Notes under the pieces: generated by a model
What the model was told of the DNA's origin: nothing
The model's database searches: none
What the model saw: the letters and a program-made list of their open reading frames with translations, nothing else
Assembly: GCA_965113315.1 (NCBI GenBank)
Contig: OZ220363.1
Direction: 5' to 3' (one strand)
Length of the DNA: 64,000 nt
From: Podarcis vaucheri
Lineage: Eukaryota
Made by a program: the position numbers and the translations under genes
In this document: positions 1 to 64,000 of the stretch, in pieces
Layout of the letters: each line of letters begins with the position of its first letter
Numbering within the stretch: the stretch's first letter is position 1

Positions 1-64
1 GTTTGCGGCGTTAGGGAGCCAAAACGTCTGAGTTCCAGGGCCTTCGACAACCAAGGCACGACTG
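1..64. mobile_element. End of a Tc1/mariner (Tigger-like) MITE, cut by the window edge
   Basis: Ends CCAAGGCACGACTG|TA, matching the terminus of the copies at 25286-25535 and 56369-56594. Confidence 0.65.
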
Positions 65-294
65 TATTGGAAATGCATAATCTAACTCTTAAAGGTGTGG
101 TTGGGTTGTGTATGTTTTCAAAGGGAAGAAACAAATGCGGTCATTTTCAACCAGTCCTTTGACTTCCATATCTCCATGTCTGGGGTGGGGGACCTTTTAC
201 AGCCTAAAGGCCATGTTCCTTCATGGGCAGCCTTCTGGGGGCCACAGTGGTGAGTAGAGTGACAGGTAGTATCCTTACCTTGTACAAGAAATGT

Positions 295-510
295 TAAAAT
301 AAAAAAATTCCTTCCAGTAGCACCTTAAAGACCAACTAAGTTAGTTCTTGGTATAAGCTTTCGTGTGCATGCACACTTCTTCAGATACACAGAGTGTGCA
401 TGCACACGAAAGCTCATACCAAGAACTAACTTAGTTGGTCTTTAAGGTGCTACTGGAAGGAATTTTTTTATTTTGACTATGGCAGACCAACACGGCTACC
501 TATCTGTAAC
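295..510. mobile_element. Penelope-like retroelement terminal fragment in inverted (fold-back) arrangement
   Basis: About 75-bp inverted arms (301-377 vs 393-470) then the GGCAGACCAACACGGCTACC end; same sequence recurs near 8361, 9021, 25741 and 61220; contains a hammerhead core. Confidence 0.75.
351..388 (-). ncRNA. Minimal type I hammerhead ribozyme motif (Penelope-associated)
   Basis: Minus strand reads GUAU-CUGAAGA-A-GUGUGC-AU-GCACAC-GAAA-GC-UU-AUAC: stem I GUAU/AUAC, CUGANGA and GAAA core, stem II hairpin, palindromic minimal stem III. Confidence 0.7.
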
Positions 511-2244
511 AAGAAATGTTAGTGGTTTCTATAAACGCCCCCAGCATGCACACTCCGTCTCACATCGCCCCCACCGTTCCAGGCAACCCAGAGTCCAAGA
601 GCCCATTCCAGTTGCGCAGAAGCACAGAGTGAGCTACAGAGCAGGGCTTCTGAAGGGGGCATGGCCATGGGGTGTGTGGCTTGGTAACAGCCCCAGGGAC
701 CATACTGAGAGGCCTGGAAGGCCACGTTCAGGCCCAGGCCTAAGATTCCCCACCCAAGCTCTGAAGTGCCCGGCAACATTGCTAAAAGTTTCCACCTTCT
801 GATACGTAAGTGGCAGGCATTCTTTTGAAAAGCTCTAAGGAGCACAAATCACAGCACCTCTCTCTGTGTGTAGGCACATTCCAGATCCTAGAATACCATG
901 CACTCCTCAGCGACTCATGCATCCCATAATACATTAAACTATCCTGAGTTTGGAGAGCAGTTTGTTTGATGAAACTGCTGCCAGTGAGGAAAGTTGCTGG
1001 GAGGCATGGCATGTCCACCTACCTGAGGAACTGGAATACACCTGGCTGGAGATAGGCTCAAAAGTGTGATTGTGCCACAAGGCCAGAAAGGCACCCAACT
1101 GTACATCTTTGCCTCTGTGTCGGGGCACACGTGCCTGGAATGCAGTGAGATCTGACGTGAAGAAATGGTTGCCTTCTGTCTTTGAGTTTGGGGGTCACGA
1201 GGCGCTTGCTCTCACGTTGACACAGCGCCACCCAGAGGGCACCACTGCACTAGCGCTCCTTGGAGCCATTCAGCATCTCTCTTTAGGCTTTGCTAGGTCT
1301 GTTGCCACCACCGTCTGATAGCAGCACAGAGACTGGCCACAAAAGGAGATCAGAGATGAATGAAGGAGAAGGGCTGGATTCTGGTTTCAGTGCCATGAGT
1401 TTAAATTTTCAGAACTCTTCTGAGCCAATGTAAATGATTACAAGGGGATAAGACAACCTGCTGGAGTTGCTCAAAGATAAAACCATTGTTAAATCAGAAA
1501 AGAGCAGTTTCTGAAGGCTTTTAGCCATTTCTCATCCTGACTGATTCTCGTAATAACTGTTGCTTCAGATCTTTCAGTTCCAATATATTTATAGCAGTGA
1601 AATTCAGTTAGTTTTATTCTAAATGCTTAAAAAGCTGAAAGAAATGCCAAGCATTCTGGAGAAGTCTCAATTGTAAGTCTTTTTCTTTCTTTACATATTT
1701 AGCTCTCAGTGGTACTTCCCTGTTCCTCACTTTCTCATATACTTCCAGCCTTCACAGTAATCCTTTCCACTTCTGACTACATAAAATACCACCACTGTCC
1801 CTCTGTTCTGTGAAAAAGCTTCACTATTGAATTTCTGCCTAATCCATAACGTTTATGCACATTTTTCTAGAAAAATGAGCAAGCCACACCACTGCATCAT
1901 GACAATCTACGTACAATATACCCATATTTAGAAGACTATGTGCAGTATTAAAACCTATATTTCAGCAAGTGGAGTCTAGCTAAAAACAGTGTGTTGTGGG
2001 GTAAAGTCTGCCTTTCTCACAAAGGCAGGCTTAAGACTTGCAGTGCAAGTGGTGTATCACTCACCATACAGGGCAGGAGGGGTGGAGAACCTGCCCCTGG
2101 CTTTTTCTCAACCCCCCCCCCCCAATTGTGGAGGAAGATTTATATCAGCTCCATACTGGCATCAAGGAGGAGTGGGAAGCCTGAGGCCTCTGAGACAAAT
2201 AAAGGCTGCACCTGCTTGGATGTGGAATAGAATAGAATAGAACA

Positions 2245-2932
2245 GAATTTATTATTTATACCCCGCCCATCTGGCTGGGTTTCCCCAGCCACTCTGGGCG
2301 GCTTCCAACAAAGTATTAAAATACAGTGGTCTGTTAAACATTAAAAGCTTCCCTAAAGAGGGCTGCCTTCAGATGTCTTCTAAAAGTCTAGTAGTTATTC
2401 TTCTCTTTGACATCTGGTGGGAGGGCGTTCCACAGGGCGGACGCCACTACTGAGAAGGCCCTCTGCCTGGTTCCCTGTAACTTGGCTTCTCGCAGTAAGG
2501 GAACCGCCAGAAAGCCCTCAGTGCTGGATCTCAGTGTCCAGGCTGAATGATGGGGGTGGAGGCGCTCCTTCGGGTATACTGGGCCGAGGCTGTTTAGGAC
2601 TTTAAAGGTCAGCACCAACACTTTGAATTGTGCTCGGAAACATACTGGGAGCCAGTGTAGAGACCGGTGTTATGTGGTCTTGGTGGCCGCTCCCAGTCAC
2701 CAGTCTAGCTGCCACATTCTGGATTAGTTGTCGTTTCCGGGTCACCTTCAAAGATAGCCCCACATAGAGCATATTGCAGTAGTCCAAGCGGGAGATAACT
2801 AGAGCATGCACCACTCTGGCAAGACAGTCTGTGGGCAGGTAGGGTCTCAGCCTGCGTACCAGATGGAGCTGGTTAACAGCTGCCCTGGACACAGAATTGA
2901 CCTGTGCCTCCATGGACAGCTGTGAGTCCACT
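2245..2932 (-). mobile_element. L2-clade LINE 3' fragment
   Basis: Minus-strand translations [23 protein letters not shown] and RAFSVVASALWNALP; closely similar to the 3' end of the 34912-36877 copy; A/T-rich tail. Confidence 0.85.
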
Positions 2933-4489
2933 AGCTGCATCATGGAGGAATGGTGGGATATAAATGTCAGAAAAGCAATCAAAGTAAAAAAAAAAGTTTT
3001 ATCATTGATAAATGATATGGAAAGGAAGACCAACTATATAAAAACCAATCTGGTCTTCATCAAAACACTATTGCACAGGGTCATCCAGTGAAATTAACTG
3101 CTTGCAAATTTGGGAGAAGCAAGTGTGAGTACTTCTTCACAAAGTGTGCAATTGGTCTATGAATATAGTTGCTGCAGAATGTTCTAATAATCACCAGCAC
3201 AAATAGTTTTTGAAAGTGCTACATAAATTTGAATAATTTTATCAGTAGTTTATCAATCATTTTTCAGTAGTTTTTGAAATAATCTGTGGGGAAAGAACCT
3301 CCAGGCATTGCCCTTCTGACTAGTGTGTTTTACCTTGGGCAAGTAGTGAGAACAGTCACACAACTGGATTTCTAAATTTGTACTTGCATCCGGTATGGTG
3401 TTCTTCTTATCATTCGCTCTCACGACTTATTTGTGTGAAAAGGAACATAGTATTAAACTCATCCTAATACTATAAAAAAGCATTTTGCCAAACCATTCAG
3501 TCTGTGCGAAGAGAACCCAAGATAAATACATTAAATAATTGCTACCACCATCACCTCATGATAAATGTGGTAAAGGGTGTGGAAAATCAAATGGCTGTTG
3601 CGGTAGGTAGATATCAAATTCTGAAGCAGTAACTTTTGCCTTTTCAAATTGCTTAGGGCCAACACATGGCACGATGATGCCTCATACAATGAAATATAAA
3701 TGGCACCTCTTCTGCTAATGAACACCTGTGGTCTTGCCCAGCTCCTCTTCATGTCTACACAACTCATGCAGAAGAACTTTCCAGTGAAAATGTCATGGAT
3801 CAGATCTGTCTGTCACCAGCCTTGCCACCCTTAATGGCATCCCAAACCGCCACTTGACTTAATGTAAAGACTGCTGTCTTTGAACAGCTTTCTCCAAGGT
3901 TATTTAGAAAAAAATGGTTGGGGGTTTACTGGACAAACATTGCACTACAGTTCTCAATTTTATGCAGCTTCATCAAAAATCCCACTAAAATTGTAAACGC
4001 CTTGAACACTGATGGCCCCATCCAGCAAGATTTGATTTTAGTGCTTTCTAAAGCAAGGGATGACAGTGTTTGCCAGCAATTTTCAGACACTTTGATGGGT
4101 TTATTCTAGTGGGAAGCCTGAGTATTGCAGGCCAACCCTTTAGCCTAGAATTGTAGTTTTGAAACTACTAGGATGAGCAGATAGGATACATTGGTTATAT
4201 TGAGAGCTGTATGGTTTAAGTTATAGATAACAGACACCCAGCAGTTATTTAACCCTGACAGCCAGAGACTGCAGTCCAGCAGAACTATCACTTAAAGAAA
4301 AAGTGTACAAAATGCCAATGTTTCCTTTCTATTGTTTTCTGAATATTTTTATGGCAATGGTGGTATTTTGTTTAAAATCTGAAGGGTGTTGTGTAAGATG
4401 CCACTCAACCAAAACATTCAGTGCCCAAAGTGTCTCTGGACTGGTGGTCAGGTTATTTGGGATGAAGGCATTTGTTTAAAAATGGCTGT

Positions 4490-6080
4490 CATTCTGGGGT
4501 AGAATAGCCACAATAAAAATGTCAGTACTACCAAGAATCCTATTTCTCTTTCAAAATATCCCAATTATTAAAGGCACAAAGATATTTAAAGCCTGGCGTA
4601 GAGAGATCTCTAGATTCATTTGGCAGGGGAAGAAGCCGAGAGTAAAGTTTAAAATACTGACGGATACGAAAGAAAGGGGAGGCTTCGCCCTACCTGATCT
4701 GAAAATATACTATGAGGCATCTTGTTTATGCTGGGTTAAGACATGGATAAAATTAGAGGATAGGGAAGTGCTAGACCTAGAGGGCCACGATAACCGATAC
4801 GGGTGGCACGCCTATTTGTGGCATGGGCGAAAGAAGGGCCACAAAGGATTTGAGAACCATATATTCAGGGGCCCCCTGTTGGAGGTTTGGGAAAGATACA
4901 AAGATATGTTAGAACCCAGAACACCCCAATGGTTATCCCCATTAGAGGTTATGGCTATCAAAAAGATTAATATGGGAACCAACTGGGCAACTTATGAACA
5001 ACTGTTAATGAGAGAGGAAGGCAAGTGGAAAATAAGGCCGTATGAGGAGGTAAAATCTTTAGTATATGACTGGCTGCATTACCACCAGATAAACGATATG
5101 TTTAGGAAAGATGCCAAAGATAAAGGCTACGCTGATAAAAGCTCCAGATTTCAAATTGAGATCTTGGGAAACAATACTAAAATATTATCTAAGATGTATA
5201 AGTACTTATTGGATTGGAACTTAGCCGACGAGGAGGTTAAGGCGGTAACGACACACTGGGCCAGAGATTTCGGTCGTAATATCTACCAAGAAGAGTGGGA
5301 TAAACTCTGGAATCAACATATCAAATTCACGGCCTGTGTGACACTTAAAGAGAATTTAATGAAAATGTTTTACCGCTGGTACCTGACTCCGGTCAAACTA
5401 GCCAAAATGTATGGATCCTGTAACAAATGTTGGAAGTGCAAGGAGAGGGAGGGGACATTCTACCATATGTGGTGGGAATGCCGAAAGGTCACAGAGTTTT
5501 GGGAGAATGTATATAATGAACTGAAGAAAATGCTAAGATATACCTTTGTTAAAAGACCTGAAGCGTTTCTGCTAGGTTTGGTAGAAAAGGAGATAAAGAA
5601 GAAAGACTACAAATTGTTCCAATATGCAACAACGGCAGCAAGGGTCTTAATAGCTAAGAACTGGAAACAAGAGAGCTTACCGACAACGGAGGAATGGAGA
5701 TCCAAACTATTAGATTATGTGGAGATGGACAGGATGACAGGTAAAATTAGATATACAAAAGATCAGAGGTTTGTTAAAAATTGGGAAAGCTTTACGAAAT
5801 ATCTGGAAAGCTTAAGTAATGAACAAACAACACTAGTAGGTTTCAGAGGTGCTCTGTAAGAGGTAAAGGGTAATGCCAAAAGAAAATGGATGAATGAGAA
5901 CGACTTATGGCATTACAAACATAGAAACGCGGATATATTGTTTATTGTCATTATGGACGATTCGTGGAACGACTGAAGGAAGTCTTTTTTCTTTCTTTTG
6001 GTGAATGTTATGAGTTTGATATAGCTTATTTTGTGTTTTGACTTTTGTAAACTAATAAAAATTATGCATGAAAAAAAAAA
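4490..6080 (+). mobile_element. 5'-truncated L1-clade LINE, young insertion in the ACKR3 intron
   Basis: Target-site duplication AAAAATGGCTGT at 4478-4489 and 6081-6092, TT/AAAA-type target, AATAAA at 6054-6059, poly(A) tail, uninterrupted ORF2 C-terminus. Confidence 0.9.
4519..5859 (+). CDS. L1-clade ORF2 C-terminal fragment (post-RT region and cysteine-rich domain); not a host gene
   Basis: Motifs GRIATIKMSVLPRILFLFQ, FIWQGKKPRV, KERGGFALPDL..YY and CWKC...GTFYHMWWEC; the frame is open upstream to the truncation point. Confidence 0.85.
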   Translation: MSVLPRILFLFQNIPIIKGTKIFKAWRREISRFIWQGKKPRVKFKILTDTKERGGFALPDLKIYYEASCLCWVKTWIKLEDREVLDLEGHDNRYGWHAYLWHGRKKGHKGFENHIFRGPLLEVWERYKDMLEPRTPQWLSPLEVMAIKKINMGTNWATYEQLLMREEGKWKIRPYEEVKSLVYDWLHYHQINDMFRKDAKDKGYADKSSRFQIEILGNNTKILSKMYKYLLDWNLADEEVKAVTTHWARDFGRNIYQEEWDKLWNQHIKFTACVTLKENLMKMFYRWYLTPVKLAKMYGSCNKCWKCKEREGTFYHMWWECRKVTEFWENVYNELKKMLRYTFVKRPEAFLLGLVEKEIKKKDYKLFQYATTAARVLIAKNWKQESLPTTEEWRSKLLDYVEMDRMTGKIRYTKDQRFVKNWESFTKYLESLSNEQTTLVGFRGAL

Positions 6081-6094
6081 AAAAATGGCTGTTT

Positions 6095-6147
6095 TTGTTA
6101 ACCAAGATGCTTATCCTTTCTCTTCTTTCTGCTTTGTTTTGCCTTAG
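6095..6147 (+). promoter_or_regulatory. 3' splice site (polypyrimidine tract and AG) of the ACKR3 coding exon
   Basis: Long pyrimidine tract CCTTTCTCTTCTTTCTGCTTTGTTTTGCCTTAG with AG at 6146-6147, 27 nt before the ATG; ACKR3 orthologues have one coding exon preceded by a short 5'UTR segment. Confidence 0.75.
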
Positions 6148-6174
6148 GCTGCCTCCATCCCAGATCGACCAGCT

Positions 6175-7269
6175 ATGAATACCATTGATTTGCCAACCCT
6201 ATTTGAACATGTCGAAGGGGAGAATTTCACTGAAACCAACTTGACTTGTGGCAGTGGAGACTGCATCACTGTGGACTCCTTATCATGCCCAGCTATGCTC
6301 AACAGAAATGCCCTGCTTTACACCCTCTCCATTTTTTATATCTTTATATTTATGATAGGCTTAGTGGCCAATTTTGTGGTTGTCTGGATGAACTTCCAAG
6401 CCAAAACCACTGGCTATGAAACGCATCTCTATATCTTCAATCTAGCCATTGCCGACCTGTGTGTAATCATCACCCTTCCAGTCTGGGTGGTCTCCCTTGT
6501 CCAGCACAGCCAGTGGCACATGGGAGAGCTCACCTGCAAGATCACCCACCTCGTGTTTTCCATCAATCTGTATGGGAGCATCTTCTTCCTGGCGTGCATG
6601 AGCGTGGATCGATATCTCTCTGTGGCCTGCTTCACAACCTCCAGCAGTGTTAAAAAGAAGAGGATCCGCCGTTTCATCTGCATCTTTGTCTGGCTTTTTG
6701 CTTTCTTTGTGTCTATCCCTGATACCCACTACCTGAAGACCGTTTCCTCCAACAATGAGACCTACTGCCGCCCCGTCTACCCGGAGGAGAATGCTAAGGA
6801 GTGGCTGGCTAGCATGGAACTGAGCTCTGTCATTCTAGGTTTTGTCATTCCTTTCCCCATCATTGCCATTTTCTATTGTCTCCTGGCAAGAGCCATATCT
6901 GCCTCTAGTGACCAAGAGAGGAAGAGCAACGGGAAAATAATTTTCTCCTACGTCATTGTGTTTCTGGTCTGCTGGCTGCCGTACCATGTCGTGGTCTTGC
7001 TTGACTTGTTGCTGACCTTCCATTTCCTTCCCTTCAGCTGCCACATGGAGAGCTTCCTCTTTGCAGCTCTTCACGTCACTCAGTGCTTGTCTCTGGTTCA
7101 CTGCTGCGTCAACCCCATACTCTACAGCTTCATCAACCGAAACTACAAGTATGAGCTCATGAAGGCGTTCATCTTTAAGTACTCTGCCAAAACAGGCCTT
7201 ACCAAACTAATCGATACTTCCAGGGTATCGGAAATGGAGTACTCTGCTCTGGAACAAAATGCTAAATGA
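6175..7269 (+). CDS. ACKR3: Atypical chemokine receptor 3 (CXCR7/RDC1), class A GPCR
   Basis: 364 aa with seven hydrophobic segments; motifs NLAIADL, VDRYLSV, CWLPY, NPILY; C-terminus YELMKAFIFKYSAKTGLTKLIDTSRVSEMEYSALEQ is characteristic of ACKR3. Confidence 0.97.
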   Translation: MNTIDLPTLFEHVEGENFTETNLTCGSGDCITVDSLSCPAMLNRNALLYTLSIFYIFIFMIGLVANFVVVWMNFQAKTTGYETHLYIFNLAIADLCVIITLPVWVVSLVQHSQWHMGELTCKITHLVFSINLYGSIFFLACMSVDRYLSVACFTTSSSVKKKRIRRFICIFVWLFAFFVSIPDTHYLKTVSSNNETYCRPVYPEENAKEWLASMELSSVILGFVIPFPIIAIFYCLLARAISASSDQERKSNGKIIFSYVIVFLVCWLPYHVVVLLDLLLTFHFLPFSCHMESFLFAALHVTQCLSLVHCCVNPILYSFINRNYKYELMKAFIFKYSAKTGLTKLIDTSRVSEMEYSALEQNAK

Positions 7270-7959
7270 TCACAGCTTCACAAGAGACTTTTTCTGTGCT
7301 CTGTCTTTAGCTGGACAATAAATTTGACCTAATATAATACAAATACAAACATGACTGTCGGAACAAATCATTTACCACCAAAATACTGCATTTTAAATGT
7401 TTTCTTGTGTTTTTTCTGCCATTAGCTAGTCCACACAGTTCAGTTATGCTATTGGGAGTGGGAGGGAAATATATAGTAAACAAAGCTATGTTGTGGTAAA
7501 GATGTTCCTTATTTTATTATATCCCAGTTGGGGAGCAGATAACCCTTTCCCTAGCTACCTTGACTTCACTGTATACATTTTTACAGTGTGTATTTAAAGA
7601 AAGCAGACCTCTATTTTATTGCTTTTGCAATTATACTGGAAAATCAAATATATTTAATCATGCATTTGAAGCTTCTTGTAATCAAATATAGAATGCTGTC
7701 CTTTTAATGTTAGAATTCCATTCAGTTTACTGTTGTAAGAGTAGTACTTATAACAATTGTTAAATGAAAAATATATGTTCTTCTCTTCTAAGATGGCCTT
7801 GGCAATTTTTTTGTGGCAATATAGTTGTAATTTAGATTTTTTAAAAAATATAATGCTCATTATACCATGTGATTATTGTGTAAAGATGTGTTTCAAAACC
7901 CTCACACACTTATTTCATTCAGTGTCCCAGCTCCTTATTTGTAAATTATTTTTTGAAAA

Positions 7960-7965
7960 AATAAA
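7960..7965 (+). terminator. Candidate ACKR3 polyadenylation signal
   Basis: AATAAA about 700 nt after the stop, following an AU-rich 3'UTR and followed by U-rich sequence; an alternative AATAAA lies at about 7317. Confidence 0.5.
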
Positions 7966-8264
7966 TATATTTGAAAACGAAGCAGGAGTAGCATTTCATT
8001 TATTTATTTTACATTATGATTTTTACATCTCTTTCTGCAAAGGAAGACTAATCAGATACTCTTTTTAGAGAGGGACAGTGGCGTCTAGCTCCCAATAGCA
8101 TCTGCACCATGGTAGCAGTAGACAAGGCAGGCTCCCTTCCAAGGGATTGTGAGATTTCCCGTGAGATTCCCAGAGGTTGGAAATAAAAGGGCCTTATCTA
8201 TCTCTGACGGCCTCCCCCTCCGTGGCTTGCACTATGGTCAGTGCAGGAAACCAAGGGAAAGAGT

Positions 8265-8311
8265 CCCTTCCTTCCTTCCTTCCTTCCTTCCTTCCTTCCT
8301 TCCTTCCTTCC
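8265..8311. repeat. (TTCC)n microsatellite
   Basis: Direct reading. Confidence 0.95.
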
Positions 8312-8360
8312 GGAGCTGCCTCAAGACTCTTTAAAGTGTTGATCTGTCACTAACAAATAT

Positions 8361-9110
8361 AGGTAGGTAGCCGTGTTGGTCTGCCATAGTCGAAACAAAA
8401 TAAAAATTTCCATGCAACAACAGCAGCAAGAATACTGATCACAAAGTATTGGAAGACACAGGATCTACCCACACTGGAAGAATGGCAGATGAAAGTGATG
8501 GACTACATGGAATTGGCAGAAATGACTGGCAGAATCCGTGACCAGGGAGAAGAGTCGGTGGAAGAGGACTGGAAGAAATTTAAAGGCTACTTGCAGAAAA
8601 ACAGTAAAATTAATGAATGTTAAAATGATGTTGGAATGGAAAATAAGTGGTATTGGCAAAAAGATTATTAAAAATATGCAAATATGGATTGACAATGGTT
8701 GAAAATACATAGTTATAATAGGTCAAGATATTGAGTAAAGATAAATGATAGAGGGTAAGGATTTGCTGAAAGGAATTTTAAACGGGAATACAAAAGGGGA
8801 GGTGTGAGGAAGTCAGGAAACAAGTAAATGAATTATAAGAAATGAAATACTGATTTTTCTTTTTTTAACTGTTTTTCACTTTTTATGTGTTTTGTTTTTG
8901 GTATTTTTGTATCCTTTTTCTTTTTTCTATTATGGCTATTTTTTCTTCTATTTTCTATGTTTAAATTTTGTAACCTTTTATTGTCTGTAAAATTCCAATA
9001 AATATTATTTTAAAAAAAACAAAACAAAATAAACATTTCCTTCCAGTAGCACCTATAACAAACTTAGTTGGTCTCTAAGGTGCTACTGGAAGGAACTTTT
9101 AAATTTTGTG
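8361..9110. mobile_element. Penelope fragment interrupted by an L1-clade 3' fragment (about 8411-9020, +)
   Basis: Penelope sequence on both sides; insert encodes ATTAARILITKYWK...EEWQMKVMDYMELAEMT plus 3'UTR and A-tail; duplicated AAACAAAATAAA(A/C)ATTTCC at the junctions. Confidence 0.75.
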
Positions 9111-12100
9111 TCGACTAACGAATATGTTAGTCCTTAAGGTGCCACAATTTTTTGTTCTGTTTTTTTTGCTGCAACAGATTAACATGGCTGCCTCTCTGTA
9201 ATTTGTAAACTCCAAATTACTTGTCCTTTTTACTTGCTGTTTTTACATCCGCATGTTGATGCTCTAAACATTGTATTTTGAATGCTAATGCTTCGTTTTG
9301 TAGTTAAACATGCTGTGGCATTCACTAAGCCACAGAGTTTATACACTGCAGAAGTCAGAGGTTTCTCTTCACTGAATGATTACAATCAAACCGTACCATA
9401 AGGACAGCAACCACAACCCCTACAGCAACCACATGAAGTAAATATCACAAATCAAGCAACCAACAGGTTGACTTTCTCACTTGGTTGGGAGTCTTCCAGT
9501 CTTGCTTCCTCTCACACTTCTGGCCACTTCCAGTCTACTAGGCTCAGTTGGGAACCATTCCATTGGAGAGGACCAAGGTACTGCTCCTCATCACTCCTTT
9601 GTGGCTGTATTCATGCTGGTCTGATTTAATGAGATCTGTTTCACAGAGGTATGGTCTGATATAGAACTCATATCAAGGACACCATGGATGGACCATGCTG
9701 TTTCTTAAGGAACTTAGCCTTCAGACATTGGCGGCTCCTCTGAATGCATGCAGGGCGGGTGGGAAAGGAGTCATCGCCATGTGTCTTTGTTTATCTAGTG
9801 CCTTAGCAAGCAATGGAAGTGGCTGGGCACCTCCCCTGTAGCTGTGCCAATGAATATGGCACAGCAGGGGAGAAGCTGCCTCTCACCCAAAAGAGGGCCA
9901 TTATTTATTCCATCCTCTCCCAAATCCATATTCCAATTGGCAGTGTTTATCCTTTTAAACTAGCAGGTGTACTTGCAGCCATCACTCGACTGCAATATTT
10001 GAATGCCTCAGGAATATTCCTACAAAAACTGAGCAGGGGTTAACATAGGGAACAAATTATTTTACTGGCTGCAAAGATCTCACTCACCGATGTGCTCAAT
10101 CTTTAACAATAAAACTTGCATGACAAAGGCTTTTAATCTTATACACCTAGATAGCTCAGAGATGACTGTATACAGCCCCACTGATTTTGGATACCCTACT
10201 CCAGTGTAACACTGAATCGGCCTACAGTATAGTAGTGCCATCTGGTGACTACTGCTCTTAGAAATTCTCCATGGCCAGAGAGTAAAAACAGAAGAGATTT
10301 TATTCACACTTTTAGGAAACGATCACTAGTAGCAGCTTTAAGCAACTACAATGAACTAGATTTGTAAATATTAAGGGATCAGGAATCTATACAGTGCAGA
10401 GTCTGGGATCTTTGTTATGTTTCAGGGATCTCTGAAATGTGGCTTTGTGCATATACCCCGCTTTCTCATAGGTGACCACAATATACCTATGTTTTGGTGA
10501 AGTTCATGCTTACAGTGAATGCTAGCAGTGTGGTTAGACTTACTGGACTTGTTCAGACATAATGCTAAATGTTTAGTGCTATGAGAATGAGTCCTGGTGA
10601 GCCTCAAATTCATATGCTCCTCATCTTTGGATTCAGCTGCAAAGAGAAGTTTGGAACATTTTGCTTCCATTTTAGATTAATCCCACTTTGCTACATCATT
10701 TGAACTTGACAAACTATGCTTAATTAACTGGTTTGTTGAATTCCAAAACATAGAGTTCAGAGGTTATGGCTGTAATCCTCTACACAAGCTTCAGTTTAGC
10801 TTGTGAAATTCAGCATACTAGTAAAAAGATTCTTCTGCCAATGCAAGCATTCCTGCTTGACTGATGGAAGGACCTTGTCTCCTTGCTCCACATGCTATTC
10901 TGGGGGTTCTCGCAATCCCTGAGAGCAGATTGTAGGGAGGGGGCATATCTGGGGAGCAGGGAGGGGGAGCTCCATTGCACTAGTGAGAACCCTTGCACTA
11001 GTTCCCACCAGTGGAACAGCTTCGTTGAATCTGGTCCATAATCTATCAACAGGACTGTGGACTTAAATTTTAACATTAATTTGACTGTTAGATGCACATG
11101 CCCTTTAAAGACAAAAAAGTATAAATTAATGTAAGTTGATCTGTGTAGACACATCTGGATATCCAAACATAATTGCATGGGAGCCTAATTAAAATCCGTT
11201 TTCTAAGATTTGCACAAAAGTCCAAACAAAATGTTGGTTACTAGAAACTGGTCACCAAGCAACTGGGTTAAAAACGTATGAAAACCAAAGCTGACATTCC
11301 TTTTTGTAGAAACCTTTTTATTGCAGCATTCCAGAGCATCATGATTCCTCATACACCAAATGTAGAGATGATACTCCGTTGAAAATTCATCTTCTTTTTT
11401 TGATAATGTGCAATGAATGCAGTCCTATTTTACAAATACAGCCTTCTTAGCTTTATCAGCCATAAATTATCTTCAGATGTTGCCATGTGGTTACTAATAA
11501 AATTTCCTTGGCGATCATCTAGATAACCTACTGTGAAAGGTTCCAGAGATTTACAGGCGTGTTCCTCTTTTACCCATCAATTCCTGGATGGAATATTGCT
11601 GACTTTAGATACCATCTTGTGATGAGTTCACTGGGCATAAAAACCATTTAAATTTTCTCAGAAGTAAGAAATAAATCAGCTGTGAACAATGTGCTAGGCA
11701 GAAGACATTGCTAATGTGCATCACACTTTTACTATCACAGTTAGCTGCCATCCATTCTGAATAGGCTCCGTTTAACATTTGGGCCAGGCAGCTCTGTGGG
11801 GCTTTAAGAAGAGCCTGAGCTAAAGTGGGGGGGGGCAAGGAGAGATTAGAGCTGAGCCCCAGGTCCCCCCCATCTTTAAAACTTGCCAGTGGAGCATATT
11901 GAAGGTACAAACTGCACAAGGCCCGTGTCATTTTAAAATGCTGAAAATCAGCCTCATAATAGTAATTGGAGTAGTAAACCAAAGCAATTTCAGTGACTGG
12001 GGTCCCATGGTATTGAGATGAGCAGCCCGGAGGTGTTCATCTCTCCTGAGCAGAATTTCCTCCCTTTCTTCTATTATCCATCTGTTCTTAATCTCTATGG

Positions 12101-13209
12101 CTTTCACCCTCTCCATTTCAAGCTACATCCTGGACTGCTCTTATACGTTTAAGATCCTTACTTTCGGGCATTTCCATTCAAATTTAATTCTGGAGTTTCC
12201 CCAAATGTCTGGTTTCTGTGCACAAATGCTCATCACAGGGTTTGAAGTCATGAGAAAACTGATAACATCAAGGAAGGCAAGAAACTTAAGACGAAAAATA
12301 TTATGAAGGCTTTTATTCATTAGATTTCTAACTGTGAATTCAGGCTGGGTAACAAAAACCAGATAATATTTTATATCATACAATTAAAATAACACCACAC
12401 CTAGATCTGCAACCCAGCTCCTGAAAACCCGCTTAAAGGGTATTGATCTGTCTGTCTGCCTGTTTCCTTCCTTCCTTCCTGGCTCAGTTTCTCAATGCTT
12501 TTCACAGGGAAGGAATGCCTGGTACACACAGCAGCATGTGAAAACATCTCCCTGCAGACTTAGCTGTTAATATTTGATAAATGATTAAGGATGTTAAGAA
12601 CAAACACGAGGAAAGAAAAGCACCCAACCTGCCCAACTAAAGGAGTGAATAGAACCTGAACATATAGGTGCCTAGGTTCTTGGTGTGTGATCAAGAACCC
12701 TGCAAAACACGGTTTCCTCGGTTGTGTGTACAGAACCTTTCTGCATACAGCTGTGCATTCTGACTTTCACGGTGGCTGGGGACAGAGAATGCAATCTTGC
12801 TTACTTCTTCATGCATTCACTCTGCATGCAGTTGTTTGGCGAGGTCCTGGGGTCTCCAGTTCCTCTTAGGTAATAAACACACAGATACAAATATTTTGAG
12901 TTAATGGGATAAATAAGGCCACAGCTTTATTGGTTACAGATGTGAGCGGTTTGGATTAGGTATTGGGTGAAACCAGACTATAGCCTGACTCCTGCCCATC
13001 TGCAGGAAGTCTATGAAGGGTCAATCACCAGTGGGGAAGCCCTATGATATACATCAATTAAGAGCACCCCCAGGGTTCCCGATGGGGTCGTGCCATGGCC
13101 CTAGCCCACGCCGAGGCTTTGGGACAGAAACCACGTCCCCGGATCCCGGGAACAAGACTTACCCAATGCCTAACCACCACTTGAGCCCCAAAGGCTTGCT
13201 GCCAACACC

Positions 13210-14003
13210 CTCACACCTGCAACCAATCCCTAATGCCCTTAACGATATCATTTCCCATATTGGAAAGTTGAACGCCATCATTGCAAAACAAGGCCTCCTG
13301 GTCAAAAGTATTGGTGGGGAACTGTGTCACCTGACTATTCAATAGTTCCATCTCCTTGCCACCATACAATTAGCAATTTTCTTGGCCATTTATTGCCGCC
13401 GGGTGGGGGCAGTCATGCCAACAATGCCTCTCCAAAAGCTGGGACCAGATTAAAGTCTGGGAACAAGGCAGCCAGTTTATCACAGTCCTCTTTGAAGTTC
13501 CAGGTTAGGACAATGCCCTTCCTTAGAACCAAGTTGTTCTCTCCATGTTCAACAATCAAAGTGTCTGATGGGCCATGCTAGATAGCTCTGGCCGTCACAA
13601 TTGGCATAAACTCTTCCCATTTCATGCCACGCCTTGTGATCCAGGAGACTCTGACTTATTCTGGAAGCCCCAGGCAGCTATCTATGCTGGTATAGATGGC
13701 ACGCACATGGGCCCAGTGGGGGGTATAGAAGAAGAAGAGTTTGGATTTGATATCCCGCTTTATCACTACCCGAAGGAGTCTCAAAGCGGCAAACATTCTC
13801 CTTTCCCTTCCTCCCCCACAACAAACACTCTGTGAGGTGAGTGGGGCTGAGAGACTTCAGAGAAGTGTGACTGGCCCAAGGTCACCCAGCATGTGGAGGA
13901 GCGGGGAAGCAAACCCGGTTCACCAGATTACGAGTCTACCGATCTTAACCACTACACCACACTGGCTCGCAGTGTCCCACAATCCATGTAGTCACAGGGT
14001 AAC
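13210..14003 (-). pseudogene. SGNH/GDSL hydrolase ORF remnant of the Ngaro-like element
   Basis: TWIVGH(C)..HWA, RRGMKWEE, LIVEHGENNL and LFCNDGVQLS match SGNH blocks I, II, III and V; in-frame stops; split by a SINE. Confidence 0.75.
13727..13968 (-). mobile_element. tRNA-derived SINE with (CTT)n tail (Squam3-like), nested in the hydrolase ORF
   Basis: Minus-strand head GAGCCAGTGTGGTGTAGTGGTTAAG (pol III A box) and CTT tail; second copy at 42786-43064. Confidence 0.8.
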
Positions 14004-14031
14004 CTGAAATTAAAGAGTTGACAAGGTGTGA

Positions 14032-14560
14032 TTAATGAGGGTTCTTGCAGATGTACCTTTTGTACGCATCATATCCCCAGCATCCCATATCCTTGATTCT
14101 ATCTGTTGGAAGATCCCATGGGTGACCATCGTGGCGGCACCAATCCTAAAGGAATACACCGTGAAATCCTTGGCTGGGAGGCCACAGGCCCAGATAGCCT
14201 TTCACATCACACGTGTAAATTGATGTCTCACTAGGCGAGAGCGATCTTGGTGAATAAGGAAGGGGCCCACACAAGGAGGCCTGAAGTAGAGGTAGCTCCT
14301 GGTGTCCTTTTTGGGACACCGGCCCTTGTGCTCTGAAGCTGAGAGCTTTTGTTGGTTTTGGATAGACAGACGTGGACAAGCAGTTGAGTGGGAGATAGAA
14401 TTATGTCTTCAAGTAACAGCCCCCTGGGGTAGGAGCCAGTCTCGCCCTCATACATTTGCTGAAGAAGGCAATAGCAGTAGCTCGGATGGAGAATGTTTTA
14501 ACCATGCAACCTAGCCTTCAGAGGTGCACGAGGTATTGCACTACTTGATCCTCTGTAGGA
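14032..14560 (-). pseudogene. Tyrosine recombinase ORF remnant of the Ngaro-like element
   Basis: GPFLIHQDRSRLVRHQFTRVM*...DFTVYSFRIGAAT (HSFRIGAAT-type box) and, after a frameshift, IKDMGCWGYDAYKRYI (catalytic Tyr box). Confidence 0.85.
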
Positions 14561-16149
14561 GGCTGGCAAGGTCTGACTGAGTTAGATTTTGTGTGGAAAG
14601 CAATAAAACTGGACCATGCCTTCTTGTAGTTCTTAAGCATGGATCGTCGAGCTTCCAAGGTTCCCAAAGATGCTCTGAGAATGGCTCTGGTAACCGCTGG
14701 GCCTCCAGCACTAACAATTGGAAACTATCCATCTGGAATGGAGATAATGCGTCAGCAATGTTGTTATTAACTCCGGGGTAAATAAATCTGGTGGGAAAAC
14801 GATGTTAGATTCCAAACACAACAGGACAAAGGAGTGGAATAGATGTGCTACCCTCTCAGAGCACAAAGATTGCCTGAAAAGGACATTGACAACGGCTTGA
14901 ATATCTTTCCAGAAGCAAACTTGCTGGTCCATGACAGAGGTGGACAGACACAACTACCGTGAAAATCCAAGAAGGCTAAGGCACGTGTGATGGAGGTACC
15001 CCCCCCCAGCTGACTGGCCCCTGTTGTGCCTGCTGCATCAGATTTCGCCTGGAAATTATTAAACACCCTCATATTATCCTACCAAAGGGAGAGTTCATTA
15101 TATTAAAATAGGAACCTAAGCCATACCCTCAAGTCCTCCACGACTGGTTTGGAAAGGCGGTGAGCCTTGCTAAACGGGCACAGAGGAGGCGACCACATGG
15201 CAAGCAAAGTTCAGGTGCCCCACAAGCCACTGAACCTGCCGGAGTAACTTTCCTAAGAGGGAGCAATGGAGAGATGGTATCCTTAAGGGATGACACTTCT
15301 CTGGGGGAAGGCACGAGGACTGAGCCACCGTGTCCAGATCGATGCTCCCTAACTGACTTCTGTCTAGGCAGATCCTTTGAGTTAAGGGGGGACAAAACTG
15401 GTATTCTAAAACCTTGGGAAATGATCCAAGGGTTCCTCGAGAGTTTGTGAGCTGAACTTCTGGCCTCCCCAAAAGGCACCTTGCTCATATGGCAAAAAGC
15501 AAAGGAAATCCCTCATGCCTGATGTTTGCTGGAGAGCATTCCGCCAACGTAGGCAAGCCACCCATGGAGTTTGATATATGGCGGCCTTGTGATGGAAATC
15601 CACATGCTGTCCTCCTGTGCAGTGTTGTAGTTGACTTAGCTGCAACCAGGAAGGTGAACAGGCACAGAGTCTGAGTGCACCATTCACATGAGATAACCAT
15701 TCCTGTGCATGAGGGTTATTTAAAGTTTATTGTCCAACAACAAGTAATAGAAATGTACAAAAAATTCTGTGTTAATGAGCAGTTGTCCCTTTTGTTAGGG
15801 GTCCTTCTGAAGGATGTCTCCTAAGGTTATCAAAGGCTCATAAGCTAAACTCCCTTCTTGGCAGTGTAATCAGTATTTGTTCTAATGTTACTCCCTGTCC
15901 AAAAGATATGCCTTCATACCTTGGGAAACAGTGAAATGTCCCTTTGACAAGCTAGTAGATGTATTCGTGCTTCTGCAAATATCACTATGAGTGGTCAAAT
16001 GGCAGAGAGGCATAATGTAACTACTGTGTTGTTGTTTTTAATAAATAAGCATCTTCTTTGACTGGGAGATAGAATGGCAAACTCTCTTACTTTGTGAAGT
16101 ATAATCCATTTTCTTATACCGATTGTGCATTTCTTATATCCATTGTATG

Positions 16150-16376
16150 AGTGCTGGTGTGGTGTAGTGATGAGAGCGCCAGCCCAAGATTCGGGAAGCC
16201 ATGGTTGACATCCTCTCTCAGCCAGGAAGCTCCATGGGTGACGGAGGGCCAATCACCTAATCTCAGCCCAACCTACCTCACGGGGTTGCCATGTGGATGG
16301 AGTTGGGTGGAGGAGAACTATGTACGCCACCCCAAGCCCCTTGGTGGAAAGGTGGGATAGAAATGTAAAATTAAAT
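16150..16376 (+). mobile_element. Diverged tRNA-derived SINE (Squam3-like)
   Basis: TGGTGTGGTGTAGTG A-box-like head, CTCAGCCCAACCTACCTCACGGGGTTG body, A-rich tail. Confidence 0.6.
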
Positions 16377-16378
16377 TA

Positions 16379-16720
16379 CAGTGGTGCCTCGCAAGACGAA
16401 AAGAATCCGTTCTGTGATTCTCTTCGTCTAGCGGTTTTTTCGTCTTGCGAAGCAAGCCCATTGACGGATTAGCGGATTAGTGCTATTAGCGCTATTAGCG
16501 GCTTTTAGCGGCTTATCTGCTGATCGGATCAGCTGATAAGCGGCTTAGCGGCTTAGGAAAGGGGGGGAGGAAGAAAAACCAGCAGGAACTCGCAAGACAT
16601 TTTCGTCTTGCAAAGCAAGCCCTTAGGAGATTCGTTTTGCGAAGCACCTCCAGAACGGAAAACTCTTTCGTCTAGCGAGTTTTCCGTCTTGCGAGGCATT
16701 CGTCTTGCGGGGCACCACTG
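16379..16720. mobile_element. Tc1/mariner (Tigger-like) MITE, family A
   Basis: TIR CAGTGGTGCCTCGCAAGACG / CGTCTTGCGGGGCACCACTG, TA flanks, internal TTAGCGG repeats. Confidence 0.9.
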
Positions 16721-16904
16721 TAAACTATTTGATGTTGACCCATGCAGTATCCAAAGAGTTTGCATCAAAGTCCTGTGGTTTCTGCTGCTCTTGTTATCAT
16801 TATGTATTGAAATCAAATTGTATTCAGAATACCCACTGTGGGTGTAAATCTCTCACTCTCTGATGCGTCAAAGTAATTTCCCCCTGCAATGTCACGGTAG
16901 AGTA

Positions 16905-17142
16905 CAGTGGTACCTCGGGTTAAGTACTTGATTCGTTCTGGAGGTCCATACTTAACCTGAAACTGTTCTTAACCTGAAGCACCACTTTAGCTAATGGGGC
17001 CTCCTGCTGCTGCCACGCCGCCGGAGCACGATTTCTGTTCTCATCCTGAAGCAAAGTTCTTAACCTGAAGCACTATTTCTGGGTTTCTTCTGTAACCTGA
17101 AGCGTATGTAACGTGAAGCATATGTAACCTGAGGTACCATTG
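16905..17142. mobile_element. Tc1/mariner (Tigger-like) MITE, family B
   Basis: TIR CAGTGGTACCTC / GAGGTACCATTG, TA flanks; second copy at 26758-26986. Confidence 0.85.
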
Positions 17143-17639
17143 TAATAGCCTTTAGGTAGCTGCAAAAGGAACACACTCCTTAGTGGAGAGCCTTTAGAAA
17201 ATTCCAATTCCAGAAACGTTTTTGGGATGGATACAGTAAAAGAAGCAGCAGCGATATGGCAACACCTGGTAAAAAACCTGAGGAGAAGTTAATGTGAGGG
17301 ACTGGCTCAGTGCCTGTGACCTAAACTGCTGAACAAGGCTGACAAAAGCCTCAATAAACTGCAAGGCTGAATTGGGAAAAGAAGATGCATAGCTGTGCGT
17401 AGGGAGCACCGAGCCCAATGTCTCCCCATCAGCAGGAAGGAGGAAAGGAGCTTGCGGAGCCAGGAAGGCTACACCTTGACCAGAGTGACCTTGGGTGGAA
17501 ACAGAAGGTGCCTGAGACACTAGCAGTCCTGCGCCTAGAATGGGGTGGGGGTGGGGTGGGGGGTGAGGAGCACCAGAAGGTTGCTTCTTGTTGGCAGGCA
17601 TAGCAAGCAATATCAGCAGAAGGTACACCAAAGGGACTG

Positions 17640-18490
17640 TACAGTATTGCCTGCACACACTGACAGCAACGCTGCAAAGCGGTCAGGGAAGTATTGTCAA
17701 TAAACAGCTGCAGTCTCTAAACAACAGAAGCAAACCGTGGCCTAGTATTGCCTTCCGCAACGGGCAACTATCGGTGCCCATAAAGATAAGGCGTGGTTGG
17801 CCAGGAATCAAGCCCAATATTGTCTATACTCACTGGCAGCTATGTGGCTCAGTGTTACCCACACTGGTCTGCAGTAACCTGCACTGCTTAATCGTGCAAT
17901 AATATCCTAAAAATGGCACAACCAAAATATCATTAAACCAGCAAATAGACACATATGACTACAGGCCAACCTTAGCCTGAGGCTAAGCAGACAAGGGCTA
18001 AGCAACTGAAAGCACAAATTATAATTAATTATTATTATTATTAATTTAATCCAGTTGTATAATATACAAATAAAATGGTTAAACAAACAAATAACCACAG
18101 CCGAAACCACAAGCAATAACAGTAGTTTGGTCCTGTCTATGCCCCATGGCAGCAATGCCTCAAGGAGGCCGGGGTAATATTGCTAATACTGGACAGTGGC
18201 TAGCCACGTATACAGAATTAGTATTGTCTACACCAATTGGCAGCAACCCAGCAGGCGCCTGTATTAATATTGTGCATGCTGACTGGCAGCTATACAACTC
18301 AATATTGTCCACCTGTGTCTATCTATATTTTATATTATTTTAATTAATCAATCAATTAATTTTATTTATTTATTTTTTGGTTAATGTGATAAATCAATAT
18401 TGTCTACACTGACTGGCAGCAGTGACCTAGAAACAAAATGAGTGGAAAATACGTCCTGGTAGACCATTTAGTATTGCCTACAGTCACTTC
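17640..18490 (+). repeat. Irregular cluster of a degenerate ~25-bp motif (ARTATTGYCTACACTGACTGGCAGC)
   Basis: About 11 imperfect copies near 17643, 17690, 17744, 17817, 17851, 18177, 18220, 18267, 18301, 18397 and 18470. Confidence 0.6.
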
Positions 18491-18604
18491 TAAATCTGTT
18501 ATTGGCAATAACAAGAGGCAAAGCAACTGAAAGCAAGAAGACCAACAATTCAAATGTGATCCCCAATGCAACTAAACACCTATTTATTTCTGCATTCTGT
18601 TATT

Positions 18605-18640
18605 TGTTGTTGTTGTTGTTGTTGTTGTTATTATTATTGC
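18605..18640. repeat. (GTT)n(ATT)n microsatellite
   Basis: Direct reading. Confidence 0.9.
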
Positions 18641-20338
18641 CCTAACCAATGACAGCCCCATGCTGGCTTGCAGCAATGGTAAATGAAAAGAAATTAAAGC
18701 AGGAATTTTAATGCATGCATGCATGCATGTTTGTATGTATGTAGCAGGTATGTAATAAAGTAGTGATTTCCCCAGTACCATGTGCAGCCAAAGATACTGG
18801 GCCGTAAAGAAGAAAATAAAGCAACCAGGGTGAAATAACAATAAAATGTATGCTGTCAATTAATGGCACAGCCGCTTCGGCAAAAGCTGCACCTCCTATT
18901 GCTGTATTTACTAATGTTTGTTATGCTACGTGCCTCACCCAAAATGGCCTCCAGAGAGGCACAAGGGGCAGAGCCATGTGCCTCACCTAAGATGGCCGCC
19001 AGACATGGCTGGGAGTCACAGGGAGGTCCCGGGTGCTCTCCCACAACTCCACCCCCCAGGAAAAGGGAGTGGTCTTATCTGAATAGAGCTTGAAATTCTG
19101 TTGTTTACCATTGTCCTTGGACTGATTCATATGCATATTGGGCAACATTCCACATTTCATCACTTGAAGAGTTAGTGACCAACTTCCAAAATTGTGAGCT
19201 GACTCCATTGAAAGGTGTTGTGTTTTCAGTGACGTCAGCTGATACAACAGGCCTGTTTGCAATACTGTAGTAGATGTGAAGCCCATTTCACATGTACAAG
19301 TCTTTGCCTGGTGTTGTGAGTTATTGACTGATTGCCGTGTGAACACATTCTAGCAAAGAGAGTTTTTAAATATTCAAGTAGGTTAAATCCTGAGCTGAGT
19401 GTATAGTTTTCAACAGAAAACAGCCAATCAATGGAGCAACGATGATACAAAGCAGCTGGGAATTTGCCCCCTGACCTGTACATGTTTCCCCCCACTCAGC
19501 CGTCTTCTATCCAGTAGTTTGAAGCACAACCTGATGACGGATAAGTTTTCTTTTACTTTACACACCACAAAAACACATCGATGCTCTCTACTGTACTATT
19601 TTCAGAATAAAGAGAAAGAATTAAATTACACTTTAGCAGCACAACACTGTTAACACCAAAGGTCAGGAAACCTTTAAGTAAGGTCACCGTATCGATTGCA
19701 GCACTGAAAGGATTAACATCAAATACTTGGCCATGAAAGGCTGAAAGGAAGTAAATTCAGCATGATATATTGAAACTGGTTTCTTTCATACATAGCAGAA
19801 CTACTGACATAACAGGTTTATTGTTCAAACCAAGTTATGTTGCCTTGCCAACTTATATTCTGAGCTATCCAAGCAGATTTAATGTTTGTGCAATAATGAC
19901 ATCTCTCCCTCTCTTTTCCTTTGTTCCTTTCCCTTTCTTAAATTGTTAAAGAAGAGTTCGTGCCTACCTAGGAAATGACCTTAATCAATTTAGTTCCAGA
20001 GACAAGGATGAAAACTGCAGTTCTTGGGGTTTTTTGCTTCTTCACAAGAGTAAATCACTATTGTGATGATCAAGGTGTAAGAGCCGCAGCTTGGCAGAAA
20101 CTTTTGTTGCATTTCCCAGCAATTCAGTATTCTTGTTTTGTGTCACTTGGATTTGATTGGCAGGTATTTTGAATAGCAAGCTACCGTAATAAGCAAATGA
20201 TACTAGAAATATCCTGGAAAGACGCAACACCAACATGCATATATTGGACAGTGACTCTGGCCTGGTCTGGCGTATTTGGGTGTTTCCTAAGTGAAGCATT
20301 TGACTGACACAGGCCATTTTGAGGAGGTGCCATTTTAC

Positions 20339-20647
20339 TACGGCTGCCATATGTCCTGATTTTCCAGGATATGTCCTGGAATTTGCCTCTGAAAATGGCG
20401 TCCTGGATTATTTTTCAGAAATCAGGCAAATGTCCTGGAAAACTGTCAACGGGGGTTAAATCGTGCCAAAAATGCATTAAAAAGCTTCAAAACTCAAAAA
20501 TTATTGTAGCTTTCAATTTTAAAAAGCTTAATAATTTTGGTGGTTTCCTAAAAAAAAATAATTCAACAATTTTGGGGTCTTCCTTTAAAAAAACTCAGGC
20601 GTTTTCAGGGCGTGCTAGTTTTTACTTTTTGAAATATGGCAACACTA
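20339..20647. mobile_element. hAT-type MITE
   Basis: Imperfect TIR TACGGCTGCCATAT / ATATGGCAACACTA; 8-bp flanks CATTTTAC / CATTTTGC. Confidence 0.65.
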
Positions 20648-21288
20648 CATTTTGCAGTGCTTAAAATCCTGAAAAGTGGTCTTGGCTTGCTACAATGTAT
20701 AGTAGGTTGCATTTCTTTTGTATAGTCTGTCCAAAAAATCCACCCAGAAACTTGCTATTTTCTAGTTACTTACTAATTGGAAGTTCAGGTGTCTAGTGTC
20801 AGTCAAGCCTTTCCCAGATCAAACTGGTATTTCAGAAGCCCTGTCTCTTGTTGACCTTGTTTTCTTCTTTGGTCCAATTCTGCTTGGAGAATCTGGATTT
20901 TCAAATCCAGGGATTTGAGACTCCTTCTGCTGTGCTACGTGTTTCAAGAGCCTTGTGGCAACAGCCTTTTTCAAATGGTCTGTGCAAGGTATCTTTGAAT
21001 CTTGATAATTAAAGTATGTTACTCAGATTCCAAAAATCTTTATGCAAGCTTTTCTCCAGGTTTTGGTGATTTATTTTGGTAAAATACATGTGTTTTGGTA
21101 CTTCTCCAAACCTTTGGGTTCCACCATGTCTATTGATACCTTCCTCTTGTATATGGATGGTGCTGATTTATGTAAGGACTGGTACTCAGACACTTGAGTT
21201 ACACATGATTATATATGATGATGGATCCCTTAGTGCTCAGCCTCATCTTGGGATGGTGAAGATAGAAGAGGAATCTTTTATTGGGAGC

Positions 21289-21897
21289 TGTGCTGGTCCT
21301 GGGGGCTAACTGAGAGGCGAGGTCCGAGTCCAGTCCGAAGTCGATGGTGTGGTATGGAGGCTGTCCGTCAAAGCTGTAGCTGGGTCCAAGGCAGGGAGTT
21401 GGGTGGGGTCAGGAACTCTGGCAGAAGAGCAGGACAGGGTTCAGGCAAGAACAGGCTACCAACAACGTTGCTCCCGCAACCTGGGACTGGGGCTGGCTGG
21501 CTTTTATCTGCCCCGAGGCATAGGGCGGCCCCGGTCCACAGGTGACTCGCCTCTCCTGGCCTGAAGGCGAGCACTCCTCCTGCGGGAACTTAGTTCCTTC
21601 CGCCTCTCTGCCCTGAGCCTCTGCAGCTCAGGAGAGGCTGGAGGGTTACCGGACCCAGAGGCAACCTCCTTTTCCCATGACGGGGCTGAGAGTGGAGCAC
21701 CTGCAGGCAATGGGTCCTCCATCACCTCAGGAGCCAGAGCAGACTCAGCTGGTGCCTGCACCTGAGGAACCAGCACAGGTGAGGACCCTTTAGGCTCAGG
21801 CCCCAGCCCTGGCTCAGCTGGTTCTGGAGGCGGGGACTTCTGTGCAGGCTGGGATTCCTCAGGTTGAGCCTCTGAGTCTGAATCCCAGGCCATCACA
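21289..21897 (-). mobile_element. Solo LTR (Gypsy-like)
   Basis: TG...CA ends with short inverted termini (TGTGCTGG / CCATCACA) and a perfect 5-bp target-site duplication GGAGC; orientation tentative. Confidence 0.8.
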
Positions 21898-22039
21898 GGA
21901 GCTTTCTGAAGAGGTGGCACTCACAACACATGACCCCCTTGACTGGTCAGTGGGACAGTGATAACCTGCAAAACACTAAATTGCATCTTCACAATGTGCC
22001 TTGCATGCCCAGGTGCCATGTACCTGCCCCCATGGGCTA

Positions 22040-22230
22040 TAACAGCAAACATAGACACAGACAACACTGTTGAGTTAAAATTAGGCCACAACTTTACTGA
22101 TTACAAATGTAAGTGAGTTTTGGCTTGACATTGGGTAGTCACCAACTCCTCCAGCCCATCTGCTGGAGGGATACCAGAGGTCAAGCTTGATCTGGGTTTG
22201 ACATACACCAAATTGCTGCAATCCCTACAG
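22040..22230 (-). mobile_element. Ngaro-like terminal fragment
   Basis: CACAGAC...GAGTTAA...AGGCCACAACTTTA..GATTACA...CATTGGG aligns by eye with 12880-12970. Confidence 0.55.
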
Positions 22231-22239
22231 ACTAGCCGC

Positions 22240-22510
22240 ATTGGAATCGTAGAGTTGGAAGGGATGCCAAGGGTCATCTAGTCCAACCACCTGCAATGCA
22301 AACATCTCAACAAAAGCATCCCTGACAGGTGGTCATCCGACCTCTGCTTAAAAACCTCCAAGGAAGGAGAGTCTACCACCTCCAGAGGGAGACCATTCCA
22401 CTGATGAACAGCTGTTACCATCAGAAAGTTCCTCCTGATGTTTAGTTGGAATCTCCTTTCTTGTAACTTGAAGGCATCGGTCTGGGTCCTACACTCTGGA
22501 GCAGAAGAAA
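22240..22510 (-). mobile_element. CR1 LINE 3' fragment
   Basis: KLQERRFQLNIRRNFL...WNGLPLEVVDSPSLEVFKQR and a CR1-type 3' end. Confidence 0.85.
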
Positions 22511-24522
22511 ACCTGGAGTTAGTGAGGGCCCTGCCCTCCCAGGCCAGGTGGGAAAAGGCCTGCAAGGCAGGGAGCAGGTCTTCCAGGACTCCCAACCATA
22601 ATAATTTCTTGGCAAAGGTCATTTCCCACAGTTCCTGTCATCTGGAACTGGCCTTACCACCACCAGCACCACCACACTGACAGCCCATCCACGGCTTCTA
22701 GCAACTTTTTTGGGCAGGGCTGGGAGAATAAATTCAGCAGATGAAGCTTTTCACACCACTGTATCTCCATGACAGAGAAGCGTTTGCTGCCAAATTTCTG
22801 ATTGGATATACAATGGATTAAGATAGTTGAATTCAGAGAAGTACTGAGAATGATTGCGAAAAGGCAGTTTTTAAAAAGGAGAAAGTTTGGGGTTTTCTTT
22901 GAGATTAATATTACAGGAAGTGCATTTGTTTGGTGTTTAAAATGGCAAAATCTTAAATTTACAGGAGGATTAAGGAGAAACAGGTTAGCAGATTCAGTAG
23001 GTAGGAACTCCACGAAGGAAGTGGGATAATATGCCTTTAAAGTGTAAGCTGCCCTGAGCCTAGAAAGAGCTAGATGTGAATGGGAAATAAGGAAGGAACA
23101 GACAAATATTTACACGGTAGCCTCATGCGTCATAAAGTCAAATATTATGCTCTTTCCTGGCAAGTAGTCCCACATGAATTAAATGGAAAATAAATAAATA
23201 AAATGCACATTCTTAGAAAAAACCAAGAGCAGTAGCATCTGCATTTTCTCCTGGCCCAGACAGGATTGGATGTAGGAGTATGTTCAGCATTCCTTTCTGC
23301 GTATAGGGCACAGTTTGAAGGGAATCCAGATGTGAAGGTCAGCTTCCAGATGTGGGTTGTATTTACTGGATCAGGATTCTCAGCATAGGAAGTGTGTCAG
23401 CACTTTCTTCCACAAGTGGGTGGGGACTGGAACATCATCGCACGCAGGTGATCATTCCACCAGTGCAAGAATCCCCACTTACCAGAGCGAACCATCTCCC
23501 CACACACTGTTCTGGGGGGATATCCTGACCCTCCAGATCTGGATAGTATGGTATGTGTGGGGCACATGGGTGGAGAAGAGGGAGTGAAAGTCCCATTGCA
23601 CTGGCTTATGCAATAACTTAGATTAATCTGTTTCTTTTGTATTATTTATTTACAAAAGAACCAACTCACATGCAATTAGATTAGATTTTTGCAAATATTA
23701 TGGTCAAAAATATTTTACAGCAATTTCAAGACTGCAAAGAGGCACCAATAATGCCCAAGATTGCTTTTTATAATCATTATCATTATTATCATTAATCTAA
23801 TAGAGTAAAGCATCTCTCAAATGAAGGAAAGTCATCATACATAAGAAAGATGCAGAAACTCGGTATGAGGTAAACTGCCACGATACCAGTGTCTTCACCA
23901 TTAAATTGCACAATGAATGAAGAGTATTCTCTTCTGGAACAAAGAAATGGCAACTTGCCTGATTAACCAGTTCACAAATGGGGGGAAAAGAGGTATAAAT
24001 CCTAATGTTCCAACCAACTTACTGAAGCAAAAACTTTGGGTTCTTGATGTACTTATTAGTGGAGCTTAAAAGAAACGGTAGTCAGTGATCCCAGAAGTTT
24101 GCAGAATTGATGCTTCCAAGTGACTGCCTTTCTAAATCTGTTTGCTGCTTGATAAGAGTCTCATTCACCAGCCTAGAAGCCTAAAATGTTGAGCTACAGG
24201 CAGAATCAGCATCCGCTTGCTATCAGCAGGTATGCTCAGAATTCTTAACCCTGATTAAAGGCTGGGAGAGCTGAGAGAGGTGAGAGAGGCTTCACATGCT
24301 TGGATGAAACAGATACTATACAAATTGCTGTGATTAAATCTGAGCCAAGGCCCAGAGGGGGTCCAGTGATAAGACCTGCTTTGACTATCAGGCCTCCACC
24401 TTAAATATGTCAGCAAATAACATTGTACATCTGCATATGCACAGAGTGCATTTCTAGCCCTATTTTTAACACATCTGCCTAGAACATACTTTACTAATTA
24501 AAGTCAACTTACCCTTTGATGA

Positions 24523-24860
24523 GGGACGCGGGTGGCACTGTGGGTTAAACCACAGAGCCTAGGACTTGCTGATCGGTTCGAATCCCCGCGACGGGGTGAG
24601 CTCCTGTTGCTCGGTCCCTGCTCCTGCCAACCTAGCAGTTCGAAAGCATGTCAAAGTGCAAGTAGATAAATAGGTACCGCTCCGGCGGGAGGGTAAATGG
24701 CGTTTCCGTGCGCTGCTCTGGTTCGCCAGAAGCGGCTTAGTGATGCTGGCCACATGACCCGGAAGGTGTACGCCGGCTCCCTCGGCCAATAAAGCGAGAT
24801 GAGCGCCGCAACCCCAGAGTTGGTCACAACTGGACCTAATGGTCAGGGGTCCCTTTACCT
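24523..24860 (+). mobile_element. Sauria SINE
   Basis: GGGACGCGGGTGGCACTGTGGG head, GGTTCGAATCC B box, CCTTTACC tail, duplicated CTTACCCTTTGAT flanks. Confidence 0.9.
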
Positions 24861-25285
24861 TACCCTTTGATCAATATGGGGATCCTTTAGCCCTAGGTAG
24901 CAGCACTGTTGACCTTGGTCAGGCAACGCCATCCTAACTCAAAGAATCAGATCAGTCAAGACAAGCTGATGGCATGTAGTGGTTTGTGGCAGCTAGAGAA
25001 ATCCATCCTTATTGAAATTCTTTTGCCCAAGGAGAAAACACTACAGTATCAGATAAGTGATACTGATTGCCACATTTGGGGATGCTGGGGGTGGGTGTGT
25101 CCTAAAAACTGTATTACAATATGATGCCCAGATGGCAGGTCATATAAATAAAAAGCTGGCTTCCTTATAAGATTTGTCCAACAGCTCCACTATTTCTAAG
25201 GCCTGGTGATTCAGCAAAGTTGATGCACTTAGCTAAAAGATAGCAACAGTTTTCACACATGGAATGAATGTTGTGCTTAGATGTA

Positions 25286-25535
25286 CAGTTGTACCTCGGA
25301 ATTTGAATGCCTTGCGACTCAAAGGTTTTGGCTGCTGAACGCCGCAAACCCAGAAGTGAGTGTTCCGGTTTGCAAACATTCTTTGGAACCTGAACATCTG
25401 ACGCGGCTTCTACAGCTTCTGATTGGCTGCGGGAGCGTCCTGCAGCAAATCAAAAGTTGCACCTTGGTTTCTGAACATTTTGGAAGTCGAATGGACTTCC
25501 AAAACAGATTCCATTTGACTTCCGAGGTATGACTG
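25286..25535. mobile_element. Tc1/mariner (Tigger-like) MITE, family C
   Basis: TIR CAGTTGTACCTCGGAA / TTCCGAGGTATGACTG, TA flanks. Confidence 0.8.
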
Positions 25536-25740
25536 TATTCCTATGCTGCTAGCAAGGGTGAAGCTCTTGGGATGACTGGACTGTTTCTTGGTTAGCATGC
25601 TGCAGGATTGCTAATTGACATAGTACTTTGTGAGTGGATTTGCACATTGCAAACAAGTAAGAGATATGAAGGAGTTACCACTGTGCCCTCTCTTTGTGTG
25701 TCTTCTGCATATCTGAAATACATGAACTCCAGCTTCACAT

Positions 25741-25920
25741 TACAGATAGGTAGCCGTGTTGGTCTGCCATAGTCAAAATAAAAAAATTCCTTCCAGTAGC
25801 ACCTTAAAGACCAACTAAGTTAGTTCTTGGTATGAGCTTTCGTGTGCATGCACACTTCTTCAGATACACACGAACTAACTTAGTTGGTATTTAAGGTGCT
25901 ACTGGAAGGAATTTTTTTAT
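25741..25920. mobile_element. Penelope-like terminal fragment with inverted arm
   Basis: Same sequence family as 295-510. Confidence 0.75.
25830..25867 (-). ncRNA. Minimal type I hammerhead ribozyme motif
   Basis: GUAU-CUGAAGA-A-GUGUGCAUGCACAC-GAAA-GC-UC-AUAC. Confidence 0.72.
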
Positions 25921-25989
25921 TCCAGCTTCACAGTTACACAGAAAGCATGAAAAGAAGCAGCCCGGTGTTTGCGGTCTGGTGCTGCCTCC

Positions 25990-26600
25990 AGTGCCATCCT
26001 CTGTCCCATGGTGTGGCTCCAGTGGTCATCAGGAAACACTATAGGCTCTCCCACTGGCCCCAGGATTCAAATTCACCTGCCTGCAATCTTTGACCAATCA
26101 TGGGTGGACTTGGGGGCATTGCCATGGGGGGGGGCTGAGTCAGACTCCTGGAGTCCTCACTCAAGTCCACTTCCTGAGGAGAAAAAGCCAGGTTGGTCTC
26201 AGCCTGATCTCAGCCAGGTTGGCTTCAGATCTCTCTCCCACCCTCCCATAATTCATTATATAGTGTTCTGCTTTGCAACTGTGGTGTTCCTGGATTGACC
26301 TTGCTATGGTTCTTATGGTCATCGTATTCAGGGCCAGGGAGAAATTTCTCCCATCAGACAAATTGGGCCCCTTCTGAGGGTTTGGCCTTCCTCATAGCAA
26401 CGTCTGGTGCATATGGCATTGGGTAAGTCCCTAGTCTTTGGCAGAAGGGCAACTGTGAGCCTCTGCCCCACCCTTTTGATGATGGGTTTTTCTGTTAGAG
26501 GGATCCATAAGGGAGGTGCTTCTATCCTTGTGCTCAAGGCCAGAGCGCTCCCTGATGGTTTCCCTCGGGCCTCCACCCACCGCATGATGTCACAGACATG
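25990..26600 (+). mobile_element. Ngaro-like terminal-repeat remnant carrying the structured RNA motif
   Basis: GGCATTGGGTAAGTC near 26415 is identical to the minus strand of about 13156-13170; upstream CCAAT and CCCACCCTCCC; motif at 26297-26404; boundaries approximate. Confidence 0.6.
26297..26404 (+). ncRNA. Putative structured RNA element (ENE-like U-rich internal loop), copy 1
   Basis: P1 TTGCTATG/CATAGCAA; P2 AGGGAG/CTTCCT; internal loop AAATTTCT/TTTGG; P3 CCC-TCAGA/TCTGA-GGG; apical loop containing AATTGG. Confidence 0.5.
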
Positions 26601-26757
26601 ACTTACATTACACTGGCAATATCACAGCTTGACTTATTATTTACTAGATTTTTGGGTTGGGATGTGGGTTGCAAAACTGGTTCTTACATTAGAACATTTA
26701 CAGTTTGTGGAGAATATTCTCCAGATAATTTTCTAGCAGAGAATATTCTTGAGAATA

Positions 26758-26986
26758 CAGTGGTATCTTGGGTTAAGTATTTAATTCATTCTGGAGGTCC
26801 GTTCTTAACCTGAAACTGTTCTTAACCTGAAGCACCACTTTAGCTAATGGGGCCTCCCGCTGCTGCTGCTGCGCCACCGCTGCACAATTTCTGTTCTCAT
26901 CCTGAAGCAAAGTTCTTAACCTGAGGTACTATTTCTGGGTTAGCGGAGTCTGTAACCTGAAGCGTATGTAACCCGAGATACCACTG
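26758..26986. mobile_element. Tigger-like MITE, family B
   Basis: TIR CAGTGGTATCT / AGATACCACTG, TA flanks. Confidence 0.85.
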
Positions 26987-27609
26987 TATTCTCATTCTCG
27001 AGAATATTTTCTGGAGAATATTCTCACCTCACATCACTACACAGACACATGCCAGCATCCTCAAATTTGGGCAGAACCCGGCACAAAAGCCAGAAATGGT
27101 TGCTGACCTATGAGCCCATGGCCAGTGTCTTGAAACCGCAGATAGCATGTAGCTCTTGTGAAGATAGCTATACATACTTCCCATCTTCATGTCATTGTTG
27201 CTCATCATTCATCCATTTCTGAATATCAAATTAATTTTCTTTGACCGTATTCCACTAATCTGGCACCTTGAAGCTCACTCTGCTGAATCCCATTCTTATT
27301 CTCAAAAGGGAAGTTTCAGCAGGTTTTTTTTTCTTCAGCCCTAAAACCAGTCCACTAAAACCCAGCCAGTGTGTAGAAATAGATGTCGCTTCATTTGAGA
27401 CACCAAGAAATGGTGTCAGAAACTTTGATACTTTAATAAACTTTAAGAGATGTAAACAGCTCAATGACAGTAGCAGAAAAATCTTCAAAAACTGAAAACT
27501 TAGTTGTACAGGAAACAGTGCAAAGCAGTTTGCGGCCTATTGTAGGATTAAACCTGGCGCAGAAGGGATCTTCATGCAGAAGACACTCTCTACTTGAGAT
27601 AGAAGGACA

Positions 27610-28748
27610 AAAACTGGGAGGGGTAGCTAATGCTGCAGAAGACAGAATCAGGATTCATGATGACAGATTAGAGAACTAGGCCCAAACTAACAAAATGAAT
27701 GTCAATAGGGTTTCACACTTAGGCAGGAAGAAACAGCTGCACAAATATAAGATGGTTTACATGTGAAAAGGATCTAGGGGTCTTCATAGACCACAAGCTT
27801 AACTTGAGTCAACAGTGTGATGGAGCAGCAATTAAAAATAAATAAATCTAATGCTAATCTAGGCGGCATCAACAGAAGTATAGTGTCCTGATCAAGGGAA
27901 GTAATAGTACCACTCTATTCTGCCTTGATTAGACCACACCTAGAATACTGTGTCCAGTTCTGGGCACCACAATTTAAGAAGGATGTTGACAAGCTGGAAC
28001 ACATGCAGAGGAGGGGAACCAAGAGGATCAAGGGTCTGGAAATCAAGCCTTATGAGGAATGGTTGAAGGAGCTGGGTATGTTTAGCTTGGAAAAGAGAAT
28101 AATGATAGGAGATATGAGAGCCATCTTCAAATATCTGAAGGCCTGCCACATGGAAAATGGAGCAAGCTTGTTTTCTCCTGCTCTGGAGGCCAGGACCTGA
28201 TAAATGGATTCAAGTTATAACAAAGAAGATTCTGAACTCAGCATCAGAAAGAACTTCTGACAGTAAGAGCTGTTTGACTATTGAAGGGAGATTTCCAGCC
28301 TGTGGCAGAGGACAGAGTGACTCCAGAAGACATAGGTGTAAAAACCCAAACTCAAACGAAGAGTGACTCCAGAAGACATAGGTGTAAAAACCCAAACTCA
28401 AACGAAGACTTTATTACAAAACAATAAACTCAAACTCTGGTGGGTGTCATTCCTGCAGGCAGGCTACAAAACTCAGCTTTTTCTTTTATAGCAACGGCCA
28501 GCTGCAGCCAATTAATCCCAGAAACTTCTTAAAGGTATACACACATGATTCTGTGCCGAATGTCCCCTAACATTGACAGCAAAAGGGACTCCCTTGGAAG
28601 GTGGTGGACACTCCTTCCTTGGAGGTTTCTAAGCAGAGGTTGTACAGCCATCTGTCAGGGATGCTTTAGCTGAGATTCCTGCATTGCAAGTGGTTGAACT
28701 AGATGACCCCTGGGGTCCCTTCCAATTCTAAAATTCTATGATTTTATG
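27610..28748 (+). mobile_element. CR1 LINE 3' fragment interrupted by a solo LTR
   Basis: [23 protein letters not shown]...[16 protein letters not shown]; ATTCTATG-type tail. Confidence 0.9.
28279..28572 (-). mobile_element. Short solo LTR nested in CR1
   Basis: 5-bp target-site duplication TTGAC; ends TATTG...TAACA; minus-strand TATAAAA and AATAAAG; internal ~47-bp tandem duplication at about 28315-28408. Confidence 0.7.
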
Positions 28749-28809
28749 AAAATGTATGATGTTGGACAAACCGGTTGACTGCCTTCACAACCTTATCAAT
28801 ATTTGTATA

Positions 28810-29365
28810 TATAGAGAGAGCAAATAGGCTGAGCCATGGCATTTTGACTGATGTCTTAAAACTGAACAGTACATGTGGAGCCATTAAAAAAATCAGCAGT
28901 GTCCCAATGGTGCGGCCATTACACCTCAAGATGGATATTCTGGTGGAGAGAAATAAACATTTGGAATTTCCATTTTTTTATGTTTTCAATGCTTTCTTCT
29001 ACCTCCCCCCAGCTAATTTTTCAATGCTATAATGTAGTGAGGAGATGGAAGTTGATTTGTCCCAGAACCGTGCCCATTCATACTGGAGAAAATTAGGCAT
29101 TAGTAGTTATAAATATGAAGAAAGAGGCTGCCAAATATTTTTACTTGATGGTACAAAACAGCCTCATGATTTCTAAGAGACTGGTACAGTTTCTGCAGGA
29201 GGGAAACAAAGCCAGCAGAAAACTAGACATAAATGCTTCTTGATGGACACTTTATGGTGTGAAACCACATGGAATTCCACAGCAGTTGAATGACAATGGC
29301 TGTGGAATATTTGCTTGCAAATATGCAGACTTCATCTCCTGAGATAAGCCCAGTGCATTTGCAGA
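28810..29365 (+). pseudogene. SENP2-like (Ulp1/C48 SUMO protease) processed pseudogene fragment
   Basis: Frameshifted translation MDILVERNK, VFNAFFY, VRRW, VPIHTGEN*ALVVINMKK, WTLYGVKPHGIPQQLNDNGCGIFACKYADFIS*DKP follows the SENP1/2 catalytic domain with no introns. Confidence 0.85.
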
Positions 29366-29994
29366 GTAGTTATTTAAATTATACTGCCACTCAACCAATA
29401 TTTATTTATGTCTGCACCTGGAAATTTTGTTAGGGCTAAGACACAAATTACAGGTTTAAACTTGGTGTTGAATTTGAAAGCTGCCATTGACAGGTAAACC
29501 TCCATAGGAAACTGTAATTGGTCAGAGCTCAGGGATACACCTTGCACTTTCCGACGTGAATGCTGAGAATTCTGAAGGCTGTCCTGAAGACAGGCAGAGA
29601 AAGCTGGAGGAGAGCACAGGCAATGCAAAGGGAAGCAAAGGAACATATGGAAAGCTTCCTGGATGAGGCCAGTGGCCGACCAGATGCCTGTGGAAAACCT
29701 ATAAGCAGGACAAAAGCAGGTTTCCAGCAACTGGGAAGCACTGCATGCATTCCTCTCCATGGTTGGTTTTTGTCCTCCTTTCCCTCCCAATTATCTGCTT
29801 ACCAAAATTAACCACTAAATCTGTAACTCCCATTCATTCAGAGTTTCCTCTCTCTCTTTTTGTCACATACGTTGCTCTCAGTAATTCTTGTTAGCTGCCT
29901 TTCTAGCTTCCTCTGCCTGTCTCTGGGGAAGCCTCCAGAATTCCTTACAGACTGAGCATGGCTACATGTGGCTACTTTTCACATGGCTTCATAG

Positions 29995-30185
29995 CATAGC
30001 TGTCAACTTTCAGATTTGAAAATAAGGGATCAGCAGCCTCAAAAAAAAAAAAAAAAAAAAAAAGGGATCAGCAGCCTCACCTGTCCCGGGGACAGTCTAC
30101 GGGATATCTAACAATCCGGGATAGCAGTGGGAATGACGCAGGAATAAGGGAATTTCCCACAAAAAAGGGAAGGTTGAGAGCTATG
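29995..30185. mobile_element. hAT-type MITE
   Basis: TIR CATAGCTGTCAAC / GTTGAGAGCTATG; perfect 8-bp target-site duplication CTTCATAG. Confidence 0.85.
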
Positions 30186-30251
30186 CTTCATAGACAGGCC
30201 CACCCATGAGGCAAGGTGAGGCAACTGTCTCGGGCTGCAGAATCCACTGGG

Positions 30252-30397
30252 CAGTGGCGTAGCGTGGGTTGTCAGCACCCGGGGCAAGGCAAGTATTTTG
30301 CGCCCCCTAACCTGTGGATTTGCACCCCCTAACCCTAACCCCCAGATGTTGCGCCCGGTGCGGCCGCCCCCCCTGCACCCCCCACGTTACGCCACTA
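30252..30397. mobile_element. hAT-type MITE nested in an older repeat
   Basis: TIR CAGTGGCGTAGCGTGGG / CCCACGTTACGCCACTA; 8-bp target-site duplication CCACTGGG; second copy at 47290-47444. Confidence 0.85.
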
Positions 30398-31740
30398 CCA
30401 CTGGGCATTAGATCCCAGTGTATATCTTTATTCCCACCTTGTTCCTGATGTAGATCTTCATTCAGCCCTTTCTTTCCTGGCGGGGAGTGGGTCCCCTTTT
30501 ATGGGTCACCTCAGGTGACACACATGTCTGGCCGTGTTCACGGGTAGTGAGGATTCAAGGCTTAGACACTAGATTCTACTGTGGAAAATTGCGCCGAGGC
30601 CCCATGACAGCTTCTGCTGCTCCTTCTTCCATTGTGCTGAGATCCAGGAGCAAAACCTAATGAAAAAACCAATCATGTCAAGGGAACCTCACATAATGTT
30701 TTGTTGAAAGAGTCACTGCAGGTTTGGGGGGGGGGAATCCTTTGGACTTATTTCATTGAGATACTGTCTTCAAAGAAAGAGATTCCACACTTGACAAATC
30801 CTATCAGCTTTCTATCATTGCCCTGTGCTATGTTGATTTATGCCTATTCCATTTTGGATTAATTTAATTTGGGTACCACAGGGAATATCTATGCCAAAAA
30901 TTCAATTGGATATAAGTGCATAGTAAGGGACCATTACATTTCTGAAAGTTTGGCTGTCTTTTGAATTAATTTGGTTAAACTTAAATTACCTGAAGCTATA
31001 GTACTGTAGGCCTGTCCAACATGGTTCATATTCAGTTATGTTTTAGCTAGTATTTATTTTCCTATGCAGTGACTAAAACTTCTTTGTATATTTGAAATTT
31101 GTCCCCTGGTGAAATCAGACAGTCATTTCTTCAATTAGAGCCACATAACCTGTTTCTCCCCCCCTTTTTTTTAGTTCCTGTGAGACAACAATGCTGTTCT
31201 AAGGTTTTTAACTAAAATTAATAGACAGTATTTTAAGTGGCATCCAGAGCCATAGCTGGGTGATCTTGTGCCCTTGGCAGAACTATCCAGATTGCGCCCC
31301 CAGCCACAGACAAATTAACTCTTCTTTCCACCTCTCCTCCAAACCTCCACCCATTCAATTAACCCTCTATTTAAAACCTTTTCTTATGAGGCAATAATCA
31401 ATATTTTTATTTATGAAAATATTTTAAAGCTGATTTTGCGCCCCTCCTTTGCCTGCGCCCCTGGCCAGGGCCCACTTCACCACCCCCTAGTTATGGCCCT
31501 GCCTCCATCCCAGAGTATTATAGCTTGATAATAAATAATAATGGATCACCTTTCTCTCAAAATATTGCTGCTCCTGCTTAGTTTGTGATAGACTGCACAG
31601 CACAACAGCCATTTTTAATAGCTGAAATCTTTTAAAAATCTCACAAATCTAATCTTGGGATAGATCCACCAGTGCAGAATGAATAAAAATATTTTATAAA
31701 ATGTTTTCTCTCTTGCAAGCTTCAGGATTTGCATGTGTTA

Positions 31741-32092
31741 AAAAGGTAAAGGGACCCCTGACCATTAGGTCCAGTCATGGCCAACTCTGGGGTTGCGGCG
31801 CCCATCTCGCTTTATTGACCAAGGGAGCCAGTGTACAGCTTCCGGGTCATGTGGTCAGCATGACTAAGCCGCTTCTGGCGAACTAGAGCAGCGCACGGAA
31901 ACGCTGTTTACCTTCCTGCCAGAGCGGGACCTATTTATCTACTTGCACTTTGACGTGCTTTCGAACTGCTAGGTTGGCAGGAGCAGGGACCGAGCAATGG
32001 GAGCTCACCCTGTCGCGGGGATTCAAACTGCCGACCTTCTGATTGACAAGTCCTAGACTCTGTGGTTTAACCCACAGCGCCACCCGAGTCCC
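31741..32092 (-). mobile_element. Sauria SINE
   Basis: Reverse complement of the 24523-24860 family. Confidence 0.9.
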
Positions 32093-32349
32093 TTAGGTAC
32101 ACACTAAATGGTAGCCCAACTAAATGGTAGGTGTAGAACCAACTTCCACTCGTGTGGTGGGCTTTCCCTTCTTCTCTTTCCCTGAAGTTCCCAATACGCC
32201 CTCAGAAATCTGCTCCAGGGGGCTGGGGGAACATTGGGGGTACGCTGGGTGCTGAAGGGAGGAGAGGAAGCAGAATTTGCATTTCCAGGTGGAGTGGAAC
32301 CACTGGTGGTGGGGCCAAGGCAAGATAAAGTTGCAATAATGGCAGGACA

Positions 32350-33085
32350 ACCAACCATGATTTAAACAGGCCACGGTTTTATTGATTAAAGACGTTAGAA
32401 GGCTTTGGCGCAGGCATTGGGGGTGTATCCTGAATCAACTGACCTGTCTGCCGGTTGATTATTTGGCAAGATTACCCAATGTTAAGGATCGCCCTATGAT
32501 GTACATCAAATCAGGGCAACTCCCCCCCCCACATCACGATTTTTGGGGGTGGCATGACCCATCCACCCTCCCTCATCAGGGGTGTCCAGACAGATGCACC
32601 TCCCAGGATCCCTTTAAGGGGATCCCCCGATCCTTTGGAGCGAGACCCCACCCCCTGGCCATTTGGACTAAGGACCCAGGCTTGTCCCCATCAACTTGTG
32701 ACCATGACTACAAGGCAGGCAAAACCCCCAGACAGACCCAATTTGTCTGAAGGCAAATTCTTCCCTGGCCCCAAAGCTGGCGAATAAAGGTTTCCATAGC
32801 AAGGTCCTCTGTGGGAGCTGCCTGCTTGCCCTCGGCCAGCCCTACCACATAAGGAGCAGGGCGGCCGGCCAGGGAAACCAGCGACAACTGAGTTGCGGCC
32901 TGGGTGCCCTGGGCTTCTATAGCCAGAGAGTCTTCCCCCTGGCCAGTTCCCCAAACCATGCCCCATGGCTTCAACTGTGGGTGAGCCCTAGCAGCCAGTG
33001 GGTCCAGCGGAGGAAGAAGGGACGTCTCTCCCCAGCTGCACCACAGCCAGGAGGCCGACCCCGCTTGATGCAGCTGCGCCAGAGC
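32350..33085 (-). mobile_element. Ngaro-like terminal-repeat remnant
   Basis: AGGCCACGGTTTTATTG (minus-strand AATAAA..GTGGCC), AGGCATTGG, and the structured motif at 32700-32806; boundaries approximate. Confidence 0.6.
32700..32806 (-). ncRNA. Putative structured RNA element, copy 2
   Basis: Minus strand GACCTTGCTATG...AGGGAAG-AATTTG-CCTTCAGACA-AATTGGGTC-TGTCTGGGGG-TTTTG-CCTGCCT-TGTAGTCATGGTC. Confidence 0.5.
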
Positions 33086-33133
33086 TCCACTTCTACATTG
33101 AATGAGTGGAAGTCTGTTCTGCTCACAAAACAA

Positions 33134-33580
33134 TAGTGATGAGGGAGAAATAAACTTAGGTTCATATTTTAAAGTGAATTTGCACCGTCCAAAACAGTAC
33201 ACAAACTGAAACACAGCTATCCTTTGACATTTGCACTTTTTTCAGATTTGACAGTGCAGTTCCCCCAACATAAGCTCTGTACAAAACTGTGTGAATTAGG
33301 AGAAAGCGTGCATGAAAATGCATGTATTCCGGAAAACAAAATTTTTAAAAATGTATTATATTAGAGGCAAAATGCTTGCCAAAATGTTCATGTTAGATAA
33401 ACTTCCATACAAAAATGTGTATATTAGGAGAAACTTGCATTTTCATGTTGATGAATTCTCATGGGGATTTTGTCTTCTTCTTTATAATGCAGTTTGAAGT
33501 GGAAATGCGGAAAACAAAACTTCAGACTGGAAAAATAAGGAACTGAGAAAAATGAAAATCGGCAGATTTGTCCATCACTA
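33134..33580. mobile_element. Probable old non-autonomous DNA transposon
   Basis: Inverted ends TAGTGATG / CATCACTA and AT-rich interior; no clear target-site duplication. Confidence 0.45.
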
Positions 33581-34911
33581 TGGAACAGTAGTGTTGGCTC
33601 CAAGACCAAGTGTCTTCTCCAGTTTAAATTAGGGTTTTGCAAATATATCCCACCCTTGTGGGTTGATTCAGAATGCATACAGAACCACAGATTGTATGCG
33701 GAACTTCCACATTCCCACTTATGCAGGGCTGTCAGGTATTTGTTATTTGAAAGGTCGCCCCCCCCCCTTTACAGAGTGTAACAGATGTTATTTAATTTCC
33801 AACATGCCTTGCTCTATAAAATTCAACAGAAAAGGCATTGCAGCTTTTACCTTTAAGGAAAATTAATCTGTTTGCCACTTTGACATATGAAGCAAATGTT
33901 CTTTGTTTTGGATATGAACAGCCAGAACCTCTGACTTTGCTGGACTGTGATCCATATACGTTACTCAGGACTCAGAAAGCCTGCCTGTGGATCATTGGTT
34001 GACCAACTTGGTGTAGAATTCAAACTTTAAACTCTTCTTGCTTTTTGCAGATTATACAAGTGCATTCAGAAATCTAGCTGTGCATCCAAATGCAATAACG
34101 GAGGAAGACTACAAAATGCTTGATTATTCAGGTTCAGTGCCACAAACAGAACCCACATGAAATGTTTGTATAATGGCAGAAAATGAATAGCTGTGGTATG
34201 AAATCAGTGGGCCACTATCACTGGGTGTGTGGCTGCAGTTTCATTTATTTATTTCTCAGTAGATTTCAGTGGGGTAAACTCCTGAACTGATACATTCCCC
34301 TGTGTCATTTCTAGAAATGTGACATGGAACTCCTTTTTTAGGTCCCAATGGATACAGCCACCAACAGTGGTAGGGAGCAGGAAAGGCAAGAAAAGAGCTG
34401 GCGGAATCCCCTTTTGCTGAAGCTGTTCTTTGACTTGCCAATCAAGTGGAGTGGAAGAAGAAGCCTTGTCCTTTCCCCCCTTCTAAAGCTTCTGGGCACA
34501 CTGCTAGATTTGAAGAGGTGTTTATAGATGGCTGCAATTATCCTCCTCACATAGACTGGGGACACGTATTCCAGTCAAGACAAAGAGGTAAAACTGTGCC
34601 CTAGAACAGTTGGTCATGGAATCAACCAGGAAGTATAGCTGTCTTAAGATTTATTTTTCTAAAAAAGAAGTATTTTCATAGTCATTAAAGAATTTAAAGC
34701 AGGCTTTGGAGCAGTGGTTTCTCATTCTGTATGCTTGTCAAGCTAGCAAAGTGGCAGTGCACTCAGACACCAGCGTGTGTTGAATTTTTCAGCTTTCAAA
34801 TTCCAAAAATGCAAGGTGCTTATTTTTTTGTAACATGACCTGGGAATACACAAGGTGTTTTGGTTAAACTACTGCAATTTAATTTTGCTTGGTACATAAA
34901 ACATGTGTAAA

Positions 34912-36877
34912 ATCAAGGCCTACCAAGTGGCGATAGCGACGGCGAATAAGAATTTCTTCACCGCCTCTATTGCATCTGCAGAAAACAGCAGGAGGAGACT
35001 TTTTCAGGTGGTTCACAATTTAGCGGAACCACCTGCAACAACGGGGCCCAGTATGGGCCACATGTTCTCCTGCAATGATTTTGCAAAGTTTTTTGCAGAT
35101 AAAATCACTCAGATTCAGGAAGAAGTAGACTCCACCGTGGGAGCAGGACCGGGGCGGGAGAGTGCTAGAGTCCTGTCAAGTCAAGTTGAGTGGGATCAAT
35201 TCCAATCTGTTACCTCCGAGGATGTGGACAGGCTGCTTGGACGCGTGAAACCAACCACCTGTCTCCTGGATCCTTGCCCATCCTGGCTTATAAAAGCTAG
35301 CCGGGAAGGACTGGGCGATGGGCTTCGTGGGGTGGTGAATGCTTCCCTCCGTGAGGGAGCCTTCCCAGACCCGCTGAAAGAGGCGGTTATTAAACCGCTT
35401 CTTAAAAAACCATCTTTAGATGCGGCCACGATGGCCAACTATCGCCCAGACTCAAATCTTCCATTCTTGGGCAAGGTGATTGAGCGAGCGGTTGCTGAAC
35501 AACTCCAGGCACGCCTGGAAGAAGCAGACCATTTGGATCCCTTCCAGTCGGGATTCAGGCCTTATCATGGGACTGAAACTGCCTTGGTCTCACTGGTTGA
35601 TGATCTCCGGCGGGCTAGGGACAAAGGTGAGAACTGTTTCCTAGTTCTGCTGGATCTCTCAGTGGCGTTCGATACCATCGACCATAGCATCCTTCTGGAC
35701 CGTCTTGAGGGGCTGGGAGCTGGGGGCACTGTCATACAGTGGTTCCGCTCCTTCCTCCTGGCCGGGTTCAGAAAGTGGTGGTGGGGCATGAGTGTTCAGA
35801 CCCCTGGGCTCTCACTTGTGGGGTGCCTCAGGGTTCTGTCCTCTCCCCCATGCTTTTCAACATCTACATGCAGCCGCTGGGAGAGATCATCAGGGGATTT
35901 GGGCTGGGTGTTCATCTGTATGCGGATGATACCCAGCTCTACCTCTCTTTTAAATCAGAACCAGTGAAGACAGTGAAGGTCCTGTGTGAGTGTCTGGAGG
36001 CGGTTGGAGGATGGATGGCGGCTAACAGATTGAGGTTGAATCCTGACAAGACAGAAGTACTGTTTCTGGGGGACAGGAGGCGGGCAGGTGTGGAGGATTC
36101 CCTGGTCCTGAATGGGGTAACTGTGCCCCTGAAGGACCAGGTGCGCAGCCTGTGAGTCATTTTGGACTCACAGATGTCCATAGAGGCACAGGTCAAATCT
36201 GTGTCCAGGGCAGCTGTTTACCAGCTCCATCTGGTACGTAGGCTGAGACCCTATCTGCCTGCGGACTGTCTCGCCAGTGGTGCATGCTCTGGTTATCTCC
36301 CGCTTGGACTACTGCAATGCACTCTACGTGGGGCTACCTGTGAAGGTGACCCGGAAACTACAACTAATCCAGAATGCGGCAGCTAGACTGGTGACTGGGG
36401 GCGGCCGCCGAGATCATATAACACCGGTCTTGAAAGACCTACATTGGCTCCCAGTATGTTTCCAAGCACAATTCAAAGTGTTGGTGCTGACCTTTAAAGC
36501 CCTAAACGGCTTCGGCCCAGTATACCTAAAGGAGCATCTCCACCCCCATCGTTATGCCCGGACGCTGAGGTCCAGCGCCGAGGGCCTTCTGGCGGTTCCC
36601 TCATTGCGAGAAGCAAAGCTACAGGGAACCAGGCAGAGGGCCTTCTCGGTAGTGGCTCCCGCCCTGGGGAGCGCCCTTCCAGCAGATGTCAAAGCGATAA
36701 ACAACCACCTGACATTCAGGAGACATCTTAAGGCAGCCCTGTTCAGGGAAGTTTTTAACGTGTGATATTTTACTGTATTTTTGGTTTCTATGGAAGCCGC
36801 CCAGAGTGGCTGGGGAGGCCCAGCCAAATGGGCGGGGTATAAATAATAAATTATTATTATTATTATTATTATTATTA
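34912..36877 (+). mobile_element. 5'-truncated L2-clade LINE with frameshifted reverse transcriptase
   Basis: PLLKKPSLD..NYRP.SNLPFLGK, QSGFRPYHGTETAL, LLDLSVAFDTIDH, GVPQGSVLSP, YADDTQLY, SRLDYCN, LHWLPV spread over several frames; (TTA)n tail. Confidence 0.92.
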
Positions 36878-37839
36878 AATAGAAATCATTACAAATGGTT
36901 GCCAGGTACTTGAAGTTATACATCATCATCATTATTTAGCATTACCTGACATTTTCAGAAGGGAAAATTAAAATGCTTTGGTTTTCCAAAAGCAGTTTAT
37001 ATGCTTCTTCATCAAACGTAGACATACCAAGCTAAATGTTGTTCAGTCACAAAAACAGTAGCAAATTTGAATTCCTCACCTCCAAAAATCACAGTTTAAA
37101 GACCACTCACTAAAGAAATGTGCAAAAACCAAGCTTCACTCCTTAAAATTGCATGCCCTAGATGGCCATCCTGGCCACCTGTTCATCTTTATACCTTTCC
37201 TGCCTATAGTGTCTCTTAGAATCAAGAGCTGTTTTGATGTAGTTACTAGACACTTCTGCTACTGAGAACTTAATTAGTGTTCAGTGTTCCTATGTAAATA
37301 AATGGAGGAAGGGACAAGAGAACCTCCATAGTATCTGACTGTCATAACTAGAAATTACCATGAAATTTACCACAGCTTCTTAAGATCTCTCCATTTTTAA
37401 CCATCATTATTTCAACAAACCCCAAATCATTATTAAGAGTGTAGCAGTCAGTTGCATCACACTCTATTCCCACTCGTACCAGCAGTGCGCTGTTAAATCA
37501 TAACAAACTTTTTCCATATTCTTGTGAAAATACATCTTCCTGTTGCATAAAATATTGTTAAATAGCTCTGGGCACAAGCCAGACAATGCTTGCCAAGACT
37601 GAGTTTATGTGAAAGCAATGGAATGGAACGTATTTGTGACTAAGATTGCAGTGCAACCCTATCACAGGTACCTAGGAGAAAGTTACACTGAACTCAGTAG
37701 GACTAACTTTTGGGTAAACAGTATAAAATTGCAGTGCATCTTCTTTCATTGCAACTTATTAGTGACTAATTTTTGGATTGTGTCTAAAGTGATTGGTATT
37801 TAAAGAGCCAGTTGTTGTTTTTTATATATCCAAAGAAAT

Positions 37840-38327
37840 TGTCAGGGACTGGGCAGAGGAGGAATGGGGGAGACCGCCTCTCCAGCCTGACCCTTCCAGA
37901 GAAGAGATAGACAGTTCAGAATTACAACAGGGGTTTGAGGGAGGTCACAGGTCAGAGGCAGAGGAGAGGAAGCTGGGAAATAATGGGAGAGGAGGAGGAG
38001 GAGGAAGCACCAGGGGGGGTGACAGCTGACGGACTCAGTGTCTTTAGAAAGCATTCCAGACCCCCCTCCCAGAACCTGGCGGGCCTTGAAAGTAGGAGAG
38101 TAAAGAGCTCAGAGACAGAGGGCACATTTCACTTCTTCACTTCACCCGTAGTGATGACTCATGAAGAAGTGGGAGAGATTCACTAGGGACAACGTCATTA
38201 TTCTGAGAGGCTGCATTCCCAAGCCTCTTTCTGTGAATACTGAATAAAAGCAGATGGTAAGGACTTTTCCTTGTCTTGTCTGTTCCTGGCAACCTGCCAT
38301 GGGGGTTGGCTCCTCTGCCGCCTGACA
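37840..38327 (+). mobile_element. Solo LTR (Gypsy-like)
   Basis: TGTCAGG...CCTGACA inverted termini, perfect 5-bp target-site duplication GAAAT, AATAAA near 38243. Confidence 0.85.
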
Positions 38328-38815
38328 GAAATCTACTGTTCTGCTCCAGATGAAAAACATATTCTTTATTGCACAACTCTAGTTTCAGCATTGAGTACAG
38401 TGAGCCCACAACTCACGCAGGGCTTATGGTCCAACGTGTGCCTAAAGCCAAAATCGTGTATAGTCAAAGCACACTGGATTCAATGGCGGATGGGATTGCC
38501 AAAGGCCCTTTTTCAGAAACCCTCCACCCTGATTTCCACCCCCCTTTTTCCTTTCTTTTTTTGCAACACACATAAAGCTGAATATGCACAAGCTAAATGT
38601 GTGTAAGTTGAAGGCTTACTGTATCACATTAATTGCTTGCAGAATTGAAGCATTAGATGACAAAACTCCAGAGCTATTCAGATTTGAAATTGTTTCCCAG
38701 TTATGACACCACTTTGAATGTTGCCATATTTGATAACCTTTTTGAAGCACTAGCCAGTTCAGGTTAGGAAAGGGCACTATTCTCTCTCTCTCTCCCCCTC
38801 CCTACGTATATGCAT

Positions 38816-39272
38816 TGTTGTTGTTTAGTCATTTAGTCGTGTCCGACTCTTCGTGACCCCCTGGACCAGAGCACGCCAGGCACTCCTGTCTTCCCCTGCC
38901 TCCCGCAGTTTAGTCAAACTCATGCTGGTAGCTTCGAGAACACTATCCAACCATCTCGTCCTCTGTCGTCTCCTTCTCCTTGTGCCCTCCATCTTTCCCA
39001 ACATCAGGGTCTTTTCCAGGGAGTCTTCTCTTCTCATGAGGTGGCCAAAGTATTGGAGCCTCAGCTTCAGGATCTGTCCTTCCAGTGAGCACTCAGGGCT
39101 GATTTCCTTAACAATGGATAGGTTTGATCTTCCTGCAGTCCATGGGACTCTCAAGAGTCTCCTCCAGCACCATAATTCAAAAGCATCCATTCGTCGGCGA
39201 TCAGCCTTCTTTATGCTCCAGTTTTCACTTCCATACATCACTACTGGGAAAACCATAGCTTTAACTATACGT
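38816..39272 (-). mobile_element. BovB/RTE LINE 3' fragment
   Basis: VKAMVFPVVMYGSENW...AFELWCWRRLLRVPWTA...LQYFGHLMRREDSLEKTLMLGK; (CAA)n tail; flanks TACGTA(T/C)ATGCAT. Confidence 0.92.
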
Positions 39273-40078
39273 ACATGCATACATACACAATGTACTTAAA
39301 GGGAGAGGTTCATAGAAGAGCCAATTATTAAATCTTGAAGTGCTGAGAATTGATTTCCAAGCAAATGAAAAAGGAATGCTATGGAAACCCCACTTTTATG
39401 ATTCTTGTTTAGTTTTATAATTGAAAACACATGGCTGGCCATCTGGCTATCCAAGAATCAAAGGATTTGCACTTAACAGTAATTTACTTGCCCTGAGACT
39501 TGTATGATCCCTACATGTGTTTTCTCCTCATCTTTAATATGTGTGGTCTTCACATGCAAAATGCAACAACTGAAACACTATCCAGACAGGTTACGGTGGC
39601 TGATTACAGAGCAGAACCAAGCGGCAATTTCCTCGTGAGGTATTTGGAAAATTCTCAGTGCCGGGTTTTATTTTCTGTTTGGATTTCTCATCCCCTCAGA
39701 TAAATATTGGAACCGGCTTTGAGTAAATAATACCTTGGCACTGGTAATACAACTCACTACAGCCATTTAAGACCTGCTTTTCTGTGATGACTACACTTCA
39801 GAGCAGAAAATGGTAAATCAGGAAGTAACTTACTGAATCCTGTCCCCCCCCCATATACAGTCATAAAAGAAGTCTTATAGCAATTAAAGGAAACATGAGG
39901 TCGTTCTCCCCTCATGTGATTACAATTGCAGGAGGAGTGGGGCTGCCCCCCACAAACTGGTGCAGGGCAGAAAGATCCGAAGCAGGGAGTCTCAGGAGCC
40001 CTACCGGTTGGAGGGGATTGGCTACAGGGTTGAGAATGCTGCACAACTAGAGTTGTGTGCAAGAGGCTCCCCATTTCT

Positions 40079-40980
40079 AATTAATGAATGTTAGAATGAT
40101 GTTGGATAGAAATTACCGTATTTTTCGCCCTATAGGACGCACTTTTTCCCCACCAAAAATGAAGGGGAAATCTGGGTGCGTCCTATGGGGTGAATGCAGG
40201 CTTTTGCTGAAGCTTGGAGAGCGAGGGGGGTCGGTGCGCACCAACCCCTCTCACTCTCCAGGCTTCAGGAAGGCATCCGCAGCCTAGGCAGCCCTACGGG
40301 AGGTCTGGCAGGGATGTCTAGGCTGCGGATAGCAGCCTGCTGCCTGGCGCGAGGGGCGCCCTGAAGCAGAGCGCCCCTCGTGCCGGGCAGACATCCGCAG
40401 CGTGTGGAACCTTGCAGGAGTTCCCCGCAAGGCTCCCCATGCTGCGGATAGCAGCCTGCCGCCCCGCAGGGGGGGGGCGCCCTGATGCAGAGCGCGCCTC
40501 GCGCGGGGCACACATTGGCCAGCCCCACAAGCTCGGGGGACAGCAGGGAGGCGCAGTGCCGCCATCCTGCTGTTCCTCGACCTGGTTCGGTTTCCCCGAC
40601 CTGCTTTTGGGGGGGGAAATAAAGGGAAATTTCCCCCCTTTATTTCCCCCCCAAAAAACTAGGTGCGTCCTATGGGACGGAGCGTCCTATGGGACGAAAA
40701 ATACGGTAAGTGGTTTCTAGCTGTAATGCTTTAAGAGAATATGAAACAAAGGTCTATAAATGGGTAAAAGATTAATGGTAAGGATTTGCTGAACTAATAA
40801 ATTTAAGTGGAATACAAAAAAGGGAGGTATGAGGAGGTCCGGGGAAATAAGCTTAAGGAAAATGAGAAACGGAAAATTAATGTGTTTTTAACTGTTTTTA
40901 TTTTGCATTTTCTTTTTATTTTTCCATTTTTATTGTAATGTCTGAAAAAATCTTAATAAATATCTTATATATAAAAAAAA
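40079..40980 (+). mobile_element. L1-clade 3'UTR fragment interrupted by a MITE
   Basis: 18-bp duplication AAGAGGCTCCCCATTTCT at 40061 and 40979; similar to the 8608-9020 L1 3'UTR; AATAAA and A-tail. Confidence 0.8.
40116..40706. mobile_element. Pogo/Tigger-like MITE, family D (CpG-rich interior)
   Basis: TIR CCGTATTTTTCGCCCTATAGGACGC / GCGTCCTATGGGACGAAAAATACGG, TA flanks. Confidence 0.9.
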
Positions 40981-42785
40981 GAGGCTCCCCATTTCTGCCT
41001 TTCCACGTCAACAAGTGGATGAGGGTGACAGGCCAGCCAAGACACAAAAGTTGGGTGAGACCACTGAGCCCGGCCCCTTTCCTCCCTCGTGGGGTAACAG
41101 TCACGTTTCACTCTTCTGTTGTAAGGACATGGCTTCTCTCATAAATCGGTTAACTGCCATAACCATTTAGGCTGTGTTTGGCTAGATGGGTTAGAAGCTG
41201 TGGAAGCCTGTCCTACTGTTCTTTTGTAATACTTTTTGGTAAAGGATCACTGTTTTCTCCAGATAAATGGTGCATTGATAATGCACCTTAAATTGGATGA
41301 CCGGCATGTAAGCACATTCAGGTAACATTGACCTGGCCGTCATTGTACAGGCTTTGTGTTGTTCTTGAGGATTCTGTACTCCACTTGCCATCCATCAGGA
41401 AGACTCAGCCTTCTGGAGTCTGTCTTAGTGGTAGTGCTCACACGACTGAACTGACTGGTCCTTTTTAATTTTATGATGGGTTAAAACATTTTATTTTTTA
41501 TTTCAACAGTCTCAGACTTCTTGTCTGATCATTCTGGGTTTGCAGCACATGACAGATTGCATTGTATGTGCTCTTTTGTGGATTTCTTTGGGGGAGATTG
41601 GCTTTAATTCTTTTTTGAAGCTGCTTTTTGCCATCATTTTACAACAATAAATTTGGGGAACAAATGGAATAAATAAACACAAGCTTTCAAAAACCGCCAC
41701 CCCCCTGCTGGGCTACTCATATTTAATGCCCTCTTTTATCCAATGAACATAACATTGCTAACACTTTACAACTTAATAATAGTAATATCATTCTTAGGAG
41801 TGCAGATGAGGAATATGAGAAGAATTATTCTTAAATGCCCCCAAGGCATGTCTTTGAGAAGGCCATATATTTGTACAAACAAGAGAGAACAAATAAAACT
41901 GCTTCACTCAGTTCTTTGGGGAAACATTTGGTTCCTGCAAGTTTCATTTTATTACTGACACTTCTTATTCTTTCACTTTATCAAAGGACAGAAATGTATT
42001 TTTGCTCACCAGGGCCATTTGGAGCGCTCCTTGATACATCCTTTGAGTTATTTACTTACCATCGTGGAGAACTTCATGAAATGCACTAGTTCATTTCCTC
42101 AAGCTCCCTCAGGGGATGGATGCTACATGTTCAGTCTGTAATGTAAACAGGTATTTAATTACACATTTTATACAATAAAATCTCCACATCTCAAATTCGC
42201 AGGTCAAGACACAAATAGGACATTCAATCCAAAAACTTCACAGTGGAGGAGGGCAGATAGCAGGCTTATACAAACAAAGGCTGCAATCTTGCATGTGTAT
42301 CTAAGTGCAGGAATCCAGCAAAAAATTACACCCCTATACAGATATACATAAAAGTGAATCCCTCTGAAATCAGTGAGACGTTTGGAGAGAAGCGTGAGAT
42401 TATCAGAGCAAGCCCATGCATATTTATTCAGAAGTGCCACAGTGTTGAATGGGACTTACTCCCTAGTAAATTCCTTTGGGATTGCAGCCTAAAGTGATTA
42501 TTTGAACAAGAAATACATTCAGATGATAACCCATAGAGCTCTTAAGTTGTAGGAGTTGCTCAAAAACAAAATCTGCTGTGGAAATTTAATTTTCAAAACA
42601 TATGTCACAATTTGTCAACCATTTTACGTTTCAGTGGGGTGGGTGCAGGGAGGACTTCCATTACAGGAGGCAAGTTTCAATGCAAGAGGCAGCTCATTTG
42701 GGGAACACATTCTGTGATTACTTTTCCTAAATCCTAAAATACTAGATGAGGTCTGAAACTTGGGGTGGTTGGCAACCCTCCCTTC

Positions 42786-43064
42786 AAGAAGAAGAAGAAG
42801 AAGAAGAAGAAGAAGAAGAAGAAGAGTAGTAGTAGTTGTAGTTTGGATTTGATATCCTGCCTTTCACTCCCTTTAAGGAGTCTCAAAGCAGCTAACAATC
42901 TCCTTTCCCTTCCTCCCCCACAAGAAACACTCTGTGAGGTGAGTGGGGCTGAGAGACTTCAGAGAAGTGTGACTGGCCCAAGGTCACCCAGCAGCTGCAT
43001 GTGGAGGAGCGGAGACGCCAGATTACGAGACTACCGCTCTTAACCACTACACCACACTGGCTCT
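42786..43064 (-). mobile_element. Squam3-like SINE with (CTT)n/(CTA)n tail
   Basis: Same family as 13727-13968. Confidence 0.85.
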
Positions 43065-43163
43065 CCTACCACACTGGCTGCCTACCACACTGGTGACATT
43101 ACCTTTTCTAGCAAAACATAAAATATATATTGCTCTGAATTCCACAAATCAGTTATCCCTCAC

Positions 43164-44050
43164 TGTGAAGGACCATGCCCTGGGAGTGTAAGAGTGGCCT
43201 CAGAAGTTTTGCTGGCTAGGTGCCTGAGCTCCCTATCCATTTGGGTAAACCACAGCAGGCCTAAGACATTTTGGCACCAGAGGCAAACCACAAAATGGTG
43301 CCACCCTCTCCGCAAGGGGAGAAGAGGAGAGTGATGATCTACAACAAGAACAAGGGGGAAATAAAAATCTACATCAGGACCCGCTGCCCTGTGGATCCTG
43401 CTGCCCGAGGCAGTTGCCTCACTATGCCTCGTGGGTGGGGCGGCCCTAGACTGAACAAAAGGAAGGGGCTCCCTGTGGGATGTAAACGCAGGAGCAGTCA
43501 ATGACAACATTCCTAGAGTGTACATGTTAGAACATGGGGAGGGATGTCTGTCCAGCAAGCAGGTAAACTTCCTGGGGACGGACTTCCTCCGCATGTGACC
43601 AGAGGTGGGTGTGGCCTCACCTGTGCAGGTAAATGACAAAAGCACAGGGCAGGCAGCCATCTCTCTCTCTCTGCCATTTTCCTTCGATGAGGAAGCATCT
43701 AAAGATGCCCTCTTGGCTCTCAGCCAAGAGAGGAGATAAGGTCTATCTTGCAACAAGATAGATTCTAAATATATGTAACCTTTTTAAGCTGTCTGCCTTC
43801 TGGGATCATATTGTGAACAGAACGCGAGTAAACTCTTTTATACTTTTATAAAGACTGTGTCGTGTCTTGTATTTTAAGAGGGAACAAAGGGGGAAATTAC
43901 CAGAGTAATTATTATAGAGGTTCTAGCGAACCTGTGCACACGTTACCGTTGCGAACTAAAAGGGGAATGTCTATAAACTCTGCTGATATTTTGGGAACTT
44001 GTTAGCACAAGTTGGATAAGGATATAATTAGTCAATATATCCTCTCCTGC
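43164..44050 (+). mobile_element. Possible LTR/ERV-derived segment containing a small hAT-like insert (about 43375-43450)
   Basis: Starts TGTGAAGG; AGTAAA and ATAAAG signals near 43830-43850; right boundary and target-site duplication not found. Confidence 0.3.
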
Positions 44051-44309
44051 ACCCCAGAACATTCCCACACTCCCTGACCTACAACATGTGTTTCCAGAGT
44101 TTCCAGTGCTGAGCTCTCTTAGATCCAAAGTGTATGTAGGGATGAGATTCTTGTAATTGGCCCACTGGCTTGAAGTGGGAGCCCAATGGCAGTCTAACCT
44201 CCTTACATGAGGAAGTGTGCCTTCTGTTTCTGTTTTTGAGCTGTCGTCCTTGCTTTGCATGTCAAGGTCCCCAGGGCCACCTCAATAACTCACACATCAC
44301 TCAGAATTT

Positions 44310-45050
44310 TTTGTTTAAGGTTTTTGGCATAATTTTGGCCTCAACTTTATTAAAATACAAAAATGTGAATGGTTGCTTAGGCATTGGTTGGGACTATCTG
44401 CCCCCACCATGGGGGACAGACTGACATTCCGCACGATGCGAAAGTCAGAAAAGGGGAATACACTTGGGGGTAGCGATGGAGCAGGGAACCTGCCCTCAGC
44501 CCTCCCCAAATGCAACCAGGGGCTCTTGCAATGGCCCGAGCCCCCTTGACAGAGTGGACAAGCAATAGTTAGCCCCCAATTCCTTTAACGGAATCCCTTG
44601 CAGCAGCAGCATTAGAGGGGCAGGCACAGCCAATCCATGCCCCTCAACCAACCAAACCATAAACCAATGCCTAACCGCAACCTTACAAGTTGTGACGATT
44701 TGCTATGCAGTAGACAAAAACCAAATGGCCCCAGCCAATCAGCCAGATGGACAAAATTCCTACTGGGCCCCTGCCCCAAAGCAGACGACCCCATGACAGG
44801 CATAGCAAGGTCAAAGCGAACAACCCTAATTCTAGGGAGGGGGGGGACGGGCAATCTGATGCACGGGCAAAAAGAGGAAGCCCTAGCCTCGTGCAAGGAG
44901 TTTTAGCATTTCTGTCTGTCAATCAACAAATGGCAACATTAACTTCTTCCCAACAACAAGGGAAGCCCCAATCGCATCAGTGGCCAACGATCAATTAGGC
45001 CGCCCCCAACTTTGGAGTGTCCTGGTGGCCCCCACCGCAACACGTGCTCT
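44310..45050 (-). mobile_element. Ngaro-like terminal-repeat remnant
   Basis: GGCCTCAACTTTATT (minus-strand AATAAAGTTGAGGCC); TTAGGCATTGG inverted pair as in 12956-13173; structured motif at 44694-44812; boundaries approximate. Confidence 0.65.
44694..44812 (-). ncRNA. Putative structured RNA element, copy 3
   Basis: Minus strand GACCTTGCTATG...CAGTAGG-AATTTTGT-CCATCTGGC-TGATTGGCTGGG-GCCATTTGG-TTTTTG-TCTACTG-CATAGCAA. Confidence 0.55.
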
Positions 45051-45334
45051 CCATGAAGGAGAACACACTTTCTCATTCTCTCCTTTCTGTTGTCTGCTGC
45101 ACACTCTGGGCCTTATCCGGCCAGGCCTGGTTTCTCCCCTCCCCACTTCTACATGAGAAGGACCTCAAGATCCTCTTTGGTGGGGGCTTGGGAGGTTATA
45201 TAGTGGCACTGAGGCACTTCTGGCCAGCCAGTTATAGCCTCACAGCCATAGGAAGGGCAACAGCGGTGCAGCTCCTCTGTGATAGTCTTCTTTCTGCCTT
45301 TTATGTTTTATTTCTTCTGCTTAAGGTGGCCGTA

Positions 45335-45681
45335 GCGGACGCGGTTGGCGCTGTGGGTTAAACCACAGAGCCTAGGACTTGCCGATCAGAAAGTTGGTGG
45401 TTCGAATCCCTGCACCGGGGTGAGCTCCTGTCGCTTGGTCCCTGCTCCTGCCAACCTAGCAGTGCGAAAGCACGAAGTGCAAGTAGATAAATAGGTAACA
45501 CTCCAGCAGGAAGGTAAACGGCATTTTCATGTGCTGCTCTGGTTCGCCAGAAGCGGCTTAGTCATGCCGGCCACAAGACCCAGAAGCTGTACGCCGGCTC
45601 CCTCGGCCAATAAAGCAAGATGAGTGTCGCAACCCCAGAGTCGGCCACGACTGGACCAAATGGTCAGGGGTCCCTTTACCT
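45335..45681 (+). mobile_element. Sauria SINE
   Basis: Family sequence; 14-bp target-site duplication TTAAGGTGGCCGTA. Confidence 0.92.
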
Positions 45682-45929
45682 TTAAGGTGGCCGTATGTCC
45701 TACTTTATAGAGGACAATCCTCTGTTTGAAGAAGTCTTCTGTCTGAAGCAATATCTGCTCCAAGTCTGGTTTAAAGATAAAGAACAACTGGAAAGGAGAC
45801 CCGAGGCTGCCTATCAGCACATAAATCTGCATGCAAATTTTACACACATCTAAGTTTTCTAGAGCAGCAACAAAGTAATTAAATTGATGGGGGGAAGGAT
45901 GGGACAAAGGATTTGGCAGCCTATGATGG

Positions 45930-46575
45930 AAAGAGAGGGAGGAAAGGAGAAGGGATTTGATTTCTTCTTTGGCTTGGATTAAAATCTGAGATGAGAAAGA
46001 ACTTTTGGGATTCTGATACTATAATATTTGTCACAAGCAACAGGAGCCACCAAGATTCATATTTACAGGCTAGGAAATATGAAACTTGAGGACATCATTT
46101 AGAAAACTCCCCGTCATCTTTGCCACTTCGAGGTATTCAATCATAAGAGCCTGCCACTCTATGATGACAGGGAAAGTAAGAGGGCTCTCAAACCAGAAAG
46201 TATACAAAAAATGGAAAATATTCAAAGATTACCTAAAAAATTTGTTCAAATAACAATCTCCTTGCTGAACTAAATTGATCTTTGTAAAATACAATGTGTA
46301 AATGTTAATTTACTAGAGTACATGAAAACAAATCAGGGTAATAGGAGGCTGTGCGTTAAACGTAAATAACAATACAAGTACAATAAGAAGAACTGGAAGT
46401 CTTTTATTTAGAAATTCAATGCATGATTGTATAATATTGCAAATTCTTTTTGTGTGTGTGTTTTCTTTCTTTCTTTTTCTTTTTTTGTCTTAATCTTTTC
46501 TTTTTTTATCTCAAGGTATGTATATATATTTGTATTTTAATTCAATAAAGATGATTTAAAAAGAAAAGAAAAAGA
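45930..46575 (+). mobile_element. Old L1-clade 3' fragment
   Basis: Degenerate ORF2 end (VTSNRSH/ARI-like, MMTGK, KKWKIFKDYL), T-rich 3'UTR, AATAAA and A-tail. Confidence 0.55.
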
Positions 46576-47289
46576 AAACTCCTGTTTCTCAAAATCTGTT
46601 TTTGTCCAGCAAAATCTTTAAAAAATTGTATTATGTTACAAATTTTGTGTTCTTACATTGTAACCCACTCTGTGATTCTTGGATGAAGGGCGGTATATAC
46701 AGTAAATAAAATGAATGAATGAATGAATGACCTAAATTCTGATTTCTACATTTCGGTGTCACACAGAACAGCTCATTCTGTCAGTTTCCGCATTAAAGAA
46801 AAGAAAGTCGGATCTACAAATGTTTGCAGACAAGAGCCCAGGTCCCTTCTAAGGGTCATAATCTCCAAGGCTGCGTGACATAGGAAATTTGGCAGGTATC
46901 ACAAGTACCACATATTTGCTGAGAAAAGCCTCCAGTGGTGGAACACTGCATGCAGGGAAAGAGGCGTGTGCCTGAGCAGGAGGAATGCGTAAGGAGAAGG
47001 AATCTGTGGAATGCGAACCTCTGTTGCTGCAACTCGTTTTTCTTGACTTAAGTGAAGAAGTGAAAGGTAGATAAGCAAAGCAATGTGAAACTAAGGCTGT
47101 AATCCAGTGATGCTTACATGATTTTGCTGCAGCAGACAGGGCTACCCCTCTGGAAATGGTTGCTTCAAAGTAAGCACCATTGAGCAAAGGGAGCTTCTGA
47201 GCAAGCATGTATGCATGGGAATAGACTCTTCACTGTCTTTTGGGTTGTTCTTGAACTTTATATCCTTCTGGACTGGACTGTGAGGTAGA

Positions 47290-47444
47290 CAGTGGCGTAG
47301 CATGGGTTGTCAGCACCCGGGGCAAGGCAAGTAATTTGCTCCCCCTAACCCGTGGATTTTAGCACTCATGTCTCTTCCACGCGCCCCCCAGATGTTGCGC
47401 CCGGTGTGGCAGGCCCCCCCTGCACCCCCCACGCTACGCCACTG
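47290..47444. mobile_element. hAT-type MITE
   Basis: TIR CAGTGGCGTAG / CTACGCCACTG; 8-bp flanks GAGGTAGA / GAGGTGGA. Confidence 0.85.
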
Positions 47445-47660
47445 GAGGTGGAAGAAGAATTACCTGTTGATGACTTCTAAACTGAATTTATACACGTTTC
47501 CACAGAAGAAGGTCCACTTTGGTTTCCTTACTTTCAGGTCAGTGTGCACAGAATTGCAGCTTTAGGGCTGGGCTGGTTTTTAGGGGCCCAGTTTTCTAGC
47601 TTTGTGTGCAACACTACATCCATTCAAACATGCTGCTTCTCAGATTGTATATGCCAACTA

Positions 47661-47919
47661 CCGTATTTTTTGCTCCATAAGACTCACTTTTTCCCTCCTA
47701 AAAAGTAAGGGGAAATGTGTGCACGCCTTATGGAGTGAATGCAGGCTGCGCAGCTATCCCAGAAGCCAGGACAGCAACAGGGATTGCTGCTTTCACTGCG
47801 CAGCGATCCCTCTTGCTGTTCTGGCTTCTGCGATTCAGATTCCCCCCCCCCTTGTTTTCCTCCTCCAAAAACTAGGTGCGTCTTGTGGTCTGGTGCGTCT
47901 TATAGAGTGAAAAATACGG
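47661..47919. mobile_element. Pogo/Tigger-like MITE, family D (short form)
   Basis: TIR CCGTATTTT / AAAATACGG, TA flanks. Confidence 0.85.
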
Positions 47920-48624
47920 TATATATTTGAGAAAATGTATTTGACTGTGCCAGCCTTTGCAAGCCTAATGCCCTGCAGATGTTTTGGAGGACAACTCGGC
48001 TGGGTCTGGCGGGGTTGTCATTTAAAACACCTGGAAGCACCAGATTGGCCAGGCTGGCTTATTCCTTTTCTCTGACCCATTGATTATTTCCATATGCATA
48101 TTGGAGGCAAGGGAAAGGACCTCCAGCCCATCTAGCTATCATAAACGTGCATACTTACAGCAGGCTTTCTCCTTTCGCAAAAGTGATATTTACACAGTGT
48201 GGGGAAGAACTAGACATGGCCATCCATTTTCTCTCCCCAAAGGGTGCATTCAGCTGAGCTAGCAGCTCTTTGTCAGAAATCACGGCGCCCCTTGGGATGG
48301 GAAATAACGCTTTTATTGCATTCAAAACTTGAAGATCAGCTTGTAAACTCTCAGCACACCCCCTACAGCATATTCTGGGCATGCCCTAAAGCTGCAATTC
48401 TATGCACGTTTACCTGAGAATAAGTGCACAGGGTCAATTTGCACACCTGTTTAACTCCATTATAGACGACTTTCATTTTCATGTCTTTGATTTGCATTTC
48501 TATAAGGCTGATTCCAGATGAAAGGCCCTGTCTGCTGCGACGAATCTGCTTTCCTCTATTGTGCTACAGGCATTGTTGTAATACACTCATTTTTATATTA
48601 TAAGAATGCATTCAACGACTGCCA

Positions 48625-49254
48625 TACCCTCTAACATTCCTTAGATGAAAATAGGAACATTTCTCACTCCCCTACAACTGACCCTCCTCGACCCCCATTT
48701 TGCTGTCCCCCTCCCCTCCCCCTGAGCATTTCCTATCAGAAGAAGAGCGAGTGGGACACAGCATCCTGAGAAAACCCCTTAATCCTGATCTTATTTTACA
48801 AAACCAAAAAACCCCACACCAATAAATAAATTTGAAAAAGGTCAAGATTAGACACGGACACACATAGCATTCTTTTTAAAAAAAACACGCTCCACTCTGC
48901 TGTGCCTTTCTTCCCACCCAGGGTGGCCCTGCCCTCTGCCTGCCCCTCAGAGACCACCGTCTCGTGTCACATGGGGCCAGGCCCTCCTCCCCCTCTCTCC
49001 AGTAGTCTCCAGTAGTTGCTACAAGCTGCCCAAGGGAGGAGGCTGGCAGCGGTGGCCCTGGAGAGGCAACGGGATGTTCCCTCACAGCTGAAGCCACCGT
49101 CACTTGGGACAAGTGCTTCCTCCTCCTCCTCCCCGAGCTTGGTGGCAGTGGCACTGACAAGGGAAATTGGGGCATTCTGGGATCAAATTGGAAACCTGGA
49201 TGGCTTTCATAATTCCAGGGCTGGGCCTGGAAAATTGGGGCTCTTGGAGGGTAA
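48625..49254. mobile_element. Probable hAT-type non-autonomous element
   Basis: Inverted ends TACCCTCTAA / TTGGAGGGTA. Confidence 0.45.
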
Positions 49255-49264
49255 GGCTCTATTT

Positions 49265-50240
49265 CCCTGTAACATCTAAATCAGGAGAGGCCTGGGCTTG
49301 GTGGTGGTCTGGAGGAACTCCAGTAAACTGCCTCTGAATCCTGACACGATGGAGGCACTGTGCCTAGGTGGTTCCCAAGTCCAGATGGGTCTGTTGCCTT
49401 TTGGGATAGGGTGATACGTCCCCTAAAGGAGCAGGTTAATAGTCTGCGGTTACTCCTGGGCCCATCATCTGAGGTGACCTCTGGTGGCCAGAAGGCCTTT
49501 GTAACAGCTTTGGCTGGTTATAGAGTTACAGCATTTCTGGGTCAGGATAGGCTGGTCACTATCACCCATGAGCTGGTACAGCTTGCATACCTGTATGAGC
49601 CCTTGAGGCTGCCCTAGAAGTGGCAGCTAGTGCAGAATGTGGGAGCTGGACTGCTCAGTGGGGCAGAAGGTCACCATCGTATTTTCCTGCTACTGAAAGA
49701 ATTGCATTGGTTGCCAATCAGCGAGCTGCATTTGGTATACACAGCTTGAGACCAGGATACTTAAAATATCATCTCCTTCCCTACATACCCAACTGATGAC
49801 CACGGTGTTCTGCAGGAGGGAACATCCTGCAGATACTCCTCTATCAGCAGGTCCCTTCTGCAGGAATGGGACTTCCGTGTGTTGGAATCAGGCCTTTAGG
49901 ATGGAGGAACCTACCCTTGGGAAGTCCCTCCCGTTGCTTACCAGACAGGCACCTTCTTTTCAGTGCGTGCTAAAGATGTCCCTCTTTTAACAAGACTTCT
50001 AAAATCTTTATCTCAGTAGGTATCTGTCTTGGAGTGGAATTGATTTTATATATGTGCTGTTGTTGTTTTCAAGTGTTTTTAGGTGTGTGTGTAATTTTGC
50101 TTTTATATATGCAATTGTTTTAGCTGTTTTTATATACTGTAAATAACCGCTGTGTATGTAAACTGCTTTATATCTTGCATTGCTTTGGGATGCCTCAAAG
50201 GAAGCAATGCATGCAGGAACAAAAGAATAAATAACTTCAA
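49265..50240 (+). mobile_element. Old L2-clade LINE 3' fragment
   Basis: Degenerate match to 36030-36780 (CTGAATCCTGAC, CCCCTAAAGGAGCAGGT, LHWLP-like TTGCATTGGTTGCCA). Confidence 0.6.
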
Positions 50241-53200
50241 ATTTTAAAAAAATACGCTTTTATGTATTGGCGAGTCATTCAAAATGGCAAGGGGGAGAAA
50301 TACGATGCCTTATATTGATGTCAATAGATCATCCAATAAGTGCCTGTGACATGACTTCTGATATGGGGAAGGGGAGGTATGTCACACTCACCATTCCTAG
50401 GAGCAAGAATTACTGCTTTTTAGGAACTTTTGTTGAGCACATGGAAGCTGCTTTCTGCTGAGGTCTTTCCCAGCTTTGCTAACTGGAGATGCAAAGTCCT
50501 CAGTTTGAACTTGGAGAAAGCATGCGCTTCCACAGTGACCTGGGATCCCTCCCTGGTTTTGTTACACATCAATGATGAATCCCCTACTCTGGAAACACAT
50601 TCTGGGGCCATGTTACCTGACTGGTTCAGCCACAGATCAACAGTTATTCTGTCTCAAATGCAGTATCTGGTTAAGGCATAAATAACATTTCCTGAACTTT
50701 CCTTGCACACTTTTGTCTCTTATGCTTAGTGTCATGACCCAGGTAACTCACATGCAAGAGGGTCTGATATCAATTCACATGTGTATCCCAGGCCAGTGCT
50801 TGGAAACAATGGCTGTATTAGAATTAGTTGACCTGCCAACAAAATCTGTAGGCAACCCATGATTACATGCTGTTCCTGTTTCTTGCCTTCCTTTCATCAA
50901 GCTGCTAAATCACAACGATGGAAATAGATTCATCACTGTCCTGGTATTAATTTTCCACATGAGCAACCGCTGCAGTTGTCACAGAGCTGCTACTGATCAC
51001 CAATTGCAGGGGAGGTGTCCGAGTGACAACCTATCAACACTTTGGCCACCACACAGAAAGATTTGCATGATGCCCACAAGGAGTCAAGGCCACCTATTTA
51101 GATGCTTCCAGGTTCGTCTAAATTAAATCCCTTCTTTATAAACAATTTATTTATGCTTCTGGGACTTGATTAAATCTTTCATACTTTGACTTATATCTTT
51201 GCCTGAAAGGTTCTATTTATCTTTCCGTTTTCTTTTGTAGTTACCTTCCAATTAAAAGAAAAGAAAACCAAGCCAACCACTGGGAAATCCTGGCTCTCTT
51301 ACTCCAATACCACTGTTTATGATTTCCAGTCATCAAACTTCTTCTATTACTGAAGTCTCACCCCCCCACCCCCACCCCGTAAAGAGGAAAGCTTTGATAT
51401 TTGCAGAAAATATGAACTTTACTTTAAAAATGCATGTGTTGAATTTTCCTGTGCGCTGTACAATTGCACATTGAAAAATTAATTCAGTTATTGCAATTTT
51501 AGATGTAGAAGGAAGCTGTAACTCTGGCACAGAATATAGAAAAGAGCAAACAGTGTGTCTGTTCTGTTCTATTCTATTCTTCACACATGCACACACACAC
51601 ACAAACAGAATAATAATAATAAATAATAAAGTTGTGCAAAACTCTAGGAGTCCTCACCCCACAACACACACAGCTTAATTCCATGCTAGCTTTTTTAAAG
51701 GGGGACATTTATTTCCTTTTTGGACAATGCTTTGGTATGATGCTGGCTCCAAGGGTAAAGAATTCTGTGGGCCAGGGGTGAAGACTGCCACATTATGAAT
51801 GAATCCATACAACCCTCCCTTGCCTCCACGAATTGTTTCAAAAGACACTCAAAATCCTGTTTGCTGAAAGCCTAGTGGCATCATGACGCCCTGAAAGCAG
51901 TTTTCATGCGGATCTGTGACAGTGGCAATAAAAACCACTTTCTAATTGAGGGAAATGTTTATCCACCTATCATATTCTGACTGCTCTGTTCTTGTCCTCA
52001 GGTGAGGTAGTGAGGAAGCTGGCCAGGTCTCTGCTTTGAAGATAATCAGAGCACATAAAGGATACAGCAGTCTCTTAGATAAAAGGAGTCAAAGCCATTT
52101 TGGTAGCTAGCCTCTTTTTTTATTACTACAGCTAGAATAAGGGTTTAAATATTCTCAGTGACAAGACCAAAGAATGAAACTTGGCACAAGCATTTGTTTA
52201 GGCGTTTAAAGTAATATTAGAAGGGGTCTTCAGGGCCTCAAAGGCTTAACGCAGATTTTCAATCAAATGTAGTGAGAGAATTACAATAAAGATGGATAAT
52301 ACCAGGATCTTTGCCAATACCACAGTCAGACACAGAAGGAAATTGAAGAATGCTGATAACACGGCTGTGGAATGAGCCTCGAGCTGTTGTGTTCATGGAT
52401 AAAGGATTGTGGTTGTTGCTCGCTAGAGATTCTCTGGGAAGAGGCTGCCCTGCCTGTCATGTTCAGGCACCGGCAACCGGCGTATACAGGGCTCCAGTAG
52501 CTCCAAGATATGCACACTCTGTGTTGATGATGAAACGGAGGATAATCAGTGCAAGATTGCAGCCCCCCCCCCTGCATGCAACCTCCACACATTGGTTGGC
52601 ATTTCTGCACAAAGCAAAGAAATGTGCAAAGTCCATGTGCAAAAGTCTTTCTGCAACGATCGGCTGCTGTGTGTGTGTGTTTCTGCAGGGGGCAGATTGC
52701 ACATTCAGCTCATACATGCCTAAACTTTAGCAGAAGAACCAAATGGCAAGTGGATGTTATGAGCAAGTCAGTGATCCTATTTCTCTCCCTCCATGACTTT
52801 TTTTATCCTCATAAACATGGAGGAATTGAGTGACAAATTCAAACTTCTGGGAACCCTGGGAGGATGTGATCGTGTCCTCGTAGGTTTCCTGACACAAAGG
52901 CAAGGGAGCACTGAGTGTAGTTGAATGTATGGTCTTTGGATGCTTCAGTTGAGATTCCTGCATTCCTGAAGGGCCTCTTCCAACTATGGTTCTATGATCC
53001 TTTGGTATGTCGTCTGTATAGGTCTAAAGCCTGCAAGGATGACAGTTTGCATAGAGACTTGCTGGTTCATTGAGCATGAACTCACAGCTAACTGTTATTT
53101 TTAAAGGTGCATCTTAAAGAATAATAAATCACTCGATGGGGAATTAAACTTTTTCCAAATCCACTTTTGATGCTGTTAAAATCCGTTGCTTGTCTCCAGC

Positions 53201-55270
53201 GCCCACTAACTGGAACTGAATCCCTGGTCTTTGCCAATTCAGTATTGCCATTTAATAAATTACCAGTTATAATGTAGCAATTTCCTTTAATTACTGGTTA
53301 CAGTAATTTCTTAATTAGATATCTGATAGTAGCTTATGATTAATTCAGAAGTGGCTATCAGGACTAGCATTCGATTTCTGCAGTGGGGGAAACAAATCAG
53401 GAGAGGTGGAGATTAATCACATCTATTAAATTTGAGGTTTGAAAACTGCCACCCGCACATTAGATGCTGTCTTTAAAGCAGAAGAAATACAATTTCCTCC
53501 AGGTGAGCACAAAACAGCATCTCTTTAAAACACGAAGACACCTGCCTGGTTCTCCTCTTCTCTGGCTCTGGGGTTGCCTGTCCCGGTCAAAAGCCACAGG
53601 CTGTGTGTTTTCACAGGCTCCCAGATAGTGCATCTTCTGCAAGGCCTTGCAGCTGGACTGTGTGTCTCTACTGTGCAGGCGTTGTGGAGGGTACCCTGTT
53701 GGACTTTAACTGGGGAGGAAGTGCCATGTTAGTACAGGCTTGAAACTGCCAAGCCCAATATGCCAACACGGTGGGGTATCAAGTGATCTCTATCTCTGCC
53801 AATGCAGCAATGATGGAATTGCTCACATAATGGCAGAGAAGAGCTCCTGCTCTTTCTACCATCTGCATGGGCAGCGGTGCCCACACTGTGCCAAGCTCCT
53901 TCCAGCCTTGTTCCCTTGCCTCTCAGTAAATAGGAGGCAGGAGAACAAAGCAGCCTCACCTGCTAGGCCTGCTGGCCCCTCCCACTGCCTGCTATGGACA
54001 GGGCCATTACAAAAGACGTCCTGGGCGTCCTCACGCCACCCAACCTCAAGGACCCATTTCCTGTCGCTTCTGGCAACGCACGCGGAGCTCCGAGGCATCG
54101 CCAGGCAGCCACCTCCTTGCTTTTCCCTGGAAAAAGGTTTTCCTTTTCTTGTGAAAATAGCAAAAGGATATAGGAAACATGCATTTAAACGGGATAGCTC
54201 TCAAATGGTCTTATCTTAATGTGAAGCATTTCCAACACGTTACCTCATCTCAATATGAACTGCATGTAACTTGCCATACGTAAATGTTGTTTCTCACATT
54301 CCTAACATTGCAAGAGAGAGGCTCTCTGCCTCCTCACTCTGAACCCTAAAGCCACTAATATGCAAGTTATTTCTTCTCTTCTTACTCTCCGCAACCACCA
54401 ATCTCACATCATTATCCTCTCGCTTTACATGAGACACTTGTGCAGCTCACTCCAATTCACCATTACGTGATCTGGCAATGGCCCCAGTGGGGGGCAATGG
54501 GGACAAGGAGCACTGCAGGGGAGAAGAGGCATGAAGGATCACTTCACGTAGTTGTGCCACCCGCTGCCCCCACCCCCAGGGAAGCCCGAAAAGGTAGATT
54601 TCTCCATCAGTGTCATTATCCGCAGTGCAGATAATCCCACAACGCCTAGATAAAATAATACTTGCCCACACTGGGCAAATATCCCAGAGGCGGTGGAATC
54701 TGTGGAAGCTCAACAAGCTCAGTTAATTGCAAGAGACGGAAGAGCTTCCAGGCTGCAGCTGATTTGGGAAATGGAAGGGGCCAAATACCCCAGCAAAGGC
54801 CACACATTTCTCCCCCAACATAAGGAACTTCAGATGTGCATATCAAATTAAAGATGCTTATCTGTGCTTATCCAAATACATGGACCTTATTTGATAATCT
54901 TGGTCGTTCTGCATAGCAGAGATATTTTCATTTATATTTCATTTATATTTTTGACTAGCAGGAAGTGCCAGTACCAAAGAAATACTGTATGGACCATGCA
55001 ATTTGTGAGTTTATTAGGGCACGTACGCACGCACGCATGCACGCACACACACCAACCCAGGGCTCTCTCCTGACCCAGGGAACACCTGTCCCAGCCCCAA
55101 AGGATTGTGGGGGGAGGTAATCTCCCCAAGTCTGACTCCCCCCCCGACAAAGGCTAGTGCCATTGTAGCTCCGCCCTTTCATATACCAAGAAGCAAGGGC
55201 TTCCCAAATGCTGCCTGCAGAACAGTGATTTGATTATTTAATTTCTATGCCGCTTAATATATTTAAAGTA

Positions 55271-55669
55271 CAGTGGTGCCTCGCAAGACGAAATTAATCC
55301 GTTCCGTGAGCCTCTTCGTCTAGCGGTTTTTTCATCTTGCGAAGCAACCCTATTAGCGGATTAGCGCTATTAGCGGTTTAGCGGCTATTAAAGGCTTAGC
55401 GGCTATTAAAGGCTTAGCGGATTAGCGGCTAAAAGGCTATTAGCGGCTATTAAAGGCTTAGCAGATTAGCGGCTAAAAGGCTATTAGCGGCTTAGCGGCT
55501 TAGAAAAAGGGGGGGAAGCGGAAAAAAATCGGAACACTTGCAAGACGTTTTCGTCTTGCAAAGCAAGCCCATAGGGAAAATTGTTTTGCGAAGCAGCTCA
55601 AAAACGGAAAACCCTTTCGTCTAGCGGGTTTTCCGTCTTGCGAGGCATTCGTCTTGCGGGGCACCACTG
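55271..55669. mobile_element. Tigger-like MITE, family A, with expanded internal repeat
   Basis: Same TIRs as 16379-16720, TA flanks. Confidence 0.9.
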
Positions 55670-55785
55670 TATCTCTAAGTGGTGTATGGAAAACGGAAGC
55701 AACAATGGAGAACTAAAACAAAAACATTACAGAAATGCACAGTAACATATAAAAATGTTACAATAATAAGAGGTAAGAAATAAAT

Positions 55786-55940
55786 AAAAGTAAAGGACCT
55801 CTGGAAGGTTAAGTCCAGTCAAAGGTGACTCTGGGGTTGCAGCACTCATCTCGCTTCAGGCCGAGGGATGAGTGTGTTAGTCTACAGACAGCTTTCTGGG
55901 TCCTGTGGCCAGCAGGACAAAACTGCTTTTGGTGCAACGG
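55786..55940 (-). mobile_element. Sauria SINE 3' fragment
   Basis: GTAAAGGACC...ACTCTGGGGTTGCAGCACTCATCTCGCTT matches the family 3' end. Confidence 0.65.
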
Positions 55941-56368
55941 AACACTGTGACGGATTCCAGAGTGCACAGAAAGTATTGGTACAAAATATGACAGAATATA
56001 AATATGAGCTACAACTAGCAACACAACTGACAATTGAAAAAAGGTTAAATACTTGGGGCTTTGGTTGACAGCTAAGAGTATAAATATCTTTAAGGATAAT
56101 TATGTAAGAACCTGGAAAGAAATAAAGAAAAATATGGATGTTTGGGGAAGGATGAATTTATCACTATGGGGAAGAATTCAGGTAATGAATGCCAAGAATG
56201 CTATTTTTATTTCAAACAATACCCATAGCCAGCGGAGCGGGACACATCAAACAATGGCAAAAAGATGTTTCTAGATTTATCTGGCAGGGGGGAAACCCAA
56301 GGATTAAGTATAAATTATTAACAGGTGTTAAAGAAAGAGGCTGATTTTCACTGCTGGATTTGAAATTA

Positions 56369-56594
56369 CAGTGCTACCTCAGAAGTCGAACGGAATCGGT
56401 TATGGAAGTCTGTTCAACTTCCAAAACATTCAGAAACCAAGGCCAATCAGAAGCCAACTGGAAGCCATGGAGGCCACATTGGATGTTCAGGTTCCAAAGA
56501 ATGTTTGCAAACCAGAACACTCACTTCCGGGTTTGCAACATTCAGGAGCCAAAACATTCGACTTGCAAGGAGTTTGGGATCCAAGGTACGACTG
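56369..56594. mobile_element. Tigger-like MITE, family C
   Basis: TIR CAGTGCTACCT / AGGTACGACTG, TA flanks. Confidence 0.8.
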
Positions 56595-56852
56595 TATATT
56601 ATGAAGCGTCCTGCCTCTGCTGGCTGCGGGGATGGATAACTTTTTAAAAATACAGATATTCTAGACCTTGAGGGTTACAATAACAAGTTTGGATGTCATG
56701 CATATTTTTGGTATGAGAAGACCAAAGTGCACAAATGGTTTTTAAATCATTTGGTGAGAAAATCAATTTATGTTGTATGGGGAAATATAAAAACCTGTTA
56801 GAACAGAAGTCACTATGGTGGCTTTCCCCATCGGAAGCGATATCCTTGAAAA

Positions 56853-57228
56853 AGATCATGGCCACTGCGCCCATCACCTCCTGGTAAATAGAAGGGGAAG
56901 AAATGGAGGCAGTGAGAGATTTTACTTTCTTGGGCTCCATGATCACTGCAGATGGTGACAGCAGTCATGAAATTGAAATACGCCTGCTTCTTGGGATAAA
57001 AGCAATGAGAAACCTAGACAGCATCTTAAAAAGACCCTGATGTTGTGAAAGATGGAGGGCACAAGGAGAAGAGGACGACAGAGGACAAGATGGTTGGACA
57101 GTGTTCTCGAAGCTACCAGCATGAGTTTGACCAAACTGCGGGAGGCAGTGGAAGACAGGAGTGCCTGGCGTGCTCTGGTCCAGGGGGTCACGAAGAGTCG
57201 GACACAACTAAACGACTAAACTACAACA
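56853..57228 (+). mobile_element. BovB/RTE fragment with internal deletion
   Basis: EEMEAVRDFTFLGSMITADGDSSHEI..RLLLG joined directly to the BovB 3' end GGTCACGAAGAGTCGGACAC. Confidence 0.85.
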
Positions 57229-57883
57229 AAAAAAGTGAATGGGCAACCTATAAAGAGTTATTATTGGAAGTGGAACAGCAATTAAAGTTGAAAAGATTTG
57301 AGGATAGATGACATTTAGTAACAAATTGGTTGAAATATCAGCAATTAAATGATGTGTTTAAAATTGATAAGAAAAATAGATTTATTGGAAAATAATGTGA
57401 ACTTGCTTTCTAAAATGTATAAGTTGTTGCTAGAGTGGCACACTAAGGATGAAGAAGTTAAATCAGTAATGATACAATAGCCAGATATTGGGCATAATAT
57501 TCAATTTTCATCTTGGGAAAGGTTGTGGAAGGAGAACCTAAAATTTACAGCATGCTGTGCGCTGAAGGAGAATTATATGAAAATAACCATAAAAGGGTGG
57601 AGGGAATCCTAAATGATTATGATGATGTTTATTGTTTGAATTTAAATTTGCAATGTAAAACTCAATTTAAAAGATTTATTAAAAAACACACACAGAAATT
57701 ACACTTCATTATGGGGGGGGGGGAAGAGAGGTCCCCCACTTTTACACCATGACCTTCCAGACTCTGCCTCTGGTGTTTCCTGGGCTTTGAGGTCCTTTCC
57801 TTGAGTTGTCCACCCATCTCCTGCATCCTGATTCCACAAAGGTGAAGGTAAAAGTTATCTTATGAATAAAAAAGAAAAAGTCC

Positions 57884-58441
57884 AGTTGAAGAGGATGTTG
57901 AAATATAATTTTGTAAAGAAACCAGAAGCCTTCCTTTTAGGAATGACAAGAAATGAAATAAACAGAAAGGATTTTAAACTCATTCAGTATGCAACTACTG
58001 CAGCAAGAATATTAATGGCCCAAAAATGGAAGCAGGAAGAACTACCGACTCTGGAAGAATGGAGAATGAAGTTAATGGACTATGCAGAACTGGACAAACT
58101 AACTGGAAAAATAAAATATCAACGGGATCACAAGTTCATTGAGGACTGGGGAAAATTCTCTGAGTATTTGAAAAGTGTATGTGATGAGCAAACAACGGTA
58201 GTGGGTTTTAAAGAAGCTTTGTGAAAGAACAAGGAATATTGCAAGAATGCAAATATGTTCGTAAAGGTATTTTAAAAGGCGATATTAATTTTGGGAATGC
58301 ATAGATAATAAATTTAAATACGGATGATTGTCAGAGAAGCTGAGGGAAGTCCAAAAGAGAAAAATATGTTAATTGAGAATTGTTAATTGGAGATATTTGT
58401 GTAAAACTTAATAAAAAATTATTCAAAAAAAGAAAAGAAAA
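57884..58441 (+). mobile_element. L1-clade 3' fragment
   Basis: LKRMLKYNFVKKPEAFLLG...QYATTAARILMAQKWK...VGFKEAL, homologous to the end of 4519-5859; AATAAA and A-tail. Confidence 0.88.
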
Positions 58442-59828
58442 GGTGATAATAGATGCAAAATTGTACATGATAAACCAATTATCAGCTGGAGGAAAAAAAA
58501 GTCCTTCTAAAAGGAAAAAAAAGGGGGAAAGGGAAATGCGGTTCTGTTGAATGGCCTGGGTTACTGGAATGTTAAATGTGCAGTATATATCTGAATGAAA
58601 GGGAAAATGGTGGCAAGCAGGAAACATGGATTATTTAATTTTCAGAGTAAAGGCAGGTGTGAGCTATTTACGTGATAAATTCAGGAAAGAGAAAGCAATA
58701 CTCCAAATCCAGTGGCAATAAGCGAATCTCTAAAAATACAAGGGACTGATCAATTTATTTAAGCTGAGTTAGAGCTTTCTTTTGGAAAGAGAACTGACCA
58801 GATGTCTCTTTATTGCCACATACAATGCGCCACTCACAGTGCAACAATCCATCAGGGGCCTTGAACTGGCACTACAAAAAAGTCTCTGGCACATTTTTAC
58901 AGAAAGACCCATATTCTCACAACTTCTGTGCATCTTTGCACTTGACAAATAGCTGTTTGACTCCAGTTTTGTTCTGATTCACTATTCTGTCAAGCACAGG
59001 GCCCCTATTCAAGTGGCCAGCAATGGTGGCCTACAACTTGCTGTTTTCTTTTCTTTTCTTTTCTTTCTTTGTTTCCCCCTTGACAGACACTTGTGTACTT
59101 CTTCTATCATGTAGCTGGGCATCTGAAAAACAAAAACAAAAACCCGTTTTCAATGATTTTACAACAAAAAAAAAAATCACACAGCATGTTAAAAAGAGGT
59201 CTGAGTGACTCTGGTAGGATGTGAGAAGAAACTGTTCATGTCACGAAGTTCTCAGGCTCTATCCCTCCCCCTTCCTCATATACTTAATGTTGACAGTTAA
59301 AACTGGGATGTAAATAATCAATATGATTGCATTTGTTTATGTGTTTAAGTTACAATGAATATTCTAGTACCAAAATTTGGATGCAAATCTTTTCATTGTT
59401 TGCATACTTTGATTTTACTTCAGAATTATTGCAAATGAATTTACTTTTCTTGGTTCCTACAAGAATCACACACTAAAAACTGTTTCCCAAACTGACACTT
59501 GGTATTGGGTTTTGTTGAGAACTTGTTTCCCCCACTGAAATGCGAAAACCAAATTTTGGTAACCTGAATATTCATTTTACTTTGGATTTTCAGACTCATT
59601 CTTTGAAGCCTGAACATGTTCTTAAAATGAAGATTTTTGAGAATCTCCAAAATAAAATTGACTGAAACTTTTGAAGCAATTAAGTGTTCAGTATTACTGC
59701 TTTACCTAATAAAGCAAAAAGTAGTGGTACTGAAATTATGGCTGGCTATGACATCCTGGGGTTTCCATGGTGATATGCTTAAGTCACTCCTTCCATCAAT
59801 GAGATTCCTTGATTTTCCATTACCTTAT

Positions 59829-61046
59829 TATATCAGGTCAAGTTTTCGGAATGGTTTTATGTGGAAGCCAAAGGAGTAGTGGTGAACCAAACAGTAGAAA
59901 AAACAAACTTATTATTTTCCAACTCTTTATTTACCCCGTATCCTGCAATTCTTATGTTTGCCTATTACTACTGCTATTGTTATTTCAGCAAAATAATTGC
60001 ATGAGTGGAATGACTTTTGCTTGCGCAACAGAACTTCCCCCCCTCTCTGCCCCCTGCACCCTAAATCTGTTTTGGAGGTTCCCTCAACCCTTTGGAGCAG
60101 ATTTGGGGACAGGGCAGGGCCTGTGGGGCAGCGGGTGGGGCAGGGGGAGTCCTGTTGTGGAAGCGGAAGTTGTTCTGTTCGCTCACTTATTTAGCTGAAT
60201 ATTGCCTTTTGTCTTAAATCAATTCTATGTTAATTTCATTGAATAACCCCTAATTCTATTATCACAGTACAGTGGTGCCTCACAAGACGAAAAAAATCCG
60301 TTCTGTGATTCTCTTCGTCTAGCGGTTTTTTCGTCTTGCGAAGCAAGCCCATTGACGGATTAGCGGATTAGCGCTATTAGTGGCTTTTAGCGGCTTATCT
60401 GCTGATCGGATCAGCTGATAAGCGGCTTAGCGGCTTAGAAAAAGGGGGGAGGAAAAGGAGAAAAAACCCGCAGGAACTCGCAAGACATTGTCGTCTTGCG
60501 AAGCAAGCCCATAGGAAATTTGTTTTGCGAAGCACCTCCAAAACGGAAAACTCTTTCATCTAGCGAGTTTTCCGTCTTGCGAGGCATTCGTCTTGCGGGG
60601 CACCACTGTATATCAGGTCAAGTTTTCGGAATGGTTTTACGTGGAAGCCAAAGGAGTAGTGGTGAACCAAACAGTAAAAAAAACCAAGTTATTATTTTCC
60701 AACTCTTTATTTACCCCTTATCCTGCAATTCTTATGTTTGCCAATTACTACTGCTATTGTTATTTCAGCAAAATTGTATGAGTGGAATGACTTTTGTTTG
60801 CGCAACAGAACTTCCCCTCCTCTCTGCCCCCTGCACCCTAAATCTGTTTTGGAGGTTCCCTCAACCCTTTGGAGCAGATTTGGGGACAGGGCAGGGCCTG
60901 TGGGGCAGCGGGTGGGGCAGGGGGAGTCCTGTTGTGGAAGCGGAAGTTGTTCTGTTCGCTCACTTATTTAGCTGAATATTGCCTTTTGTCTTAAATCAAT
61001 TCTATGTTAATTTCATTGAATAACCCCTAATTCTATTATCACAGTA
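59829..61046. repeat. ~440-bp direct duplication (59829-60269 and 60609-61046) separated by a MITE
   Basis: Near-identical copies with a few substitutions and a 3-bp indel; both start and end with TA. Confidence 0.92.
60270..60608. mobile_element. Tigger-like MITE, family A
   Basis: Nearly identical to 16379-16720. Confidence 0.9.
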
Positions 61047-61219
61047 CATAACAAAATAAGAAATTTGATTCACATTTACAACTTTTAATGTACCTGTGAT
61101 TCAAGCAGACTTTTACTACCAGTAGGCCCAGAACTCCAGTCAAATATACAAAAACCTACCACAAATAATTCCTGCTACTAAAACACCCTAACCTAAAATA
61201 TATGAAGGCCAGAGAATAA

Positions 61220-61390
61220 TGTTAGTTCTTGGTATGAGCTTTCGTGTGCATGCACACTTCTTCAGATACCATGTGTGCATGCACACGAAAGCTCATACCA
61301 AGAACTAACTTAGTTGGTCTCTAAGGTGCTACTGGAAGGAATTTTTTTATTTTGACTATGGCAGACCAACACAGCTACCTATCTGTAACT
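61220..61390. mobile_element. Penelope-like terminal fragment with inverted arm
   Basis: Same family as 295-510. Confidence 0.75.
61231..61270 (-). ncRNA. Minimal type I hammerhead ribozyme motif
   Basis: GGUAU-CUGAAGA-A-GUGUGCAUGCACAC-GAAA-GC-UC-AUACC with a 5-bp stem I. Confidence 0.75.
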
Positions 61391-61499
61391 ACATTAGGAA
61401 CAATGAGGAAATAAAGATCTACACTGGGATTTGATGTTCTGTGGCTCCTGCCACCTGAGGCGGGTGCCTCACCTTGCCTCATGGGTACACTGGCCCTGT

Positions 61500-61900
61500 G
61501 AGACCAAAACTCCCATGTGACCAGGGTTCAAATTCCCACTCAGCCATGAAACTCACTGGGTGACATTGCGCCAGTCACTGCATCTGAGCCTAACCCAGCT
61601 CATATGGCTTTTGTGAGGATGAAATAGAGAGGGGGAGAACCAGTTATGCCACCTTCAGCTCCTTGGAGGAAGGCTGGAATATAAATGTAATAATAATGAT
61701 GTTATTTGTTGTTGTTTAGTCGTCTTAGTCATGTTCGACTCTCCGTGACCCCATGAATCAGAGCATGCCTTGGGAACTCTCATTTTCTTCTCAAAGCTTC
61801 TCCTTTTTTTTATGTCCATTGAGTTTTCTTGGCAAAATACTGGAGTGGATTGCCAGTTCCTTTCCAGATGGATCACATTTAGTCTAAACTCCTGGCTATG
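61500..61900. mobile_element. Old tRNA-derived SINE (+, about 61500-61695) next to a BovB-like 3' fragment (-, about 61700-61900)
   Basis: GGGTTCAAATTCCCACTCAGCCATGAAACTCACTGGGTGAC; TTAGTCATGTTCGACTCTCCGTGACCCCATG and GGCAAAATACTGGAGTGGATTGCCA. Confidence 0.6.
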
Positions 61901-64000
61901 ACCAGTAAAAACCAGGACACCCCAAAAGTCTCAAAGGTCTCAAAGAATTCCTATGAGCACTGCCCTTTATTCTCCCACAGTAGATTATGTTCATGAAGTA
62001 TTGAAACTCCTCAAAGCTACTTGGTTAGGGACAGCCCTATAGTATTTATTCAGAAGGAATGTCAGCTGAATTCACTGGGACCCATTTCCAAGATATTTGT
62101 GCACAGTATTTAAGTTTAAGATATTGAAGTGCCTTCGGAAGGCATGAAATACTGAAGGAAAACATTTCCCGCCCTGGCACCCTCTCCAGAATTATAGCCT
62201 ACACCAGCCTTTCTCAATTTTGTGGCCCCCGATGTTGTTAGACTACAACTCCCATCATCTCCACTCCATAAAACACTGTGTCCATCGGGATCAAGCTGCC
62301 TGCTGGCCCACCCAGAATTCAGTTGACCCAGCCATTGCCATTGGATATAGTGGGCAGATGTGCCACAAGAGTGGGGAGTAAAAGACTCTCAGCATTTCAC
62401 ACCGTGTGTTGCAATCTGGCCTAGTTTGACCCAGGCAGAAGCAGAACAGGGCTGAATGTGAAAGCAAGTCGCAACTAAAAACCTACCAGCAAAACCCTTC
62501 CTAGGCTATTATTAATCTTTTGAGTCATGCCATTCCTTTTTGATGTTTGAAAAATGTGACTTGACCTCTAATGCTCTGTTAAAGCAAGGTGCTTGTTATT
62601 AGCTCCCTGAAATATGAATCTCTGCATGGTATTTCTCTTGCAACCCATCCTGCACAGAAGTCAGAGGCTGAAACGTATTTGTGGCAGGTTAATTTTTGCC
62701 TCTTAAATCTGGCAATATATTATGATTTATCTTTCCTTCAGTAATTTTTTTCTGTTCTATCACTATTCTGCTATTCATGCATCATCAGTATGGAGATTTT
62801 GGTTTCTTCGTATGCACCTATAATCTTTCCAGCCGGTGGTTTATATGCCTTCATCCAAGCATCAAAACCATCTCATAGCTCATTGCAAAAATGTCTAGTA
62901 TTATGAGAGCCTGGGGCTCTTCTGACAGCTGACAGAAACTACCTGAATGATCATTTTTTAAACTGGATCCATGATTAATCTTTGAGAAATAGGCTAGTTC
63001 ATATCATCTAAGTGAATTTTGTCTAGTGATCATTATTAATTCCAACAGTAAAAGTGTGCCCTTTTCAGAAAGCTACAGGTTTGAGAAAGAAAACTTAAGA
63101 CGTTTCCCCCCCTGCTATGAGATTATTTGCATCCCTTTCTGGTTTGGAGGGAGGGATTACTTCAGAGCATCACCCTAACCATGTCTACTCAGAAATAAAT
63201 CCAGTTTAATTCAATAGGGCATACGCCCAGTAAAATGAAGTTACAATTGCAAACTTAGTCTCCCAAAGAAGTAGTTCCATGGAGGTTTATGAAGCAGTGA
63301 GTATGCAAACTGTTCTTGAGCTCCAGTTCTGTATTTGTCTGTATAGTGACAAGGTTAAGTATGCATTAGAATACTGGGGACATCTTCTTGACGAACGTTT
63401 AAGTGCACCATTGGGATGGGCTGCAACATCCCTGCTGGTGACATTCCTGTTCATTATCCCAGTCTTGGGATCAGTGATGCAGTGGAACAGGAATGCATGG
63501 GAAGGGAGCGAGCCGTTTAGGGTCCCCTGCCCCAGACCAGGAGCAATGATGTCATCAGCGGGAGCAACAGGGTACTGAATCAACCCTCCTTGCCTTGGTA
63601 AGGGTCCTCCTTGCACTGGGAAAACCTGAATGCAAAAGGGGGCTTTTAAGCTCTCTGCCTTGCTTGGGGAGCAAGGCCCTCTTGAAGCAATGGCTCCAGA
63701 AGGCATGGGGTGCTCTTGTCAGATCTTGTGGGAACTTGACCTCCTCCAGCCTCCCTGACCCCATGCATCTCCAAAGCTTTCATTTCACCTTCCTATGCCC
63801 ATTTCTGAAGCCGCTTGTCTCTTTTATTCAGCAGCCCTTCTTTTCACCCGTTTTCACCTTCACCTCCTGTCCATGCCTCCCCCTTCTTTTGTGTAGCCTC
63901 CCTGGCACACAGGCCACTGCCATGGTCAGCTCCCGCACATTGCAATTGCGAAGTGCCCCTTTTCACCTTCCACCAATTTATGAAACCACCATTTCTATTC

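Follow-up and report, generated by a model that had tools for sequence, protein, structure and literature searches.

A motif of ~110 nt present in three full copies in the 64-kb window (the whole stretch of DNA analysed here) looks like a real, undescribed RNA element. Our preferred reading, to which we assign a probability of roughly 0.4, is that it constitutes a structured sense-strand RNA domain in the 3′UTR of lizard Ngaro-like retrotransposons (DIRS order, tyrosine-recombinase type) and of their non-coding derivatives, where it would mark the transcript as a template for the element's own replication machinery. The copies lie at 26297–26404 on the plus strand (c1) and at 32700–32806 and 44694–44812 on the minus strand (c2 and c3), where a first-pass annotation of the same DNA had placed them, and within the 64 kb the only three occurrences of the 12-mer GACCTTGCTATG fall inside these sites. 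Pairwise identity of the motifs in a MAFFT alignment is 58–70%, compared to 35–37% for the 200 nt upstream and 42–45% for the ~350 nt downstream; the flank values are at about the chance level of force-aligned unrelated DNA, in agreement with the earlier description of these stretches as otherwise poorly alignable remnants. Local alignment of the 600 nt upstream was no better than that of shuffled sequence, and downstream it detected only a marginal second block. The motif is a conserved, structure-keeping island, within which GACCTTGCTATG (the 5′ strand of the closing helix P1), GGGCC, AATTT, ATTGG, and TTT.G are invariant in c1–c3.

A covariance model built from c1–c3 scored them at 116, 102.5, and 104 bits, respectively, and with filters off returned only these three seed copies from the 64 kb, missing a decayed fourth copy (c4, 13192–13295, minus strand). 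The latter reads GGCCTTGTTTTGC ... GATTGG ... GTGAGGGTGTTG ... GCAGCAAGCC, and retains the P1 arms, GATTGG, and GUGAGGGUGUUG, with the 3′ strand of helix P2 deleted. Elsewhere in the window the model gave no match, not even in the L2/CR1-type LINE or its tails, and the suggestion of the first-pass annotation that CR1 3′UTRs share the motif finds no support here. This LINE, a reverse transcriptase with frameshifts at 34900–36762 (plus strand; RVT_1, YADD, and a typical C-terminal region), is unrelated to the motif. ARAGORN predicted no tRNA-like gene, and pattern scans gave no match in viral contigs and a single match in metagenome contigs, attributable to chance in a bacterial coding sequence. 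Spurious ORFs across the motif, sought as a route to other genomic copies, yielded none, and our literature search found no description of a structured 3′UTR element in Ngaro or DIRS elements.

RNAalifold analysis of c1–c3 recovered helices P1, P2, and P3 together with the internal and apical loops, returning the architecture proposed from the letters (closing helix, linker, P2, internal loop, P3, apical loop). P1 pairs GAC and UUGCUAUG with CAUAGCAA and GUC, P2 comprises 7 bp, the internal loop between P2 and P3 is the invariant AAUUU/UUU(U)G, and the apical loop carries the invariant AUUGG. For c1, the consensus fold places the 5′ strand of P1 at 26297–26308, the apical ATTGG at 26362–26366, and the 3′ strand of P1, CATAGCAA, at 26393–26400, followed by GTC at 26402–26404 (all plus strand). 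On the consensus structure, 88% of cells are paired, compared to 34–54% when the 3′ partners are slid by 1–3 columns. Double-sided pair changes number five (three in P2 and two in P3), whereas the slid controls have 0–1 and column shuffles average 2.3 ± 1.2, with 20/500 reaching five; with only three full sequences, the covariation is not statistically established. The claim that P2 and P3 differ in sequence yet still pair is nonetheless upheld at the level of individual positions, with three compensatory positions in P2, as in AGGGAG/CUUCCU of c1 versus CAGUAGG/UCUACUG of c3, and two in P3 across c1–c3, but P2 of c2 contains two mismatches.

The individual copies differ in how well they fold. 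The best folded is c3, for which the minimum-energy fold is the proposed architecture with an additional hairpin, P1a, in the 5′ linker. The minimum-energy fold of c1 prefers a competing local hairpin (GGGAGA/UCUCCC), and c2, which has three G-U pairs and one mismatch in P1 besides its P2 mismatches, folds alone no better than its shuffles (z −0.57). The strands of c1–c3 also differ, with 74 paired cells including 12 G-U on the sense strand versus 65 including 3 G-U on the antisense strand, and a lower minimum free energy on the sense strand in all three copies. This asymmetry in G-U pairs and energy points to a single-stranded sense molecule, most simply RNA, and the invariance of the loop letters while the stems vary suggests that the loop letters matter, most simply as a binding site. 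A coding reading of the motif was rejected, as the copies differ by indels whose lengths are not divisible by three, and stops abound in the upstream frames.

The second block, at the 3′ side, is common to c2–c5 and lies just before AATAAA and a GU-rich element; the distance of ~320–340 nt from the motif to a same-strand AATAAA noted earlier for two copies was confirmed as 317 nt (c2) and 343 nt (c3), counted from where the motif ends. This 3′ block contains a palindrome TGATGTAYATCA, a hairpin, (A/C)CCAAUGCC, and AAUAAA (AGUAAA in c5), after which c2–c5 share GUGGCC and, ~35 nt later, a GU-rich run. Judged from its sequence, this arrangement is what a genuine poly(A) signal looks like, the tail itself being predicted. 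An alternative in which AATAAA serves as a TATA box behind a CCAAT box was judged less likely because of the conserved GTGGCC and GU-rich element downstream. The c2 block (32368–32523, minus strand) includes the palindrome TGATGTACATCA, CCCCCAATGCC at 32413–32423, and AATAAA at 32378–32383 followed by GTGGCC, and aligns with its c4 counterpart (12916–13071, minus strand) at 65% identity over 164 nt (sensitive blastn, E 1e-8). The remainder of the c4 3′UTR (12905–13175, minus strand) holds the hairpin CCTGCAGATGGGCAGG at 12991–13006 and AATAAA at 12926–12931, with a GU-rich run at ~12875–12890. The fifth locus, c5 (22040–22232, minus strand), was found by blastn and consists of the 3′ block only, its 5′ side being cut by an L2/CR1-type tail; it carries ACCCAATGTCAAGCC at 22122–22136, the hairpin CCAGCAGATGGGCTGG at 22151–22166, and AGTAAA at 22093–22098. 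Between c4 and c5, the hairpin changes from CCUGC-AGAUGG-GCAGG to CCAGC-AGAUGG-GCUGG, a compensatory exchange.

The motif and the 3′ block are further connected by a long-range helix, in which UUAGGCAUUGG(G/U)U, ~10–15 nt 3′ of the motif, is complementary to CCAAUGCC, ~40 nt before AAUAAA. In c3, the 5′ strand at 44662–44682 (minus strand; GGTTGC GG TTAGGCATTGGTT) pairs with the 3′ strand at 44371–44389 (AACCAATGCCTAAGCAACC), upstream of AATAAA at 44346–44351, forming 13/13 bp and a further 6 bp (19 bp in all) within the minimum-energy fold; the perfect 13-nt complement appeared in 0/500 shuffles, and the fold of the 506-nt c3 3′UTR (z −3.2) holds both the motif and this helix. The equivalent strands in c4 (13161–13175 and 12953–12968, minus strand) form 12/13 bp, one U-A pair of c3 being replaced here by G-C. 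The c1 copy breaks off near 26640 and so lacks the 3′ partner; its remaining 5′ strand GGCATTGGGTAAG (26415–26427, plus strand) is a perfect complement of the family-majority ACCCAATGCC; as RNA, GGCAUUGGGU exactly complements ACCCAAUGCC, the 3′ strand that the contigs give as the family majority. For c2, the 5′ strand is degraded, and within CCCCCAATGCC on the 3′ side the change 32422 G>T corresponds to the majority letter among the contigs on this copy. By closing off ~270 nt, the long-range helix would place the motif close to the 3′ end of the RNA.

The nature of the host element was approached through c4, the motif of which lies ~115 nt downstream of the stop that ends a decayed recombinase/hydrolase-like body (13413–14804, minus strand, read by eye). 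The pieces of this body comprise an RNase H end ('IPGVNNNIADALS', 14544–14804), tyrosine-recombinase pieces ('YSFRIGAAT', 14205–14408 and 14013–14201), and a hydrolase-like piece ('LIVEHGENNL', 13416–13577) followed by the stop, all on the minus strand. An Atlas feature search related the recombinase piece to tyrosine recombinase fragments with a score of 0.95; Pfam recognized no family in the decayed pieces, including the hydrolase-like one, and a HMMER search with the recombinase piece against 1.8 billion proteins gave two unrelated matches. Amphibian Ngaro-like elements are ordered RT/RH, recombinase, and SGNH hydrolase (PMC9210276), and the same order in the c4 body makes a Ngaro-like assignment plausible. 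The motif therefore plausibly belongs to the 3′UTR of a Ngaro-like element, as judged from one decayed element. The earlier label 'Ngaro-like terminal remnants' gains from the position of c4 directly 3′ of recombinase- and hydrolase-like remnants, but not from Pfam, which was blank, or from split direct repeats (A1 ... B1-A2-B2), of which none above shuffles was found inside the 3′ regions of c2, c3, and c4. No coding similarity occurs within 2.5 kb upstream of c1–c3, which would make these copies remnants or non-coding derivatives.

To place the c2 locus in its genomic context, Logan contigs from two low-coverage DNA runs of two species were aligned to 32120–33319 at a likeness of at least 80%. 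Summed contig depth peaks on the motif (4337 and 2382 in two bins, 32720–32799) and on the 3′ block (1200–3500, 32360–32520), compared to 120–660 between the blocks and 50–400 upstream. Individual contigs of 1.1–1.3 kb align over the motif alone or the 3′ block alone, and many joints connect the two across unalignable DNA. The occurrence of both blocks in ~10x more genomic sequence than the flanks of c2 is as expected from selection on two modules across many subfamilies. The possibility that the motif is the 5′ end of a short element was rejected for c2, where moderately repeated DNA continues for at least 350 nt upstream. Two RNA runs gave about one read on the motif, RNA depth being almost nil. 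A separate, very-high-copy short repeat at 33160–33240 reaches a summed contig depth of ~57,000 versus 4,300 on the motif, and is the only part of 32120–33319 with RNA reads in both RNA runs.

For a template role, the proposed arrangement would be as follows. The domain would begin ~115 nt past the last ORF and ~320–340 nt before the poly(A) signal, and would adopt a long irregular hairpin or a three-way junction closed by P1. A variable hairpin in the 5′ linker would end in the invariant GGGCC, with P2 and P3 flanking the AAUUU/UUU(U)G loop and AUUGG presented at the apex. The strand ~10–15 nt 3′ of the motif would pair with ACCCAAUGCC ~40 nt before AAUAAA, folding away ~270 nt. Displayed by the stems, the invariant loop sequences may then form a binding platform by which the RNA is marked as a replication template, through recruitment of the reverse transcriptase, a first-strand start near the 3′ end, or packaging. 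Such a role would explain why both blocks are kept in derivatives lacking any coding sequence. We rank template recognition first because the non-coding derivatives keep exactly these modules, because folding moves the motif up to the 3′ end, and because the primer and start of reverse transcription in DIRS-order elements are unknown, as are the cis RNA features that DIRS and Ngaro elements need (PMC7192593). For DIRS-1, a hairpin at the mRNA 3′ end was proposed as a possible reverse-transcription primer by Poulter and Goodwin, as cited in PMC7192593. DIRS-1 resembles the present case in belonging to the same retrotransposon order, in having a structure near the RNA 3′ end, and in its unsettled priming mechanism, but its hairpin is a 14-nt terminal feature, whereas the motif is a multi-helix domain of ~110 nt with a long-range helix in an RNA that is predicted to be polyadenylated.

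In 'stringent' LINEs and their partner SINEs (e.g. eel UnaL2), a 3′UTR stem-loop is recognized by the reverse transcriptase of the element. As in these LINEs and SINEs, a structured 3′ end is here the only part common to diverged non-coding derivatives and a coding element; the hairpins of stringent LINEs, however, are short and strictly terminal, and their elements are of the endonuclease type, whereas the motif lies ~320–340 nt upstream of AAUAAA in a recombinase-type element. It is conceivable, at less than even odds, that the motif and long-range helix constitute the first defined cis-acting RNA of vertebrate tyrosine-recombinase retrotransposons, one that recruits reverse transcriptase or clamps poly(A) with an unusually short U loop and is kept by thousands of non-coding copies. 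The analysis defines a conserved, compensated structure with a long-range helix, common to a coding element and to abundant non-coding copies. It offers a concrete target for mutagenesis, binding, and probing, as well as a seed for a covariance model with which reptile and amphibian elements could be annotated.

The most serious competitor, which we regard as a tentative possibility, is a post-transcriptional element, bound by a host factor, that would make the genomic RNA, which is intronless and has multiple ORFs, more stable or better exported from the nucleus, as a CTE or PRE does. The invariance of AAUUU/UUU and AUUGG while the stems vary is the pattern of a binding site, and the persistence of these letters across subfamilies with unalignable flanks would be explained by a constant host factor no less well than by the fast-evolving proteins of the element, a point against the template reading. 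Movement of the motif towards the poly(A) site by the long-range helix, and a poly(A) signal with a GU-rich downstream element that appears real, also suit this explanation. Retroviral CTEs and hepadnaviral PREs are export elements, and the loops of the CTE are 16-nt mirrored repeats. By description only, the motif resembles them in its location towards the 3′ end of an unspliced retroelement RNA and in its form, a long irregular hairpin whose internal-loop sequences are conserved.

A minority version of the host-factor explanation is the ENE proposed by the first-pass annotation, in which a short U-rich clamp would bind the poly(A) tail. ENEs are defined by a U-rich internal loop, about five U-A-U triples, and adjoining G-C pairs (PMC7583470, PMC12501189). 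The consensus fold shows the stem-loop shape, as P2, internal loop, and P3, and so do the minimum-energy folds of c2 and c3; a poly(A) signal lies downstream (AATAAA in c2–c4; AGTAAA in c5, which has the 3′ block only). Like the ENEs of KSHV PAN, MALAT1, plant and fungal transposons, and Arabidopsis Evade, the motif is a stem-loop in which two helices enclose an internal loop containing U, and it lies towards the 3′ end of a retroelement RNA that is polyadenylated, here by prediction. That hundreds of nt separate it from the poly(A) site is no objection, since the Evade ENE, between ORF and 3′ LTR, provides a retrotransposon precedent for a position far upstream (PMC12501189), and the long-range helix would shorten this distance further. 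The U tracts of c1, c2, and c3, however, are UUU, UUU, and UUUU on the 5′ side and UUU, UUUU, and UUUUU on the 3′ side; at 3–4 and 3–5 nt within a 5′ loop side of AAUUU, as opposed to five or more in ENEs and the five U-A-U triples formed by KSHV PAN (PMC7583470), the tracts as spelled here fall short of what a canonical ENE requires. G-C pairs adjoining the U loop, which are essential in the Evade ENE (PMC12501189), also appear not to be conserved, the top of P2 being A.C, G-C, or G-U and the bottom of P3 being U-G, C-G, or G-U in c1–c3. The motif moreover includes parts beyond an ENE, namely the extra closing helix, the linker hairpin, and the conserved AUUGG apical loop. A comparison with Rfam, as the first-pass annotation had advised, found no Rfam 15 family at its gathering score in the 64 kb and nothing relevant at E≤10 around c1–c3. 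Although a true ENE is therefore very improbable, poly(A) binding by the U loop would, if true, mean that vertebrate transposons also have ENE-type elements, in a minimal form.

The conserved letters could also act in DNA, as a cluster of CCAAT boxes (NF-Y sites in both orientations) serving as an enhancer or promoter, or as a site of action of the tyrosine recombinase, and this we consider improbable. ATTGG/CCAAT occurs 16 times in the 3′UTR copies of c1–c5 versus 3.6 expected, a four-fold excess reached in 0/1000 shuffles, and does so at conserved positions in the apical loop and in both arms of the long-range helix; the c3 loop CTGATTGGCT, which we take to be a textbook inverted CCAAT box, is counted in favour of this explanation. 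Compensatory changes and 12 sense-only G-U pairs, by contrast, would be unexpected for sites in double-stranded DNA. In an element that lacks terminal repeats, a promoter placed at the 3′ end would drive transcription away from the element, and no split direct repeats were detected in the 3′ regions of c2–c4. Recombinase core sites consist of short inverted repeats around a 6–8 bp spacer, whereas the arms of the motif are ~85 nt apart.

An absence of function, in which case the motif would owe its conservation to chance, to a mutational cold spot, or to the copying of a fragment from one repeat to another, would be consistent with there being only three copies, two of them imperfect. We regard this as still less probable, since the block is kept between flanks that are no more alike than expected by chance, since contig depths in the thousands single out the same two blocks in two species, and since P2 varies in a compensatory manner. 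Ribozymes occur in several retrotransposon classes, and a multi-helix junction with invariant unpaired nucleotides is what a new self-cleaving class in the element RNA might look like, but this suggestion of the first-pass annotation is the least probable of all, given that no Rfam ribozyme (hammerhead, HDV-like, twister, pistol, hatchet, or other) matches, that cleavage in the middle of the 3′UTR would separate the genomic RNA from its poly(A) signal and from the conserved 3′ block, and that no pile-up of molecule ends was seen, though RNA depth is almost nil.

Several further features of the window were recorded. An inverted repeat at 25777–25921, ~400 nt upstream of c1, has 53-nt arms that are 96% complementary and 39 nt apart, and a perfect 46-nt tandem duplication lies at 28314–28405. 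A tRNA-derived SINE is present in three copies that are 83–94% alike (24524–24861, 31742–32107, and 45321–45683), two of them near motif copies. A stop-free frame of 459 codons at 4480–5856 (plus strand) has a strong G and A skew and corresponds to no Pfam family, and an intact intronless ORF of 364 aa at 6175–7269 (plus strand) encodes a rhodopsin-type GPCR (7tm_1, E 1e-61) that is probably a host gene.
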